From positions 512,071 to 576,070 of the forward strand of contig JACKDV010000004.1 in the NCBI GenBank assembly GCA_020633315.1: DNA of 64,000 nucleotides, read 5' to 3'. Below are positions 1 to 64,000 of this stretch, in pieces. Numbering within the stretch: the first letter of the stretch is position 1; every line of letters starts with the position of its first letter. The position numbers were made by a program, and so were the translations under genes. Under the pieces are notes generated by a model. It did not search any database. It was given only the letters and a program-made list of their open reading frames with translations, and was not told where the DNA came from. The stretch is from Myxococcales bacterium (GTDB taxonomy: Bacteria; Myxococcota_A; Polyangia; Nannocystales; Nannocystaceae).

Positions 1-132
1 GTCGTGCGGGCCGGCGGGGGCCGAGCGCTCGGGCGTCGCGGCCGCAGGCTCCTGCGCTGGGGGCTCGCCCGACGAGCAGGCGGTGCTCAGCAGCAGCACG
101 CCGAGCCAACTACCGAGCCGTGATCGCAGCAT
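1..132 (-). CDS. Partial CDS running off the window start: N-terminal ~44 aa of a putative lipoprotein (MLRSRLGSWLGVLLLSTACSSGEPP...)
   Basis: Manual translation of the reverse complement of 1..132 gives an ATG followed by a hydrophobic signal peptide and a Cys in a lipobox-like context. GC3-rich codons. No stop inside the window. Confidence 0.3.
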   Translation of the reverse strand, partial: MLRSRLGSWLGVLLLSTACSSGEPPAQEPAAATPERSAPAGPHD

Positions 133-230
133 CCTGCACCGGCAGTCTACGGCAGCCCGAGCCGACGTGTGGCTCGTCGCATCCTTGCCTCTCCCCAAGG
201 GCGCCGAAGTTGCGATAGCTTCGGACCCAG

Positions 231-662
231 ATGGACTACGTGTCTGCGCGCTTTGCGTGCGCTGTCGTGGGCAACGCGGTGGTGGGAGTCCACGGCCCCG
301 ACGATCCCAACGACGCCGACTGGACCGCGTACCTCAACGCAGGGCGGGAGATCATGGCCACCGGCCAGGACCTCTGCGTGCTGGCCTACAGCCTCGGCGG
401 CGGTCCCAACAGCGTGCAGCGCAGCCAGGTCAACGACCTGTTCAAGAACCGACCCCAGCGGGTGGCCGTGATGCTGAACTCGGCCCTCGCTCGAGGCGCG
501 GTCACGGCCCTGTCGTGGTTCAACAACCGCATCAAGGCCTTCAACCTCGAGCAAGTCGACGAGGCCTGCCGCCACCTCGAGCTGTCGGAGGCCCACACGC
601 GACGGGTCAAGGCGGCGCTCGAGCGCCTGCGCGAGCAGCTGCTCGCGGCTAAGCGATCGTGA
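231..662 (+). CDS. Hypothetical protein (143 aa)
   Basis: ORF track 231..662. Balanced amino-acid composition and strongly GC3-biased codons, unlike the overlapping Arg/Pro-rich shadow frames. Confidence 0.55.
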   Translation: MDYVSARFACAVVGNAVVGVHGPDDPNDADWTAYLNAGREIMATGQDLCVLAYSLGGGPNSVQRSQVNDLFKNRPQRVAVMLNSALARGAVTALSWFNNRIKAFNLEQVDEACRHLELSEAHTRRVKAALERLREQLLAAKRS

Positions 663-2928
663 GCGCGGAGCCCACCGGCCGCCGCAAGGCGCGGACGGAC
701 GGGGCGGGACCGTAGAACACGCGAAGGAGCATCGCGTCGGTCTCCTCGCCGGTGACCGGGAAGTACCGCCGGTAGAGCTCGCGCTGCGTGCTCAGGGACT
801 CGAGGTCGCGCGGCTCCAGCCCCTCGCCGCGGCCGTGCTCGAGGCGGGCGAGCAGGTAGGGCAGCATGGCCATCGGCTGCAGCCACACCCCGCGGCGCGT
901 CGCCTCGAGCCACACCCGCTGGAGCGCGCGGCCCCCCTCGAAGTAGGCGGCGGGGGTGCCCCGGGGGATGGTCAGCACCGCGACGGCCGAGGACGCGAGC
1001 ACGGCCTTGCGGGAGGGCTTCTCGAGCGACGCCGACCCGCCCATGCGCTTGAGGAACGCCATGCCCGGCCAGTGCGCGAGCATGCGGAACGCCGCGGCGT
1101 CGGCTCGCGACAGGTCGAGGGTGGCCAGGTCGATCCCGTCTCGGGTGCGGCTGGCGTCCTGCGGCGTCCAGCGGAACTCCGACATGATCTCGCCGTGCAT
1201 CCGCCGGTTGAGGAACGCCACCCGGTCCACGCGCCCGAGGATGCCCGCGAGCTCGGCCAGCGCGCTCCGGTCCTCCTCGATGCGGAGCGTGGCCCCGTGG
1301 ACGACGGCGGCCTGCTCGAGCGCGGCCCGATCCCCCGGGTCGAGCGCTCGATCGTCGCCGAGCTGGCGGTTGGTCGCCCGCCGCCCGATCGCATCCACCA
1401 GCTCGTCGTGGACGGGATCGGTGGTGCCGGTGAGGCGCAGGGCGAACACCTGCGAGGGATCGCCGGGAGCGGGGAACGGCTCGAGCTCCACCCGCACGCC
1501 GAGGGCCCGGGCGGTGAGCTCCATGTTCTCGCAGACGGAGCCGAACGAGAGGTAGGTGGCGCGGTGCTCGAAGTCCAGCGTCGTCCACCCGGCCTCGGGA
1601 TCGAAGGACGTGGAGATCCGATCGCCCTCGTAGTGGAAGCGCCACGGCTGCGCGTTGCCCCCCGACGGCGCCATCATCCCGTGCTCGACCAGGGCCCGCA
1701 CCAGCTCGAGGGGCGGCGGCTGTCCCGGGTGTCGACGCGCCCGCAGGCTCTCCAGGCTCACCGCCGCCGACGCGGCCTCCTGCACGTACGGCGCCTCGGG
1801 CGGAGCGAGCTCGGCCTGCGCCCCCTCTCGGATGAGCTCGTGCAGGTCCACGTAGAAGCGACCCGAGGCCCGGAGCTCTCCCAGCAGGATCCGCCGGGCC
1901 ACGTCGGTGACGCACGCGCCTCCCAGCGCCACCGACGAGCCGAGCTGGGGCCAGGTCTCCAGCGTCTCGCCGATCGCGAACAACGAGCCGGCCAGGCGAT
2001 CGGAGATCGCGGTCTCGCCGAGGATGCGGAGCACGAAGGGCAGCTTCTCCTTGGTCGACAGGCCCGCGAGCGAGCCGGCGTCGACCTCCCCGATGAGCCC
2101 GTGGAACGACGGCCGCTCGGGCTCGAGATCGAAGCGCTCGATGTCGATCAGGCCGCGGTCGCTGGTCTCCATCACCACGGGGACCCGCAGGCGGCGGGCG
2201 TGCTCGCGGAGCAGGACCTTGATGTGCAAGGAGTCGCACTCCTCCACCAGCAGGTCGACCGGGCGGTCCCCGCCCAGGATCGCGTCGATGCCGTCCGCGG
2301 TGGCCCCCTGGTCGAACAGCTCGATCTCCAGGAAGGGATCGAGCTCCAGCATCTGCCGCGCCGCCAGCACGCACTTGTTGATGCCCAGATCCCACACCGA
2401 GGCCCGCAGCCGGTTCATGTTGGACAGCGACAGCCGATCGAAGTCGGCGAGGCGAAACCTCCCCGCCACCCCCTCTTGGGCCAGGGTCACCGCGCTCGAC
2501 TGCCCGACCGAGAGGCCGATCACCGCGATCGTGCGCTCGCGCAGGGCGGCCTGCTCCTGCGCGGAGATCTTGTTGCGGTTGCGATTGGACCGCAGCTCGC
2601 GGAAGTCGTCGCGCGCGAGCAGGTGGACCAGGTTTCCCGACCAGGGATAGTAGACCCACGCGCCGCAGCGCTCGGGCTCCCGTCCGTCGAGCCACCGCTC
2701 CACCCGCGCGCGCAGCCGATCCGACGAGAGCTCGGCCCCCGGGTCCCGGGCCGCCACCAGCTCGGCCACCTGCTCCTCGAAGGCGTCGTGCACGGCCCGC
2801 ACGGAGCCGTCGCCCAGGCGAGCCCGCAGGGCCTGCAGCCCTGCGTCATGGGATGGATCGAAGATCTCGGGGCGCCAGCTCTCGAGGTCGGGCGCGCCGT
2901 GCCGGCGGAGGAGCTCGCGGATCATCAT
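649..2928 (-). CDS. ThiF/MoeB-type E1-like adenylyltransferase fused to a nitroreductase-family domain (MoeY-like, 759 aa)
   Basis: Central Rossmann E1 motif (TIAVIGLSVGQSSAVTLAQEGV ... LADFDRLSLSNMNRL) typical of the ThiF/MoeB/HesA family. The N-terminal segment has a nitroreductase-like fold signature (SGGNAQPWRF). Length and architecture resemble Mycobacterium Rv1355c/MoeY. Confidence 0.8.
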   Translation of the reverse strand: MMIRELLRRHGAPDLESWRPEIFDPSHDAGLQALRARLGDGSVRAVHDAFEEQVAELVAARDPGAELSSDRLRARVERWLDGREPERCGAWVYYPWSGNLVHLLARDDFRELRSNRNRNKISAQEQAALRERTIAVIGLSVGQSSAVTLAQEGVAGRFRLADFDRLSLSNMNRLRASVWDLGINKCVLAARQMLELDPFLEIELFDQGATADGIDAILGGDRPVDLLVEECDSLHIKVLLREHARRLRVPVVMETSDRGLIDIERFDLEPERPSFHGLIGEVDAGSLAGLSTKEKLPFVLRILGETAISDRLAGSLFAIGETLETWPQLGSSVALGGACVTDVARRILLGELRASGRFYVDLHELIREGAQAELAPPEAPYVQEAASAAVSLESLRARRHPGQPPPLELVRALVEHGMMAPSGGNAQPWRFHYEGDRISTSFDPEAGWTTLDFEHRATYLSFGSVCENMELTARALGVRVELEPFPAPGDPSQVFALRLTGTTDPVHDELVDAIGRRATNRQLGDDRALDPGDRAALEQAAVVHGATLRIEEDRSALAELAGILGRVDRVAFLNRRMHGEIMSEFRWTPQDASRTRDGIDLATLDLSRADAAAFRMLAHWPGMAFLKRMGGSASLEKPSRKAVLASSAVAVLTIPRGTPAAYFEGGRALQRVWLEATRRGVWLQPMAMLPYLLARLEHGRGEGLEPRDLESLSTQRELYRRYFPVTGEETDAMLLRVFYGPAPSVRALRRPVGSALTIA

Positions 2929-2983
2929 GACGACCTCGGCCGGTCGTCCCCGGCCCGGGCTCGGGACTCGGTGGCGCCGCCCA

Positions 2984-5047
2984 TCACTTGGGGGCGGCGA
3001 GCTCGGCGATGCGCTCGAGCAGGTCGGGCGTGGCCAGGCGCGGCAGCAGGGTCAGCATGCCGGAGCCGAGGCTCTTGGCGTCGACCGAGCGCATGATGTC
3101 GGGGCGCCCGTGCTCGTCGAAGCACACGAAGCTGCTCTTGCCCACGCTGTAGAACCACTCGTTGGCGGCGACCAGCAGCGCGGGGAAGTGGCGGGAGCCC
3201 CCCGGCACCAGCTCGAACACGCGGGCCGCGTCGAGCAGGCCGTACAGGTGCAGGCCGTCCTCGACCGCGTCGAGCACGGCGGCGGCGACGATCCGCCCCT
3301 GCTCCGTGGCGACGAGCATGGTCCGCTCGCGCATGAGCCCGTGGAACGCCCACTCCTGCTGGAGCTCCTCCTGCTCGAAGGCTCCGGGCAGGAGGTCGTG
3401 GGCCTCGAGATAGGCGTGGGGGCGCTTGCCCTGCAGCGCGTGCAGCACCTCGTCCACCTGCTCGGGCGTGGCCGTGTCCACGTTGGGGACGTCCACGTCG
3501 TTGCACATGGTCACGTTGAGCCGCCAGACCTCGAAGGGCACGCCGACCGAGCCCGGCATGGAGAGCACGAACTCGCGGTGCAGCACCTTGCTGAAGCCCG
3601 CGTCGTCGCGGACGTAGCCGATGAGCCACTCGAGCCCCTCGTTGGCGCCCGCCCGCTCGTAGACGTGGAAGTGGATGTCCCGCAGCGGAGAGCTGTCGGA
3701 GTTGACCAGGTGGGGTCGATCCGCGTTGCGGGCCATGTGGAGGCCGAACCAGCTCTTGCTCCACACGCGGAGACCGGCCAGCGTGGCCTCGACGCGGGTC
3801 GGGCTCTCGTACGACACCAGGCAGCCCACGTCGGGGGCCGCCGCCAGCTTGCGGTACGCGTTCTCGAAGGAGTCGCGCATCATCTGGAAGCCGAGGGACT
3901 GCCGTCGGCCTCCCGAGAGATCGAAGTAGCCCGACGCCTCGAACAGATCCCAGATCGACTGGAAGTCGTGGCCGAAGCTCCGCGTGGTGGGGTAGAGCAG
4001 GTTCTCCACCTCGCGAGCCCAGCGCTCCTGCTGTGCCTCGGGGGCGCCCGAGAGCGCCAGGCCGATGGTGTCGCAGCGATCGTAGGGCGAGGGAGATCGG
4101 TGCCGCAGGTCGCCGACGAAGCGCAGCCCGGGGCCGCCCTTCCAGGTGACGACGACCTCGGGGATGCGCAGCCCCGGCTCGACCAGCTCGAGGGCCTCCC
4201 CCACCCGCGCCGAGACCCCGCCGAAGGACACGTCCTCCATCCTGAGCTCGAGGGTGTCCGCGGCCACGCCGTGCAGGATGACCTTGGCCCCCGAGGGCGC
4301 GAGCACTCGCCTCATCTGCCGACGGCGAGTGATCCTCACGTCCTTGGGCTGGACCTGGCCGCGCCAGCCCAGCGAGTCCTCGACGAAGGACACCGTGGAG
4401 AACGGCCCCTCCACCGTCACCTCGAACGGAGCCTTCATCTCGCCCCAGCGAGGGTCCCACTCCAAGAGGAGGCCGCGCTCTGGATCGAGCCGGCCGGGCA
4501 GGCATAGCCGGTCGGCGCTGCCCAGCGAGCGCACCTGGGCCCGCGAGCGCTCCGCGGTCAGGGCACTCAGTCGGCGAGCGATCCGATCCTCGGGCAGGCG
4601 CATCCGTCGGGGGCGGAGCGGGTGGTGGGGAGCATGCGCGAGCTCGTGGAAGCGGCGCGCGAGCTCTCGCCAGCGCTCCATGCCCTCGACGATCCACAGC
4701 AGGGCCTCGTGCCCGAGCTCGTACTCGGCGAGCCCGACCACGCGAGCTCGTCCCGACAGGTGGGCACGGCTTCGATCGCGGAGCTCGAACTCCACGACCT
4801 CGGCCACCGCCATCGCGGTCGCGCTGGTGAGGGTGAGGCGCATCCCCCACTCGCTGAGCTCCTGCACGACGCCACGCAGCTCACCGCCGAAGCTCACGGA
4901 GAGCTCGGGACGCGTGGGCTCGAGGCTCTCGGGCACGAGCACCGAGGACGGCGTGACCAGGCGCAGCGACGGTGAGGTGGCTCGTTCCTCCGAGCGCTCG
5001 CTCATCGCCCGGCTCCCTCCTGCTCCTCGATCCTCTCCCGACCCCAT
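2984..5047 (-). CDS. PilZ-domain protein with C-terminal uncharacterised (GNAT-like?) domain (687 aa; alternative start at ~5005)
   Basis: Contains the PilZ c-di-GMP-binding motifs RxxxR (ITRRRQMRRV) and D/NxSxxG (EDVSFGGVSARVG). A second degenerate PilZ-like segment lies near the N-terminus (LSVSFGGELRG). Lies in tandem with the ThiF-nitroreductase gene, 55 bp apart. Confidence 0.7.
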   Translation of the reverse strand: MGSGEDRGAGGSRAMSERSEERATSPSLRLVTPSSVLVPESLEPTRPELSVSFGGELRGVVQELSEWGMRLTLTSATAMAVAEVVEFELRDRSRAHLSGRARVVGLAEYELGHEALLWIVEGMERWRELARRFHELAHAPHHPLRPRRMRLPEDRIARRLSALTAERSRAQVRSLGSADRLCLPGRLDPERGLLLEWDPRWGEMKAPFEVTVEGPFSTVSFVEDSLGWRGQVQPKDVRITRRRQMRRVLAPSGAKVILHGVAADTLELRMEDVSFGGVSARVGEALELVEPGLRIPEVVVTWKGGPGLRFVGDLRHRSPSPYDRCDTIGLALSGAPEAQQERWAREVENLLYPTTRSFGHDFQSIWDLFEASGYFDLSGGRRQSLGFQMMRDSFENAYRKLAAAPDVGCLVSYESPTRVEATLAGLRVWSKSWFGLHMARNADRPHLVNSDSSPLRDIHFHVYERAGANEGLEWLIGYVRDDAGFSKVLHREFVLSMPGSVGVPFEVWRLNVTMCNDVDVPNVDTATPEQVDEVLHALQGKRPHAYLEAHDLLPGAFEQEELQQEWAFHGLMRERTMLVATEQGRIVAAAVLDAVEDGLHLYGLLDAARVFELVPGGSRHFPALLVAANEWFYSVGKSSFVCFDEHGRPDIMRSVDAKSLGSGMLTLLPRLATPDLLERIAELAAPK

Positions 5048-5274
5048 GGCAGCCCCCTCTCCTCGATCCCGGACGGTGCTCCCGAGGTCCCCCGACCTCG
5101 ACGTCCGCCCACTGGGATCACGCCTCTCATCGGAAGGCCGATGCCTTCCAACAGCAGGATGTCACGCGAGGAACGGCGACGGCAAGCAACTTTGGTGGGC
5201 TCGCGTGCGTTCCTTTCATGTCTCGGGGATCTGCCTACAGGCTCCGAGCGCTCGCACCTCGTGGGCGATCGCCG

Positions 5275-7026
5275 TCACCTCACCACGGCCTCCACCGCAA
5301 CGGTCCCCTCCTCGGCTGCCACCCACAGCCCGTCCACATCGAGCGCTCGCTCACTGGCCTCACCGAAGATCCGCAGCCGCAAGAGCGCACCGAGGTCGAG
5401 CACCGGCAGGCGATCCGAGCGCACGCGCAGCTGCTCGTCGAGCTGGCTGCGAAGCGCCTCGGGATCGAGCACGGCGGAGAAGCACGGCACCCGTCGCTCG
5501 CGATCGCCCTGCCGCTCGCGGCACCCCAGATACGCCGCATCGAGCGCACCACCCAGCCGCACCCGGCCTACCGCATCCTCGGGCCGAAGCGCCAGCACCC
5601 CGGTCGCGCCCAGCACCACGGTGCGCATCCCCGCGCGCTCGGGATCCCCCAGCTCGAGCACCACGCCGCCCAGCGTCGCCTCGATGCTCCCGTCACCCCG
5701 CGGGCGCAGCATCGGGGGTAGCTCCACCCCCAGCGCTCGAGTCTCCCAGCGCGTGCGCTCGCCGAGGCTCGCCTGCACCTCCTCGCGCAGTCCGCTGCGA
5801 TCGAGCTCGGCCTGCAGGCCCCCGCGCACCACCCACTCGGCCAGCAGACGATTGAGCAGATCTCCGCTCACGTCCACGCGGAGGTTGGCCCCCTCCCGTT
5901 CGGGCCGACGCGGCAACGGCAGCTCGGTGCCCAGCCACACCGCCTGGCTCGCGGCCTGGGTCCCCATCGCGTCCTCGCGGAGCTCCAGCCGCAGCGCCGC
6001 CGTGAGCCCGAGCTCGGCCGACAGCCGCGGCTCACCGCACCAATGGAGGTCGGCCACCAACGCCGGCTCGGTGGGCAGCACCACCACCTGCTCGGGCAGC
6101 CTCATCGCCTCGGTGGCCACCCGTAGCGCCCGCTCGATCTGCTCCTTGGCCTCGCGCTCCACCTCGCGCCGCGCCGTCTTCTCGCCCACCTTCTCGCCGA
6201 GCTTGCGCCCCACCAGCCCGCCTCCGGCCGCCACCGCCATGCCCAGCAGCGTGCCGCCGCCCGCCGCCGCCACCAGCCCGCCACCCACCGTGACCCCGAT
6301 CGCACCCAGGCGGCGCGCTCCCTCGGCGCGCGCGAGCGCCTCGAGCTTGGGCCCGGGCGCCGCGGTGTCGAGCCGGCGCAGCGAGGCGATGATGCCCGCG
6401 TCGCCCGAGCCCCGCACGTCGATCACCCCGGCCACCCGCAGGTCGCCCTTGTCCTCCTCGCTGGTGTCGAGCGCCACGTCGAAGCGCAGGCCGCCGTCGA
6501 CCACCTCGAGCACCTTGCGGGGCAGCACGCTGGTGGGCCCGAAGTACGCATTGCTCCGCGCCCCCGCGAGCAGCTTGGTCTCGACCACGGGCAGCAGCAG
6601 GTCGTGCACTCCCTGGGGGCCGAGCACCAGGCCCAGGTCGCAGCCGCGCTCCCGCTCGTGCTGCCAGGGGCCGGAGACCACCTCGTCGGAGAAGCGGGTC
6701 ACCCGACCCCCGCGACGGGTGAGCTCCAGCTCCACGAAGTGCAGGCCCGGGGACAGCCCGGGAAGCTCGAGCGCGATCCCGTCGTCGCCCACCGGCTGCA
6801 CCACCAGCTCGGTGTGGCGATCGAGCCGCGCCCGCAGCCGCTCGCGATCCTCCGCCGGCGAGACGGCAGCCTCGTAGCGCAGCGCCCCCGCCTCGGCCCG
6901 CAGCACCCCGGCCCCGCGCTCCAGCGCCTCGATCGGCCGCGGCAGCGCGCGCAGGCCCATCGCTCCGGCCACCGCCACGGCGGCGAAGCTCAGCATGCCC
7001 AGGCCGATCGAGAGCTCCTTGCGCAT
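5275..7026 (-). CDS. Hypothetical membrane protein (583 aa) with N-terminal TM helix and a Gly/Ala-rich internal hydrophobic segment
   Basis: ORF track. N-terminal MRKELSIGLGMLSFAAVAVAGAMG hydrophobic stretch. Coherent composition. Sits 4 bp downstream of the ABC ATPase-permease gene on the same strand. Confidence 0.55.
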   Translation of the reverse strand: MRKELSIGLGMLSFAAVAVAGAMGLRALPRPIEALERGAGVLRAEAGALRYEAAVSPAEDRERLRARLDRHTELVVQPVGDDGIALELPGLSPGLHFVELELTRRGGRVTRFSDEVVSGPWQHERERGCDLGLVLGPQGVHDLLLPVVETKLLAGARSNAYFGPTSVLPRKVLEVVDGGLRFDVALDTSEEDKGDLRVAGVIDVRGSGDAGIIASLRRLDTAAPGPKLEALARAEGARRLGAIGVTVGGGLVAAAGGGTLLGMAVAAGGGLVGRKLGEKVGEKTARREVEREAKEQIERALRVATEAMRLPEQVVVLPTEPALVADLHWCGEPRLSAELGLTAALRLELREDAMGTQAASQAVWLGTELPLPRRPEREGANLRVDVSGDLLNRLLAEWVVRGGLQAELDRSGLREEVQASLGERTRWETRALGVELPPMLRPRGDGSIEATLGGVVLELGDPERAGMRTVVLGATGVLALRPEDAVGRVRLGGALDAAYLGCRERQGDRERRVPCFSAVLDPEALRSQLDEQLRVRSDRLPVLDLGALLRLRIFGEASERALDVDGLWVAAEEGTVAVEAVVR

Positions 7027-7030
7027 GGCA

Positions 7031-8671
<1,641 letters not shown>

Positions 8672-8835
8672 CGCGCACCAAGGTAGCAGCCCTCGATCGC
8701 CTCGGCCTCGCTCGCGCCCCTGCGCCGCTCTCCGAACACCGATCCTCACCCCGTGTGGAGGCCCTCACGGCGCCCGACGAGAAAGCTCGGGCGCGCCTGA
8801 AACAACCCGGCCCCCACGGTAGTCTCCTGGGGCCA

Positions 8836-11310
8836 ATGCCGCCCCAACGCCCGTCCTCCCCCCGCCTGCGCCCCCGATCGTGGCTGGGCCTGGCCCTGCT
8901 GATGTCCACCCTCGCCTGCGTCGGCAAGGCGAAGGAGACCACCTCCCCACCGACCGCGGGCCCGCCGACCACCGCGGTCCCCTCGGGCGACGAGGAGGAG
9001 CTGGCGGCCCGGCTCGAGCGCCTCGCCGCCCGCCTCGAGCAGGCCCGGGTGGACAACCACATCCCCGGCATGGCGGTGGCGGTGGTCAAGGGCGACGAGC
9101 TCGTCTTCGCCCAGGGCTTCGGCTACGCCGACCTCGAGTCCAAGCGCGAGGTGACCCCCGAGTCGGTGTTCGCGGTGGGCTCGACCACCAAGGCCTTCAC
9201 CACCACCCTCGCCGCGATGCAGATCGACGCGGGCAAGCTGCGCTGGGACGATGCCGTGGTCGATCGCGTGCCCGAGCTGAAGCTCGCCCCGCGACCCGTG
9301 CAGGCCGACGGCAAGCCGCCCCAGACCACGCTGCGCGACCTGCTGTCCCACCGCACCGGCTTCACCCGCATGAGCGTGCTGTGGGCCAGCGGCGGCCTGT
9401 CCCGCCCCGACATGCTGGCCCAGGCCAGCCACGCGGAGCCGATCGCCGACTTCCGCAAGGAGTTCCACTACAACAACGTCAACTTCGCGGCGGTGGGCGA
9501 GGCGGCGGCGCGCACCGCCGACACCACCTGGTCGGCGATGCTGCAGGAGCGGATCTTCGAGCCGCTGGGCATGGGCCACACCACCGTCACCGTGGCGGGG
9601 GCCCAGGCCGATCCCAACCTGGCGCAGGGCTACCGCTGGCGCGAGGAGAGCGAGCGCCACGAGGCCCTGCCCATGCGCGACCTCGAGGCGATCGCCCCCG
9701 CGGGCGCCATCAACTCCACCGTGCTCGACATGTCGCAGTGGCTGCGCCTGCAGCTCGGCCGCGGCGTCTTCGAGGGCGAGCGCCTGGTGTCCGAGGAGCG
9801 CATCGAGGAGATGTGGACCCCCCAGATCGAGATCGGCGCGGGCCTGCACTACGGCCTGGGCTGGATGGTCGGCGCGTGGCGAGGCCATCGCATGGTGGAG
9901 CACGGCGGCAACATCGACGGCTACGCGGCCGAGGTGGGCATGCTGCCCGACGACGGGATCGCCTTCGTGCTGCTCACCAACACCAGCAGCACCCCCTTCC
10001 AGCGCGGCTCGCTCGACCTGGTGTTCGACAGCATGATCGGCGAGCTGCCCCGCGCGGGCGAGGAGGCCGGCCCCACGCTCGACCTGTCGCCCTACCCCGG
10101 CAAGTACGTGGCCGACTTCGGCCCCTTCGACGACGCCCGCTTCACCGTGCTGGCCGAGGGCGGCTCGCTGCACGTGGACGTGCCCGGCCAGACCAAGTAC
10201 GAGCTCGCGCCCCCCAACGAGCAGGGGCGCTGGGCCTTCGCCATCACCGATCAGATCCAGGTGTACTTCGACCTCGACGAGACGGGCAAGCGCGCCCAGG
10301 TGCTGCACATGCTGCAAGGCGGGCTCGACCTCGAGCTGCCGCGCGAGGGCTACGCGTTCCCGCCGGAGGTGGAGCCCGCCGAGGTCGCCGAGCTGCTCGG
10401 GCGCTACGAGGAGGAGGGCGGCAAGCTCAAGGCCACCGTGCGAGTGGCTCGCGGGCGCCTGGTGGCCGACGTGGACGGGCAGATGGCCTTCGACCTGCGC
10501 AAGCCCGGCGAGGACGGCCGCTGGCACCTGCGCGCGCGCGACTCGATCGCGGTCAGCTTCCGGCGCGACGCGAAGGGCAAGGTGGACGCGATGATCCTCC
10601 ACCAGGACGGCAAGGACGTCCCGCTGACGCGCAAGGCTGGCGCCGAGCGGCCGCTGCCCACGGTGCAGGCCCTGCTGGCCAAGTCCAAGGCCGAGGCCTT
10701 CGAGGCGCGGCTGGCCAAGCTCGGCCCCATCGAGCTGCGCGGCAAGGTCCGCATGCCCTCGTCGGCAGTGGAGGGTCGCTTCCGCCTGGTGATCGACGCC
10801 GAGCACCACCACCGCATGGAGCTCGACCTCGGCGTGCACGGTCGGGCCATCGACACCTACGACGGCAAGGAGGCCTGGAGCGTGTCCACGATGGGCCCGC
10901 CCACCCAGGCCGAGGGCAAGTACCTGCGCCAGACCCAGCTCGGCGGGCCGCTCACCGTGGGGGACTGGAGCGCCGGCTTCGACGACGCGCGCGTGGAGGG
11001 CTGGGCCAGCCGCGACGGCAAGGAGCTGGTCGAGGTGGTGCTGCGCGCCAAGGACCTGCCGCCCCGTCGGCTGCTCGTCGATCCCAAGACCGGCGACGTG
11101 CTCGGCTTCGACGCCGTGGAGCTGGCCGAGGGCGCGGGGGGCATCCCCACCCAGGGCGAGGTGGGCGAGTACCGACGCGAGCTGGGCCTGCGCCTGCCCC
11201 ACCACCTCCGCAGCTTCAACGTGCACGCGGGGGCCACCATCTTCGAGGTGGAGACGGTGACCAAGGCGCAGGGCGATCCGGCCGAGCTGTTTGGGCGCGC
11301 GTCCCTGTAG
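8836..11310 (+). CDS. Serine hydrolase, beta-lactamase/transpeptidase-like (class C type) with extended C-terminal domains
   Basis: SxxK active-site motif (FAVGSTTKAF) in a typical AmpC/esterase context (GMAVAVVKGDELVFAQGFGYADLE). N-terminal lipoprotein-like signal peptide (WLGLALLMSTLACVG). Confidence 0.85.
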   Translation: MPPQRPSSPRLRPRSWLGLALLMSTLACVGKAKETTSPPTAGPPTTAVPSGDEEELAARLERLAARLEQARVDNHIPGMAVAVVKGDELVFAQGFGYADLESKREVTPESVFAVGSTTKAFTTTLAAMQIDAGKLRWDDAVVDRVPELKLAPRPVQADGKPPQTTLRDLLSHRTGFTRMSVLWASGGLSRPDMLAQASHAEPIADFRKEFHYNNVNFAAVGEAAARTADTTWSAMLQERIFEPLGMGHTTVTVAGAQADPNLAQGYRWREESERHEALPMRDLEAIAPAGAINSTVLDMSQWLRLQLGRGVFEGERLVSEERIEEMWTPQIEIGAGLHYGLGWMVGAWRGHRMVEHGGNIDGYAAEVGMLPDDGIAFVLLTNTSSTPFQRGSLDLVFDSMIGELPRAGEEAGPTLDLSPYPGKYVADFGPFDDARFTVLAEGGSLHVDVPGQTKYELAPPNEQGRWAFAITDQIQVYFDLDETGKRAQVLHMLQGGLDLELPREGYAFPPEVEPAEVAELLGRYEEEGGKLKATVRVARGRLVADVDGQMAFDLRKPGEDGRWHLRARDSIAVSFRRDAKGKVDAMILHQDGKDVPLTRKAGAERPLPTVQALLAKSKAEAFEARLAKLGPIELRGKVRMPSSAVEGRFRLVIDAEHHHRMELDLGVHGRAIDTYDGKEAWSVSTMGPPTQAEGKYLRQTQLGGPLTVGDWSAGFDDARVEGWASRDGKELVEVVLRAKDLPPRRLLVDPKTGDVLGFDAVELAEGAGGIPTQGEVGEYRRELGLRLPHHLRSFNVHAGATIFEVETVTKAQGDPAELFGRASL

Positions 11311-11402
11311 GACCCGCGCTCGCCCGCGCCGCGCCGATCCTCGCCGCCGCGCATCCTCGTGGGTGCCGGCGGCCGTGCGATCGCGTACCCTGGATCCGTC
11401 CC

Positions 11403-11852
11403 ATGGCCTACGCCAACGTCGAGCTGATCCAGGCGCTCCGCCGCACCGCCGCCCGCCTGCGCGAGGGCAGCGACTACCAGTGGGGCCACCTGGGCATGTG
11501 CAACTGCGGGCAGCTCGCCCAGACCCTCACCGGTGAGGACCGCCATGCGATCCACGCGGCCGCGCTGCGGATCGGCGGCGAGTGGGAGGACCGCGTGCGC
11601 GAGTACTGCCCCGACAGCGGCCAGCCCATCGACGCGATCATCCGCGCCATGCTCGGCCACGGGCTGAGCACGGGCGACCTCGCCGATCTCGAGGATCTCA
11701 GCGACGACCGGATCCTGCGGCGGCTACCCTCGGGGCGTCGCTACCTCGAGCGCAACCAGCGAGACGACGTGATCGAGTACCTCGAGACCTGGGCCGCGCT
11801 GCTCGAGGAGCAGCTGCGCGAGCGCCTGCTCGCGGCGGGACACGCCGCGTAG
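11403..11852 (+). CDS. Hypothetical protein (149 aa)
   Basis: Internal Met of the long 8880..11852 frame, directly after the serine hydrolase stop. GC3-rich codon usage and non-repetitive sequence (MAYANVELIQALRRTAARLREGSDYQWGHLGMCNCGQLAQ...). Confidence 0.5.
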   Translation: MAYANVELIQALRRTAARLREGSDYQWGHLGMCNCGQLAQTLTGEDRHAIHAAALRIGGEWEDRVREYCPDSGQPIDAIIRAMLGHGLSTGDLADLEDLSDDRILRRLPSGRRYLERNQRDDVIEYLETWAALLEEQLRERLLAAGHAA

Positions 11853-12087
11853 GGCCGCGCTCCGCCGCGAGCCCTCGAGTCGTTCGTGCGAGCGCGAGAT
11901 CGCGACCGCATACGAGCCCGAGGTTGACACCTGGATCGTCGACGGCCTCGCGTCGCCGCACGAATCGACGAAACCATCGCGACCATCGTCCGGTCTAGTC
12001 GGCGGCGCCACGCCCTGGCTCGTTGCCACCACCCCCGTGGAGACGGGCCCTCCGCGGGCGCCCCTTCTCCGTCGGGAGCGCTCGTCC

Positions 12088-13593
12088 ATGTCGTCTGCGT
12101 CCATGATGGCCCTCGCGCCGCTGGCCCTCGCGCTGGTTGTCCCCGTCACCGCCGAGCCCGATCCCTCCGCCATCAAGGGGGGTGAGGCGGTGGGCCCCTG
12201 TGGCTGGCCGTCGGTCGTGAAGATCACCCCGCTGTCGGGCGGCGGGGTGTGCAGCGCGGTGCTGGTGCACCCGCGGCTCATCATGACCACGGCCCACTGC
12301 CTGGACGAAGGCGTCGCTCCCGAGGTCGTCTTCGGTGAGGACATCGAGGCCGGCCACGTGCTCGCCGAGATCGTGGAGTGCGAGCTGTACCCATCGTGGT
12401 CCCTCGGCGGTCCCGAGGGCACGGACTTCGGGTTCTGCGTGCTCGACCAGCCGGTGCTCACCGTGCCGATCGTGCCGGTGGCCGGGGGCTGCGAGCAGAC
12501 CGCCATCACCCCGGGTGCGCGCATCGTCCAGGTCGGCTTCGGCGTCGATGACGATCTGGTCGTCGGCCACAAGCGCATGCTCGACACCTCGATCTACGCC
12601 CTCACCCCCGACGGCGGGATCGAGGTCCGCGACCCCAACGGCATCATCTGCAGCGGCGACTCGGGCGGCCCCACCTTCGTGTACCTCGACCCGGCCGACG
12701 GAGGCGACGGAACGTGGCGCGTGGCGGGGATCCACTCGTGGACCTACGTGTCCGAGCCCGGGACCCACAGCTGCATCGACAGCTCCTACAGCGGCATCAT
12801 CGACGGCGCCATCGAGTGGGTCGAGGCGGCGAGCGGCTTCGACATCACGCCGTGCACCGACGGCGACGCGTGGGCCCCCACCTTCCACTGCGGGGGGCTC
12901 CCCACCGAGCCCTGGGTGGGCGACGGCGACTACCCGAGCGGGTGCACGAGCCCCGCGGTGGTGGAGTTCAGCGGGATCTGTGGGCCCCCGCTGGACTCGA
13001 GCCCCGACACCGAGCCGCCGCAGGTGACGATCGTCTCGCCGCAGTGGGAGCAACAGCTGCTGCCCGCCGGAGACCAGACCCCGGTGGAGCTCGAGCTGCA
13101 GGCCACCGACCAGGGCTGGGGCGTGGCCTCGATCGAGCTGACCATCCGCAACGCGAGCACGGGCAGCGAGCAGGTCGAGCCGCGCGACGAGTGGACCCCG
13201 TGGACCTGGACCACCGAGCTGGCCCCCGGCTCCTACGAGCTCGAGGCGATCGCGACCGATCACGCGGGCAACGTGTCGGAGGTGGCGTTCTCGTGCTTCG
13301 GCATCGGCGAGCCCGGCTGCGAGGGCGTGGGAGACGGGACGGCGGGGACCAGCACCGGCTCGGACGATGGCCCCGGCGGCACCGCGGGCGACACCGACGA
13401 CGCCGGGGCGAGCGACGACGACGGCTCGGGGTGCGCGTGTCGGACCCGAGCGCGCACGAGGCCGGGGCCTGCAGCCGTCGTCCTGCTCGGGCTGGGCCTG
13501 CTGGGGCGAGGCCGACGACGGCGGCCCATCGGCACCCTGAGCCACCGCTCCTCCGAGAGCGGCCCCGTCGCGTCCCCCGCCCCGTCGCGGTAG
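12088..13593 (+). CDS. Secreted trypsin-like serine protease (S1 family) with MYXO-CTERM-type C-terminal tail
   Basis: Catalytic triad motifs TTAHC, and GDSGGP around the Ser. Signal peptide present. C-terminal GSGCACRTRARTRP-AAVVLLGLGLLGRGRRRR resembles the MYXO-CTERM sorting signal (Cys-containing motif, hydrophobic helix, Arg cluster). Confidence 0.85.
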   Translation: MSSASMMALAPLALALVVPVTAEPDPSAIKGGEAVGPCGWPSVVKITPLSGGGVCSAVLVHPRLIMTTAHCLDEGVAPEVVFGEDIEAGHVLAEIVECELYPSWSLGGPEGTDFGFCVLDQPVLTVPIVPVAGGCEQTAITPGARIVQVGFGVDDDLVVGHKRMLDTSIYALTPDGGIEVRDPNGIICSGDSGGPTFVYLDPADGGDGTWRVAGIHSWTYVSEPGTHSCIDSSYSGIIDGAIEWVEAASGFDITPCTDGDAWAPTFHCGGLPTEPWVGDGDYPSGCTSPAVVEFSGICGPPLDSSPDTEPPQVTIVSPQWEQQLLPAGDQTPVELELQATDQGWGVASIELTIRNASTGSEQVEPRDEWTPWTWTTELAPGSYELEAIATDHAGNVSEVAFSCFGIGEPGCEGVGDGTAGTSTGSDDGPGGTAGDTDDAGASDDDGSGCACRTRARTRPGPAAVVLLGLGLLGRGRRRRPIGTLSHRSSESGPVASPAPSR

Positions 13594-13594
13594 C

Positions 13595-15139
13595 GTGGGA
13601 CCCATGCGCGTCCCCCTGACCGTCCGCGACTTCATCGACCGCGCCGAGCTCGTCTACGGCGATCGCATCGGGCTCGTCGACGAGCCCGACGCGCAGGCCC
13701 CGAGCTGGGGCGCCATCAGCTATCGCGAGCTGGCCCGACGGGTGCGGGCGTTCGCGGCCGGGCTCGATGCGCTGGGCATCGCCCCCGGCGAGCGGGTGGC
13801 GATCGTCTCGCCCAACTCGGCGCGCTTCGTGGCCGCGCTCTACGGCACCTGCGGCTCGGGTCGCATCCTGGTGCCCATCAACTTCCGCCTGCACGCGCAC
13901 GAGGTGGAGTACATCGTGAGCCACTCCGGGGCGCGGGTGCTGCTGGTCGACCCCGAGCTCGAGGACTCGCTGCGCGAGGTGCCGGTGGAGCACCGCATCG
14001 TGCTCGGGGCCGAGAGCGACGAGCTCCTGCTCCGCTACGATCGCGAGCCGGCCCCCGTGGAGCTCCACGAGGACCACGTGGCCACGCTCAACTACACCAG
14101 CGGCACCACGGCCCGCCCCAAGGGCGTGCAGCTCACCCACCGCAGCCTGTGGCTCAACGCCACCACCTTCGGCTGGCACGTGGGGATCGGCGATCGCGAC
14201 CGCTTCCTGCACCTGGTGCCGCTGTTCCACGTCAACGGCTGGGGCATGCCCTTCGCCCTCGCCTGCATGGGCGCCACGCAGGTGATGCAGCGCAAGGTGA
14301 GCGGGGCCGAGATCCTGCGGCGCGTGCAGGAGCACGGCATCACGATCACCAACGGCGCCCCCGCGGTGGTGCACGCGGTGCTCGACGCGGCCGCGGGCTG
14401 GGAGGGCCCGATCCCCGGCGGCGGCCGCACGCGGATCATCGTCGCGGGCGCCCCTCCGCCCACCCGCACCATCGAGCGGGTGGAGACGGAGCTGGGCTGG
14501 GAGCTCATCCAGATCTACGGGCTCACCGAGACCTCGCCGCTGCTCACGATCAACCGCGGCCGCGCCGAGTACGACGCGCTCGAGCCGGCCCTGCGCGCCG
14601 CCCGGCTGGGGCGCGCGGGGGCCCCGGTGCTGGGGGTCCGCGTGCGCATCGACGAGCTCGGCGAGGTGCTCGCGCGCGCCAACGTGGTCACCGAGGGCTA
14701 CTGGCAGGACCCGCCGGCCACCGCGGCCGCGATCGTCGACGGATGGTTCCACACCGGCGACGGCGGCACGATGGACGACGAGGGCTACGTGACGATCTCC
14801 GACCGCAAGAAGGACGTCATCATCTCGGGCGGCGAGAACGTGTCGTCGATCGAGGTGGAGGACTGCCTGTCATCGCACCCCGACGTGGCCGAGGTGGCGG
14901 TGATCGGCGTGCCCGACGACAAGTGGGGCGAGACCGTCAAGGCGCTGGTCGTGCTGCGTCCCGGCGCTGGCGCGGGCGAGGTGGAGCTCATCGCCCACTG
15001 CCGCGCCCACCTGGCGCACTACAAGTGCCCCACCTCGGTGGAGCTGCGCAACGAGCTGCCGCGCACCGCCACGGGCAAGCTGCAGAAGTTCGTGCTGCGG
15101 GCGCCCTACTGGAAGGGACGCTCGCGGCAGGTGGGCTGA
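13595..15139 (+). CDS. AMP-dependent acyl-CoA synthetase/ligase (fatty-acid--CoA ligase family)
   Basis: AMP-binding motif (YTSGTTARPKGV), conserved GYGLTET-like segment (IYGLTETS), and C-terminal GWFHTGDGG...DRKKDVIISGGENV...PRTATGKLQK typical of ANL adenylating enzymes. Confidence 0.9.
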   Translation: MGPMRVPLTVRDFIDRAELVYGDRIGLVDEPDAQAPSWGAISYRELARRVRAFAAGLDALGIAPGERVAIVSPNSARFVAALYGTCGSGRILVPINFRLHAHEVEYIVSHSGARVLLVDPELEDSLREVPVEHRIVLGAESDELLLRYDREPAPVELHEDHVATLNYTSGTTARPKGVQLTHRSLWLNATTFGWHVGIGDRDRFLHLVPLFHVNGWGMPFALACMGATQVMQRKVSGAEILRRVQEHGITITNGAPAVVHAVLDAAAGWEGPIPGGGRTRIIVAGAPPPTRTIERVETELGWELIQIYGLTETSPLLTINRGRAEYDALEPALRAARLGRAGAPVLGVRVRIDELGEVLARANVVTEGYWQDPPATAAAIVDGWFHTGDGGTMDDEGYVTISDRKKDVIISGGENVSSIEVEDCLSSHPDVAEVAVIGVPDDKWGETVKALVVLRPGAGAGEVELIAHCRAHLAHYKCPTSVELRNELPRTATGKLQKFVLRAPYWKGRSRQVG

Positions 15140-15157
15140 GGGGGTCGTCGGGGCGCG

Positions 15158-15532
15158 TCAGGGCACGGGCGTCAGCTCGACGGTGTCCTGCACGGTCATC
15201 ACGTGGCACTCGTCCGCGGTCACCTCGTACTGCCGCATCTCCGTCTGGTAGCCCTCGGCCACGATGGTGACGTCGAAGCTGCCCTCGAGCTCGAAGCCCA
15301 GCGCGTAGGTCCCGGGGAAGCTCTCGTCGGGCTGCATGGGCCCCTCGCCGTCGACGAGGAAGGTCACCGTGGCCTCGACGTCCTCGCCGGTCGTGGCGTC
15401 GACGACGGTCAGCTGCACCGACGATTTCGCCAGCAGGTCGCACGACCGCTCCGCGCACCCGATGCCCCCCACGGCGGAGGACACGAGCGCGACGACGACG
15501 AGGAACGAGGGGCTAGGCTTCATGGTGGACAT
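15158..15532 (-). CDS. Small secreted/lipo-protein, hypothetical (124 aa)
   Basis: ORF track. N-terminal signal peptide (MKPSPSFLVVVALVSSAVGGIGCAE). Convergent with the acyl-CoA synthetase. Confidence 0.5.
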   Translation of the reverse strand: MSTMKPSPSFLVVVALVSSAVGGIGCAERSCDLLAKSSVQLTVVDATTGEDVEATVTFLVDGEGPMQPDESFPGTYALGFELEGSFDVTIVAEGYQTEMRQYEVTADECHVMTVQDTVELTPVP

Positions 15533-15592
15533 GGTGACGCGATCGAGCCCGTCGGTCCACGACGAGCGCTCGCTCGCCGGGCCGGCGCCGGA

Positions 15593-16072
15593 TCACGCGA
15601 GGGGCCCTGAGGACCTGCGCCCGCGTCGACGTCGCGCGAGCACGAGCAGGGCGAGACCGAGGCCCAGGCTCGCCAGCGAGGTCTCGCTCATGGAGCAGCC
15701 CGAGCAGCTCCGCTCCTCCTCGTCGGCCGTGCCGCCCGAGTCGGTCCCGGTCGACGACGAGCCTCCGCCCGATGCCGTGCCGCCCGAGGAATCCGAGGGC
15801 TGCGTGCACAGCAGGCAATCGTACTCGACGACCGTGGGCGGGGTGCCGTTGCTGTAGTCGAGCCGGGTGCAGGTGGCCGGCTCGCAGGTGCCCATCATGG
15901 CCTCGGTGAGCCCGGGCTCCGGCTCCACGACGCACTCGTCGCCCGCCTGCTTCTCGTTGCAGGCCTCCTCGATCGGATCGATCACGTCCGCGCTCGCGAC
16001 CGAGGGGGTGACGAGCGCGAGGGTCACGAGCAGGGAGCGCAGCACGGACGGCAGGGACGACGCGGTCGACAC
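15593..16072 (-). CDS. Secreted Cys/Ser/Gly-rich protein with MYXO-CTERM sorting signal
   Basis: Signal peptide (LLVTLALVTPSVASA). C-terminus SCSGCSMSETSLASLGLGLALLVLARRRRGRR matches the MYXO-CTERM tripartite architecture. Confidence 0.6.
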   Translation of the reverse strand: MSTASSLPSVLRSLLVTLALVTPSVASADVIDPIEEACNEKQAGDECVVEPEPGLTEAMMGTCEPATCTRLDYSNGTPPTVVEYDCLLCTQPSDSSGGTASGGGSSSTGTDSGGTADEEERSCSGCSMSETSLASLGLGLALLVLARRRRGRRSSGPLA

Positions 16073-16173
16073 CCGATCACTCTATCCACGCCGGCGAGGG
16101 ACCGAGTCGGCCAGAACGTCGCCCCGGCGCACGGATCGGGTGCAAGCTTTGCCGCGGCTCCCGGCGCGCCTCA

Positions 16174-17427
16174 CTAGCCGGCCATCGGCTCGCCGAGGGC
16201 TTCCGAGGAGCCACGATCGCCGTAGGGCACATAGCGCACCGGCTCGGCCCCCACCAGCTGGTCGATGATGCGGCGCTGCACCTCGAGGCCCCGCGTCTCG
16301 GCCAGCCGATGCAGGGCGGGCACCCGGCGGCGGAGGGTCTCGAGCCCGAAGCGCCCCCCCGCGAGCAGGGCGACGAGCGGCGTGAGCGGCTCGGGCGGCA
16401 GGCCGATGTCGTCGATGGCCTCGTGCCCGAGGGTGAAGCGCGAGACCGCGTCGCGGTAGCGCATCACCACGCGGGCGGCGGCACGCTCCCACGGGGTGCG
16501 GGCGAGGCGGGCGGGCAGCTCGTGCAGGGCCCAGGCCAGCGCCCGGCTGTCGTCGTCGGCGTAGGGGTTGGTGATGCCGTGGATCAGCATGTGCCGCAGG
16601 CCGGTGCGGTAGTCGGGGGCCAGCAGCTCGTCGTCCGCCCCCATCACCACCCCCACGTAGCGCCACAGGTGCATCACGGCCTCGCGCTCGTCCTCGCGGA
16701 AGCGGTAGCCCAGGGCGATCAGGCCCGAGAGGTACACCGCGGAGAACTCGAGCTGGGTCGCGGCCATGTCGGTCTGGTTGATCGGCACTCCCCAGGCATG
16801 CTCGTCCCAGTCGGCCCGGTGCCGGAGGCTGCGGCGGACCTTGGCGTGCATCAGTCGCACCCGGCACGCGCTCTTGAAGCCCGCCGAGGAGCGCTCGAGG
16901 GTCTCCGACTCGATCACGTCGAGGGTGAAGCGCGAGGTCTCGGCGATGCGGCGGACCACCATGCGATCGAGCGCTCCGGTCATGGCCAGCGGCTTGACGG
17001 CGGCGCGGCTGCGGTAGCCGCCCATCAGCGCCATCGCGGTCAGCACCGTGCCGCCCGCGGTGCCCACCCGCCACGCGGTGCGGCAGGCGAGGCGCAGCGC
17101 GTCGCGATCGAGCCAGGCGGGCGCGCGCTCCAGCGGCTCGAACCAACGCACGAGGCACTCGGGGGCCTCCGGGACGGCGGCGAGGCCTTGCTCCACCACG
17201 CGCTCGAACAGCCGTCGCCCGTGCCCCGCCGGCTGCTCGGCGGCCCAGTCGACGAAGGCGTCGGCGACCGGGTCGGCGCGGAGCAGCCCCTGTCGCAGCG
17301 CGACCACGTCGGGGTCGCCCTCGTCGATGTGGATGCCGAGCAGGCGCCCGATCCATCGCATCCGCGTGGGCGGGTCGCGCAGGCGCTCCCCGTGCCAGCG
17401 GGTGGGAGTGGTGGAGGGCGTCGCCAT
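16174..17427 (-). CDS. DUF2236-family oxygenase (MpaB/Lcp-like)
   Basis: ~400 aa. Conserved RVRLMHAKVRR segment characteristic of the DUF2236/MpaB family. Non-repetitive sequence and GC3-rich codons. Confidence 0.7.
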   Translation of the reverse strand: MATPSTTPTRWHGERLRDPPTRMRWIGRLLGIHIDEGDPDVVALRQGLLRADPVADAFVDWAAEQPAGHGRRLFERVVEQGLAAVPEAPECLVRWFEPLERAPAWLDRDALRLACRTAWRVGTAGGTVLTAMALMGGYRSRAAVKPLAMTGALDRMVVRRIAETSRFTLDVIESETLERSSAGFKSACRVRLMHAKVRRSLRHRADWDEHAWGVPINQTDMAATQLEFSAVYLSGLIALGYRFREDEREAVMHLWRYVGVVMGADDELLAPDYRTGLRHMLIHGITNPYADDDSRALAWALHELPARLARTPWERAAARVVMRYRDAVSRFTLGHEAIDDIGLPPEPLTPLVALLAGGRFGLETLRRRVPALHRLAETRGLEVQRRIIDQLVGAEPVRYVPYGDRGSSEALGEPMAG

Positions 17428-17440
17428 GACGACCCCACTA

Positions 17441-18013
17441 CTATAGCCCGGGCTCGGACTGGCTCGGGCCGGCCTGGCGTCGCTGCACCCACGCCCGCAG
17501 GGCGACGAGCAGCGCGGCCAGGTGCTCGCGGGTGGGCTCGTCGCCGAGCTCGCCGTCGTGGAGCTTGTGGCCGGCCTGCGTCACCGCGAATTCCGGGTGG
17601 GGGAACACCTCGGCCGCCATGCCCAGGAGCACCTGCTTGAGCTGCCCCTGCGCCCGCACCCCGCCCATGAGGCTGGGGGAGGCGCTGACGATCGCGCAGG
17701 GCTTGCCCGCGAACACCGAGCGGTAGGCGGGGCGAGAGGCCCAGTCGATCGCGTTCTTGAGCACGCCGGGGATCCCGTAGTTGTACTCGGGGGTGGCGAT
17801 GAGCAGCGCGTCGGCCTCGGCGATGCGCTGCTTGAAGGCCTCGACGGGGGCGAGCGCCGCGGGATCGTCGAGATCGGGGTCGTACATGGGGATCGGCCGC
17901 AGGTCGTCGATGACCAGCTCCACCCCCGCGGGGGCGAGCGCGCGGGCCGAGACGAGCAGGGCGCGGTTGATCGATGCGCGACGGAGACTACCGGGAATGC
18001 CGAGGATCTTCAT
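17441..18013 (-). CDS. NADPH-dependent FMN reductase family protein
   Basis: MKILGIPGSLRRASINRALL ... LIATPEYNYGIPGVLKNAIDW ... FAGKPCAIVSAS are hallmark flavodoxin-like FMN reductase motifs. 14 bp downstream of the DUF2236 gene on the same strand. Confidence 0.85.
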   Translation of the reverse strand: MKILGIPGSLRRASINRALLVSARALAPAGVELVIDDLRPIPMYDPDLDDPAALAPVEAFKQRIAEADALLIATPEYNYGIPGVLKNAIDWASRPAYRSVFAGKPCAIVSASPSLMGGVRAQGQLKQVLLGMAAEVFPHPEFAVTQAGHKLHDGELGDEPTREHLAALLVALRAWVQRRQAGPSQSEPGL

Positions 18014-18165
18014 GGTGACGGGCTCTGGTACGGACGGGGCGCGAGGAGGTGAGAACGGGGCTCCGTGTAGCAGGAAACGACGCGGCGTGGCGTGGTGCAA
18101 CACCGCGCGCCGCCAGATGACCAGCGATGCGAGGTGGTGCCATTCTTGCTGGGTCGAGGACGATC

Positions 18166-19068
18166 ATGACCAAGCATCGCGCACAGTGGATCGGTGGCTC
18201 GTTGTTGCTCTGCCTGGCCGGCTGCCCCGACGACGGGGGCGGCAACACGGTGGGACCGGTGCCCTCGGACGAGGCGCCGCAGACGGCGGTCTCGGTGATC
18301 TGCGGCGCCTTCGACGATTGCGGCTGCGATCCGCAGGCGGTGGCACCCCAGGGCTGCGACGCCCGCATCGACGAGCAGGTGCGCCAGGCCCAGGGCGACG
18401 CGGTGGCGCTCGGCCTCGAGTACGACGCCGCCTGCATGGGCAACATGCTCACCACGGTCCGCGAGGTGGGCTGCGAGCGCGCCAGCGACTACACCATCGA
18501 GGAGCTGGTCACCCTGCTGCAGCGCTACCAGTGCAAGCTCTTCTACGGCACCGCCACTCCCGGCGAGGCGTGCGAGGCGGTGCAGGACCTCGGTGACTCC
18601 TGCGATCGCAACTCGACCTGCGTGGACGGGCTGTGCGTGGCTCGGCCCGAGACCGCGGCCGAGGGCGAGACCTGCGACGTGCAGCTCGACTTCTTCAGCG
18701 TCTGCGTGACGGGCACCTACTGCGTCGACGTGGACGACGACGGGCAGGCCCGCTGCGTGCGGCTGCCCAAGGTGGGAGACGCCTGCCTGGGGACGGCGCA
18801 GATCTGCGACGAGGAGCTCAGCTGCGTGGACGGGACCTGTGCGCTGGCCCCGGGTGACGGCGAGCCCTGCCACCAGGGTGGAGGCGCCGCCTGTGGGCAC
18901 GACCTGGTGTGCGAGCTCGAGAGCGTCACCTGCGTGGCCGCTCCCACCGGCGGCGAGGCGTGCCTGTTCTCCTGCGCCACCGGCTTCGAGTGCGATCAGG
19001 GCCGCTGCGTGGTCGAGGAGGCCCTCGTGTGCGACGTGGATCTCTACGACGTCGAGGGCCAGGGATAG
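18166..19068 (+). CDS. Cys-rich secreted lipoprotein, hypothetical
   Basis: Lipoprotein signal (MTKHRAQWIGGSLLLCLAGCPDDGG). ~26 Cys arranged in repeated C-x-DG-x-C modules. Confidence 0.65.
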   Translation: MTKHRAQWIGGSLLLCLAGCPDDGGGNTVGPVPSDEAPQTAVSVICGAFDDCGCDPQAVAPQGCDARIDEQVRQAQGDAVALGLEYDAACMGNMLTTVREVGCERASDYTIEELVTLLQRYQCKLFYGTATPGEACEAVQDLGDSCDRNSTCVDGLCVARPETAAEGETCDVQLDFFSVCVTGTYCVDVDDDGQARCVRLPKVGDACLGTAQICDEELSCVDGTCALAPGDGEPCHQGGGAACGHDLVCELESVTCVAAPTGGEACLFSCATGFECDQGRCVVEEALVCDVDLYDVEGQG

Positions 19069-19141
19069 GAGCTCAGCGCCCCGAGCTCGAGGACGGCTCC
19101 CCCATCACCATCCTCCCGCCGTGCACGAGCCGGGCGCGTCG

Positions 19142-19897
19142 CTACAGCACGAAGGGGATCAACGCCCGGCGCCGGCGCGGATAGTCGTCGAACTGCTCGC
19201 GATACCAGCGGTGGTTGGCCAGCGCCCGCGGTCCCACGTTGGCCGCGGTGTAGAGCGCAAAGGCCAGGCCCGGCAGCGACCAGGTGGCGATGGCCCAGCC
19301 CACCCACTCGACGATCTCGCCCAGGTAGTTGGGGCACGAGACCCACTCGTACAGCCAGCCCCGCGGGATCGCGTAGCCCCCCTCGCCGGGGCGACGCAGG
19401 GCGAGCAGCATGCGATCGGCGCGCTTGTTGATCGCATAGCCCGTCGCGAACACGGCCCCGCCGATCCACGGCCGCGGATCGGCCAGCCAGGCGATCGAGT
19501 AGTCGCCCAGGTGAGAGATCCACCGCGCGTTGATGTAGGCATTGAGCGAGTTGAAGACCACGCCCGCCAGCGCGATCACCAAGGGCATGGGCCGCGGGGA
19601 ACGCTGGCGAAACGGATACACGAAGGTGCGGTGCACGTAGTGCAGCTGCCACAGGCCCAGCAGCAGCAGCGGCACCAGCTGCAGGGCATGATCGCCGCGC
19701 AGGTAGATGGCCACGAACAGCAGCACGGCCGGGCTCTCCATGATCACCCAGCCCAGCCACGCCGGCACCGACGGGCCCCAGCCCTTGCGGTAGTGCCGAC
19801 CGTAGGGCGCACGGAACAGCAGCAGCGCGCCGGCGGTGAGCACCGCCAGGCCGATCTGGGCCCAGGTCAGCGCATGGTGCAGCTCTGCCTCGCTCAT
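19142..19897 (-). CDS. Steroid 5-alpha reductase-like / DUF1295 family polytopic membrane protein
   Basis: C-terminal motif GWLYEWVSCPNYLGEIVEWVGWAIATWS typical of the 3-oxo-5-alpha-steroid 4-dehydrogenase / ICMT-like family. Multiple TM segments. Confidence 0.8.
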   Translation of the reverse strand: MSEAELHHALTWAQIGLAVLTAGALLLFRAPYGRHYRKGWGPSVPAWLGWVIMESPAVLLFVAIYLRGDHALQLVPLLLLGLWQLHYVHRTFVYPFRQRSPRPMPLVIALAGVVFNSLNAYINARWISHLGDYSIAWLADPRPWIGGAVFATGYAINKRADRMLLALRRPGEGGYAIPRGWLYEWVSCPNYLGEIVEWVGWAIATWSLPGLAFALYTAANVGPRALANHRWYREQFDDYPRRRRALIPFVL

Positions 19898-20240
19898 CCG
19901 TGCCCAGGGTTCCCCGGATGCACGAAGGCGTCAACGGCCGGGCATTCCCCGGCGAGGCCACCCCCGAGATGACCCATTGGCGCCGCGTCTTGTAGGGGTT
20001 TCATTTCGGGATCCAGCTCCTTTTAAAGAAAGAGGAAGTCGGGTGACCGCACTAAAGGGCTGTGTGTGGTGCACCCGGATCCGCGGTCGTCGTGGACCGC
20101 CTTGGTTCCAGCTCTGCCCATGACTCCGCGCATGACACGCCGCCGTCCCTCACGGCGGGGTCCGCATCGGCGCCCCACTCACGCGCCAATTCACTGATCG
20201 GTGCTGCCGAGGGGCAGCACCAGAGAGGACCCCATCTCCG

Positions 20241-22907
20241 ATGGACATCGACACGTTGTTGCGAAACAGCCCGATCACCGAGAGCCGGGAGCGCATCGAA
20301 TCCGTGCGCCGCCGGCTCTTCGAGCCGCAGTCGGAGCTCGCCCCCCCACACATCGAGGCCCGTGGGCTCATCGGCAAGGGGAGCTTCGGCAAGGTGTACC
20401 TGGCCACCGATCGACGCGTGAGCCGAACGATCGCCCTCAAGGTGATCCGCTTCTCCGGCGACGACGAGCGATCCAGGCTCGACCGCGAGGCCCACGCGCT
20501 CGCCCGCCTCAACCACCCCAACGTGGTCCAGCTCTACGAGAGTGGCGTGTCCGATCGGGACTCCTACTATCTCGCGCTCGAGCACGTGGCCGGCGAGGTC
20601 CTCGACGGGTGGCTGGCCGCGCGCCCGCGCACCCTGCGGGAGATCCTGCAGGTGTTCCTGCAGATCGCCCGGGGCCTGCTCGCCGCCCACCGCCGCAGCC
20701 TGGTCCACCGCGACTTCAAGCCCAGCAACGTCATGATCGACACCAAGGGCCAGGCCAAGATCCTCGACTTCGGCCTGGTGAAGCTGACGGAGGAGGGCCG
20801 CGCCCAGGCGCGACGCGAGCGGCAGTGGCTCGCGGGGCCCACCGAGGACGAGGCGGGCTCGGAGACGGCGGAGACCTCGAGCCGGTCGCGGTGGCGCCAC
20901 GAAGATGCCACCGTCCTGCCGTGCAGCGACTCGCGGAGCGTCGGCGACTCGCGGGGCCCGCTCGAGCGCTCGTTGACGGCACCGGATGGGTTCGTGGGCA
21001 CCTTGCCCTACGCCGCGCCCGAGCAGCTCCGGGGGCAGGAGGTCGACGCCCGCAGCGATCAATTCAGCTACTGCGTGACCATGTTCGAGGCCTGCTACGG
21101 GTTCCACCCCTTCGGGCGGAGCACCACGAACGAGGACCGCATCAAGGCCAAGGAGGAGCGCCTGCGTCGGATCGAGGCCGGGACGCTCGAGGACGCCCCG
21201 CCCGTCCGCGCGGTGCCCCGGTGGCTGCGGGGCCTGCTGCTGCGCGGCATGCAGGCCGACCCCGACCGGCGCCACCTCGACTTCGCCCAGATCATCGAGA
21301 CGCTGGAGCAGCGCCTCGCGCCGCCGTCCACCACCCTGCGCGACGTGGTGGTCGGGGCGGTGCTGGGCCTGGGCCTGATCTCGGGCGTCACGGCCTGGCT
21401 GTGGTCGGAACGCGAGCCGCTGGTGTGGGACGCGGACGGGCACTGGTCGGCCATCGAGCGGCGCGTCACCCAGGCCTACGGCCCGATGCCCCGGATCGAG
21501 GAGTACCCCAGGCGCTGGCGCGAGGTGGCGGACGAGCTGGCCCAGAGGTGGCGGCCCTGGGAGCACCTCGAGGAGCAGTATCGGTGCCTCCGCGAGGGCC
21601 GGCGCCTGTTCATGGCCGAGGTGGACACGCTGCTCGCCGAGGCCCCGGGCCGCGAGCTCTTCGATCGCCGCCCCCAGATCCACACCGCCAGCCTCTACCA
21701 GCCCGAGGGCTGCCGCGCCGACTCGCCTCGTCCCCCCAGCCCCGGCCTGGCCGACGAGCTGCGGAGCGCCCAGCTCCTGCATCGACGGGGCCAGGACGCC
21801 GAGGCGCTCGCACAGCTCGACGGGCTCCGCGGGCGGATCCACGTGGACGGCTCGCTGCTCTCGGGAGTAGTGGATCGCCTGAGGGGCGCGGTGATGCTGG
21901 CCATGGGCAGCCCCGAGGCCTGGGACGTGCTGGCCATGGCACGGCACGGCAACGGAGGCGATCTGCGGTTCCTGGTGGAGACCACCCTCGAGCAGGCAGA
22001 GGCCGGGATCCTGCTGGGTCGGACGCGCTCCGAGGTGGATGCGCTGCTGCAGCAGGCGGAGGCATGGGAGGCCAGCCTGTCTTCCGACCCCGACACCGAC
22101 CTCGTCACCCTGCGGATCCCCGCGCTGCGCTCGCTGGTCGAGGGGCACGCCATGCTCCGCGAGGGTCGGGCCGAGGCGGCCGCGGAGGCCTACCAGCAGG
22201 CGCGACACCGGCTTCAGGAGCTCGCCTCGCTGCCCTCGTCCGAGCTCACGCTGGCGTACCTCGATCTCCAGACGGCCGCCGCCACGGCGCTGCTGCCCGA
22301 TCGAGGGGCCGAGACGAAGCGGCTGGTGGAGCGCTCGTTCGCCGTGCTGCGGCGCCACCTCGGCGACGAGCACCCGCGGCTGCCCACCTACGCCTGGATG
22401 GCCGCCCGAGCCCTGTCGACCAGCGCTCACCCGAGCGAGGCACGCGAGCTGCTCGAGCTGACCCGTCGCCTCGATCCCTCCGCCCCCGAGGCCACTCGGG
22501 CCGAGGCCGAGCAGCTCTACCTCGACCTCCGCGACGATCCCGATGTCAGCTCTCGCCCCACGGAGCTCCATCGGCGGGCCGAGGCGCTCGAGCACCACAT
22601 CACGCAGCTCCTACGGTCCGACCGACCAGTCGACGACTCGGCGGTCGCCAGGATCTGGTACGTGGCCACGGTTGCCTACGACGAGGCGGGGGACCATCGA
22701 ATGGCCCTGAAGGCTCTGTCGCACTGGATCGAGTCGGCTGCCGATCGACGTGACCGAATTCGGGCCTGTGAAGCACTAGAGGAGTTGAGAGAGCACTTCA
22801 CCGTGGACGACACGATCACCCACGAGAAAATCGAGGCCGATGCGGGGGAACGTGAAATCTTCGGCCAGCTCCGAACAGAATGTCCATGGAACCACCACGA
22901 TGACTGA
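20241..22907 (+). CDS. Serine/threonine protein kinase with long C-terminal TPR/helical-repeat region (888 aa)
   Basis: Hanks kinase motifs: GKGSFGKVY (Gly loop), VALK (AIK equivalent: IALKVI), HRDFKPSNVMID (catalytic loop), DFG (ILDFGLVK), APE (YAAPE). Confidence 0.9.
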   Translation: MDIDTLLRNSPITESRERIESVRRRLFEPQSELAPPHIEARGLIGKGSFGKVYLATDRRVSRTIALKVIRFSGDDERSRLDREAHALARLNHPNVVQLYESGVSDRDSYYLALEHVAGEVLDGWLAARPRTLREILQVFLQIARGLLAAHRRSLVHRDFKPSNVMIDTKGQAKILDFGLVKLTEEGRAQARRERQWLAGPTEDEAGSETAETSSRSRWRHEDATVLPCSDSRSVGDSRGPLERSLTAPDGFVGTLPYAAPEQLRGQEVDARSDQFSYCVTMFEACYGFHPFGRSTTNEDRIKAKEERLRRIEAGTLEDAPPVRAVPRWLRGLLLRGMQADPDRRHLDFAQIIETLEQRLAPPSTTLRDVVVGAVLGLGLISGVTAWLWSEREPLVWDADGHWSAIERRVTQAYGPMPRIEEYPRRWREVADELAQRWRPWEHLEEQYRCLREGRRLFMAEVDTLLAEAPGRELFDRRPQIHTASLYQPEGCRADSPRPPSPGLADELRSAQLLHRRGQDAEALAQLDGLRGRIHVDGSLLSGVVDRLRGAVMLAMGSPEAWDVLAMARHGNGGDLRFLVETTLEQAEAGILLGRTRSEVDALLQQAEAWEASLSSDPDTDLVTLRIPALRSLVEGHAMLREGRAEAAAEAYQQARHRLQELASLPSSELTLAYLDLQTAAATALLPDRGAETKRLVERSFAVLRRHLGDEHPRLPTYAWMAARALSTSAHPSEARELLELTRRLDPSAPEATRAEAEQLYLDLRDDPDVSSRPTELHRRAEALEHHITQLLRSDRPVDDSAVARIWYVATVAYDEAGDHRMALKALSHWIESAADRRDRIRACEALEELREHFTVDDTITHEKIEADAGEREIFGQLRTECPWNHHDD

Positions 22908-23367
22908 CCACGCAACCCTCGATGGCCCGCTCCGACGGGTCGAGATTCGAATCCACGCCGACATCGACGATCCCTCGGCCTTCTCCTTCCTCTCGGCGGG
23001 CTCGCCCCCGCAGTGGGAGCGGGTGGAGGGGGACGATGCCGGGCTCCTGGCCCTCGACACGGATCCGGCCACGGACATCCGCCTGCGGGTGCTCGTGAGC
23101 TCGACGCCTCCGCGGATCGGATGGACGGTGACCATCCAGCGCGGCACCGTGCCCCTCTCGGGCCAGAATCACGGCGCCAGCTTCCGCAGCGAGCCCATCG
23201 AGGGCTCGGAGGTCGAGGGGCGCTACCTCGTCACCGTGTCGTGTGCGGCGTTCGTGCGCACCTACTACTTCGAGATCGGTCGGGGCGAGGCGCCCCGGGT
23301 GCTGGCCAAGATCGGCCTGTACGACGACGACCGACCCACGCTCGCCGTGCGACCGCCCAGTCGCTGA
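22900..23367 (+). CDS. Hypothetical protein (155 aa), start overlaps kinase stop (ATGACTGA)
   Basis: Internal Met of ORF 22840..23367 positioned for translational coupling with the upstream kinase. Coherent composition. Confidence 0.5.
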   Translation: MTDHATLDGPLRRVEIRIHADIDDPSAFSFLSAGSPPQWERVEGDDAGLLALDTDPATDIRLRVLVSSTPPRIGWTVTIQRGTVPLSGQNHGASFRSEPIEGSEVEGRYLVTVSCAAFVRTYYFEIGRGEAPRVLAKIGLYDDDRPTLAVRPPSR

Positions 23368-23482
23368 GCCGATCGATTCTCCACCGATGACGATCTCTCC
23401 GGGCTCGGGATGCGCCCGGCCGATGCACCGCCCGGGCGAGGGTATTCCCCGACCCGGCACGAAGGACCACCAAGGGGGGCAC

Positions 23483-24151
23483 GTGACCAAGGAAGAAATC
23501 TATGAGGAGTGTGCACCTGCGCTCGAGCGGTTCTTCGCCAACAAGGTCTCCTTGCCGTACGAGATCGAGGACCTGATGCACACCTCGTTCCTGCGCCTGT
23601 TCGCCAAGATGGAGAGCGGGGCGGAGCTGGAAGACCCCTGCGCCTTCATCTTCGGGATCGCCAAGCTCGTGCTGTACGAGCACTGGCGTCGCAAGGCTCG
23701 CTTGGCGAGCCACGAGGAGGTCGGCGAGCACCCGCTCGTGGCGATGGGCGCGGGGCTGTCGAGCATCCTCGCCGAGAGCGAGGAGCAGGCCCTGGTCGCG
23801 GACGCGCTGCGGGAGGTGAGGCTCGACTACCAGACGGTGCTCGAGCTGTTCTACTGGGAGGGCAAGTCCTACGAGGAGATCGCGGCGACCATGGAGATCG
23901 CCAAGGGGACCGTGGGCACCCTGCTCCGGCGCGGGCGCCGGGCCCTGCGGCAGGTCATCAGCCGCAAGCAGGCGCAGGAGGGGGCCCGCGCTCCCTCCCG
24001 CGTGGCCAAGCTGCTCGAGCGATCGCGGCGAGCCCCCTCGTCGAGGTCTCCTCGCCGGGCCCCCCACCACGGCTCCTCCCGGGGGGGCACCCGGCCGCGT
24101 GCCGTGCTCCGACGCCGACGCGCCGACGAGTCGTCCGTCGACGGCAAGTAG
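23483..24151 (+). CDS. RNA polymerase sigma-70 family (ECF) sigma factor
   Basis: Region 2 (MHTSFLRLF..., FIFGIAKLVLYEHWRRK) and region 4 (YQTVLELFYWEGKSYEEIAATMEIAKGTVGTLLRRGRRAL). GTG start preceded by AAGGGGGG. Confidence 0.8.
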   Translation: MTKEEIYEECAPALERFFANKVSLPYEIEDLMHTSFLRLFAKMESGAELEDPCAFIFGIAKLVLYEHWRRKARLASHEEVGEHPLVAMGAGLSSILAESEEQALVADALREVRLDYQTVLELFYWEGKSYEEIAATMEIAKGTVGTLLRRGRRALRQVISRKQAQEGARAPSRVAKLLERSRRAPSSRSPRRAPHHGSSRGGTRPRAVLRRRRADESSVDGK

Positions 24152-24176
24152 CTCGCCCGCCCGCGACCCGCCGGGC

Positions 24177-25049
24177 TCACCCCGGCGGCTGGAAGCAGCC
24201 GATGGTGGTCTCGATGCGGAAGTTGGACTCGGAGGTGTGGCGCTCGGCGAAGAAGAAGTCGAGGTCGTAGGTCCCGCCCGGCACGATGCCCAGGGTGCCC
24301 GCCATCGCGTCGAGGTCGATGCTGCCCTCCATCGGACCGTGCACCCCGCCCAGGTCGATGCCCAGGCGCCCGTTGATGAAGGTGAACAGGTCGTCGTCGC
24401 CGCGGAAGGTGAAGACCTCGCCGCCCTGGTAGGTGAACTGCGTGTGCATCTCCAGGGTGAAGTGGTAGTTGTGCGAGTTGCCCTCGTTGCCGAAGCCCTG
24501 GTCGTCGATGGGAAAGAAGGCCGGGTTGTCGTAGGTGTACGTGCCCGAGCCGTCGTCGCTGAGCGGGATGGCCACGGGGATGGTCTGGTTGACCCCCGGC
24601 ACGTCGCGATACCACTGGTCGAAGTTGGCCTGGCCGGTGGTCGTGCCCGCGCTCCCTCCCGCGTACACCGGCTTGCCGTCACCCCCGAGCATGAAGTCGA
24701 CGATCCCGGGGTCGACCGCGATCACGTACTCGAAGTCGGGGTGGGACTGCGAGAAGTCGCGGACGGTGGCCATCAGCTCCGTCTCGCACTCGCCGGGCGG
24801 GGGGAGCGTGCCGCTGCCGTCGTCGCCCAGGTCGAACTTGGGACCGCTGCCGCCCCCGGTGCCATCGGGGTTGGAGCCGCTGGTCGCCCCGCTGGTGTCG
24901 CCCGAGTCGTCGCCCAGGGTGGAGCTGCCGACCGCGGTGAGGCCGGTCAGGCTCGTGGGCCCCGAGCCCGCGCTGGCTCGTCCGCCCTCGGACGGGTCGC
25001 CACAGCCGCTCAGCACCAGCACCAGCCCGAACGCGTGCCCTCGCCTCAC
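24177..25049 (-). CDS. Fibro-slime domain (PA14-like) secreted lipoprotein
   Basis: Lipoprotein signal (LVLVLSGCGD), Gly/Ser/Thr-rich linker, then the characteristic fibro-slime core (TFRGDDDLFTFINGRLGIDLGGVHGP ... YDLDFFFAERHTSESNFRIETT). Confidence 0.8.
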   Translation of the reverse strand: MRRGHAFGLVLVLSGCGDPSEGGRASAGSGPTSLTGLTAVGSSTLGDDSGDTSGATSGSNPDGTGGGSGPKFDLGDDGSGTLPPPGECETELMATVRDFSQSHPDFEYVIAVDPGIVDFMLGGDGKPVYAGGSAGTTTGQANFDQWYRDVPGVNQTIPVAIPLSDDGSGTYTYDNPAFFPIDDQGFGNEGNSHNYHFTLEMHTQFTYQGGEVFTFRGDDDLFTFINGRLGIDLGGVHGPMEGSIDLDAMAGTLGIVPGGTYDLDFFFAERHTSESNFRIETTIGCFQPPG

Positions 25050-25178
25050 CCGCGCAGGATACGTCGGTGGTCGGAGCGACCGCAGAGGGGATCACCCTGA
25101 TCGCCGCAGGGGCATCCCCGGGTGCACCTAGCTCCCACCTCTCCGTGGCTCACCCGCCGGGCCGCCTGGCTCGCGGGG

Positions 25179-26217
25179 CTAGCCGGGGCTGACCGCGAGA
25201 TCGGCCAGCGCTCGGGCGCGATCGGTCTTGGGGGCGATCGTGCCCGCGGCCAGGTGCCAGGCGTAGATGTCGCGCAGGGTGTCCTCGGTGGGCCGGATGG
25301 TGTGGCCGAGCTCGCGCTGGGCCTTGCTCGAGTCGAAGGCATAGCGGAGCCGCAGGGGGATGAGCGACTCCGAGGTGTACAGCGGCTCGCCCTCGAGGAA
25401 GCGCGCGGCCACGTCCATCACCGGCGCGCCGAGCTGGGCCAGCCACGCCGGCGCGGTCAGGCGCGGGCGCGACACGCCGGTGATCCGCTCGGCCGCGGCC
25501 GAGAGCTGGGGCAGGGTGAGGTAGCGACCGGTGGTCAGGTAGCTCTCGCCGGTGCGGCCCTTGTCCACCGCCGCGATCATGGTGGCCGCCACGTCGCGCG
25601 CGTCGACGAAGTCGTAGCCCCCCGACAGCAGCGCGGGCAGGCGTCGCCGGTAGAGCTTGAGCAGCACCAGGCCCAGGCGAGACGGACGATAGTCATAGGG
25701 ACCGATCACCGCCGAGGGGTGCACGATCACCGCGTCGAGGCCCTCCTCGATCGCCTGGCGCACCAGCGCCTCGCCGCGAGCCTTGCTCACGTCGTAGGCC
25801 GGTGCCTGGCCGGGCCCGACCCGCGGGCGGGTCTCGTCGACGGGGCGATCCCAGGGCGAGTGCGAGAAGGCGTGCACCGAGCAGGTGTGGATCATGCGAC
25901 GCACGCGACTGCGGAGCGCGGCGCGGGTCACCTGCCGCACGCCCTCCACGTTGACCGCCTCGACCAGGCCGTTCATGGGGCCGACGATCGAGATCTGGGC
26001 CGCGAGGTGATAGAGCAGCTCCGCGCCGTCGAGCAGCTCGTCGAGGCCCTCGCCCGAGATCACGTCGCCCCGCACCTCGGTGAGGGCCAGGCCGTGGAGC
26101 TCGGGGGGACGGGGGCGGCGCACCAGGGCGCGCACCTCGTCGCCGCGGGCGACGAGCTGACGCACCAGGTTGGCGCCGAGGTGACCAGTGGCTCCCGTGA
26201 TCGCGACCGTCGCCATC
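25179..26217 (-). CDS. NAD-dependent epimerase/dehydratase (extended SDR) family protein
   Basis: N-terminal Rossmann motif (VAITGATGHLGANLVRQLVARGDEV) and YxxxK (YDVSKARGE). Confidence 0.85.
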
Positions 26218-26260
26218 GTGCGCGGGATGGTACGCGCTGCCGCCCGCGCAGGCGAGGCGG

Positions 26261-27418
26261 CTACGGCGTGCCCGCGCCGGCGTCGGGGCAACCCAGGCGC
26301 TCGCGGGCCGCCGCCACGGCGCCGTCGTAGCGCCCGCCCGGGAAGCGAGCCGCGTGGCGGGCCCAGTGGGCGCAGGCCTGGTCGGCGTCGCCCAGGTGGC
26401 GCTCGACGATCTCGCCCAGCTCGTAGCTCAGCACCTGCGCGGTCCGCCGGTCCCACCGACGCCCGCGCTCGGCCCTGCGCAGGACCTCGGCCGCGTCGGC
26501 GTAGCGCCCGGCCGCCCGCAGGGCGGTGACCTGGTCGATGATCGCGGTCGCATCCTCGGCGCTGGCCTCGACGGGCTCGGGCTTCGCCGGGCGCTCGGCG
26601 GCACGACGCGAGCCCCGGGCCTTCGCGCGCGGCTCGACCGGCGGCGGCTCGGCCTCGACGACGACGATCGGGTCGGGCTCGGCCCCGTCGTGGGTGGCCG
26701 CGCCCGTGCGGCCGCGCCCCGCTGCGGCCGGGAGCAGCTCGGCCTGCGCCACCTCGGAGGGCTCGGGCTCGGCGGCGTCGCCCCAGGCGTGCCGCTGTCC
26801 CGGCTCGATCTCGCGGCGCTGCCCCCCGAGGCCCACGAAGCGGATGCGTCCCTCGAAGAGATCGACGTAGCCCCCGCCCGCGTGCTGCGAGACGGTGAAG
26901 CGCGTGCCGATCACCTCGATGGTGCCGTGCGAGACGTGGATCCGCACCGGCGGCTCGCCGCTCGACACGTGGGCCACCTCGAGCAGCGCGGTGCCCTCGT
27001 CGATGCGCAGCCCGTCGTCGTCGCGCAGCACCACGCGATCCCAGGTCTGCATCGTCAGGTGCGGGGCCACCAGGCGGCAGCTCCCGTCGAGCACCGCCCG
27101 CCCGGCCTCGCTGCGGTATCGGCAGTGCTCGCCCTCCACCGTGAAGATCCCGAGCACCGAGGCGACCGGATCGGGCTCGATGGCCTGCGGCCGCGGCCGC
27201 AGCCCGAGCCCCACCACCAGCAGCACCAGGGCCGCACCGGCGGCGAAGGTGATCGCGGGCAGCCAGCGGAAGCGGAAGCCGGCCGTGGCCTCGCGGGCGA
27301 TCGCCTCTCGCCGCAGCCGCTCCGCCACCCGGGCCCGCGCGCCCGGGGGCATGCCGCGAGCGGCGAGCTCCTCGTCGAGCTCGCGCAGCCGCGGTGCGAG
27401 CACCCGTCGCTCGCTCAT
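26261..27418 (-). CDS. Anti-sigma factor with FecR-like periplasmic domain
   Basis: Cytoplasmic N-term, single TM (WLPAITFAAGAALVLLVVGL), then a FecR-like beta-rich region (IHVSHGTIEVIGTRFTVSQHAGGGYVDLFEGRIRF). Start overlaps the stop of the upstream ECF sigma (ATGA). Confidence 0.7.
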   Translation of the reverse strand: MSERRVLAPRLRELDEELAARGMPPGARARVAERLRREAIAREATAGFRFRWLPAITFAAGAALVLLVVGLGLRPRPQAIEPDPVASVLGIFTVEGEHCRYRSEAGRAVLDGSCRLVAPHLTMQTWDRVVLRDDDGLRIDEGTALLEVAHVSSGEPPVRIHVSHGTIEVIGTRFTVSQHAGGGYVDLFEGRIRFVGLGGQRREIEPGQRHAWGDAAEPEPSEVAQAELLPAAAGRGRTGAATHDGAEPDPIVVVEAEPPPVEPRAKARGSRRAAERPAKPEPVEASAEDATAIIDQVTALRAAGRYADAAEVLRRAERGRRWDRRTAQVLSYELGEIVERHLGDADQACAHWARHAARFPGGRYDGAVAAARERLGCPDAGAGTP

Positions 27419-27960
27419 CCCTCCACCTCCCAGCCCGCCGCGCGCACGCGGGCCTCGGCGCGCTTGACCAGCTTGCACACGTAGCCCTTGGTGTGGCCGA
27501 GGATCCGACCGATCTCCACCAGGGTCTTGCCGTCCACGTGCACCATGCAGAAGGCCATGCGCTCCTTGGGCGGGAGCTGGTCGAGCACGGCCCAGGCCTG
27601 GTCGAGCCCCTCGCGTGCGGCGGCGAGGCGCTCGGGGTCCACGGGCGGCCGCGCCTTCTCGCCGAGCAGCCAGCGCACCGGGGCCGCGCTGCGCACCCGC
27701 TCGCGACGCAGGCGGTTGAGGCAGCGATTGCTGGTCACGCGGTAGAACCAGCCCTCGAGGCCGTCGTTCTCCTCGAGGCGATCGATCACGTCGAACAGCC
27801 GCAGGAAGACCTCCTGGGTGAGGTCCTCGGCCCAGGCGGCGTCGCCCCGGCCGTAGCGCAGGGCGAGGCGATACACCAGGCCGTGGTAGCGCCGGTACAG
27901 GGCGTCGATCTCGAGCGGAGCCGCGGGGACCTCCTCGAGCTCGAGCTCGTTCAGCGCCAT
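27415..27960 (-). CDS. ECF RNA polymerase sigma factor
   Basis: Region 2 (DLTQEVFLRLF ... GWFYRVTSNRCLNRLRRER) and region 4 (LPPKERMAFCMVHVDGKTLVEIGRILGHTKGYVCKLVKRA). Confidence 0.85.
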   Translation of the reverse strand: MALNELELEEVPAAPLEIDALYRRYHGLVYRLALRYGRGDAAWAEDLTQEVFLRLFDVIDRLEENDGLEGWFYRVTSNRCLNRLRRERVRSAAPVRWLLGEKARPPVDPERLAAAREGLDQAWAVLDQLPPKERMAFCMVHVDGKTLVEIGRILGHTKGYVCKLVKRAEARVRAAGWEVEG

Positions 27961-27977
27961 CACGTCGCTGCGCTCGC

Positions 27978-29300
27978 TCACTCGATCCTCCAGCCGTGGG
28001 TGATGCCCACCGCCAGGCCCACGCGCCAGGCGGGGCGTCTCCAGTCCACCCCGCTCTCGCGCACCAGGCCCACCCGGTGCTCCCACGAGGACGAGCCGAT
28101 CCCGGGGTCGACGATGAGGTGCAGGCGCGTCCAGTTGCGCAGCTCGATCGAGTAGGTCACGGGCAGCTCGGCCGCGAAGGCCACGTCGCCCGCGGTCCGA
28201 TCGCCCACGCCGAAGGTGTGGAGGTCCGTGCCCACCAGGGCGGCGACGTCGAGGTGTCCGCGTCGACCCACCCGCAGCCCCCAGTCGGGACCGATGACCA
28301 GGCGCAGATCGACCACGAGCACCGAGTGACCCGACGACGGGACCGCCGACGCGCTCAGCCGTCCGCCCACGCCCTCGAGCCGACCCATGCGCCAGCCGGC
28401 CTGCACCAGCGGGTCCACGAAGCGGCCGCGCATGGCCACGCCGGCGCTGGCCCCCAGCCGCGCCTCGGCCCGCGGAGGGCCGTGCATGGGCGGCAGCTCC
28501 TCGTCGCGCTCGCGGGTCACGCTCGGCGCGGGAGCATCGAGCAGCTCTCGCCCCGAGGGACCGCCGAGCGCCTCGAGATCGAGCTCGCCCGCCGGCTCGG
28601 GCGGGGAGCGCAGCGCATCGAGGAGCTGTCGCGCCGCGCGGCGCGAGGCATCGGGCGAGCCATCGCCGAGCTCCACCACCAGCTGCGGCGGGCTGCAATC
28701 GTCGGCGGCGGGACCGATGCCCACCTCGGCCAGGGCGCCCCGCCGCTCGATGCACACCAGCGTGTCGACGCTCGAGGGCCGGGCGCTCAGGGTGAAGCCC
28801 GCGTGGTGACCCACCTCGGCCATCGCCTCCAGCAGGCCGTCGTCGGCCGGCGCGTCGACGAAGCGCAGCGCCACCCCGGGCTCGGGCTCGGCGATCGCAT
28901 CCTCGGCATCGCACGCCTGCTCCACGCCCTGGATCGCGCGGTGCAGCACCTCGAGGCGCTGCACCGCGTCGGGCCCGGGCTCCACCGCGAAGCTCCGACG
29001 CGCCCGCCCCTCGGCGCTCACCACCAGCCCGTCGGGCACCGCCCGCACCCGCACCACGCCCTGGGCTCCGCGGGGCTCGGCCGCCACGTCGTAGCCCTCC
29101 TCGAGCAGGCGACGCACCAACCAGCCCCGCATCGCGGTCAGGCGCGCGTGATCGCCGGCATCGACGAAGGGATCGGGGTGGACCTCCACCGCCACGGTGG
29201 GTCTCGAGGCGAGCATGAGGCTGAGCAGCAGGGCGGACACGGGGGCGGGTCTCGAGCAGCGAAGGGGCCGCCCGAGTGTGTCACCCCCGAGGCCCCCCAA
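27978..29300 (-). CDS. Hypothetical secreted protein (start likely internal, ~29216)
   Basis: ORF track. Signal-like segment (VSALLLSLMLASRPTVAVEV). The C-terminal ~150 aa has an alternating hydrophobic pattern suggestive of beta strands. Immediately upstream of the ECF sigma/anti-sigma pair on the same strand. Confidence 0.5.
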   Translation of the reverse strand: MGGLGGDTLGRPLRCSRPAPVSALLLSLMLASRPTVAVEVHPDPFVDAGDHARLTAMRGWLVRRLLEEGYDVAAEPRGAQGVVRVRAVPDGLVVSAEGRARRSFAVEPGPDAVQRLEVLHRAIQGVEQACDAEDAIAEPEPGVALRFVDAPADDGLLEAMAEVGHHAGFTLSARPSSVDTLVCIERRGALAEVGIGPAADDCSPPQLVVELGDGSPDASRRAARQLLDALRSPPEPAGELDLEALGGPSGRELLDAPAPSVTRERDEELPPMHGPPRAEARLGASAGVAMRGRFVDPLVQAGWRMGRLEGVGGRLSASAVPSSGHSVLVVDLRLVIGPDWGLRVGRRGHLDVAALVGTDLHTFGVGDRTAGDVAFAAELPVTYSIELRNWTRLHLIVDPGIGSSSWEHRVGLVRESGVDWRRPAWRVGLAVGITHGWRIE

Positions 29301-29376
29301 GGTTTCCGCGCCGCCGCCGAGGCCCGAGCCCAGCCTCCTCGGGCACCGCGCAAGGACCGCAACACCGCCGAGGGGC

Positions 29377-40652: not shown

Positions 40653-41117
40653 ATGACCGCGCCCATCCAGGTGCTCGTCTGCTACGTCCCGGGAGACGAG
40701 CCCTCGCTCGCGCGCCTCGAGGTGGAGCTCGAGGCCATCGGGCGCAGCCACCCGATCGAGGTCCGAGCCGTGCCCGCCCGAGCTCCGGCGCGGGCTCCAT
40801 CGGAGCTCACGACCCCTGGGGGCGTCGACGTCCTGCTCGTGCTCGTGTCCCCCCGCCTCGCGATCGGCGACGAGCCCTCTGCCTCGCGGCTGCGGACCCT
40901 CGGCGAGCTCGCGGTCGGTCCCGGCCGGGTCGTGCCCATCCTCCTCGAGCCCACGCCCGCCTGGACCCGGCATCCCGAGCTGGGCACGCTCGCCGCCCTG
41001 CCCGACTTCGCCACCGCCATCACCGACTGGGTCGACGAGGACGGCGCATGGGCCAAGGTCGGGGCGGGGCTCCGGCGCCTGGTCGAGCACCTCGCCACGC
41101 AGCGCGACCTCCCGTGA
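40653..41117 (+). CDS. Hypothetical protein with TIR-like (flavodoxin-fold) features
   Basis: VLVCYVPGDEPSLARLEVELEAIGR (betaA-alphaA-like), VDVLLVLVSPRLAIGDEPSASRLRTL and VVPILLEPTP resemble TIR/DUF1863 strand-helix spacing. Weak, pattern-based. Confidence 0.4.
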   Translation: MTAPIQVLVCYVPGDEPSLARLEVELEAIGRSHPIEVRAVPARAPARAPSELTTPGGVDVLLVLVSPRLAIGDEPSASRLRTLGELAVGPGRVVPILLEPTPAWTRHPELGTLAALPDFATAITDWVDEDGAWAKVGAGLRRLVEHLATQRDLP

Positions 41118-41212
41118 GCTCGAATCGACCCCCGCTCGACCCGCCCGCGTGATCGAGCGCGTCGAGCTCACCGCCCGCAACGACGCGCTGGGCCAGACGG
41201 GCCGGGCCGTGC

Positions 41213-41890
41213 TCACCCCGTCCCGATCCTCGCCCGTACCTCCGACACCCAGGTGTCCAGCCCCGAGATCGTCGACTCCGCCAGCGCCGGGTCCTCGCTC
41301 ATCGCCCCCACGATCTCGGCCAGTCGTCGGCGCCCCCGGTGGAGGTGGGTGTGCACGGTGGCGCGGGGCATGCCGAGCAGCTCGGCGATCTCGTTGCCCG
41401 ACAGCTCCTCGAAGTAGCTCAGCTCCACCACGATCTGCTGCACCATCGTCAGCCGTCGCAGCGCGTTGACGAGCAGCTTGGTCTGCTGGGCCCGGGCCAC
41501 GATCGAGCTGGGGGAGCGCGGCAGCGACTGGGCCACGCACAGCTCCTCGAAGTCCAGCCGCTCGCGCTCCCGCTTGGCCAGCTTGCGGAAGTAGCCGCGC
41601 AGCTTGTTCATCGCCACCGCGAACAGGAAGGAGCGGAAGCTGCCGAGCATGGTGGCCCGGTCTCGCCCCACGCAGCAGCCGAGGAAGGTCTCCGAGACGA
41701 GGTCGGTGGCGTCCTCGGGGTCGCGCACCTTGTTGAGGAAGAAGCGCATCAGCAGCGCGAAGTAGCGATGGGCCAGCCGGGTCGCAGCCTCGTCGTCGCC
41801 CGCCTTCCAGGCGATCACCAGGTCCCAGTCGGAGACCTCGGCCTCCCTGCGAGATCCCCCTTCCCGCGCGCGGGTCGCTTCGATCACCAT
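41213..41890 (-). CDS. ECF RNA polymerase sigma factor
   Basis: Region 2 (DATDLVSETFLGCC ... FRSFLFAVAMNKLRGYFRK) and region 4 (QQIVVELSYFEELSGNEIAELLGMPRATVHTHLHRGRRRL). SD GGAGG upstream. Confidence 0.85.
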   Translation of the reverse strand: MVIEATRAREGGSRREAEVSDWDLVIAWKAGDDEAATRLAHRYFALLMRFFLNKVRDPEDATDLVSETFLGCCVGRDRATMLGSFRSFLFAVAMNKLRGYFRKLAKRERERLDFEELCVAQSLPRSPSSIVARAQQTKLLVNALRRLTMVQQIVVELSYFEELSGNEIAELLGMPRATVHTHLHRGRRRLAEIVGAMSEDPALAESTISGLDTWVSEVRARIGTG

Positions 41891-41934
41891 TCCGTCCTCC
41901 CGGCGGAGGGAGTCGTCACTCCGGCCCGAATTGT

Positions 41935-43170
41935 TCAATCGGGTCGTCGGATCGATGCCGGGCCCGACCGCATCGGGGGCTCCTCGACCAGGAGCGGGAG
42001 CGAGTCCTCGAGCTGCGCGCGGGCGCGGATCAGCGCCCGCGCCCGCTCGAGCCCCGATCCCACCTGCGCTCGCACGGCGTTCCACAGCGGCTCGATGCCG
42101 ATCCCGTCGCCACCGCGCCCCACCACCCCGCCGCACGACCGAGCCAGCGCGACCAACACGACCAGCATCATCACCCCCAGCCCGACCAGCCCCAGCCGCC
42201 GACGCCGACGCGCCCGAGCCCCCTGCACATCCCGGAGCTGCTCCAGCAGCACCGCCATCGAGGGCCAGCGCGCGCTCGGATCCTCACTCAGCCCCCGAGC
42301 GAGGATCGACCACAGCGCAGGCGGTACCGACGTGCCACGAGCCAGAGGTCGCCGCGGCCCCTGCTGCACCTGCCGCAGCCGCTCGTGTACGGTCTGCCCC
42401 GCGAACGGCGGCCGCCCGTAGAGCGCCACGTGCAGCGCCACGCAGAAGCCGAACTGGTCGCTCCGCGGCTCGCCCCGCTGCCCCCGCAGCTGCTCCGGCG
42501 CCATGTAGGTCGGAGTCCCGAGCACCTCCCCCACCCGCGTGGTCGTGCCCCGCATCCCGGCCCCCCCGGGCTCGGCGGGCCCCCCGTGCTCGGTCACATC
42601 GCCACGGCTGCGCACCAGGCCGAAGTCGCCGACCTTGATCGAGCCATCGTCACCGACGAGCACGTTCTCGGCCTTGAAGTCGCCGTGGACCAGCCCGGCC
42701 TCGTGCGCCGCAGCCAGGCCCTCGCCCGCCGCCACGAACGCCCGCACGACCTCGTCCCAGCCTCGCGCCCGCGCCTCGAGCCAGTCGGCCAGCGTGGTGC
42801 CCTCCACGTGCTCCATCACCACGAAGATCCGCCCCTCGTGCTCGCCCACCCCGTACACCCGCACCACCTGCGGATGGTGCAGGCGGGCCATCGCCCAGGC
42901 CTCGCGACGCATGCGGCGAGCGAACGCATCCGAGTCGGCGTCGTGGCCCAGGCGATCGTGGAGCAGCTTGAGCGCCACCCGGCGGTCGAGGATGGGGTCG
43001 CGCACCAGGTACACGATGCCCATGCCGCCCGCTCCCAGGCGCCGGATCAGCTCGTAGCGCCCGATGGTGGCCGTCGGCGCCTCGGTGCCGTGCATCCGCG
43101 CCAGCACCCGCCGAAACGCGGCGTCCTGCTCGAAGGCCGGCAGCCCGAGGATGCGCTTGGTGTCGTCCAT
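41935..43170 (-). CDS. Serine/threonine protein kinase with C-terminal TM anchor
   Basis: GAGGMGIVY, VALKLL, HGDFKAENVLV, DFG (VGDFGLV), APE (YMAPE). TM segment (LVGLGVMMLVVLVALA). Ends 42 bp upstream of the ECF sigma gene on the same strand. Confidence 0.9.
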   Translation of the reverse strand: MDDTKRILGLPAFEQDAAFRRVLARMHGTEAPTATIGRYELIRRLGAGGMGIVYLVRDPILDRRVALKLLHDRLGHDADSDAFARRMRREAWAMARLHHPQVVRVYGVGEHEGRIFVVMEHVEGTTLADWLEARARGWDEVVRAFVAAGEGLAAAHEAGLVHGDFKAENVLVGDDGSIKVGDFGLVRSRGDVTEHGGPAEPGGAGMRGTTTRVGEVLGTPTYMAPEQLRGQRGEPRSDQFGFCVALHVALYGRPPFAGQTVHERLRQVQQGPRRPLARGTSVPPALWSILARGLSEDPSARWPSMAVLLEQLRDVQGARARRRRRLGLVGLGVMMLVVLVALARSCGGVVGRGGDGIGIEPLWNAVRAQVGSGLERARALIRARAQLEDSLPLLVEEPPMRSGPASIRRPD

Positions 43171-43262
43171 GGCCGAAGGCGGCTCTCCCCGGGGGAGTCA
43201 CCACCGCGACCGCGATCATTCACCGCAGCGCGCCCTGGGTCGCGGGCCGCCGCGCCCGCGGG

Positions 43263-46200
43263 CTACCGCACCCCACGCAGCCGCCACAGCAGCGTGAACA
43301 CGCTGGGCACCACGTAGAGCGTGAGCACGGTGGACACCACCAGGCCGCCCAGCACGATCGCTCCCACCCCGCGGTACAGCTCGGCCCCCGAGCCCGGGAA
43401 CACCACCAGCGGCAGCAGGCCCGCCACCGAGGTGGCGGTGCTCATGAAGATCGGCCGCACCCGCGCCTCCACGGCCCGGGGCACCGCCTCGCGCAGCGGC
43501 TCCCCCTCGCGCAGCCGAGCCAGCGCCCCGTCGACCACGAGGATCGCGTTGTTGACCACCACCCCCACCAGGATCACGAAGCCCAGGGCGGTCATCAGGT
43601 CGAGGGGCTGCGGGGCCAGGTAGCGGTTCACCAGCCACAGCCCCAGCACCCCGCCGCCGCCCGCCAGGGGCACGGTGACCAGCACCACCAGCGGGGCCAG
43701 GAAATCCTCGAACAGCGCGGCCAGCAGCAGCAGCGAGATCACCACCGCCAGCAGCAGCACGTCGCCCATCCGCCCCTTGGCCGCCTCGAGCTGGCCCGCC
43801 GTGCCCGACAGCGCGATGTCGATGCCGCCGCCGATCGTGCCGTCCTCGTGCAGCGGGGCGAGCACCTCGTCGCGGATCACCCGCATCGCCTCCTCGAGCG
43901 CGATCGAGTCGGGCGGGGTCACCTGCAGCACGATGGCCCGCCGCCGCTCGATCCGCTTGATCAGCGTGGGACCCAGCCGCTCCTGCAGATCGGCGAGGCT
44001 CGACAGCGGCACGATGTCGCCGCTGGGAGTGGCCACCGGCGAGGCCGCGAGCGCCTCGGGGTCATCCACCTCGCGCCCGCCCGGTTGCAGCGCCCGCAGG
44101 GCCACGTCGATCTTGGGCTCGCCCTGCGGACCCAGCTCACCCACGATGGCCCCGTCCACGTAGGCATCGACCACCAGACCCAGCTCGGCCCCGCTCACGC
44201 CCAGCCCCGCCGTGTCGTCGCGCCGCGGGATCGCGTGCAGCTCGGGCGCGCCCAGGTCCAGCGAGGGGATCGGTCGCACCTGCGCCCCGGGCACGGCCTG
44301 CGAGATCGCCCCCATCAGCCGCCCGCCCAGGCCGATCACGGCCGCGAGATCGGAGCCGCTGATCTCCACCTCCACCGCGCGCCCGCTGCCGATCTGCCGC
44401 CCGAACAGCGAGGCCTGCGAGGCGAAGGCGAAGGTGCCGGGGGCCTGGCCGCCGGCCTGGCGCACGAAGGGCACCAGCTCGCCCACGCGCTCGTCCTGCT
44501 CGGCGATCACCCCGAAGATCACCTGGTTGGGGCTGCCCACGAAGAAGCTGCGCTCGATCGCCGGCACCCCACCCTCGTCCACCCCGGTGTGCGCGGCCAT
44601 CTGCCCCTGCACGTCGCGGCCGATGTCGTCGAGCTCGGCCGGCGAGTAGCCGGGCGGAGGCAGCAGGATCCCGAAGATGAGGTTGCGGTTGCCGGTGGGC
44701 AGGTACTCCATGGCGGGCAGCAGCGCCACCGCCAGCACCACCGCCCCCGCCACCGCGGCCGTGGCCACCAGCAGGCCGCGCCACCACGAGCGCACCAGCC
44801 AGCCCACCTGCCGACCGATGCCACGCCGCACCGCGGCCCCCAGCCCGCCCGTCGCGGCGTCGCCCGCCGCCCGCGAGCGCAGCAGCTTGGCCGAGAAGCT
44901 GGGGATCACCAGCACCGAGACCAGCAGCGACACCCCCACCGCGAGGGCGATGGACACCGCCACGTCGCGCAGCAGCTCGCCCACCTCGTCCTGCCAGCCG
45001 ATGATGGGCAGGAACACTGCCGCGGTGGTCACGGTGGAGGCCAGCAGCGCCCCCCACACCTCCTTCACCCCGCGGTAGGCCGCCTCGGCCGCTCCCACCC
45101 CGCGGCTGCGCCAGGTGTCGATGTTCTCGAGCGCCACGATCGAGTTGTCGACCACCATGCCCACCGCGAAGGCGGTGCCCGCCAGCGAGACCACGTTGAT
45201 CGTGCGCCCCATCAGCGCCATGCCCAGCGCGGTCCCCAGCACGCACACCGGGATCGCCACGCTGATCACGGCCGAGGCGGCGATGCTGCGCAGGAACAGC
45301 AGCAGCACCACGATCGCCAGCGCAGCCCCGATGAGCAGGTTGCTGCGCACCAGCTCGAGCGCCCCGGTGATGTAGCCCACCTGGTCGGAGACCAGCTCCA
45401 TCTCCAGGCCCTCGGGCGCGAAGCGGGTCTGGTCGAGCTCGGCGACCACCTCGCGCACCTCCTGGCTCACCTCGAGCACGTTGGTGCCCGCCTCGCGGAA
45501 CAGCAGCAGCACCATCGAGGGGCGGTCGTCCGAGAACGCCACGTCGGTGGCGTCGCGCAGGCCGGGCCGCACGGTGGCCACGTCGCCCAGCAGGATGGGC
45601 GTGCCCTCGGGACCCGCCCCGATCACGATGCGCTCGAGCTGCTGGGGCACCTCGGGGGCCACCGGCGTGCGCACCAGGTAGCGGCGCTTGCCGATGTCGA
45701 GGTCGCCGCCCGACACGTCGCGCAGCTCGGCCCCGATCCGCGCCGCCACCTGCTGCACCGTGATCCGCCGGGAGGCCAGCGCGGCCATGTCGAAGTCCAC
45801 GTGGATCCGGCTGTCGCGGCCCCCCAGGTGCATGATGGAGGCGACGCCGGGGATCCGCTCGAGCCGGGGGATGATCTCCTGCTCCACCCAGGTGCGGTAC
45901 TGCCCCACGGGCTCGCCGGTGGGCGAGCGGATGGTGATCACCGCCAGCGGGGGCCCCGAGTTGCTCGCCGCGCTCACCACCGGCTCGCGCGCGGCCGCGG
46001 GGTAGTCGGGCACCTGGGTGAGGCGGTTGCTCACCCGCACCAGCGCCTCGTCGAGGTCGGTGCCCACCTCGAACTCCAGGGTCAGCCGCGCCTCGTCGGG
46101 CCGCGCCTCCGATTCCATCTTCACCAGGCCGGGCACGGCCTTGAGCGCATCCTCTTGCTCCTCGAGGATCTCGGCCTCCACCTCCTGCGGCGACGCCCCC

Positions 46201-46385
46201 GGCCAGCGGGTGTTGATCGTCATGGTGGGCACCGTGACGTCGGGGGTGAGCTGGATCGGCAGGTCGGCGATCGACAGCGCGCCGAACATGATCACCAGCA
46301 CCACGCCCACCAGCACCGTGACCGGCCGCTGCACCGCGGTGCGGACGAGGTCTCCCGGGGACGTGGGCTCGGTGGGCTCGGCCAT
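43263..46385 (-). CDS. Efflux RND transporter permease subunit (AcrB/HAE family, 1040 aa)
   Basis: 12-TM RND architecture with conserved AcrB-family segments (e.g. GIVVNNAILLVD-like VVVNNAILVVDGAL, FMSTATSVAGLLPL). Confidence 0.95.
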   Translation of the reverse strand: MAEPTEPTSPGDLVRTAVQRPVTVLVGVVLVIMFGALSIADLPIQLTPDVTVPTMTINTRWPGASPQEVEAEILEEQEDALKAVPGLVKMESEARPDEARLTLEFEVGTDLDEALVRVSNRLTQVPDYPAAAREPVVSAASNSGPPLAVITIRSPTGEPVGQYRTWVEQEIIPRLERIPGVASIMHLGGRDSRIHVDFDMAALASRRITVQQVAARIGAELRDVSGGDLDIGKRRYLVRTPVAPEVPQQLERIVIGAGPEGTPILLGDVATVRPGLRDATDVAFSDDRPSMVLLLFREAGTNVLEVSQEVREVVAELDQTRFAPEGLEMELVSDQVGYITGALELVRSNLLIGAALAIVVLLLFLRSIAASAVISVAIPVCVLGTALGMALMGRTINVVSLAGTAFAVGMVVDNSIVALENIDTWRSRGVGAAEAAYRGVKEVWGALLASTVTTAAVFLPIIGWQDEVGELLRDVAVSIALAVGVSLLVSVLVIPSFSAKLLRSRAAGDAATGGLGAAVRRGIGRQVGWLVRSWWRGLLVATAAVAGAVVLAVALLPAMEYLPTGNRNLIFGILLPPPGYSPAELDDIGRDVQGQMAAHTGVDEGGVPAIERSFFVGSPNQVIFGVIAEQDERVGELVPFVRQAGGQAPGTFAFASQASLFGRQIGSGRAVEVEISGSDLAAVIGLGGRLMGAISQAVPGAQVRPIPSLDLGAPELHAIPRRDDTAGLGVSGAELGLVVDAYVDGAIVGELGPQGEPKIDVALRALQPGGREVDDPEALAASPVATPSGDIVPLSSLADLQERLGPTLIKRIERRRAIVLQVTPPDSIALEEAMRVIRDEVLAPLHEDGTIGGGIDIALSGTAGQLEAAKGRMGDVLLLAVVISLLLLAALFEDFLAPLVVLVTVPLAGGGGVLGLWLVNRYLAPQPLDLMTALGFVILVGVVVNNAILVVDGALARLREGEPLREAVPRAVEARVRPIFMSTATSVAGLLPLVVFPGSGAELYRGVGAIVLGGLVVSTVLTLYVVPSVFTLLWRLRGVR

Positions 46386-46397
46386 CGCGACTCGATC

Positions 46398-47510
46398 TCA
46401 GGGCTCGACCACGGCCACGGGCTGGCCCGGACGCAGGCGCTCGTTGCCCTTGACCACCACCGTGTCTCCCGCCGCCAGCCCCTCGCCGCGCACCAGGGCC
46501 TGGTCGTCGGCGGTGGCGATCACCTCCACGGGCACCGGCGCGGCCGCCCCGTCGCGCACCGCCACCACCCGCACCCCCACCGCGCCGTAGACCAGCGCAT
46601 CGCGGGGCACCACCACGCCTTCCTCGTCGCGGCGAATGGGAAACGACACGTCGACCGAGGCCCCGGGCATCAGCCAGGGTGTCGTCTCGCGCGGCACCAG
46701 GCGGATCTTGGCCGTGCGGGTGATCGGATCGAGGGCGCGCACCAGGCCGCGGATCTCGGCCGCCGTCTCGCGCTCGCCCCGGCGCACGACGGCCTCGGTG
46801 CCCGGGCTGAGCCGCTCGACCAGCTCGGCCGAGCCCTCCACGATGATCTCCACCGACTCGTCGTCCACCAGGTCGAGCACCACGTCGCCGGGGCGCACCC
46901 AGTCGCCGGGGTCGACCCGGCGCGAGGCGATCACCCCGGCGAAGGGGGCCTCCACGTGATGGCGGCCGAGCTGCACCTTGGCCTCGCGCTCGCTCGCCCG
47001 TAGCTGCGCCTTGCGGGTCTCGAGGGTGGTGGCCCGGGTCACGTCGCGCTCGATCTCCGCCTCGGGGATGATCGCCGCGCCCAGCGACTCGGCCCGCTGC
47101 CGATCGCGGCGCGCCTGCTCGAGCTCCTGCGTGGTCTCGGTCCGCGAGGCCCGGGCCGCCTGCAGCCGCGCGCGTGCCAGGCTGCCGTCGATCCGCAGCA
47201 GGGGCTCCCCCGGCTCCACGCGATCGCCCACCCGCACCGCCACCTCGAGCACCTCGCCATCGGCCCCCGCCGCCAGCTCGGCCCGATGCAGCGCCTGCAC
47301 CTCGCCGAGGAACACCCAGCGATCATCCAGCCCACCCCCCCGGGCGCTGGCCACCTGCACCCGCGCCGGCGGAGGCGCCTCGGACTGGCCGGCCGCCGGC
47401 GCATCCTTGGACTCGGCCACCATGCACGACGGAGCGCCCCCGAGCAGCGGGAGCAGCAGCATGATGGCCTGGATTGGACGAGGCATGAGCGGCGTTGGCG
47501 CAGGGTTCAC
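46398..47510 (-). CDS. Efflux RND transporter periplasmic adaptor subunit (HlyD/MFP family)
   Basis: Signal/lipobox. Coiled-coil hairpin region (Ala/Arg/Glu-rich), lipoyl-like and beta-barrel segments. Immediately upstream of the RND permease (13 bp gap). Confidence 0.85.
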   Translation of the reverse strand: MNPAPTPLMPRPIQAIMLLLPLLGGAPSCMVAESKDAPAAGQSEAPPPARVQVASARGGGLDDRWVFLGEVQALHRAELAAGADGEVLEVAVRVGDRVEPGEPLLRIDGSLARARLQAARASRTETTQELEQARRDRQRAESLGAAIIPEAEIERDVTRATTLETRKAQLRASEREAKVQLGRHHVEAPFAGVIASRRVDPGDWVRPGDVVLDLVDDESVEIIVEGSAELVERLSPGTEAVVRRGERETAAEIRGLVRALDPITRTAKIRLVPRETTPWLMPGASVDVSFPIRRDEEGVVVPRDALVYGAVGVRVVAVRDGAAAPVPVEVIATADDQALVRGEGLAAGDTVVVKGNERLRPGQPVAVVEP

Positions 47511-47633
47511 AAGCCCCGGTCCCTGCGACCGTCACGAACACTATCCGAGTTTCACGACGGAGGTGGATGAGCCCAGGCCCTGCGCCGACGTTCACCTGGT
47601 AGATCGCGCGTTGGCGTACACTTCGGACGCAGG

Positions 47634-48412
47634 ATGTTCTCCTCCATCACCGTCGAGGGCTTCCGGTGCTTTCCGCGCTTCGAGCTGAGACCCCTCGAGC
47701 GCATCAACCTCCTTGTCGGCGCGAACAACTCCAGCAAGTCGGCGATGCTGGAGGCGATCGCATTGCTCGCCTCGCGTGGGGATCCAGCGCATCGTTCCCG
47801 AGATCGTGGAGCACGCGGGGATCCCCTGGGCAGACCAAGCCCTCGGGTTCAAGGTGTTCATCCGGCCCTCGGGCAGCTACGAGCAGATCAAGGACCTCAT
47901 CCCGACGGAGCTCGCATCACGCGTCCGCGAGACGGTGGGCATCATCGTCGACGCCGACGTATCCGTCGAAGGCCGATGGCGCTCCCTTCGCGACCACTGC
48001 TCGAGCACCGTGGTCGGCCTCTCGCCCGAGCAGTGGCCAGCGGCCCCCGTCTCCGAGGGACTCGTGATCGACTTCGAGGCGCCCCAGGGTCATCGGCGTC
48101 TCGGCTTGTGGATCATGCCCGACAACCGAGCACCGGGCATGATCGAGACCTTCCTACAGCCAGCGTCTTGAGCCGACAGGCTCCCCCACCGGATTGCGCG
48201 AGCTCGCCGAGCGCAGCTGCGACGAAGCCACTGACCTCGGAGCACCGTTCTGTGCCGTGCACCGCGACAAGGCCATCATCCACACCTGGCTCGCCTGGCA
48301 AGATCCCCCGGGCCGCCAGCTTCACGACGCGATCAAGCAGCGCCAGCTCGACCCATCGACGCCGCTCGGCCTCACCTTCGCGTCCTGGTTCCGTCGCCTC
48401 TACGATCTCTAG
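47634..48412 (+). pseudogene. Frameshifted/internally deleted remnant of an OLD-family (AAA-ATPase + TOPRIM) nuclease-like gene
   Basis: Frame 1 begins with the OLD/AAA15-type N-terminus MFSSITVEGFRCF...INLLVGANNSSKSAMLEAIALL (P-loop itself degenerate). The reading frame collapses after ~50 aa. Frame 2 (47713..48171) then reads IVPEIVEHAG...GIIVDADVSVEG...LGLWIMPDN (TOPRIM-like E and DxD). Frame 3 (48194..48412) continues to ...FASWFRRLYDL. Confidence 0.4.
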
Positions 48413-49161
48413 AAGTTGCTCGCCCCCTGGTCGATCCAGTCGGCGAGGTCGTCGATGAAGGAGGGGTCGAGCGGGTCGGCCCCCCGGGGCATGCGCGAGC
48501 CGCCGCCGCCCACCGAGCCCTGGCTGCCGCGGAGCTTGTGCCACAGGTAGCTGCTCTCGTGGTCACCCGGGTCGACCAGGTAGATCGTGCTCTGATCGGA
48601 GGCCACCATGTAGAGCGCGTAGTAGGGACCGTCGCTCAGGTCGAGCGAGGAGTCCTCGCCGCCCGGCTCGTGGCAGCCCGTCACGCAGTTGTCGGTGATC
48701 ACCGGCTCGAGCTCGCTCCACGCGATCGTCCGGGGCAGGTCGCAGGCGTCGGGCACCTCCTGGCCCATGCCCTCGAGCTCGGCCGCGGTGCTCTCGAGCG
48801 CATCGCGGCACTCCACGTCGCAGGCCGCCGCCTCGGGCGCGCCCGCGTCCCAGCAGCTGCCCTCGGATCCGTAGGCCTGCTCGATCGCCATGACGTCGTC
48901 GAGCATGAGGGTGGCCGCACACTCCACCCACTGCGCGCAGGCCTGGGTCTGGCTGGGCATGGGCGGCGGGCCGTCGTCGCTGCTGCCGTCGCCGTCACTC
49001 GAGGTGGTCGCGCCGCCCGTGTCGTCGTCGGTCGCGCTCGGCCCGGTGGCCTGCGGCTCGCCGGTGGAGCCCTCGGTGGTCTCGCCCGCCGGCTCTCCGC
49101 CCTCGCAGGCCAGGCCCAGCCCCAGCCCCACGAGCCCCGTGATCATCGCTCCCCTGCGCAT
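48409..49161 (-). CDS. Secreted lipoprotein, hypothetical (acidic, Cys-containing)
   Basis: Signal/lipobox (MRRGAMITGLVGLGLGLACEGG). Asp/Ser/Gly-rich low-complexity linker then a Cys-containing globular part. Start among three nearby Met codons is uncertain. Confidence 0.55.
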   Translation of the reverse strand: MRRGAMITGLVGLGLGLACEGGEPAGETTEGSTGEPQATGPSATDDDTGGATTSSDGDGSSDDGPPPMPSQTQACAQWVECAATLMLDDVMAIEQAYGSEGSCWDAGAPEAAACDVECRDALESTAAELEGMGQEVPDACDLPRTIAWSELEPVITDNCVTGCHEPGGEDSSLDLSDGPYYALYMVASDQSTIYLVDPGDHESSYLWHKLRGSQGSVGGGGSRMPRGADPLDPSFIDDLADWIDQGASNF

Positions 49162-49244
49162 CGCGACGCCCATCGTACGACGCCGCGAGCCCTGCGGGGG
49201 ACCCCAGCGACGGGCGGGCGCGCGCCCTGCTATCATCGTGCGCC

Positions 49245-50024
49245 GTGCTGCGACGCACCGGTCGTCTGCTGCTGGCCGAGGTGCGGCGCCTGGTCTCGTA
49301 CTCGGCCCTCACCGTGCTGGTGGTCCAGGCCCTCGTGCGCCGCCCCGCCGAGGGCGGCCGCACCGTCCGCATGCAGGTGGCCAAGCAGATCGTGTTCAGC
49401 GCCTGGGACGGGGTGCCGCTGGTGCTGCTCATCGGCGCGCTCATGTCGGTCTCGATGGTGGCGCTCTCGGTCGCCCTGATCCCGAGCTTCGAGGCCACCC
49501 CGCTGGTGGGCCGCGTGCTCGCCTACGGGCTGGTGCGCGAGCTGGCGCCGCTGATGTCGGCGATCCTCGTGATCCTGCGCTCGAGCGGCGCCATCTCGGT
49601 GGAGCTGGGCTACATGAGCTGGCGCGGCGAGGTGGAGGCGCTGGAGACCCTGGGCATCGACCCGGCCAAGTTCCTGCTGCTGCCGCGCTTCGCCGGCCTG
49701 AGCGTGGCCACGGTCACCCTCAACATGCTCTTCGTGGTGGCCGCGGGGGGAGCCGGTCTGCTCACGGCCCAGGTCCTCGGGGTGGCCCCCTCGCTCTCCT
49801 ACGTGGGTGCCAACCTCGAGCAGCTCCTGCTGCCCGAGGACGCGGTGGTCTCCTTCGTCAAGAGCCTGCTGTTCGGGGGCACCATCGCCGCGGTCGCCTG
49901 CTACCACGGCCTGTCGGTCCGCGAGGATCTCACCGAGGTGCCCCGCCGGGCCAGCCGCGCCCTGGTCGAGTCGCTGAGCTGGTGCACGGTCATCGGCGTG
50001 TCCATCACCCTCATCACCCTATGA
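49245..50024 (+). CDS. mlaE: MlaE-family ABC transporter permease
   Basis: MlaE signature (GEVEALETLGIDPAKFLLLPRFAGL, cf. EQIDAL..MGI.P.RYLV.PR). 5-6 TM helices. Confidence 0.85.
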   Translation: MLRRTGRLLLAEVRRLVSYSALTVLVVQALVRRPAEGGRTVRMQVAKQIVFSAWDGVPLVLLIGALMSVSMVALSVALIPSFEATPLVGRVLAYGLVRELAPLMSAILVILRSSGAISVELGYMSWRGEVEALETLGIDPAKFLLLPRFAGLSVATVTLNMLFVVAAGGAGLLTAQVLGVAPSLSYVGANLEQLLLPEDAVVSFVKSLLFGGTIAAVACYHGLSVREDLTEVPRRASRALVESLSWCTVIGVSITLITL

Positions 50025-50683
50025 GCGTCATCGAGATCGAGGACCTGGGCATCCGACGAGGCGCCGCCGCGCTGCAGGGCGTGTCGCTGCGGGTGGGCGA
50101 GGGCGAGTCGGTGGCGGTGGTGGGCGACGACCAGGCCAGCCTCACCCTGCTCGTACGCTGCTGCGGGGGCCTGCTGCGCCCCGATCGCGGGCACGTGCGC
50201 GTGGGGGGGGTCGACGTGGTGGCGGCCGACCGGCACGCCCTGCTGGACCTGCGGCGAGCCTTGGGCTACGTGTCGATCCACGGGGGCCTGCTCGCCAACA
50301 TGACGCTGCGCGACAACGTGGAGCTGCCCATGCGCTACCACGCCGTGGCCGAGCCGGCCGAGATCACGGCCCGAGCCGACGCCCTGCTCGACGAGGCCGG
50401 GCTGCAGGGCCGCGCCAACGAGCCCGCCTCGGCCCTGCCCGCCGAGATCCAGAAGGTCGTGGCCTACCTGCGCGCGGTGGCGACCGAGCCGCGGGTGCTG
50501 CTGGTGGAGGACCCCAGCGCCCTGCTGCCGCCCCGCGGCCGGGCGTTCGTGCGCGGGCTCCATCGCCGGCTGCGCGAGCGCGGGGTGACGGTGCTGGTGA
50601 CCGACGACGACGTCGCCTTCGCGGCCGAGCTCACCGATCGGCAGCTCCGCATCGAGAGCCTCTCGCGGGGAGGCGCCGCGTGA
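50024..50683 (+). CDS. MlaF-like ABC ATPase paralog with degenerate catalytic motifs (pseudo-ATPase)
   Basis: ABC NBD fold and length. Walker A lacks the Lys (VAVVGDDQASLTLL instead of GxxGxGKS/T). Signature degenerate (LPAEIQKVV instead of LSGGQ). Walker B is VLLVEDPS. H-loop His replaced (VTVLVTDDD). Start overlaps the mlaE stop (ATGA). Confidence 0.7.
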   Translation, partial: SVIEIEDLGIRRGAAALQGVSLRVGEGESVAVVGDDQASLTLLVRCCGGLLRPDRGHVRVGGVDVVAADRHALLDLRRALGYVSIHGGLLANMTLRDNVELPMRYHAVAEPAEITARADALLDEAGLQGRANEPASALPAEIQKVVAYLRAVATEPRVLLVEDPSALLPPRGRAFVRGLHRRLRERGVTVLVTDDDVAFAAELTDRQLRIESLSRGGAA

Positions 50684-51720
50684 GCCTGCCGTTCCGCATC
50701 CGCCGGGCCGAGTGGGTGGCGGGGGCCTTCGTGCTCCTGGCCGTGGTCGCCCTGGTCGCCAGCCTGGTGCTGCTGTCGCGCGCGCGGGGCAGCTTCGAGG
50801 CCACGACCACCTACACCGTGGTCCTCCGCGACGGCTACGGCATCACCCCCGGCAGCCGGGTGGAGATGCTCGGCATCGACGTGGGCAGCATCACCGAGCT
50901 CGAGATCAGCGACGACAACCAAGTGGTGGTGGAGCTCGAGGTCCGCGAGAGCTTCGCCCCGCGGATCGCCGAGGGCTCCACCGCGCGGGTCAAGGCCTCG
51001 CTCGACCTGCAGGGCGTGCTGGGTGGGGTGGGCCTGGCCATCACCCCGGGCCGCCCCGACTCGACCCCGCTGCCGCCGGGCTCCCGCATCGAGGTGCACG
51101 AGCCCACCAGCCTGGTCGACCTGCTGCCCGTGGTGCCCGGCGATCCGCTGGTGGACGACCTCGCCGCGCTGGTGCACAACGCCCGGCTGATGAGCGACGA
51201 GGTGGCCGACCCCGAGTCGCCGCTGCACCGGGCGCTGGCCCAGCTCACCGAGCTGCTGGTGAAGATCCAGGACCGCGAGAGCACGGTGGGCCGCGTGCTC
51301 CAGGACGACGGCGAGCTCTACGGCCGCCTGATCGGCGTGCTCGACGACGTGGACGGCACGATGGGGCGGCTCGAGAAGGTGCTGGCGCGCTCCGACCGGC
51401 TGCTCCGCAGCGCCGACGGCATGGTCGACCGCGGCGACGAGCTGATGGAGGGCGCCGACGAGCTGATGGACAGCAGCGCCAAGGTGGTCGCCGGGATCCC
51501 GCCCGTGCTCGACGGCACCGATGCGGCGATGAAGGATCTCGACGAGGCGGTGCGAGCCTTCGCCGAGACCACCCGCGAGCTGAAGGCCGTCGTCGAGTCC
51601 ATGGGCCCGCTGGTGGAGCACATGGACGAGATGGTCGAGGACATGGACGCGGTGGCCGAGGCCGCGGCCAAGGTGTGGCCGCTGCGAAGGCACGCCCGCC
51701 GGGCCAAGCGCGGGGACTGA
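50680..51720 (+). CDS. MlaD/MCE-family protein with C-terminal helical extension
   Basis: N-terminal TM (WVAGAFVLLAVVALVASLVLL) followed by the MCE domain (YTVVLRDGYGITPGSRVEMLGIDVGSITELEI). Overlaps the upstream stop by 4 nt. Confidence 0.8.
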   Translation: MSLPFRIRRAEWVAGAFVLLAVVALVASLVLLSRARGSFEATTTYTVVLRDGYGITPGSRVEMLGIDVGSITELEISDDNQVVVELEVRESFAPRIAEGSTARVKASLDLQGVLGGVGLAITPGRPDSTPLPPGSRIEVHEPTSLVDLLPVVPGDPLVDDLAALVHNARLMSDEVADPESPLHRALAQLTELLVKIQDRESTVGRVLQDDGELYGRLIGVLDDVDGTMGRLEKVLARSDRLLRSADGMVDRGDELMEGADELMDSSAKVVAGIPPVLDGTDAAMKDLDEAVRAFAETTRELKAVVESMGPLVEHMDEMVEDMDAVAEAAAKVWPLRRHARRAKRGD

Positions 51721-51734
51721 GCCGCGGGTCCCCC

Positions 51735-52718
51735 TCAGCCGGCGGCGAGCTGATCCATCAGGTCGCCGAAGTACGAGGGCAGGCTGTCCCACGGGTTGGG
51801 GAGCACGTCGTCGGTCACGTAGATCCAGCCCACGTGCTGCAGCGCCGCGCTCACGAAGCCCGCGTCGAGGCTCGGCACCGAGTGGGGGATGATGGCGAAG
51901 TGGCTGCGGTCGTAGGCGTCGGTCCAGCCGCCCAGCGCCTCGGGCATGGGCAGCCCCGCGGCCTCGTAGACGAACATCGTGTCGACGGTGTCGACGAAGC
52001 TCTCGGGGATGCCCGCCCCCGGGTTGCCCACGGTGAAGCCGAAGCCCAGGCCGGCGGCGAAGGTCGACAGCCCCGCGTAGTACGCCTCGTTCCCCGGCAC
52101 GTTGCTCATCTCGTCGAACATGATGCCCTCGAGCTGCGGATAGAAGCTCGCATAGCTGGTGATGTCGGCCTGCACGTCGGCCGCGGGGCGGCCCGCGTAG
52201 GAGGTGTAGACGTAGCCGATCACCACCACCCCGGCGGCCTGGAGCGCCGTGATCCCGGCGTCGTAGCTCGGATCGAGGACCATGCCGGGGCCGCTGCCGG
52301 GATTGATGATCGCCACCACCTCGACCTCGGGGTGCTCGAGCTTGGCGGTCGCGACCGTGGTCCAGCTCGGGTCGGTGGGATAGGTGTACAGCGGGATGAT
52401 CGTGCCGCCGGCCTCGAGCACGGCGCCCGTGCTGGAGTCGGCGCCCGTGCTCGTGTCCGCCCCGCCCGTGCTCGTGTCCGCCCCGCCCGTGCTCGTGTCC
52501 GCCCCGCCCGTGCTCGTGTCCGCCATGCCGCTCGATCCGATGCCGTCGCTGGTGGAGGGGGCGGAGGTGCGGGTGTCCCCCGTGGTCGAGGTGTTGGCCC
52601 CGGTGGAGCCCCCGTCGCTGGAGCCCTCGTCGTCGGAGCCGGGGCAGCCGCCCGCTCCCAGGGCCAGCAGCGCCGCGAGGATGGAGGCAAGAGGTCGTGA
52701 GGCCAAGGTGAGTCGCAT
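51735..52718 (-). CDS. Spherulation-specific family 4 (Spherulin-4-like) secreted lipoprotein with Thr/Ser/Gly tandem repeat linker
   Basis: Lipoprotein signal (ILAALLALGAGGCPG). TSTGGAD x4 repeat. The conserved Spherulin-4 core includes IIPLYTYP...W and VVAIINPGSGPG. Confidence 0.7.
   Translation of the reverse strand: MRLTLASRPLASILAALLALGAGGCPGSDDEGSSDGGSTGANTSTTGDTRTSAPSTSDGIGSSGMADTSTGGADTSTGGADTSTGGADTSTGADSSTGAVLEAGGTIIPLYTYPTDPSWTTVATAKLEHPEVEVVAIINPGSGPGMVLDPSYDAGITALQAAGVVVIGYVYTSYAGRPAADVQADITSYASFYPQLEGIMFDEMSNVPGNEAYYAGLSTFAAGLGFGFTVGNPGAGIPESFVDTVDTMFVYEAAGLPMPEALGGWTDAYDRSHFAIIPHSVPSLDAGFVSAALQHVGWIYVTDDVLPNPWDSLPSYFGDLMDQLAAG
52426..52524. repeat. 21-bp tandem repeat, ~4.5 copies (gcccgtgctcgtgtccgcccc), encoding TSTGGAD repeats on the minus strand
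   Basis: Three perfect consecutive 21-mers plus flanking imperfect copies, visible directly in the sequence at 52441..52520. Confidence 0.8.
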
Positions 52719-52750
52719 GCTCGTCTCGCTCCGCATCCGCAGTGGCTCCG

Positions 52751-52948
52751 CTAGTGAATCGCGGGCTCGTCGGTGCTCGGCTCGTCCTCCTCGGGCACGA
52801 GCACGGCCCCCAGCGCCTTGAACAGATCCTCGAGCTGCGGCCGCTCCATGCGGAGGGTCACCGCGCCCGTGCTCACGTGGTACACGCCGCAGGAGCAGCG
52901 AGCGATGCGGCACTGGGGCCGCTGGACGAGGACCTTGCGGATGTGTTC
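52751..52948 (-). CDS. Small Cys-containing hypothetical protein (65 aa)
   Basis: MEHIRKVLVQRPQCRIARCSCGVYHVSTGAVTLRMERPQLEDLFKALGAVLVPEEDEPSTDEPAIH. Strongly GC3-biased codons and non-repetitive sequence. No recognised family. Confidence 0.35.
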   Translation of the reverse strand, partial: EHIRKVLVQRPQCRIARCSCGVYHVSTGAVTLRMERPQLEDLFKALGAVLVPEEDEPSTDEPAIH

Positions 52949-53099
52949 CATCGGGACGGCTCCCGCGAAGCGTAGCAACTCGGGGCGGCCGCGTCCCCGC
53001 CGCGCCCTCGATCGGTGCTTCCACGAAGATGGCCGCGCCCGCGCTCGGTCGCCTCCATCGCCCGCCCGGGCTGCTCCTGCGATCACAGGGAGCGCCCGC

Positions 53100-55571
53100 C
53101 TACCCCGGCGGCGCGCACTCGATCTCGACCGCGTCGGTGTTGTTCTGGTCGTTGCACTCCACCGTCAGCGCCCCGCCCATGCCGTCGTCGTTGACCACCA
53201 TGGTGATGAGGCCCATCACCTCCGAGCCGATGGCGCAGCTCACCTCGCGGCACTCGCCCACGGGCACCGGCTCGGCGGTGTAGGCCACGCACAGCACCTG
53301 GCCGTCGGCGGGGTCGCCCAGGTAGAAGGTGGCGGGCAGGGCCGCCGCCACCGCCTTGAGCCCGCGGTTGCACACCGTACCCATCAGGATGATGTCGGAG
53401 CCGTCGAGGGTGCAGGCCGAGTCCTCGAGCTTGCCGGTGATGTCGGGCAATTCCTCGGCCGAGGCGTCACCCTGCTCGTTCTGCCGGTAGTTGTTGCGCG
53501 CGGGGTCGCTGAAGTTCTGCTCCCACACCCCGGTGGCGGGGATGCTCAGGTCGTCGCCCACGTTGGTGATGGAGTAGGCGTGCTGGTTCCACAGCGAGCG
53601 CGAGCTGGCCCAGCGGTCGAGGCGATCGCGGAGCACCCTCACCCCCGAGATCGCGGTGCCGGGCGGGTGCGTGGCGCGGCAGGTGTTGCCGGTGCCCCCG
53701 GTGCCGGCCGGCGGCGCGGCGCAGCTGTGGCCGCCCGGGCACTCGCCGTCGTCGGCACAGCGGCAGAAGCCGGCGTCGCACACCCCCGAGGGGCAGCCGG
53801 TGCCGTCCTCGCAGCGCAGGCCCCGGTGGATCGGATCGATGGCCGGGCAGCTCACGCTGCAGTTGGTGTTGGAGCCGACCAGGATCTCGGTGTTGTCGTC
53901 GATGTCGAGGTCGGCCACGATCGGGTTCTCGTACCAGGTGCACGAGGTGCGCGCGGACGAGTAGAGCACCTCGCCCGAGGCGCCCTCGTAGACCCGCAGG
54001 TAGCACTCGTCGCCGTAGACCGCCTCGGCCTGGCCGTCGCCCTCGAAGTCGAAGATCGACGAGCCGGTGTTGCTCGAGCTGAGGTCCTGCGAGGGCTGCA
54101 CCCAGCGCACCCACTGCCCCGCGCAGCCGGGGGTCATGGCGTCCACGCAGTCGAGATCGAACACGCGATAGTAGTTGCCGCCGGCCGAGGCGATCTCGGG
54201 CAGGCCGTCGTCGTCGAAGTCGCCGATGGTGGGCGGGCCTCCGCCCGCGATCCCGCCCACGCTCAGCAGCGGCTGCCCGTCGAGGGTGTGCAGCTCCACC
54301 GTGCCCGCGCCCACCGTCACCACCTCGGCGATGCCGTCGAGGGTGGCGCGGTCGAAGTCGGCCGGGGTCGGGCCCGGGGTGCCGAAGTCGGCGAAGCCGT
54401 AGTGCCGCCCGCCCGGCGAGCCCGGGTGGGTCATCAGCCACTGGCTGGAGCCGGGATCCCAGCTCCAGATCCCGTTGGCGACCAGGTCGGCCGTGCCGTC
54501 GCGGTCGAGGTCGCCCACCACCGAGAACACCCCCGGCGAGACCCCGTAGCCTCCCGCCACGAGCTGCCCCGGGTTGAGCCGCGCTCCGGTCACGCCGTCG
54601 TAGACCTCGCTGCTGCTCACCACCTCGGGCATGCCGTCGCCGTCGAGGTCGTGGATGGCGGGGCCGTCCCAGCGGTTGGCGCCCGAGATGTTGGTGTCGC
54701 CCGCGACCCACATCGTCACGTAGCGCTGGGTGCCGGGATCCCAGGTGAAGGCCACCACCCCGCTCACCGCCCGCAGGGTGACGATCTCGGGGACCCCGTC
54801 GCCGTCGAGATCGCCGATGGCCGGCGGCGTGGCGGCGATGATGCGGTTGGCCGGGTCATCGATGGTGTCGACCTGCTCGCAGGTCTGCCCGTTGAGGATG
54901 CGGATCACCCCGTAGCACGCGGGATCGGAGCCCCAGCTCGAGGCCGAGCCGCCGTCGGTGCAGTTGTAGGTGACCAGCGCAATCTCGCCGGGATGCCCCG
55001 AGTCGTAGGGGAGCTGGGCCACCAGCGGAGTGGTGAGCACGTTGACGTGGTTGGGGAAGGGATCGCCGACCGGCGGCGTCGTCCACTCGCACTGCAGGTC
55101 GGGCTCGAACAGGCCGATCACCACGTCGCCCAGGCACTCGTCGTCCACGTCGCCGCGCGGGCCCTCGCCGTAGGGGATGCACCAGCCGCCCTCCTCGCCC
55201 TCGGGCAGGCAGCCCTCGGCGCAGCAGTAGGTGTCGCCCGTGCAGTCGTCGTCGGTCTCGCAGGGACCATCGGTGGGCACGCACTCGCCCGCGGCGCAGG
55301 CCTGCAGCTCGGGGCAATCCAGGCTCGCCGTGCAGCTCATCCCGCCGGTGCCGGTGGAGTCGGCCCCCGTCGCCACCTCGGTCTCGCCCTCGGTGCCGCC
55401 GGTGGCCGAGTCGGTCTCGCCGTCGGTGGCGGTGACGGTGATCGGCGGAACCCCGGTGTCGGGGCCATCGGCGGGCGGCGTGCCGTTGCAGGCCCCCGCC
55501 ATCGCCATCGTGGTGAGCCCGACCCCCGCGGTCCCGCGCAGTCCTCGCTTCGTCCCTCGTTGCCTCTGCAT
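53100..55571 (-). CDS. Large secreted FG-GAP (integrin-alpha-like beta-propeller) repeat protein with Cys-rich modules
   Basis: Multiple FG-GAP/Ca-binding loops (IGDLDGDGVPEIV, HDLDGDGMPEVV, VGDLDRDGTADLV, IGDFDDDGLPEIA, FDFEGDGQAEAV, ADLDIDDNTEILV). Cys-rich EGF-like stretches. Lipoprotein-like signal after MQRQRG. Confidence 0.75.
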   Translation of the reverse strand: MQRQRGTKRGLRGTAGVGLTTMAMAGACNGTPPADGPDTGVPPITVTATDGETDSATGGTEGETEVATGADSTGTGGMSCTASLDCPELQACAAGECVPTDGPCETDDDCTGDTYCCAEGCLPEGEEGGWCIPYGEGPRGDVDDECLGDVVIGLFEPDLQCEWTTPPVGDPFPNHVNVLTTPLVAQLPYDSGHPGEIALVTYNCTDGGSASSWGSDPACYGVIRILNGQTCEQVDTIDDPANRIIAATPPAIGDLDGDGVPEIVTLRAVSGVVAFTWDPGTQRYVTMWVAGDTNISGANRWDGPAIHDLDGDGMPEVVSSSEVYDGVTGARLNPGQLVAGGYGVSPGVFSVVGDLDRDGTADLVANGIWSWDPGSSQWLMTHPGSPGGRHYGFADFGTPGPTPADFDRATLDGIAEVVTVGAGTVELHTLDGQPLLSVGGIAGGGPPTIGDFDDDGLPEIASAGGNYYRVFDLDCVDAMTPGCAGQWVRWVQPSQDLSSSNTGSSIFDFEGDGQAEAVYGDECYLRVYEGASGEVLYSSARTSCTWYENPIVADLDIDDNTEILVGSNTNCSVSCPAIDPIHRGLRCEDGTGCPSGVCDAGFCRCADDGECPGGHSCAAPPAGTGGTGNTCRATHPPGTAISGVRVLRDRLDRWASSRSLWNQHAYSITNVGDDLSIPATGVWEQNFSDPARNNYRQNEQGDASAEELPDITGKLEDSACTLDGSDIILMGTVCNRGLKAVAAALPATFYLGDPADGQVLCVAYTAEPVPVGECREVSCAIGSEVMGLITMVVNDDGMGGALTVECNDQNNTDAVEIECAPPG

Positions 55572-55803
55572 TGCCCCGACTCCTCTCGCTCGCGGCCTCG
55601 CGGCCGTGGCCTCGCGGCCTGGCCCTCGCGCCGCGCCCAGCCCAGGATAGGACACCGCTTCGTCACGTTTTGCCGACATCGACGGCCCCCACGACGTGGG
55701 ACCGCGCCGGACCGTGCCGCGGCGCTCGATGCCGCTCCGTGCCCGCGAGGCCGGGTCGCTTTGACAGCCCGGCCCCGCGGGCGCACGCTGCCCGTGAGCA
55801 CGG

Positions 55804-57108
55804 ATGGCCGATCGACCAGCCACCAAGGGACGACGCTTGATCCGCCTCGCCGGGATGACCGCGCGGGTCGCGACCAACTACACCAAGTCCCGGGTCAAGT
55901 CGGTGTTCCTGAGCAAGGAGTCGGCCGAGCGCGATCGGGTCAAGGCCCACGAGGAGGCGGGCGAGCTCATCGCCAAGACCCTCGGCGAGCTCAAGGGCGC
56001 GGTGATGAAGGTGGGCCAGATGGCCTCCATCGCCGGCGACCTGCTGCCCAAGGAGCTCGCCGACGCCCTCGGGGCCCTGCAGCGCGAGGCGCCCCCCATG
56101 GACTTCTCGGTGATCGCCGAGCAGATCGAGCGGGAGCTGGGCGCCCCGCCGCCCATGCTCTTCCAGCGCTTCGACGAGCAGCCCTTCGCCTCGGCCTCGA
56201 TCGGCCAGGTGCACCGCGCCCGCACCGACGACGGGCGCGAGGTGGTGGTGAAGGTGCAGTACCCGGGGGTCGACGACGCGGTCGACTCCGACCTCGCCCA
56301 CCTCAAGATCGCGCTGCGAGCCAGCGGCCTGGTGAAGGTGAAGAAGCAGGCGCTCGACGCCGTGTTCGCCGAGATCAAGGCGCGGCTGCACGAGGAGCTC
56401 GACTACTGCAACGAGTCCGACAACGTGCGGCTGTTCGGCGAGTACTACCGAGGGCGCGAGGGCGTGGTGGTGCCCGAGGTGGTCGGCGAGCGCAGCAGCC
56501 AGCGGGTGCTCACCCTCACCTACGAGCCGGGGCACCACATCGGCGAGCTCGAGGAGTTCCCGCAGCAGGTGCGCAACCGCATCGGCGAGGCGCTGTTTCG
56601 GCTGCTGGCCCAGCAGATCTTCGAGCTAGGGGTGCTCCACGCCGACCCCAACCCCGGCAACTTCGCGTTCCGCCCCGACGGCACGATCGTGCTGTACGAC
56701 TTCGGCTGCATCAAGCGCCTCGATCCCGAGATCGTGGAGGCCTACCGCGACACGATCCGGGCCGGCTTCGACGAGGACTACGCGGGCGTGGAGGACGGCC
56801 TGGTGCGCCTGGGCGCGCGCAACCTCGAGGGACCGCAGGTCCCGCTGGACTACTACAAGCCCTGGCGCGACATCTTCATGCGCCCGCTGCTCGGCGACGA
56901 GCCCTACGACTACGGCCACTCGAGCCTGCAGCAGGACGCGCTCAAGCTCGTCCCCGGCTTCATCACCAAGTACATGCGCAGCTTCCAGCCGCCCGTCGAG
57001 CTGGTGTTCCTCGATCGCGTGGTGGTGGGGCACTACGGCAACCTGCGCAAGCTGGGCGCGATCGGCCAGTACCGCGGGCTGCTCGAGCCCTACGTGGCGC
57101 AGGGCTGA
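55804..57108 (+). CDS. ABC1/UbiB (aarF-domain) family atypical protein kinase
   Basis: ABC1 family motifs: KxGQ (VMKVGQMASIAGDLLP), FDEQPFASASIGQVHRA, VVKVQYPGV, and catalytic HADPNPGNF...YDFG. Confidence 0.85.
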   Translation: MADRPATKGRRLIRLAGMTARVATNYTKSRVKSVFLSKESAERDRVKAHEEAGELIAKTLGELKGAVMKVGQMASIAGDLLPKELADALGALQREAPPMDFSVIAEQIERELGAPPPMLFQRFDEQPFASASIGQVHRARTDDGREVVVKVQYPGVDDAVDSDLAHLKIALRASGLVKVKKQALDAVFAEIKARLHEELDYCNESDNVRLFGEYYRGREGVVVPEVVGERSSQRVLTLTYEPGHHIGELEEFPQQVRNRIGEALFRLLAQQIFELGVLHADPNPGNFAFRPDGTIVLYDFGCIKRLDPEIVEAYRDTIRAGFDEDYAGVEDGLVRLGARNLEGPQVPLDYYKPWRDIFMRPLLGDEPYDYGHSSLQQDALKLVPGFITKYMRSFQPPVELVFLDRVVVGHYGNLRKLGAIGQYRGLLEPYVAQG

Positions 57109-57123
57109 CCGCGAGCACCTCGC

Positions 57124-58002
57124 TCAGCTCGGGCTCGCGGGGAGCTGCGCGGTGAGCCAGGCCACCATGTCCTCGGTGGGCTCGTAGGAATCTCGCACCT
57201 CGGCGACCCCCGGCTCGGTCGTCAGCCAGGTCGGGCACTCCTGGTCGGGGGGGAAGGTGGTCTCGGCGAACACGCGACCGGTGCGGCGCTCGTGGATCCT
57301 CACGACCGTGTCCTTGAGCACCATCGTGACGTCGGGCTGCGGGTTGCCGTTGTCGTCGGTGTAGCCCGTGCAGACGTTGGTCTTGTCGCTGTCGGGCCGC
57401 ACCACGATGACGACCGCGTCGAGATCGGCCAGCGTCGGCGCGGGCGCCCCGAAGAGCCTTCGCTCGATGCCGTCGAACCAGATCGCGTTGCGGACGGGGC
57501 CCTCGGCGTTGGTCTCGCCCGTGAACAGCAGCGGTCCGCTGGCCACCTCCAGCAGCGTGTCCTTGACCCCGTAGGCGCTCTGGGGCGGAGCCTTCACCTC
57601 GATCGCGCTGCCGCCCGGCGGCGTGATCGTGAAGGAGGCGGCGTCGAAGGTCGCGTTGGGATCCCCCACGGAGTCGGTCGGCAGCGAGCCGTACATCGCG
57701 ACGACCCTGGTCTCGACGCTCGCATCGCCCTCCCCGTCGACCGTGGCCGTCGCGGTCCCGACCGCGATGGTCGTCCCGGGGGGAAAGCCCTTGACGAACA
57801 ATGAGTAGGTGCCTTCGACGAGCAGCACCTGGCCCCACATATCGTCCTCGTCCTTCACGTGGAATCGGATGTCCGACTCCCACTCGAAGGCATCGGAGCC
57901 GGTGAGGTACTTGGTGCGCCCCTCGAGGTTCTGGCAGCCGACGAGCAGGCTCGTGACGATACCGAGCACGAGAGCGATGGAATGGCGACCCGGAGCCAGC
58001 AC
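57124..58002 (-). CDS. Lipoprotein, hypothetical (GTG start)
   Basis: Coherent sequence begins at VLAPGRHSIALVLGIVTSLLVGCQN (lipobox). Upstream part of the ORF-track frame is Arg-rich junk. Confidence 0.5.
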   Translation of the reverse strand: MLAPGRHSIALVLGIVTSLLVGCQNLEGRTKYLTGSDAFEWESDIRFHVKDEDDMWGQVLLVEGTYSLFVKGFPPGTTIAVGTATATVDGEGDASVETRVVAMYGSLPTDSVGDPNATFDAASFTITPPGGSAIEVKAPPQSAYGVKDTLLEVASGPLLFTGETNAEGPVRNAIWFDGIERRLFGAPAPTLADLDAVVIVVRPDSDKTNVCTGYTDDNGNPQPDVTMVLKDTVVRIHERRTGRVFAETTFPPDQECPTWLTTEPGVAEVRDSYEPTEDMVAWLTAQLPASPS

Positions 58003-58088
58003 GGGGGGAGCTTGCCCACATCGCCTCGGGCCCGTCAATGCCAGCGGGGGCGCGTGCACCCTCGGCCCGTGACGCACCAGCGGCCTCG

Positions 58089-58943
58089 CTACAGCTCGCA
58101 GGGCAGGGCCATCGCACACTGGCACAACGCCACGTCCGGCAGCTCGTCGCAGGGCACCCAGCCGAAGGGCGGCGGCTCGTAGCGCTGGGGCAGCTTGATC
58201 ACCGCGCCCAGCTCGGGGGCGAGGTAGGGCGTGGGCACCGGCGTGGGCACGGTGCCCTCCGGCACGAACACGCAGTACTCCATCGGCAGATCGCACAGGC
58301 ACGAGCCGCCGCCGGCGTCGGTGATCGGGCGGCCGGTGACGAAGGGGCCGCAGCCCGCGTCGAGGCACTCGGGAGCGCTGGTCAGCTCGGTGCAGTGCAC
58401 CGGCGGCACCTGATCGGCCGGCAGGCAGTAGCTGCCGCCACAATCCGCACGGCCGCCGCAGATGCAGCCGAGCTCCGGGTCCTCCTCGCAGGACCACCCG
58501 CTGCTGACGCAGCCGCCCCAGTCCAGCGGCCGGTGGCAGACCTCACCCGAGGCGCAGTCCTCGGGGCCGTCGCAGCGAAAGCGCAGGCAGCCGTCGACGT
58601 CGTAGGGCGAGTTGGGTCGGCCGCACTGCTGACCGCGGCAGTCGATCGGGCCGTCACAGCCGTGCTCTGGCACCGGCGGGCACGCGACGGGGCTCCCCGT
58701 GGCGTCGGTCGCCTCCGAGCCATCGTCGCTGGTCGGACCCACGCTGGTCGGTCCCATGCTTGTCGGTCCCGCGCTGGTCGGACCCATGCTGGTCTCGGCC
58801 GTACCCGCGCCGGTGGTGCCGTCGGCGGTCGCGTCACTGCTGCCGCTGCCGCTGGCGTCGTCGAGATCGACGGCCGGACCACAGGCCAGCCCCCCGCCGA
58901 CCAGCAGCACCGCGCCCGCGAAGCGCCAGACCCGGAGGCTCAC
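58089..58943 (-). CDS. Cys-rich secreted lipoprotein with GPTS(A/M/V) repeat linker
   Basis: GTG start overlapping the upstream stop (GTGA). Signal/lipobox (WRFAGAVLLVGGGLACG). More than 25 Cys in the C-terminal half. Confidence 0.6.
   Translation of the reverse strand: MSLRVWRFAGAVLLVGGGLACGPAVDLDDASGSGSSDATADGTTGAGTAETSMGPTSAGPTSMGPTSVGPTSDDGSEATDATGSPVACPPVPEHGCDGPIDCRGQQCGRPNSPYDVDGCLRFRCDGPEDCASGEVCHRPLDWGGCVSSGWSCEEDPELGCICGGRADCGGSYCLPADQVPPVHCTELTSAPECLDAGCGPFVTGRPITDAGGGSCLCDLPMEYCVFVPEGTVPTPVPTPYLAPELGAVIKLPQRYEPPPFGWVPCDELPDVALCQCAMALPCEL
58728..58795. repeat. Imperfect 15-bp tandem repeat x4 (gctggtcggacccac-like), encoding GPTS(x) repeats
   Basis: Visible directly: gctggtcggacccacgctggtcggtcccatgcttgtcggtcccgcgctggtcggacccatgctggtc. 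Confidence 0.7.

Positions 58944-64000: not shown

Follow-up and report, generated by a model that had tools for sequence, protein, structure and literature searches.

A predicted oxazolone synthase and its PilZ–tandem-GNAT neighbour in a Myxococcales genome: a candidate c-di-GMP-gated pathway

The DNA analysed here (the window) is a stretch of 64,000 nucleotides from a Myxococcales genome. Near its start lies a gene encoding a 759-aa protein in which an E1-like adenylating domain is followed by a nitroreductase-type flavoprotein domain, and a PilZ protein is encoded immediately upstream. What does this enzyme make, and what supplies its substrate? The reading that we favour, with a probability of about 0.6, is that c-di-GMP-gated synthesis of an N-acyl amino acid by the upstream 687-aa partner feeds an oxazolone synthase, the 759-aa enzyme.

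The ThiF–FDO fusion and its predicted chemistry

The fusion gene and its domains, of which the third is a flavin-dependent oxidase (FDO), are as follows.

649..2928, minus strand: ThiF–FDO fusion, 759 aa, predicted oxazolone synthase of the Rv1355c/TrzS family (NF005901, GC3)
2584..2928, minus strand: N-terminal family extension of ~115 aa (conserved columns; no Pfam domain)
1789..2583, minus strand: ThiF/E1-like adenylating (cyclase) domain, ~aa 116–380 (PF00899, TcdA alignment)
658..1722, minus strand: flavin-dependent oxidase, Acg-type tandem nitroreductase fold, ~aa 403–757 (PF00881, NF047509, 2YMV)

The 759-aa open reading frame begins with ATG, and GAGG lies 5 nt ahead of it. Third-position GC (GC3) is 0.95 in this frame as compared with 0.54 and 0.74 in the two longest overlapping frames, indicating that it is the real one. 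The NCBIfam model NF005901 (‘Rv1355c family protein’) matched with 759.7 bits, well above its cutoff of 476, confirming the kinship to Mycobacterium Rv1355c (MoeY) that a preliminary description had proposed. This equivalog match is full length, residues 15–757 aligning with profile positions 8–719 of 722. The end-to-end alignment indicates a single uninterrupted gene and, together with the uniform GC3, rules out a frameshift or two-gene artefact. More than 3,400 homologues were found at E ≤ 1e-10. The closest actinobacterial ones, from Streptomyces, are about 45–50% identical, and an identical protein is already held by NCBI under the title ‘MAG: Rv1355c family protein [Myxococcales bacterium]’.

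Domain searches bore out the presence of both folds in one chain. Pfam placed ThiF (PF00899) at residues 116–253 with an E-value of 2.6e-16, and Nitroreductase (PF00881) was matched at 1.5e-09. The segments GLSVGQSSAV, DFDRLSLSNMNRL and SGGNAQPWRF start at residues 138, 162 and 422 respectively. Conservation was read from a 17-sequence alignment of mixed sources, the named ones being Myxococcota, Streptomyces and Kitasatospora. The N-terminal ~115 residues, to which Pfam assigned no domain, have conserved columns at P20, D48, Q53, R61, W91, W96 and H102. In the ThiF domain a nucleotide-binding set (G138, G142, D162, R173 and K185) and D232 are invariant. The closest solved structure to this half by sequence is TcdA (4YED/4D7A, E about 6e-06); D232 aligns with an Asp in the ‘DAIDS’ of TcdA and may be the counterpart of the catalytic D217 of Mycobacterium smegmatis TrzS. 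The FDO half matched NF047509 (Acg-family FMN oxidoreductase) with 147.6 bits over residues 413–686, and its closest solved structure by sequence is Acg (2YMV, E 4.4e-06). Invariant here are P421, S422, N425, Q427, P428, W429, R517, N520 and R521, and the conserved positions include the motifs APSxxNxQPW and RRxTNR.

The function of MoeY had been described as unresolved, a view that is now outdated. Rv1355c is TrzS, an N-acyl-tryptazolone (oxazolone) synthase that joins an ATP-dependent cyclase and an O2-dependent flavin desaturase in one chain (Kleetz et al., JBC 2025, PMC12856293). Its conversion of N-acyl-tryptophan to N-acyl oxazolone was established in vitro with site-directed variants (PMC12856293), following work on OxzB (2020/21) and TyzBC (2023, PMC10404671). 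The enzyme type is thus already known, by name in NCBI and by chemistry published in 2025, and orthology suggests that the 759-aa protein belongs with TrzS and OxzB among the oxazolone synthases. Its ThiF-like domain would activate an N-acyl amino acid by ATP-dependent adenylation of its carboxylate, whereupon the amide oxygen would close a 5(4H)-oxazolone ring; the FMN-dependent oxidase domain would then use O2 to desaturate the bond between C-alpha and C-beta. These cyclization and desaturation steps are predicted from orthologues, the experiments being those on M. smegmatis TrzS and OxzB. Neither the acyl chain nor the amino acid can be predicted, so a ‘tryptazolone’ product should not be assumed here.

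A conserved PilZ–tandem-GNAT neighbour

The neighbouring genes and the domains of the 687-aa protein are as follows.

231..662, plus strand: 143-aa SpoIIAA/STAS-like protein (GC3 0.90, weak PF11964, conserved neighbour)
2984..5047, minus strand: 687-aa PilZ–tandem-GNAT protein, candidate N-acyltransferase partner (upstream, same strand)
4685..4900, minus strand: N-terminal PilZ-like beta-barrel, aa 50–121, with degenerate ligand motifs (weak PF07238, model)
4049..4606, minus strand: YcgR-like PilZN + PilZ module, aa 148–333, with canonical c-di-GMP motifs
2996..3985, minus strand: tandem GNAT acyltransferase fold, aa 355–684 (structure model; not detected by Pfam)
7031..8749: ABC ATPase fused to an MlaE permease (Pfam)

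An acyltransferase partner next to ThiF–FDO is the rule. Of 80 genome loci, 53 have a gene for a small FeeM-type N-acyl-amino-acid synthase directly beside the homologue, and two actinobacterial loci (Nocardia and Pseudonocardia) have an adjacent synthase of the PF13444 type, giving 55 of 80 loci, all outside Myxococcota, for the two small types combined. The loci in which no small synthase was detected are nearly all from Myxococcota. A family HMM and phmmer, run on six-frame ORFs of 50 aa or longer, detected neither type in the 64-kb window or in the myxobacterial loci examined. In 15 distinct Myxococcota-type loci, the conserved neighbour of ThiF–FDO is a PilZ–GNAT gene, which occupies the position taken elsewhere by the small synthase. 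Sometimes, as in locus L086, the stop and start codons of the pair overlap. The association was also seen in reverse, for members just 22–30% identical, and one Acidobacteriota locus has a weak PilZ–GNAT match beside ThiF–FDO. In a neighbour-joining tree, ThiF–FDO proteins with PilZ–GNAT neighbours were not separated from Streptomyces ones with FeeM neighbours. The PilZ–GNAT gene was missing from the examined flanks of some myxobacterial homologues (L004, L019 and Anaeromyxobacter L090), and in Paraliomyxa a PilZ–GNAT/STAS pair adjoins a divergent stand-alone ThiF rather than the fusion. The tandem PilZ gene had been correctly recognized earlier (same strand, PF07238); it had been taken as incidental, and these loci show it to be a conserved partner. 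In the window 55 nt separate its stop codon from the 759-aa gene, and the two are probably co-transcribed.

In a confident structure model, the 687-aa protein combines a YcgR-like receptor for c-di-GMP with a C-terminal tandem GNAT acyltransferase. Residues 54–109 gave a weak PF07238 match, and in the model the strands of this first PilZ-like domain span aa 50–121; as read from the sequence, it has ExSxxG and lacks RxxxR. The second PilZ domain carries the c-di-GMP motifs R243xxxR247 and D272xS274xxG277, and the fold of its module matches c-di-GMP-bound YcgR, MrkH and PP4397. Across 35 sequences these ligand motifs are at least 90% conserved; Sorangium members of the family lack the canonical motif. 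The assignment of aa 355–684 to the GNAT fold comes from the predicted structure, for which the best solved match is NAT16, an amino-acid N-acetyltransferase. Pfam returned only Acetyltransf_9 at E 0.15 for the C-terminal region, and searches of the GNAT region against Pfam, NCBIfam and PDB sequence profiles gave nothing significant. Alignment with the FeeM-type family by hhalign detected no sequence homology (probability 0.05%). The acyl-CoA motif (Q/R-x-x-G-x-G/A) is not evident, a single Gly after the predicted beta-4 being kept in the family consensus. At 50% identity the family forms at least 469 clusters, and its proteins are currently labelled merely ‘PilZ domain-containing protein’.

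The 143-aa gene is convergent with the ThiF–FDO gene and overlaps its 3' end by 14 nt. Homologues adjoin ThiF–FDO in nine further distinct loci, and matches to PF11964 (SpoIIAA-like), weak but recurrent, were found in seven of eight family members (best E 5.4e-05). A PDB profile search with the 143-aa protein gave no match, and a single-sequence structure model was unusable (pLDDT 52). In the window and the myxobacterial loci examined, this STAS-like gene and PilZ–GNAT are the conserved neighbours, and the former is the third member of the proposed module. The ABC exporter-like gene noted in the preliminary description is indeed nearby, as the ABC ATPase–MlaE permease fusion, but it is not in the conserved neighbourhood: both it and a 583-aa gene were excluded from the module, being missing in a 67%-identical relative and in all other loci. 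The genes examined in the 12–26 kb part of the window included none for c-di-GMP turnover.

The substrate source in this genome is most likely the 687-aa protein. Its C-terminal tandem GNAT would join an acyl group from acyl-CoA to an amino acid, the YcgR-like PilZN–PilZ module would make this step responsive to c-di-GMP, and the 143-aa STAS-like protein would be an accessory component. Gene neighbourhood, motifs and fold are the grounds on which we propose the acyltransferase role and its gating, and the PilZ–GNAT/oxazolone synthase module appears to be an undescribed variant around a known enzyme. More tentatively, and at somewhat less than even odds, Myxococcota and some relatives may have an unrecognized family of c-di-GMP-activated tandem-GNAT N-acyl-amino-acid synthases that feed ThiF–FDO enzymes within a three-gene module.

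Alternative roles for the two proteins

A GNAT fold alone is no guide to substrate, and the domain's target for acetylation might instead be some protein or a different small molecule. The 759-aa protein might thus be an oxazolone synthase that draws its N-acyl amino acid from an unlinked synthase, while PilZ–GNAT is a c-di-GMP-responsive acetyltransferase with another target: it might modify some protein, perhaps even the synthase, or some unrelated small molecule. The Myxococcus xanthus PilZ-PilZ-GNAT protein PixB alters motility reversals via the Frz system (PMC8316039), an effect suggestive of a target that is a protein or lies in signalling. The few myxobacterial homologues without a PilZ–GNAT neighbour fit such a division of labour, as does the extent of the small-synthase search, which spanned 64 kb of this genome. 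We nevertheless regard it as unlikely, since outside Myxococcota the adjacent gene so commonly encodes one of two small acyltransferase types, since Myxococcota loci put PilZ–GNAT at that very position, with overlapping codons in L086, and since the best structural match is to an amino-acid N-acyltransferase.

The remaining alternatives concern the 759-aa protein itself. Both its historical gene name, moeY, and weak sub-threshold matches of ThiF/MoeB models over the Rossmann region would suit an E1 of the MoeB/ThiF type whose substrate is a small sulfur-carrier protein, activated by adenylation and thiocarboxylation, and whose flavoprotein domain has a redox role, as the preliminary description had entertained. 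Yet those models reached 35–50 bits against cutoffs of 150–450, as compared with a Rv1355c match far above its own; the protein lacks CxxC zinc motifs, having only five cysteines (88, 186, 231, 339 and 466); no small Gly-Gly-ended ORF was found in 12 kb of window sequence or in the extended contig; the ThiF domain is closest by sequence, among solved structures, to TcdA; and characterized family members act on small molecules. This role is very improbable and is effectively refuted already. Least credible of all is an E1-like docking protein with a SagB-type dehydrogenase in TOMM/RiPP-type peptide modification, also considered earlier, or an E1-based anti-phage system. The pairing of E1-like and nitroreductase-like domains does resemble TOMM C and B proteins, and PADLOC E1–E2 models gave weak matches (best E 2.5e-08). 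These were limited to residues about 110–253, the generic E1 Rossmann region, and an anti-phage system was rejected; the nitroreductase half belongs to the Acg/FDO type rather than to the SagB type. No YcaO, precursor peptide, E2 or JAB/deubiquitinase is encoded by the genes called on the 16-kb contig or by those examined to 26 kb of the window, the absence of the first two being as originally described.

Significance and comparison with known systems

The novelty lies in the context rather than in the enzyme. In M. tuberculosis the trzAS locus is flanked by the c-di-GMP turnover genes rv1354c and rv1357c, which its authors mention only briefly, regarding the physiological role of oxazolones as the major open question (PMC12856293). 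Those flanks may be an independent hint of a c-di-GMP link. Here, in a different phylum, the likely substrate supplier and a canonical c-di-GMP receptor are parts of one polypeptide. What was a loose adjacency thereby becomes a hypothesis that can be tested directly, namely that c-di-GMP gates oxazolone production. A sizeable uncharacterized family, PilZ–GNAT, also gains a candidate function. If the more tentative reading, that of a c-di-GMP-activated synthase family, is true, c-di-GMP signalling would have oxazolone lipids or signals among its outputs, the c-di-GMP genes around trzAS would be explained, and a small-molecule substrate would be suggested for PilZ–GNAT proteins such as PixB.

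To our knowledge, no known protein joins a PilZ receptor and tandem GNAT modules beside an oxazolone synthase. The receptors YcgR, MrkH, MotI and PP4397 and the tandem GNATs NAT16, GLYAT, VipF and N-myristoyltransferase are 8–20% identical to the 687-aa protein. A described myxobacterial protein of similar layout is PixB (MXAN_2604), in which two PilZ domains precede a GNAT (PMC8316039). PixB acts as a regulator of motility reversals and of development in M. xanthus; it binds c-di-GMP, and its acetyltransferase domain is essential for function, with a substrate that is not known (PMC8316039). Its R121, R331 and acetyltransferase domain from ~451 are collinear with the R46 region, R247 and GNAT from ~355 of the 687-aa protein, although the GNAT of PixB was found by Pfam and that of the 687-aa protein was not. 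Peptide fragments derived from pixB primers had no match in 302 retrieved proteins, and two metagenome scans with the primer sequences gave 0 matches and 14 irrelevant ones.

For the 759-aa protein, TcdA (CsdL, the tRNA t6A cyclodehydratase) is distant kin: it is ThiF-like, lacks Zn-binding cysteines and uses ATP to form an oxazolone/hydantoin-type ring, but acts on tRNA and has no flavoprotein domain. OxzB/OxzA of Pseudoalteromonas rubra and TyzB/TyzC/TyzA of M. tuberculosis share the ATP-dependent ring closure by ThiF and desaturation by FDO (bioRxiv 10.1101/2020.06.11.147165; PMC10404671), their substrates being N-acyl aromatic amino acids from a neighbouring acyltransferase. They differ in that OxzB falls in the FDO-A8 subcluster (A4 for Rv1355c), TyzB and TyzC are separate proteins, unlike the fusion, and OxzA and TyzA have a FeeM/AHL-synthase-like fold, not a PilZ-bearing tandem GNAT. 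Closest is TrzS of M. tuberculosis, M. smegmatis and R. jostii RHA1, which shares NF005901 and the order of N-terminal extension, ThiF-like cyclase and Acg-type FDO in one chain of ~720–790 aa. Its partner is a small N-acyltransferase of the TrzA type, none of which was found beside the 759-aa gene or among the six-frame ORFs of the window; here the proposed partners are the 687-aa PilZ–tandem-GNAT protein and the STAS-like protein.

The ThiF-oxidase fusion enzyme

The genes considered here are:
649..2928, minus strand: ThiF-FDO (flavin-dependent oxidase) fusion gene, 759-aa ORF
2984..5047, minus strand: upstream gene for a 687-aa PilZ-tandem-GNAT protein
231..662, plus strand: convergent gene for a 143-aa SpoIIAA/STAS-like protein

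At a G+C content of ∼72%, every frame of the window contains long spurious ORFs. Third-position GC in the 649..2928 frame was 0.95, a value typical of a genuine gene; the longest two of the ORFs that overlap it in other frames gave 0.54 and 0.74. The ATG is preceded by GAGG at 5 nt, and only 55 nt separate the gene from the stop codon of its upstream neighbour. Pfam recognized a ThiF domain (residues 116-253, E 2.6e-16) and a Nitroreductase domain (E 1.5e-09), while the NCBIfam equivalog NF005901 ('Rv1355c family protein') scored 759.7 bits (cutoff 476), its profile positions 8-719 of 722 covering residues 15-757. The C-terminal half was also matched by the NCBIfam Acg-family FMN oxidoreductase model. 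Together, these matches show that the gene is one intact fusion. This confirms the preliminary description, which had proposed a single-polypeptide fusion of ThiF/E1 and nitroreductase-family domains related to Rv1355c/MoeY: the flavin fold is present, no hidden frameshift interrupts the end-to-end match, and the three motifs that it quoted lie at residues 138, 162 and 422. By sequence, the enzyme belongs to the TrzS/Rv1355c family. An identical protein is present in NCBI as 'MAG: Rv1355c family protein [Myxococcales bacterium]', and there are more than 3,400 homologues at E<=1e-10, the closest being 67% identical and the next, from Streptomyces and Myxococcota, ∼45-50%. Taken alone, we would rate the gene as a further member of an already known family.

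An alignment of 17 homologues of mixed sources, those named being from Myxococcota, Streptomyces and Kitasatospora, contained more than 100 invariant columns. These include G138, G142, D162, R173, K185 and D232 in the ThiF domain, and P421, S422, N425, Q427, P428, W429, R517, N520 and R521 in the oxidase domain; both domains look functional on this basis. Among solved structures, the oxidase half is nearest by sequence to Acg (2YMV) and the ThiF half to TcdA, a ThiF-like ATP-dependent cyclodehydratase without zinc cysteines. Residues 1-115, ahead of ThiF (window 2584..2928, minus strand), have no Pfam assignment, and P20, D48, Q53, R61, W91, W96 and H102 are strongly conserved in the 17 sequences. 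By analogy with other ThiF-like enzymes, this extension could be a substrate-binding or clamp domain.

Predicted chemistry

The function of MoeY/Rv1355c had been described as unresolved, a view that is out of date. In December 2025, the Eltis group identified Rv1356c as TrzA, which N-acylates L-tryptophan, and Rv1355c as TrzS, which produces an N-acyl tryptazolone by ATP-dependent cyclization and subsequent O2-dependent desaturation; the D217A and R540A variants of TrzS lack cyclase and desaturase activity respectively (PMC12856293). OxzB, also a ThiF-nitroreductase fusion, works with the N-acyltransferase OxzA to form N-acyl oxazolones (De Rond et al., bioRxiv 10.1101/2020.06.11.147165). TyzA/TyzB/TyzC of Mycobacterium tuberculosis perform the same chemistry, as reported by the Eltis group in work that assigned Rv1355c to the flavin-dependent oxidase subcluster FDO-A4 of 14,445 sequences (PMC10404671). 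An adjacent acyltransferase (OxzA, TyzA, TrzA) is required in all published oxazolone pathways.

By orthology, the 759-aa protein very probably has the oxazolone-synthase chemistry of its family (probability about 0.85). The ThiF domain would activate an N-acyl amino acid by adenylating its carboxylate, the oxazolone ring would then be closed by the amide oxygen, and the FMN oxidase would desaturate the Cα-Cβ bond with O2, all three steps being established for the family.

Three other readings were rejected. A sulfur-carrier/adenylation role, suggested in the preliminary description, was abandoned because the protein contains no CxxC motif and no small Gly-Gly-ended ORF was found nearby. A thiazole/oxazole (TOMM) pathway was discarded because none of the neighbour genes examined encodes a YcaO protein, as had already been remarked from the sequence, and a defence system because PADLOC returned only generic E1 matches.

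The proposed acyltransferase partner

The neighbourhoods of homologues of the 759-aa protein were compared in 80 genome loci, using a FeeM-type profile (PF21926) built from the gene adjoining the Streptoverticillium homologue. In 53 of the 80, a FeeM-type gene was the immediate upstream or downstream neighbour and shared the strand of the homologue; these loci include every Bacteroidota locus, 5/6 Streptomyces-type loci, one Janthinobacterium and one Planctomycetota. Another small synthase, of PF13444 type, was found in one Nocardia and one Pseudonocardia locus. In the Nocardia sp. locus (L050:7536-9898), an aromatic amino-acid ammonia-lyase (PF00221, E 3e-133), unexpected company for an oxazolone pathway, lies divergent from the TrzS homologue and is followed by a PF13444-type acyltransferase. 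Neither type of synthase was found in six-frame ORFs (>=50 aa) of the 64-kb window, in 4 kb past its left edge (L001) or in any myxobacterial locus examined. Since this small adjacent synthase, one of the features that define trzAS and oxzAB, is missing, we treat the pathway of the window as a variant and not as a plain trzAS locus.

The 687-aa upstream protein gave only a weak PilZ match in Pfam and nothing significant in NCBIfam. Its AlphaFold2 model (35 sequences) was confident (pLDDT 84.9, pTM 0.83), and Foldseek matched it to YcgR, MrkH and PP4397, then to VipF, MAB_4324 and N-myristoyltransferases. In the PilZ domain that directly precedes the GNAT part, both canonical ligand motifs are present (R243xxxR247 and D272xS274xxG277). 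Conservation of R247, D272, S274 and G277 reaches 90% or more across the family alignment, and 139/182 family sequences have the motif pair. The N-terminal PilZ-like barrel (50-121) is degenerate. At the sequence level, the GNAT part had no detectable relationship to the FeeM-type family (hhalign) and none to solved structures. An exhaustive profile search yielded 469 clusters (50% identity) at E<=1e-30, the few named members being labelled 'PilZ domain-containing protein'.

A homologue of the 687-aa gene lies near a homologue of the 759-aa gene in 15 distinct Myxococcota-type loci, among them Minicystis, five Sorangium genomes, Polyangia and a Nannocystales MAG; one Acidobacteriota MAG locus had a weak match. 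The convergent 143-aa gene has homologues in 9 further distinct loci, and 7/8 members of its family match PF11964 (SpoIIAA-like), all below threshold. In the reverse test, a family member 23% identical to the 687-aa protein overlapped a 764-aa ThiF-nitroreductase gene by 11 bp (L086), and a 30%-identical member was divergent from an operon encoding a 146-aa small-protein homologue, a 771-aa ThiF-nitroreductase and an FAD monooxygenase, with an O-methyltransferase gene close by (L088). A fragmented member also adjoins a ThiF gene. Three myxobacterial homologues (L004, L019, L090) are exceptions, having no PilZ-GNAT neighbour within the flanks covered. The preliminary description had noted both a PilZ neighbour and an upstream ABC gene; the former is a conserved partner, while the ABC-MlaE gene and the 583-aa gene next to it are not conserved with the module in the loci of relatives.

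In a neighbour-joining tree, enzymes with PilZ-GNAT neighbours were not separated from Streptomyces enzymes with FeeM-type neighbours, which points to a shared enzyme chemistry and a difference in the partner only. [quoted passage not shown]

Several loci show further variation. The metagenomic locus L088 (2193-7189 and 10384-12636) has a ThiF-FDO gene followed by an FAD-dependent aromatic-type monooxygenase, two flanking PilZ-GNAT paralogues and the nearby O-methyltransferase, which suggests a tailored, natural-product-like oxazolone cluster. In Anaeromyxobacter sp. Fw109-5 (L090:3909-6830), the TrzS homologue is near a SpoIIE phosphatase/STAS_2 partner-switching set and a PAS-GAF histidine kinase, a regulatory setting other than PilZ-GNAT, yet again with a STAS protein. 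In Paraliomyxa miuraensis (L092:8001-12983), a PilZ-GNAT and STAS-like pair adjoins not a fusion but a divergent stand-alone ThiF-like protein (435 aa, PF00899 E 4.7e-04), together with a 396-aa protein without a Pfam match and a PEP-utilizing enzyme; this may be a split or diverged form of the pathway.

Elsewhere in the window, 5275..8749 (minus strand) encodes an ABC ATPase-MlaE permease fusion (572 aa) and, 4 nt downstream, the 583-aa protein, which has an N-terminal hydrophobic segment and no Pfam match; they may be a Mla/MCE-like lipid-trafficking pair. An AMP-binding (acyl-CoA synthetase-like) enzyme (13595..15139, plus strand), ∼8.5 kb from the module, could supply an acyl donor. Near it are:
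16174..17427: MpaB/Lcp-type oxygenase
17441..18103: FMN reductase
19142..19897: steroid 5-alpha-reductase-like protein

Comparison with known systems

In M. tuberculosis, as the TrzS authors point out, c-di-GMP genes (rv1354c and rv1357c) flank trzAS (PMC12856293). PilZ and Myxococcota are absent from both their paper and the 2025 ThiF review, and, to the extent that the literature is searchable, the enzyme's conserved pairing with a predicted c-di-GMP-sensing tandem GNAT protein has not been described. The pairing has a direct bearing on the purpose that oxazolones serve. By architecture, the nearest characterized protein to the 687-aa partner is PixB of Myxococcus xanthus, a c-di-GMP-binding protein with a GNAT domain in addition to two PilZ domains; PixB cannot function without its acetyltransferase domain, and its gene may share an operon with two downstream genes (PMC8316039). 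The spacing of the motifs in PixB is collinear with that in the 687-aa protein.

Follow-up and report, generated by a model that had tools for sequence, protein, structure and literature searches.

The 779-base stretch at positions 47634-48412 of the DNA analysed here (64,000 nucleotides from a metagenome-assembled genome, MAG, with a GC content of ca. 72%; this whole stretch is referred to as the window) is very probably the non-functional remnant of a two-gene module which codes for an ATPase and an OLD-like TOPRIM protein (DUF3226), and which matches the candidate defence system PDC-M38. In PADLOC-DB, PDC-M38 is listed as phage defence candidate, multi-gene no. 38; the 145 candidate systems of this set are predictions only (bioRxiv 10.1101/2024.01.29.577857). 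The remnant is an ordinary young pseudogene of this catalogued candidate family and is neither a working nor a new system. In the following, the ATPase gene is called A and the DUF3226 gene B, and their remains in the window are called A' and B'.

Each of the three forward frames contributes one recognisable protein piece. Frame a (A', 47634-47786, plus strand) carries codons 1-51 of an ATPase of the ABC/AAA_15, PDC-M38A type. The start codon ATG has been kept, and everything past codon 51 is deleted. The translation, MFSSITVEGFRCFPRFELRPLERINLLVGANNSSKSAMLEAIALLASRGDP (in outline MFSSITVEGFRCF...GANNSSKS...LASRGDP), matches Pfam AAA_15 (1.9e-8) and, as the best match of all, PADLOC PDC-M38A (6.3e-16, model positions 1-51). 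Frame b (B' part 1, 47788-48159, plus strand) codes for residues 23-146 of a DUF3226/TOPRIM-like protein, with matches to Pfam DUF3226 (8.9e-23, 81.6 bits) and PADLOC PDC-M38B (3.1e-21). Frame c (B' part 2, 48164-48412, plus strand) continues with residues 147-229 (48164-48409) and a TAG stop codon. It matches the end of the DUF3226 profile (1.4e-18, 67.9 bits, positions 139-208 of 208) as well as PDC-M38B (4.1e-21), and contains an invariant HRDKAIIHTWLAWQDPPGRQLH block. When frames b and c are joined, the match extends over profile positions 13-208 of 208 (6.4e-45, 153.9 bits) and over positions 24-219 of 220 of PDC-M38B (2.1e-44); the gathering cut-off of Pfam DUF3226 (PF11536) is 27 bits, and both pieces and the joined sequence are above it. 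A first-pass annotation had described this three-frame layout, beginning with an OLD/AAA15-type P-loop N-terminus of about 50 residues. All pieces were recovered at these coordinates with scores far above chance, and the N-terminus is confirmed by its AAA_15 and PDC-M38A matches. The interpretation of the pieces as chance ORFs was rejected on the basis of the E-values. No second copy of either gene was found elsewhere in the window.

In the public annotation of the MAG, the two fragments of B are listed as separate hypothetical proteins and not as one pseudogene: H6712_11420 (47776-48171, 131 aa, MCB9714462.1) and H6712_11425 (48194-48412, 72 aa, MCB9714463.1). According to our analysis, both entries belong to a single pseudogene, which derives from a catalogued pair of candidate defence genes, and should be annotated as such.

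A search for relatives with the joined B sequence yielded 1304 proteins. Among the intact ones, P0003 (229 aa, 58% identity) is closest; it is encoded on contig L004 from a Nannocystaceae MAG. On this contig, an ATPase gene (1208-2305) and a DUF3226 gene (2306-2995) abut; the ATPase is called with 414 aa, and the homologous start gives 365 aa. The L004 ATPase matches AAA_21 (5.5e-19) and AAA_15 (5.8e-16) across 365 aa and covers PDC-M38A completely (5.6e-65, over 1-383 of 383), and the DUF3226 protein matches PDC-M38B with 7.9e-51. Downstream follow a conserved gene in the opposite orientation and then MlaE and an ABC ATPase, which are also the downstream neighbours in the window. A second lineage (contig L011) likewise has intact A and B genes adjoining the same lipoprotein-MlaE-ABC-MlaD genes. 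The comparison with the syntenic region of related genomes, which had been suggested by the first-pass annotation, has thus revealed an intact pair at the matching site in both cases. At the protein level (tblastn), A' is 90% identical to residues 1-51 of the intact L004 ATPase and 76% identical to the L011 ATPase, and frames b and c show 52% identity to residues 23-146 and 67% identity to the C-terminus, respectively, of the L004 DUF3226 protein.

These intact loci bear directly on the earlier view that the region is one decayed gene of the OLD family, i.e. a fused ATPase and TOPRIM protein which decayed via two frameshifts and an internal loss. In OLD proteins, both domains are part of a single chain of 500-650 aa. 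Such a gene would explain why the frame a N-terminus also matches the models of Old and GajA (E-values 1e-8 to 1e-9), and the solved folds nearest to B are indeed TOPRIM regions of the OLD family. By far the best matches, however, are to PDC-M38A and PDC-M38B, which are two separate models. Furthermore, 10/10 intact loci, the syntenic ones among them, have A and B as separate genes: a stop codon terminates A, and 0-3 nt further on B has its own ATG or GTG start, with stop/start junctions such as TAG-ATG and TGAcgATG. Separate abutting ORFs in the order A, B were found on L004 and L011, in Calothrix (L007), in a Planctomycetaceae MAG (L009), on L010, where A is interrupted, and on L013-L016. 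The genes of the module code for ca. 365 aa (A) and ca. 220 aa (B), and residues 1-22 of B form a complete N-terminus which begins with Met and is not an interdomain linker. We thus consider a single OLD-family gene extremely unlikely. What remains of the proposed decayed defence-type element is the remnant of an ATPase/TOPRIM candidate defence module with a match to PDC-M38; it derives from a two-gene pair and not from an OLD gene.

The frame changes were mapped by tblastn of the A and B proteins of intact relatives against the window; the first-pass annotation had called for such a mapping with intact OLD-family proteins. The transition from frame a to frame b lies at 47786/47788, and that from frame b to frame c at 48157-48164. 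Two frame changes are therefore present, in agreement with the earlier count of at least two frameshifts, but the first of them proved to be the junction of a large deletion and the second a short tandem duplication. At the deletion scar (47785-47789, plus strand), codon 51 of A (CCA, Pro51) ends at 47786, and after a single G (47787) codon 23 of B (CGC, Arg) starts at 47788. A comparison of the breakpoints with L004 at the codon level indicates a deletion of ca. 1010 bp, which extends from codon 52 of A through codon 22 of B. The frame changes from a to b because 1010 mod 3 equals 2. No microhomology could be demonstrated at the junction (CCA|G|CGC) when it was compared with L004 as a proxy for the ancestral DNA. 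The peptide contexts near the breakpoints are similar in L004 (...GDP-RTIVE... in A, ...EV-RLIPE... in B).

The second frame change results from a duplication of CAGC to CAGCCAGC (48157-48164, plus strand), which was identified by base-by-base comparison with 15 closely related contigs (L001-L003 and L017-L028, see below). The duplication is present in the window and in 1/15 of these assemblies and absent from the other 14. The intact relatives and most of the sister sequences run uninterrupted through ETF(L/V)Q-(R/H)LEP.

The deletion has removed every ATPase motif downstream of Walker A, and the early statement that most of the ATPase core is lost is borne out: from the set of Walker A, signature, Walker B, D-loop, and H-loop, the window covers only what lies within residues 1-51. 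The Walker A motif itself (P-loop, codons 29-36, GANNSSKS, 47718-47741, plus strand) is altered. A codon comparison between the window, L001, L004, L011, L007, and L009 shows that codon 34 (47733-47735) is AGC (Ser) in the window and GGC (Gly) in all intact homologues, which have G-x-N-N-x-G-K-[ST]; GGC is also found in 4/16 copies from the population. The window thus carries a Gly34Ser exchange. In B, the deletion has removed residues 1-22 and with them the invariant V16-E17-G18 of the LLVEGxDD motif, and E17 is the predicted catalytic glutamate of the TOPRIM domain. According to an audit of conserved columns, B' part 1 lacks the N-terminal LLVEGxDD with the invariant Glu and retains the motifs IIVDAD, MPDN, and GMIETF. 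Both stumps have their best models in PDC-M38, and the intact orthologues at the syntenic site cover these models over the full length, as co-directional, abutting genes in the order A, B. By comparison, the copy in the window lacks ca. 86% of A and residues 1-22 of B and is frameshifted, so that the genes are not both complete.

An assembly error was considered, as the window comes from a metagenome-assembled genome, and was rejected on the ground that the deletion recurs. The population set consisted of 16 independent assemblies, namely the window and the 15 contigs mentioned above, which were retrieved through the protein cluster of the remnant and are 99.5-99.9% identical to it. These stem from different samples and pipelines (Logan, ENA, and NCBI), and the ~1-kb deletion is found in 16/16 of them. 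We assign a vanishingly small probability to the alternative that the organism has intact genes and that the frame changes arose as errors in the MAG. One of the variable sites is a short homopolymer (CCC vs CC), a sequence type which would fit such an error, but the window has the frame-preserving CCC state at this site. The 4-bp tandem duplication is atypical of read error and recurs in a second sample (L028). The conclusion of the first-pass annotation that the gene is pseudogenised is therefore upheld, with the ~1010-bp deletion plus a frameshift as the lesions.

Within 47400-48700, four sites vary among the assemblies, all of them inside the remnant: 47733 (G/A, the Walker A change), 47866-47868 (CCC/CC, a 1-bp deletion), 48157-48164 (the CAGC duplication), and 48169 (C/T). 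When the intact relatives serve as outgroup, three of the states prove to be derived: the Ser codon (12/16), CC (7/16), and the duplication (2/16). The 16 assemblies represent five haplotypes. The commonest (A, CCC, no duplication, C; 8 assemblies) has an open ORF of 210 aa for a truncated B (P0121). Three assemblies each have A, CC, no duplication, C and G, CC, no duplication, C; in the latter, the loss of 1 bp fuses frame a to frame b, which results in an ORF of 257 aa (P0001). The remaining two are single assemblies, both with the duplication and T at 48169: the window (A, CCC) and L028 (G, CC). The two indels are 290 bp apart and occur in all four combinations, which points to homologous recombination in the population or to recurrent slippage at CCC and CAGC. 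The shared deletion combined with differing, segregating frameshifts argues for neutral decay and against an assembly error. The loss of a defence module has thus been caught mid-process, with alternative frameshifts segregating and recombining in a natural population.

Several observations relate to the age of the decay. Among the columns conserved in at least 90% of 41 intact homologues, 53/54 outside the deletion are kept, and there is no in-frame stop codon; five further columns (L14, V16, E17, G18, and D21) fall inside the deletion and are lost. This indicates that inactivation is recent and that the deletion was the first hit. Of the eight segregating sites along 6.7 kb, four fall in the 779-bp remnant, as do both indels. 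For the remnant, Watterson's theta amounts to 1.5e-3 vs 3.5e-4 for the flanks (P about 0.04, corrected for sampling depth). This excess of polymorphism in the remnant is marginally significant and suggestive only.

The order of events was reconstructed as follows. In an ancestor, A and B were located beside the lipoprotein-MlaEFD genes. A single deletion of ca. 1 kb then eliminated A from codon 52 onwards together with codons 1-22 of B, and the stumps were joined out of frame. Subsequent drift led to the CAGC duplication and the Gly-to-Ser exchange in the Walker A motif in the lineage of the window, and to a 1-bp deletion instead in sister haplotypes.

Residual expression of the truncated B may occur, as the commonest haplotype (8/16) has the open 210-aa ORF. 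A reading in which this product (210 aa; in the window split into 131 + 72 aa) continues to be expressed and has acquired a new role, e.g. as a dead TOPRIM decoy or regulator, would be in line with the retention of 53/54 conserved residues, with an ORF that is open in half of the sampled population, and with the annotation of the pieces as proteins by NCBI. A high degree of conservation is expected anyway after a recent deletion, however, and in the other half of the population one or both of the indels (1 bp lost, 4 bp duplicated) shift the frame. Moreover, the truncated B has lost both its invariant Glu motif and its ATPase partner, and no promoter-like site was found at 47300-48700. We consider this reading very unlikely and retain that of a decaying, non-functional remnant.

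The DUF3226 protein can be placed among TOPRIM proteins by its fold. In a fold search with B, the closest solved folds are TOPRIM regions of the OLD family. The matches include PH0156 of Pyrococcus horikoshii, the founding structure of DUF3226 (PDB 2p62, score 12.4), the C-terminal TOPRIM region of Burkholderia OLD (6nk8, 10.3), Retron Ec67 (9i2f, 9.0), Thermus OLD (6p74, 8.4), GajA (8u7i, 8.1), and AriB (8v46, 6.6). PH0156 shares only 16% sequence identity with B and has been deposited as a hypothetical protein. At the sequence level, the match of B to Pfam OLD-like_TOPRIM is sub-threshold (E 0.025), and a PDB search with a profile of the DUF3226 alignment had no significant hit (lowest E 0.16); useful information came from the fold search alone. 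Judged from the position of the motifs, the ends of strands 1 and 3 appear to be occupied by Glu17 and D75-A-D77, respectively, as in classical TOPRIM motifs. The TOPRIM-like label which had been given to the later frames is thus supported by the DUF3226 matches and by the OLD-type folds.

Beyond the TOPRIM motifs, the DUF3226 alignment contains an invariant C-terminal block (H-x-x-K-A-x-x-x-T-W-L-A-W-Q-D-P-P-G-R-Q-L-H, residues 180-201 of P0003), which is fully kept in the window remnant.

With its OLD-type TOPRIM fold and its position, always after an ABC ATPase, DUF3226 places PDC-M38 in the same architectural class as PARIS and AbiL. While P2 Old, the Burkholderia and Thermus OLD nucleases, and Gabija GajA are fused proteins, there are two genes here. 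PARIS consists of the ABC ATPase AriA and the DUF4435 TOPRIM nuclease AriB. AriB is toxic, AriA is its antitoxin, and AriB cleaves tRNA-Lys (PMC11464382; PMC13064643). B differs from AriB in that it belongs to DUF3226 and not to DUF4435, and the proteins of the module are shorter (ca. 220 aa for B vs ca. 305 aa for AriB; ca. 365 aa for A vs ca. 460 aa for AriA). Intact A has partial matches to AriA (6.5e-25 over residues 196-319; 9.2e-17), which score below its matches to PDC-M38A and AbiLi. AbiL from Lactococcus is also a pair of an ATPase (AbiLi) and an OLD-like TOPRIM protein (AbiLii) (PMC13064643). A matches AbiLi over nearly the full length (4.1e-38, residues 1-328), whereas B does not match AbiLii, and the hosts are taxonomically distant. 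Neither the PADLOC AriB model nor the AbiLii model matched B from the window or from the intact loci. A full-text literature search found no paper on DUF3226 or on PDC-M38.

By analogy with PARIS or AbiL, the ABC ATPase of the intact pair would act as the sensor of infection and as a restraint on the TOPRIM nuclease. Upon infection, this effector would be released and would cut nucleic acid. If such effectors are toxic without their ATPase, as in PARIS-type systems, this may explain why a loss that disables A and B together was tolerated. Two further proposals concern the remnant: that the truncated 210-aa B is an expressed dead decoy or regulator, or, in a milder version, that the one-step double loss is the footprint of a toxin-antitoxin-like coupling. 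We regard them as a long shot. If the milder version were true, it would be natural genetic evidence that the PDC-M38 candidate works like PARIS, with B being toxic unless restrained by A. An obligatory co-inactivation is countered by L010, where A is interrupted yet the B ORF is open, though HAN replaces DAD.

In L010 (2519-5648), the ATPase gene is split into residues 1-63 (2519-2707) and residues ~154-366 (4345-4998). The halves are ca. 1.6 kb apart, and the sequence between them encodes a transposase-like ORF which is apparently frameshifted. In the open DUF3226 ORF downstream, IIVHAN is found in place of IVDAD.

The remnant is located between two sets of conserved genes. Upstream and outside the element is an RND efflux operon of the AcrB family, with the gene for its HlyD-type membrane-fusion protein as the neighbour (46398-47510, minus strand; Pfam HlyD_D23, 2e-15) and its RND pump at 43263-46385 (Pfam ACR_tran, 6e-190). 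Downstream is a conserved secreted or lipoprotein-like gene of 275 aa without Pfam match (48409-49236, minus strand), which is convergent with B', and beyond it MlaE-ABC-MlaD (49245-51720). The downstream flank is the same in L004 and L011, which carry the intact pair, and its synteny extends to Paraliomyxa miuraensis SMH-27-4 (L006). The latter strain has the same flanks on both sides (RND-MFP and lipoprotein-Mla), and the 3.8 kb between them (5262-9104) contain unrelated genes and neither A nor B, which marks the slot as a variable region. A scan of the genome collection with MlaE found two relatives only, L006 and L005; L005 shares the Mla genes alone and is uninformative with respect to the slot. 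The space which separates the two operons (RND efflux and lipoprotein-Mla) is thus a variable accessory site in this group of Nannocystaceae-related myxobacteria: two relatives have the intact pair there, and Paraliomyxa has unrelated genes.

The GC content of the remnant is 66% vs ~73% for its neighbours, and that of the intact genes in L004 and L011 is 64-65% vs 70-74%. The lower GC content of the module in all three genomes is consistent with an accessory or horizontally acquired origin. No tRNA genes were found around the remnant, no Rfam matches in the whole window, and no promoter- or terminator-like sites at 47300-48700; repeats around the remnant are short and at chance level. The lack of tRNA genes, Rfam matches, and integrase-type repeats means that there is no evidence of integrase-type insertion boundaries.

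In the Paraliomyxa slot, the genes code for a short ORF which by eye resembles a flavoprotein of the pyridoxamine-phosphate-oxidase type, a secreted protein of 645 aa, and a Gly/Ser/Thr-rich lipoprotein of 247 aa. In the window, the palindrome CTAG (48409-48412) contains the overlapping stop codons of B' (TAG, 48410-48412) and of the 275-aa gene (CTA on the plus strand, 48409-48411). In L004 (2992-2995), the genes are called with the same 4-nt overlap, and this also holds for the population contigs. The 3' end of B may have survived because a deletion there would damage the convergent neighbour. The 275-aa protein has a signal-like start, a low-complexity N-terminal half, and a C-terminal ...NCVTGCHEPGGEDSSLDLS... 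motif which is conserved in Paraliomyxa and L004; 2/8 of the population polymorphisms (49012 and 49120) are in its N-terminal region.

Distant A and B pairs, with the ATPase gene immediately upstream of a B that is 31-35% identical, occur on four IMG/VR contigs classed as viral (L013-L016), so that the module also travels on phage or prophage-like DNA. On L011 (1-3839), a second ABC ATPase gene is encoded on the opposite strand (1631-2707), 1.2 kb upstream of A and B, with PADLOC hits of the PtuA/AriA type down to 4e-24. It is followed by genes for proteins of 297 aa and 407 aa without family match. Together, these genes may form a second ATPase-based module, in which case the locus would be a small defence island.

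Follow-up and report, generated by a model that had tools for sequence, protein, structure and literature searches.

There is continuing debate over how diderm bacteria move phospholipids between their two membranes, and over whether ATP hydrolysis gives Mla/MCE transport its direction or its driving force. In the nucleotide-free state, MlaFEDB is outward-open, with a continuous path from MlaE into MlaD (PMC7790496). Phospholipid still moves spontaneously from MlaC to a complex carrying the Walker A-dead MlaF variant K47A, and wild-type complexes without ATP transfer lipid both ways, ATP hydrolysis setting the direction (bioRxiv 10.1101/2021.05.25.445566). PqiABC, an MCE system without an ATPase, passively equilibrates lipids in vitro (bioRxiv 10.64898/2026.09.15.751761). 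A study of the minimal MlaEFD system of Veillonella parvula describes MlaEFD with an elongated MlaD as a widespread trans-envelope architecture (Grasekamp et al. 2023, PMC10665443). Here we describe an operon of this general type in which the MlaF-like nucleotide-binding domain (NBD) has lost every nucleotide-handling motif, and we refer to this protein as the pseudo-NBD.

An mlaE-NBD-MCE operon with an ABC fold at its center

The window (the whole 64-kb stretch of DNA analyzed) contains three translationally coupled genes on the forward strand:

49245..50024, + strand: mlaE-like gene for a 259-aa permease, starting with GTG (Pfam MlaE at 153 bits, covering positions 2-211 of the 212 in the profile)
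50021..50683, + strand: gene for the 220-aa pseudo-NBD, an ABC fold in which each nucleotide-handling motif is replaced (Pfam, alignments, AF2, Foldseek)
50680..51720, + strand: gene for an elongated, 346-aa MlaD/MCE protein, starting with GTG (Pfam MlaD, 50 bits; NCBIfam Mtu_fam_mce, 75 bits)

The pseudo-NBD coding sequence runs from an ATG at 50021, not from 50024 as first proposed, to a TGA ending at 50683. The mlaE stop and the pseudo-NBD start share ATGA (50021-50024), while the pseudo-NBD stop and the MCE gene start share GTGA (50680-50683). The original prediction of an ATGA overlap on both sides therefore holds on the mlaE side alone, and its view of an otherwise intact operon around the middle gene is upheld. 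The GTG start of mlaE is placed identically in the Paraliomyxa ortholog. The permease aligns to Pseudomonas aeruginosa MlaE (7ch8_G), Mycobacterium smegmatis YrbE1A and Escherichia coli MlaE, and retains an EAA-like coupling-helix motif, ELGYMSWRGEVEALETLGIDP. The MCE protein begins with a transmembrane helix (approximately residues 7-39), continues with a beta-barrel MCE domain (42-140) and ends in a helical region of about 190 aa, as judged from AF2 secondary structure. In the AF2 monomer model, the transmembrane helix and the MCE domain (pLDDT 80-90 for the latter) are the sole confident parts, and the helical tail is of low confidence, with pLDDT below 50 in places, so that its interpretation would require a hexamer model.

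The pseudo-NBD belongs to the ABC ATPase superfamily by both sequence and fold. It passes the Pfam ABC_tran (PF00005) cut-off of 25 bits with a score of 42.9 bits, and phmmer recovers NBDs of the PDB at E values of about 1e-21. Its AF2 model is highly confident (pLDDT 94.5, pTM 0.90) and superimposes on E. coli MlaF (6xbd_I) with a TM score of 0.88 and an rmsd of 2.0 Å over 212 columns, while Foldseek returned LolD, MlaF and FtsE at TM scores of 0.82-0.88. The original claim that the NBD fold is retained is upheld. The protein scores 71.2 bits with the NCBIfam MlaF model (PRK11831), whose cut-off is 441, and slightly more with the FtsE, DevA and CbiO models, all far under their cut-offs. The closest nondegenerate database matches (31-34% identity) are named [quoted passage not shown]. 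Gene context, with an MlaE/YrbE permease and an MCE protein encoded alongside in all family loci examined, agrees with membership of the MlaF/MceG/TGD3 group. Judged by sequence and modeled fold, it is a descendant of an MlaF-type ABC nucleotide-binding domain that has kept its fold.

The pseudo-NBD shares its fold with MceG/Mkl, TGD3 and the MlaF of MlaFEDB from E. coli, Acinetobacter baumannii and P. aeruginosa (6xbd, 7d06 and 7ch8), as well as the MlaF-type position between the MlaE and MCE genes and, with MlaF, the "NVxxPLRxH" region that follows the Q-loop. It differs from MlaF in that the ATP-binding and catalytic motifs are all replaced and in its length (220 versus 269 aa), since it ends about 8 residues past the last NBD strand and lacks the C-terminal "handshake" extension. 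Unlike proteobacterial MlaFEDB, the operon has no MlaB/STAS partner gene; a scan of the three genes and their neighbors gave no STAS match. In V. parvula (PMC10665443), E, F and D likewise form a three-gene operon whose start and stop codons overlap, and, as here, no mlaA, mlaB or mlaC genes lie adjacent; MlaD there is about twice the length of the E. coli protein and bears a long helical extension, as does the MCE protein here. V. parvula MlaF is described as closely like proteobacterial MlaF (PMC10665443), whereas the present NBD is catalytically dead by its motifs; a further difference is that no C-terminal beta-barrel is predicted for the present MCE protein.

Loss of the nucleotide-handling motifs

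HMMER alignments to the solved structures of ArtP and A. baumannii MlaF contain no gaps in any motif, and the former motifs could be located as follows:

50123..50146, + strand: former Walker A, G35-D-D-Q38-A-S-L41-T42 (gap-free against ArtP GPSGSGKS and MlaF GPSGTGKT)
50264..50341, + strand: former Q-loop with the first part of the helical subdomain, G82-H107, GYVSIHGGLLANMTLRDNVELPMRYH (alignments; sliding-window conservation 0.9)
50435..50455, + strand: former signature, L139-P-A-E-I-Q-K145 in place of LSGGxxK/R (alignments; K145 invariant)
50495..50542, + strand: former Walker B and D-loop, V159-L-L-V-E163-D164-P-S-A-L-L-P170-P-R-G173-R174 (alignments, family conservation)
50600..50611, + strand: former H-loop, T194-D195-D196-D197 (alignments; DDD invariant)

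In Walker A, Leu41 stands in for the Lys, and two glycines have changed, that at position 4 to Q38, which is invariant in the family, and that at position 6 to S40. Position 8 keeps its Ser/Thr (T42 or S42 among relatives), and positions 36-37 differ among subclades (DD, PH, RH or ED). The A-loop aromatic residue has become Ile11 and the Q-loop Gln Ser85. The Walker B Asp-Glu pair reads E163-D164, and this pair, P165, G173 and R174 are invariant across the family; the D-loop Asp is P170, a position occupied by His in about 90% of relatives; the H-loop His is D195. None of the residues that mark catalytic competence (Walker A Lys, signature motif, Walker B Glu, Q-loop Gln and H-loop His) is present, and the pseudo-NBD is predicted to be unable to bind or hydrolyze ATP. 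By comparison with ABC architecture (PMC7790496), the G82-H107 stretch would form the docking groove for the MlaE coupling helix.

These assignments uphold the original prediction that the Walker A Lys (in GDDQAS), LSGGQ, the Walker B Asp-Glu order and the H-loop His had been lost, and the ABC_tran alignment that it proposed as a check gave a family match, with the motif loss seen in the gap-free alignments to ArtP and MlaF. An insertion that merely displaced the catalytic residues is ruled out by the gap-free motifs and the 2.0 Å superposition; for the Walker A Lys it is impossible, because K145 is the only Lys in the protein.

Degenerate NBDs are familiar from TM287/288, CFTR, TAP1/2, PatAB and LmrCD, in which one ATP site is degenerate and one consensus site hydrolyzes ATP. 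Those transporters also have noncanonical Walker B, H-loop and signature residues that are selectively kept, but they use two different NBDs whose defects are pooled in one site. In the present operon, the one NBD gene is defective in Walker A and in both halves of the site, and neither ATP site is therefore expected to function.

Conservation and distribution of the pseudo-NBD

About 60 protein clusters (90% identity) from NCBI, JGI, ENA and Logan assemblies share the substitutions, and every one of them belongs to an MlaE-NBD-MCE operon, in relatives as distant as 40% identity. No replacement residue varies among 52 family members or within a broader set of 22 sequences that reaches 40% identity. 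Among 14 species-level genome matches, those classified are of the Myxococcota/Nannocystaceae type; the operon with its 4-bp overlaps is kept in differing neighborhoods and in all 14. Paraliomyxa miuraensis SMH-27-4, one of the carriers, is a named strain whose genome has been assembled. The same replacement residues thus recur in orthologous operons of related Myxococcota-type genomes, the comparison that had been suggested for recognizing selection. At every family locus with permease and MCE genes on the contig, a second NBD gene is absent. In the databases, family members are named "ATP-binding cassette domain-containing protein" or "MlaF ATPase subunit".

Conservation is concentrated in what used to be the motifs: 16 of the 18 former motif positions are at least 90% conserved, against 74 of 194 elsewhere in the protein (Fisher p = 3e-5). 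It peaks at residues 81-103, the expected coupling groove, and 156-175. Between two subclades, amino acid identity is higher for the NBD (about 55%) than for MlaE (46%) or the MCE protein (42%). Nei-Gojobori dN/dS values were 0.3-0.6 for all three genes in four orthologous operons but are uninformative at 72% GC, where synonymous sites are constrained and saturated; we therefore used relative amino acid conservation instead. With invariant replacement residues and former motif positions that are more conserved than the rest, the dead NBD appears, as originally proposed, to be under selection within an intact, coupled operon.

An assembly error or pseudogene is ruled out by independent assemblies and family-wide conservation: an identical protein (100%) occurs in an independent assembly (P0001), and the roughly 60 clusters carry the same substitutions. 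The sequencing or assembly error that would have undercut the original prediction can thus be set aside.

Related E-N-D operons in Nitrospirota, Nitrospinota, Planctomycetota, Spirochaetota and other Myxococcota display graded motif erosion, and a neighbor-joining tree suggests a stepwise series of motif loss.

Discussion

We consider it somewhat probable (roughly 55%) that the pseudo-NBD is a selectively maintained structural subunit of a passive lipid conduit formed by MlaE and the elongated MCE protein. Of the three options raised initially (an energy-independent lipid channel, a borrowed ATPase, or a structural or regulatory role), a structural, energy-independent one is favored. Translational coupling would yield the pseudo-NBD in a fixed ratio with MlaE, and its surface would still dock onto the MlaE coupling helix; from the MlaE side, the retained coupling-helix motif counts in favor of a structural subunit. 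The former ATP site would have been rebuilt into a strongly acidic, conserved pocket comprising Q38, E163-D164 and D195-D196-D197, beside G173-R174. The pseudo-NBD would stabilize the MlaE dimer and lock it in one conformation resembling nucleotide-free, outward-open MlaFEDB, in which the lipid pocket of MlaE runs on into the MCE pore. Together with the elongated, presumably hexameric MCE protein, lipids could then pass equilibratively across the periplasm, with no ATP-driven pumping. We infer the locked conformation, the passive transport and the lipid substrate alike.

PqiABC and LetAB of E. coli resemble this arrangement in placing an MCE tunnel on an inner-membrane protein without an ATPase, and passive two-way equilibration like that of PqiABC may be how the present system works. 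PqiA and LetA, however, show no relationship to MlaE and lack any NBD-like subunit, whereas the system described here keeps an ABC permease, whose inner-membrane subunit is of the MlaE family (PF02405, 153 bits) and not of the PqiA/LetA family, and an NBD fold. A counterpoint comes from Mycobacterium tuberculosis, where Walker B mutants of MceG fail to stabilize Mce1 and Mce4 (PMC9947336); stabilization there needs a functional ATP site, which counts against a scaffold. The strict conservation of the five-residue acidic cluster, Q38 and R174 also hints at more than a passive scaffold needs, and this excess may point to a specific function in binding a ligand or cation or in a protein contact.

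The latter consideration leads to an alternative in which the pseudo-NBD is a regulatory sensor or gate, its acidic pocket taking up a specific ligand, which might be a divalent cation, a cationic metabolite such as a polyamine, or a basic stretch of a partner protein. Binding would move the NBD dimer, and MlaE with it, from one conformation to another, so that the ligand rather than ATP would control a passive conduit. The invariance of Q38, E163, D164, D195-197 and G173-R174 down to 40% identity speaks for it, the former ATP site being conserved above the rest of the protein and beyond what scaffold retention requires. We nonetheless regard it as unlikely: no ligand is identifiable for the pocket, P-loop positions 36-37 vary between subclades, and no sensor-type partner gene is conserved beside the operon. 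The N-terminal tail of the MCE protein (SxPFRIRRAEW) was considered as a basic ligand of the pocket and dropped as nonspecific, because a related motif, [FY][RK]x[RK]Hx[ED][KR]xVG, also occurs in operons whose NBDs keep Walker A.

Distinctly less probable is energization in trans, with a canonical ATPase pairing with or replacing the dead NBD on MlaE and the dead NBD serving as placeholder or decoy. The candidates would be an unlinked MlaF/MceG-type subunit or a fused gene within the window:

7031..8749, - strand: canonical NBD-MlaE fusion

The original prediction of an intact fused ATPase-permease was correct in kind but gave its extent as 7031..8671. This fully canonical MlaF-type NBD lies in the same 64 kb and co-occurs with the dead-NBD operon on an 11.1-Mb contig, and mycobacteria offer a precedent in a single unlinked MceG that serves several mce operons (PMC9947336). 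The canonical NBD is, however, covalently fused to an MlaE domain of its own (Pfam), and the fused gene has a separate operon, where its partner is a different protein without a Pfam match. Its family is also far wider than that of the dead NBD, with 725 matches that include Enhygromyxa and Pseudenhygromyxa, neither of which is among the named matches of the dead NBD. The fusion to its own MlaE and the wider distribution within Nannocystaceae make borrowing, as first suggested, unlikely. With Walker A, Walker B, H-loop and signature all degenerate, a heterodimer would contain no consensus ATP site; since both halves are affected, NBD-dimer architecture implies that no partner could restore one. 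Two-sided translational coupling, moreover, points to a stoichiometric resident subunit. An unlinked canonical MlaF/MceG-type ATPase may be encoded elsewhere in carrier genomes, our view covering 64 kb of this one.

That ATP or another phosphorylated ligand is still bound or hydrolyzed through unconventional residues is very improbable. The retained Ser/Thr at Walker A position 8 (T42/S42) and the acidic E163 at the Walker B Mg position are compatible with it, but the P-loop has neither Lys nor Arg, its Lys position being taken by L41 and two of its glycines by Q38 and S40; also missing are the aromatic residue of the A-loop, the Gln of the Q-loop, the Ser-Gly-Gly of the signature and the His of the H-loop; and a net acidic pocket should repel phosphates. 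Finally, a decaying relic (an operon on its way out, whose MlaF is becoming a pseudogene or was misread in sequencing or assembly), to which the low ABC_tran score (42.9 bits) and the NCBIfam ABC-ATPase matches far below cut-off might point, is effectively refuted by family conservation, as the frame is intact with a conserved length of 215-226 aa, independent assemblies supply about 60 clusters, the NBD is conserved above its operon partners with invariant replaced positions, the AF2 model is highly confident, and relatives at 40-82% identity with different flanking genes are not copies of one contaminating assembly.

In the literature that we searched, no MlaF-type NBD is described as fully degenerate, a silence that is no proof, and the Mla phylogenomics paper, where it treats MlaF, does not describe such motif loss. 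Few ABC NBDs are listed as fully degenerate, and the family would add a clear prokaryotic example; its present annotation names would be functionally misleading. More tentatively, the lineage could have abandoned nucleotides and re-engineered its NBD, so that the acidic pocket, possibly with R174 reaching across the dimer, replaces ATP as a "glue" or acts as a cation- or ligand-operated latch, and MlaE-MCE lets lipids pass passively across the envelope, either constitutively or under a different kind of gating; the "arginine latch" or filled pocket is conjectural. If the proposal is true, weakly catalytic or noncatalytic MCE transporters would be common outside model organisms, as the graded motif erosion suggests. 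The family represents a natural, selected MlaE-MCE system with an NBD predicted to be ATP-incapable, an evolutionary knockout of the motor with the chassis retained, and the availability of P. miuraensis SMH-27-4 makes the role of the NBD, the passive conduit and the pocket ligand testable. The carrier lineage of marine myxobacteria thus seems to possess an ABC-type lipid transporter without an ATP engine of its own.

An operon with a degenerate NBD at 49 to 52 kb

The G+C content of the window is 72%. At 49 to 52 kb, three genes encode an MlaE permease, an NBD that we call the pseudo-NBD, and an MCE protein (gene order E-N-D).

Genes of the operon
49245..50024, + strand: MlaE-type permease (Pfam MlaE, 153 bits, full-length)
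50021..50683, + strand: ABC-type NBD, 220 aa (Pfam ABC_tran, 42.9 bits; cut-off, 25)
50680..51720, + strand: MCE protein, 346 aa (Pfam MlaD, 50 bits; NCBIfam Mtu_fam_mce, 75 bits)

The genes are coupled, with ATGA joining the mlaE stop to the NBD start and GTGA joining the NBD stop to the GTG start of the MCE gene. The original prediction gave the correct end of the NBD gene and placed its start at 50024, which is the last base of the ATGA overlap; the coding sequence begins at 50021. The MlaE protein keeps the EAA-like coupling-helix motif, and the AF2 model of the MCE protein shows, after one transmembrane helix, an MCE barrel modelled with confidence and about 190 helical residues. This layout matches the “elongated MlaD” described by Grasekamp et al. 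(PMC10665443) as a widespread and probably ancestral envelope-spanning MlaEFD core. The pseudo-NBD is coupled stoichiometrically to its two partners, an MlaE that is intact and an MCE protein that is elongated. On the cytoplasmic side, the N-terminal tail of the latter, [MV]S[LIV]PFR[IVL]RRAEW, is near-invariant across the family (50680..50720 in the window; MCE gene starts of loci L001 to L018), although overall identity among the MCE proteins is only about 42%; elongated MCE proteins in other phyla carry related basic or aromatic N-terminal motifs.

Divergent from the operon lies 48409..49236 (−), which has no Pfam match. Translation probably begins at the internal MGVAMRRGAMITGLVGLGLGLAC, which resembles a lipoprotein signal and includes a lipobox Cys, and the C-terminal part, with CVTGCH and a WIDQGA-type ending, recalls planctomycete-type cytochrome c domains. 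In Paraliomyxa the equivalent position (L002, 6325-7119) also holds a gene that lacks Pfam matches. Convergent downstream are 51735..53024 (−), encoding a Spherulin4-family protein (PF12138, 151 bits) with a low-complexity Ser/Thr/Gly-rich N-terminal region, and 53100..55877 (−), whose 925-aa product carries FG-GAP repeats; Paraliomyxa (L002) likewise has an FG-GAP gene downstream of its operon.

Loss of the catalytic motifs

HMMER alignments of the pseudo-NBD with the solved ArtP, MlaF, FtsE and LolD NBDs (E ~1e-21) contained zero gaps at any motif, and its AF2 model (pLDDT 94.5, pTM 0.90) superposed on Escherichia coli MlaF (6xbd_I) with a TM score of 0.88 and an rmsd of 2.0 Å; the LolD, FtsE, MacB and MceG NBDs superpose similarly. 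Alignments and superposition bore out the original prediction that every catalytic motif of this MlaF-like protein is degenerate. The A-loop aromatic position is Ile11, Walker A (GxxGxGK[ST]) reads G35-D-D-Q-A-S-L41-T, the Q-loop Gln is Ser85, LSGGQ has become L-P-A-E-I-Q-K145, and E163-D164, Pro170 and Asp195 (T-D-D-D) stand in place of the Walker B D-E, the D-loop Asp and the H-loop His, respectively. Displacement of the catalytic residues by an insertion is ruled out, because K145 is the sole lysine of the whole protein. The pseudo-NBD is predicted to be unable to bind ATP, because it has no P-loop Lys, the glycines are replaced by Q38 and S40, and five acidic residues line the pocket. By homology and context it is the MlaF-type NBD of a minimal MlaEFD system, and judged by any of its catalytic motifs it is no ABC ATPase. 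The system differs from the degenerate-site transporters TM287/288, CFTR, TAP and PatAB, which retain one consensus site. Public annotations name its relatives ATP-binding or MlaF ATPase subunits, and in the parts of the literature reached by our full-text searches no MlaF-type NBD was described as fully degenerate.

Conservation of the pseudo-NBD family

A search of 5.8 billion proteins recovered about 60 clusters (90% identity) of 215 to 226 aa with 52 to 100% identity to the pseudo-NBD, below which scores fall steeply to canonical ABC ATPases at ≤38% identity. The distant members P0121 to P0125 and P0127 came from a profile search over 1.84 billion representatives, in which about seven clusters at 50% identity stood out from the canonical-NBD background, making this a small family. 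Identical motif replacements occur in every member, and the clusters originate from NCBI, JGI, ENA and Logan assemblies, which rules out a sequencing or assembly error; one protein from an independent assembly (P0001) is 100% identical to that of the window.

A scan of one genome per GTDB species located the family in 14 species (L006 to L019), each with order E-N-D and a single NBD. The classified carriers are all Myxococcota, Nannocystaceae/Nannocystales or “Deltaproteobacteria” MAGs, together with Paraliomyxa miuraensis, and these orthologous operons keep the same degenerate motifs. The triplet recurs in P. miuraensis and MAGs with quite different flanking genes, usually retaining the 4-bp overlaps.

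In a 52-sequence alignment, 16 of the 18 canonical-motif positions were ≥90% conserved versus 74 of 194 others (Fisher P = 3e-5); in a broader set the figures were 11 of 18 and 52 of 194 (P = 0.004). Q38, K145, Y149, R151, E163-D164-P165, G173-R174 and D195-D196-D197 are invariant down to 40% identity. Between the two main subclades, amino acid identity is about 55% for the NBD, 46% for MlaE and 42% for the MCE protein. Gene decay is rejected, since the replacements are family-wide, the motif positions show above-average conservation and the NBD is more conserved than its partners. The same excess conservation of motif positions and NBD shows that the former ATP site has been rebuilt under purifying selection, not merely freed from constraint. 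Conservation peaks at residues 81 to 103 (the former Q-loop and next helix), which retain the MlaF-like “NVxLPxRxH” signature; the coupling helices of ABC transporters dock at the matching region. At ≥90% conserved positions, the window's protein departs from the family consensus at R135→P, C146→V and H170→P (the former D-loop), states that recur sporadically (P0038, P0122).

Mode of action

We propose that the pseudo-NBD would serve as a nucleotide-independent subunit stabilizing the MlaE dimer and fixing MlaE conformation. MlaFEDB without nucleotide is outward-open, its MlaE pocket continuous with the MlaD pore (PMC7790496). Spontaneous phospholipid uptake from MlaC persists in the complex with the Walker A mutant MlaF K47A, and wild-type complexes without ATP transfer lipid both ways, hydrolysis only setting direction (bioRxiv 10.1101/2021.05.25.445566). 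PqiABC, an MCE system without an ATPase, equilibrates lipids passively in vitro (bioRxiv 10.64898/2026.09.15.751761); PqiABC and LetAB have neither MlaE nor NBD, unlike the pseudo-NBD operon. Read with these three published results, which lend plausibility to passive operation, the operon is probably best explained as encoding an equilibrative, passive lipid conduit across the envelope, scaffolded by the pseudo-NBD (probability about 0.55). A serious alternative, which we consider rather unlikely, is a latch gated by a cation or ligand, or a dimer lock in which an Arg-to-acidic-pocket contact takes the place of ATP; conservation of the acidic cluster, of Q38 and of R174 is stricter than a scaffold needs.

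Energization in trans appears improbable, also by an unlinked MceG-like ATPase encoded outside the 64 kb covered here. The sole other NBD in the window, 7031..8749 (−), is fully canonical (GGSGAGKST, VPQ, LSGGEAQR, LLFLDEP, ITHD) and covalently fused to its own MlaE domain, with its own downstream partner. Nannocystaceae hold a large family of such fusions (725 matches at E ≤ 1e-20), which includes Enhygromyxa salina, Pseudenhygromyxa and strain ST9. The suggestion that the operon borrows this ATPase (then delimited as 7031..8671) is unlikely to hold: judged by its distribution, the fusion is not a dedicated partner, because its family reaches Enhygromyxa and Pseudenhygromyxa, which are absent from the named pseudo-NBD matches of the 5.8-billion-protein search and of the scan of one genome per GTDB species. 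Given the established architecture of NBD dimers, moreover, a heterodimer containing the pseudo-NBD could hold no consensus ATP site, because neither half of the composite site is intact in the pseudo-NBD.

The fusion product (572 aa) has its MlaF-type NBD N-terminal to the permease domain. No MCE gene adjoins it in the window; 4 nt downstream, 5275..7026 (−) encodes a 583-aa protein that lacks Pfam matches and has a hydrophobic segment near its N terminus. One relative (L086) conserves the pair, the partner in E. salina (L085) is a 313-aa Pfam-less protein, and the fusion may be an MlaFE module that acts with a non-MCE periplasmic partner.

Apparent graded motif erosion in related operons

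The genome scan found many E-N-D operons with a single NBD also in Nitrospirota, Nitrospinota, Planctomycetota, Spirochaetota, Verrucomicrobiota and other Myxococcota. The loci, a sample biased by the search patterns, are L020 to L066, L070 to L072, L075, L079, L080, L083 and L084. Walker A is mostly kept in these NBDs; its lysine is also lost in a few, namely L020 and L023 (GSGL), L021 (GSGT), L037 (SGRG, with an E-D Walker B), L043 and a Nitrospirota G-R-G set. Signatures are non-canonical (SLG, SYN, SEE and others), N, S, Q, G, R or Y takes the H-loop position, and D-D, D-S or E-D is frequent at Walker B. Examples are L025 (GPTGSGKT/SLGEKK/LLIDDP/VTNH) and L042 (GPASGKT/FVFENG/TLALRQ/LFLDSP/SAYD).

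When the linked MlaE proteins are placed on a rough NJ tree, the fully degenerate members form one monophyletic clade, whose sister comprises L042 and L079 (Myxococcota) with L080. These keep GK[ST] and are likewise catalytically dead on paper, because they lack the Q-loop Gln, the signature, the catalytic Glu and the His; the next group out (L062, L066, L084) keeps the Q-loop too. The literature reached by our full-text searches likewise held no account of motif erosion in MCE-operon NBDs. On this NJ tree and search-biased sample, the pattern looks like stepwise erosion ending in the loss of nucleotide binding, and the loci, with the same sampling bias, suggest that catalytic-motif erosion in MCE-operon NBDs is widespread and graded.
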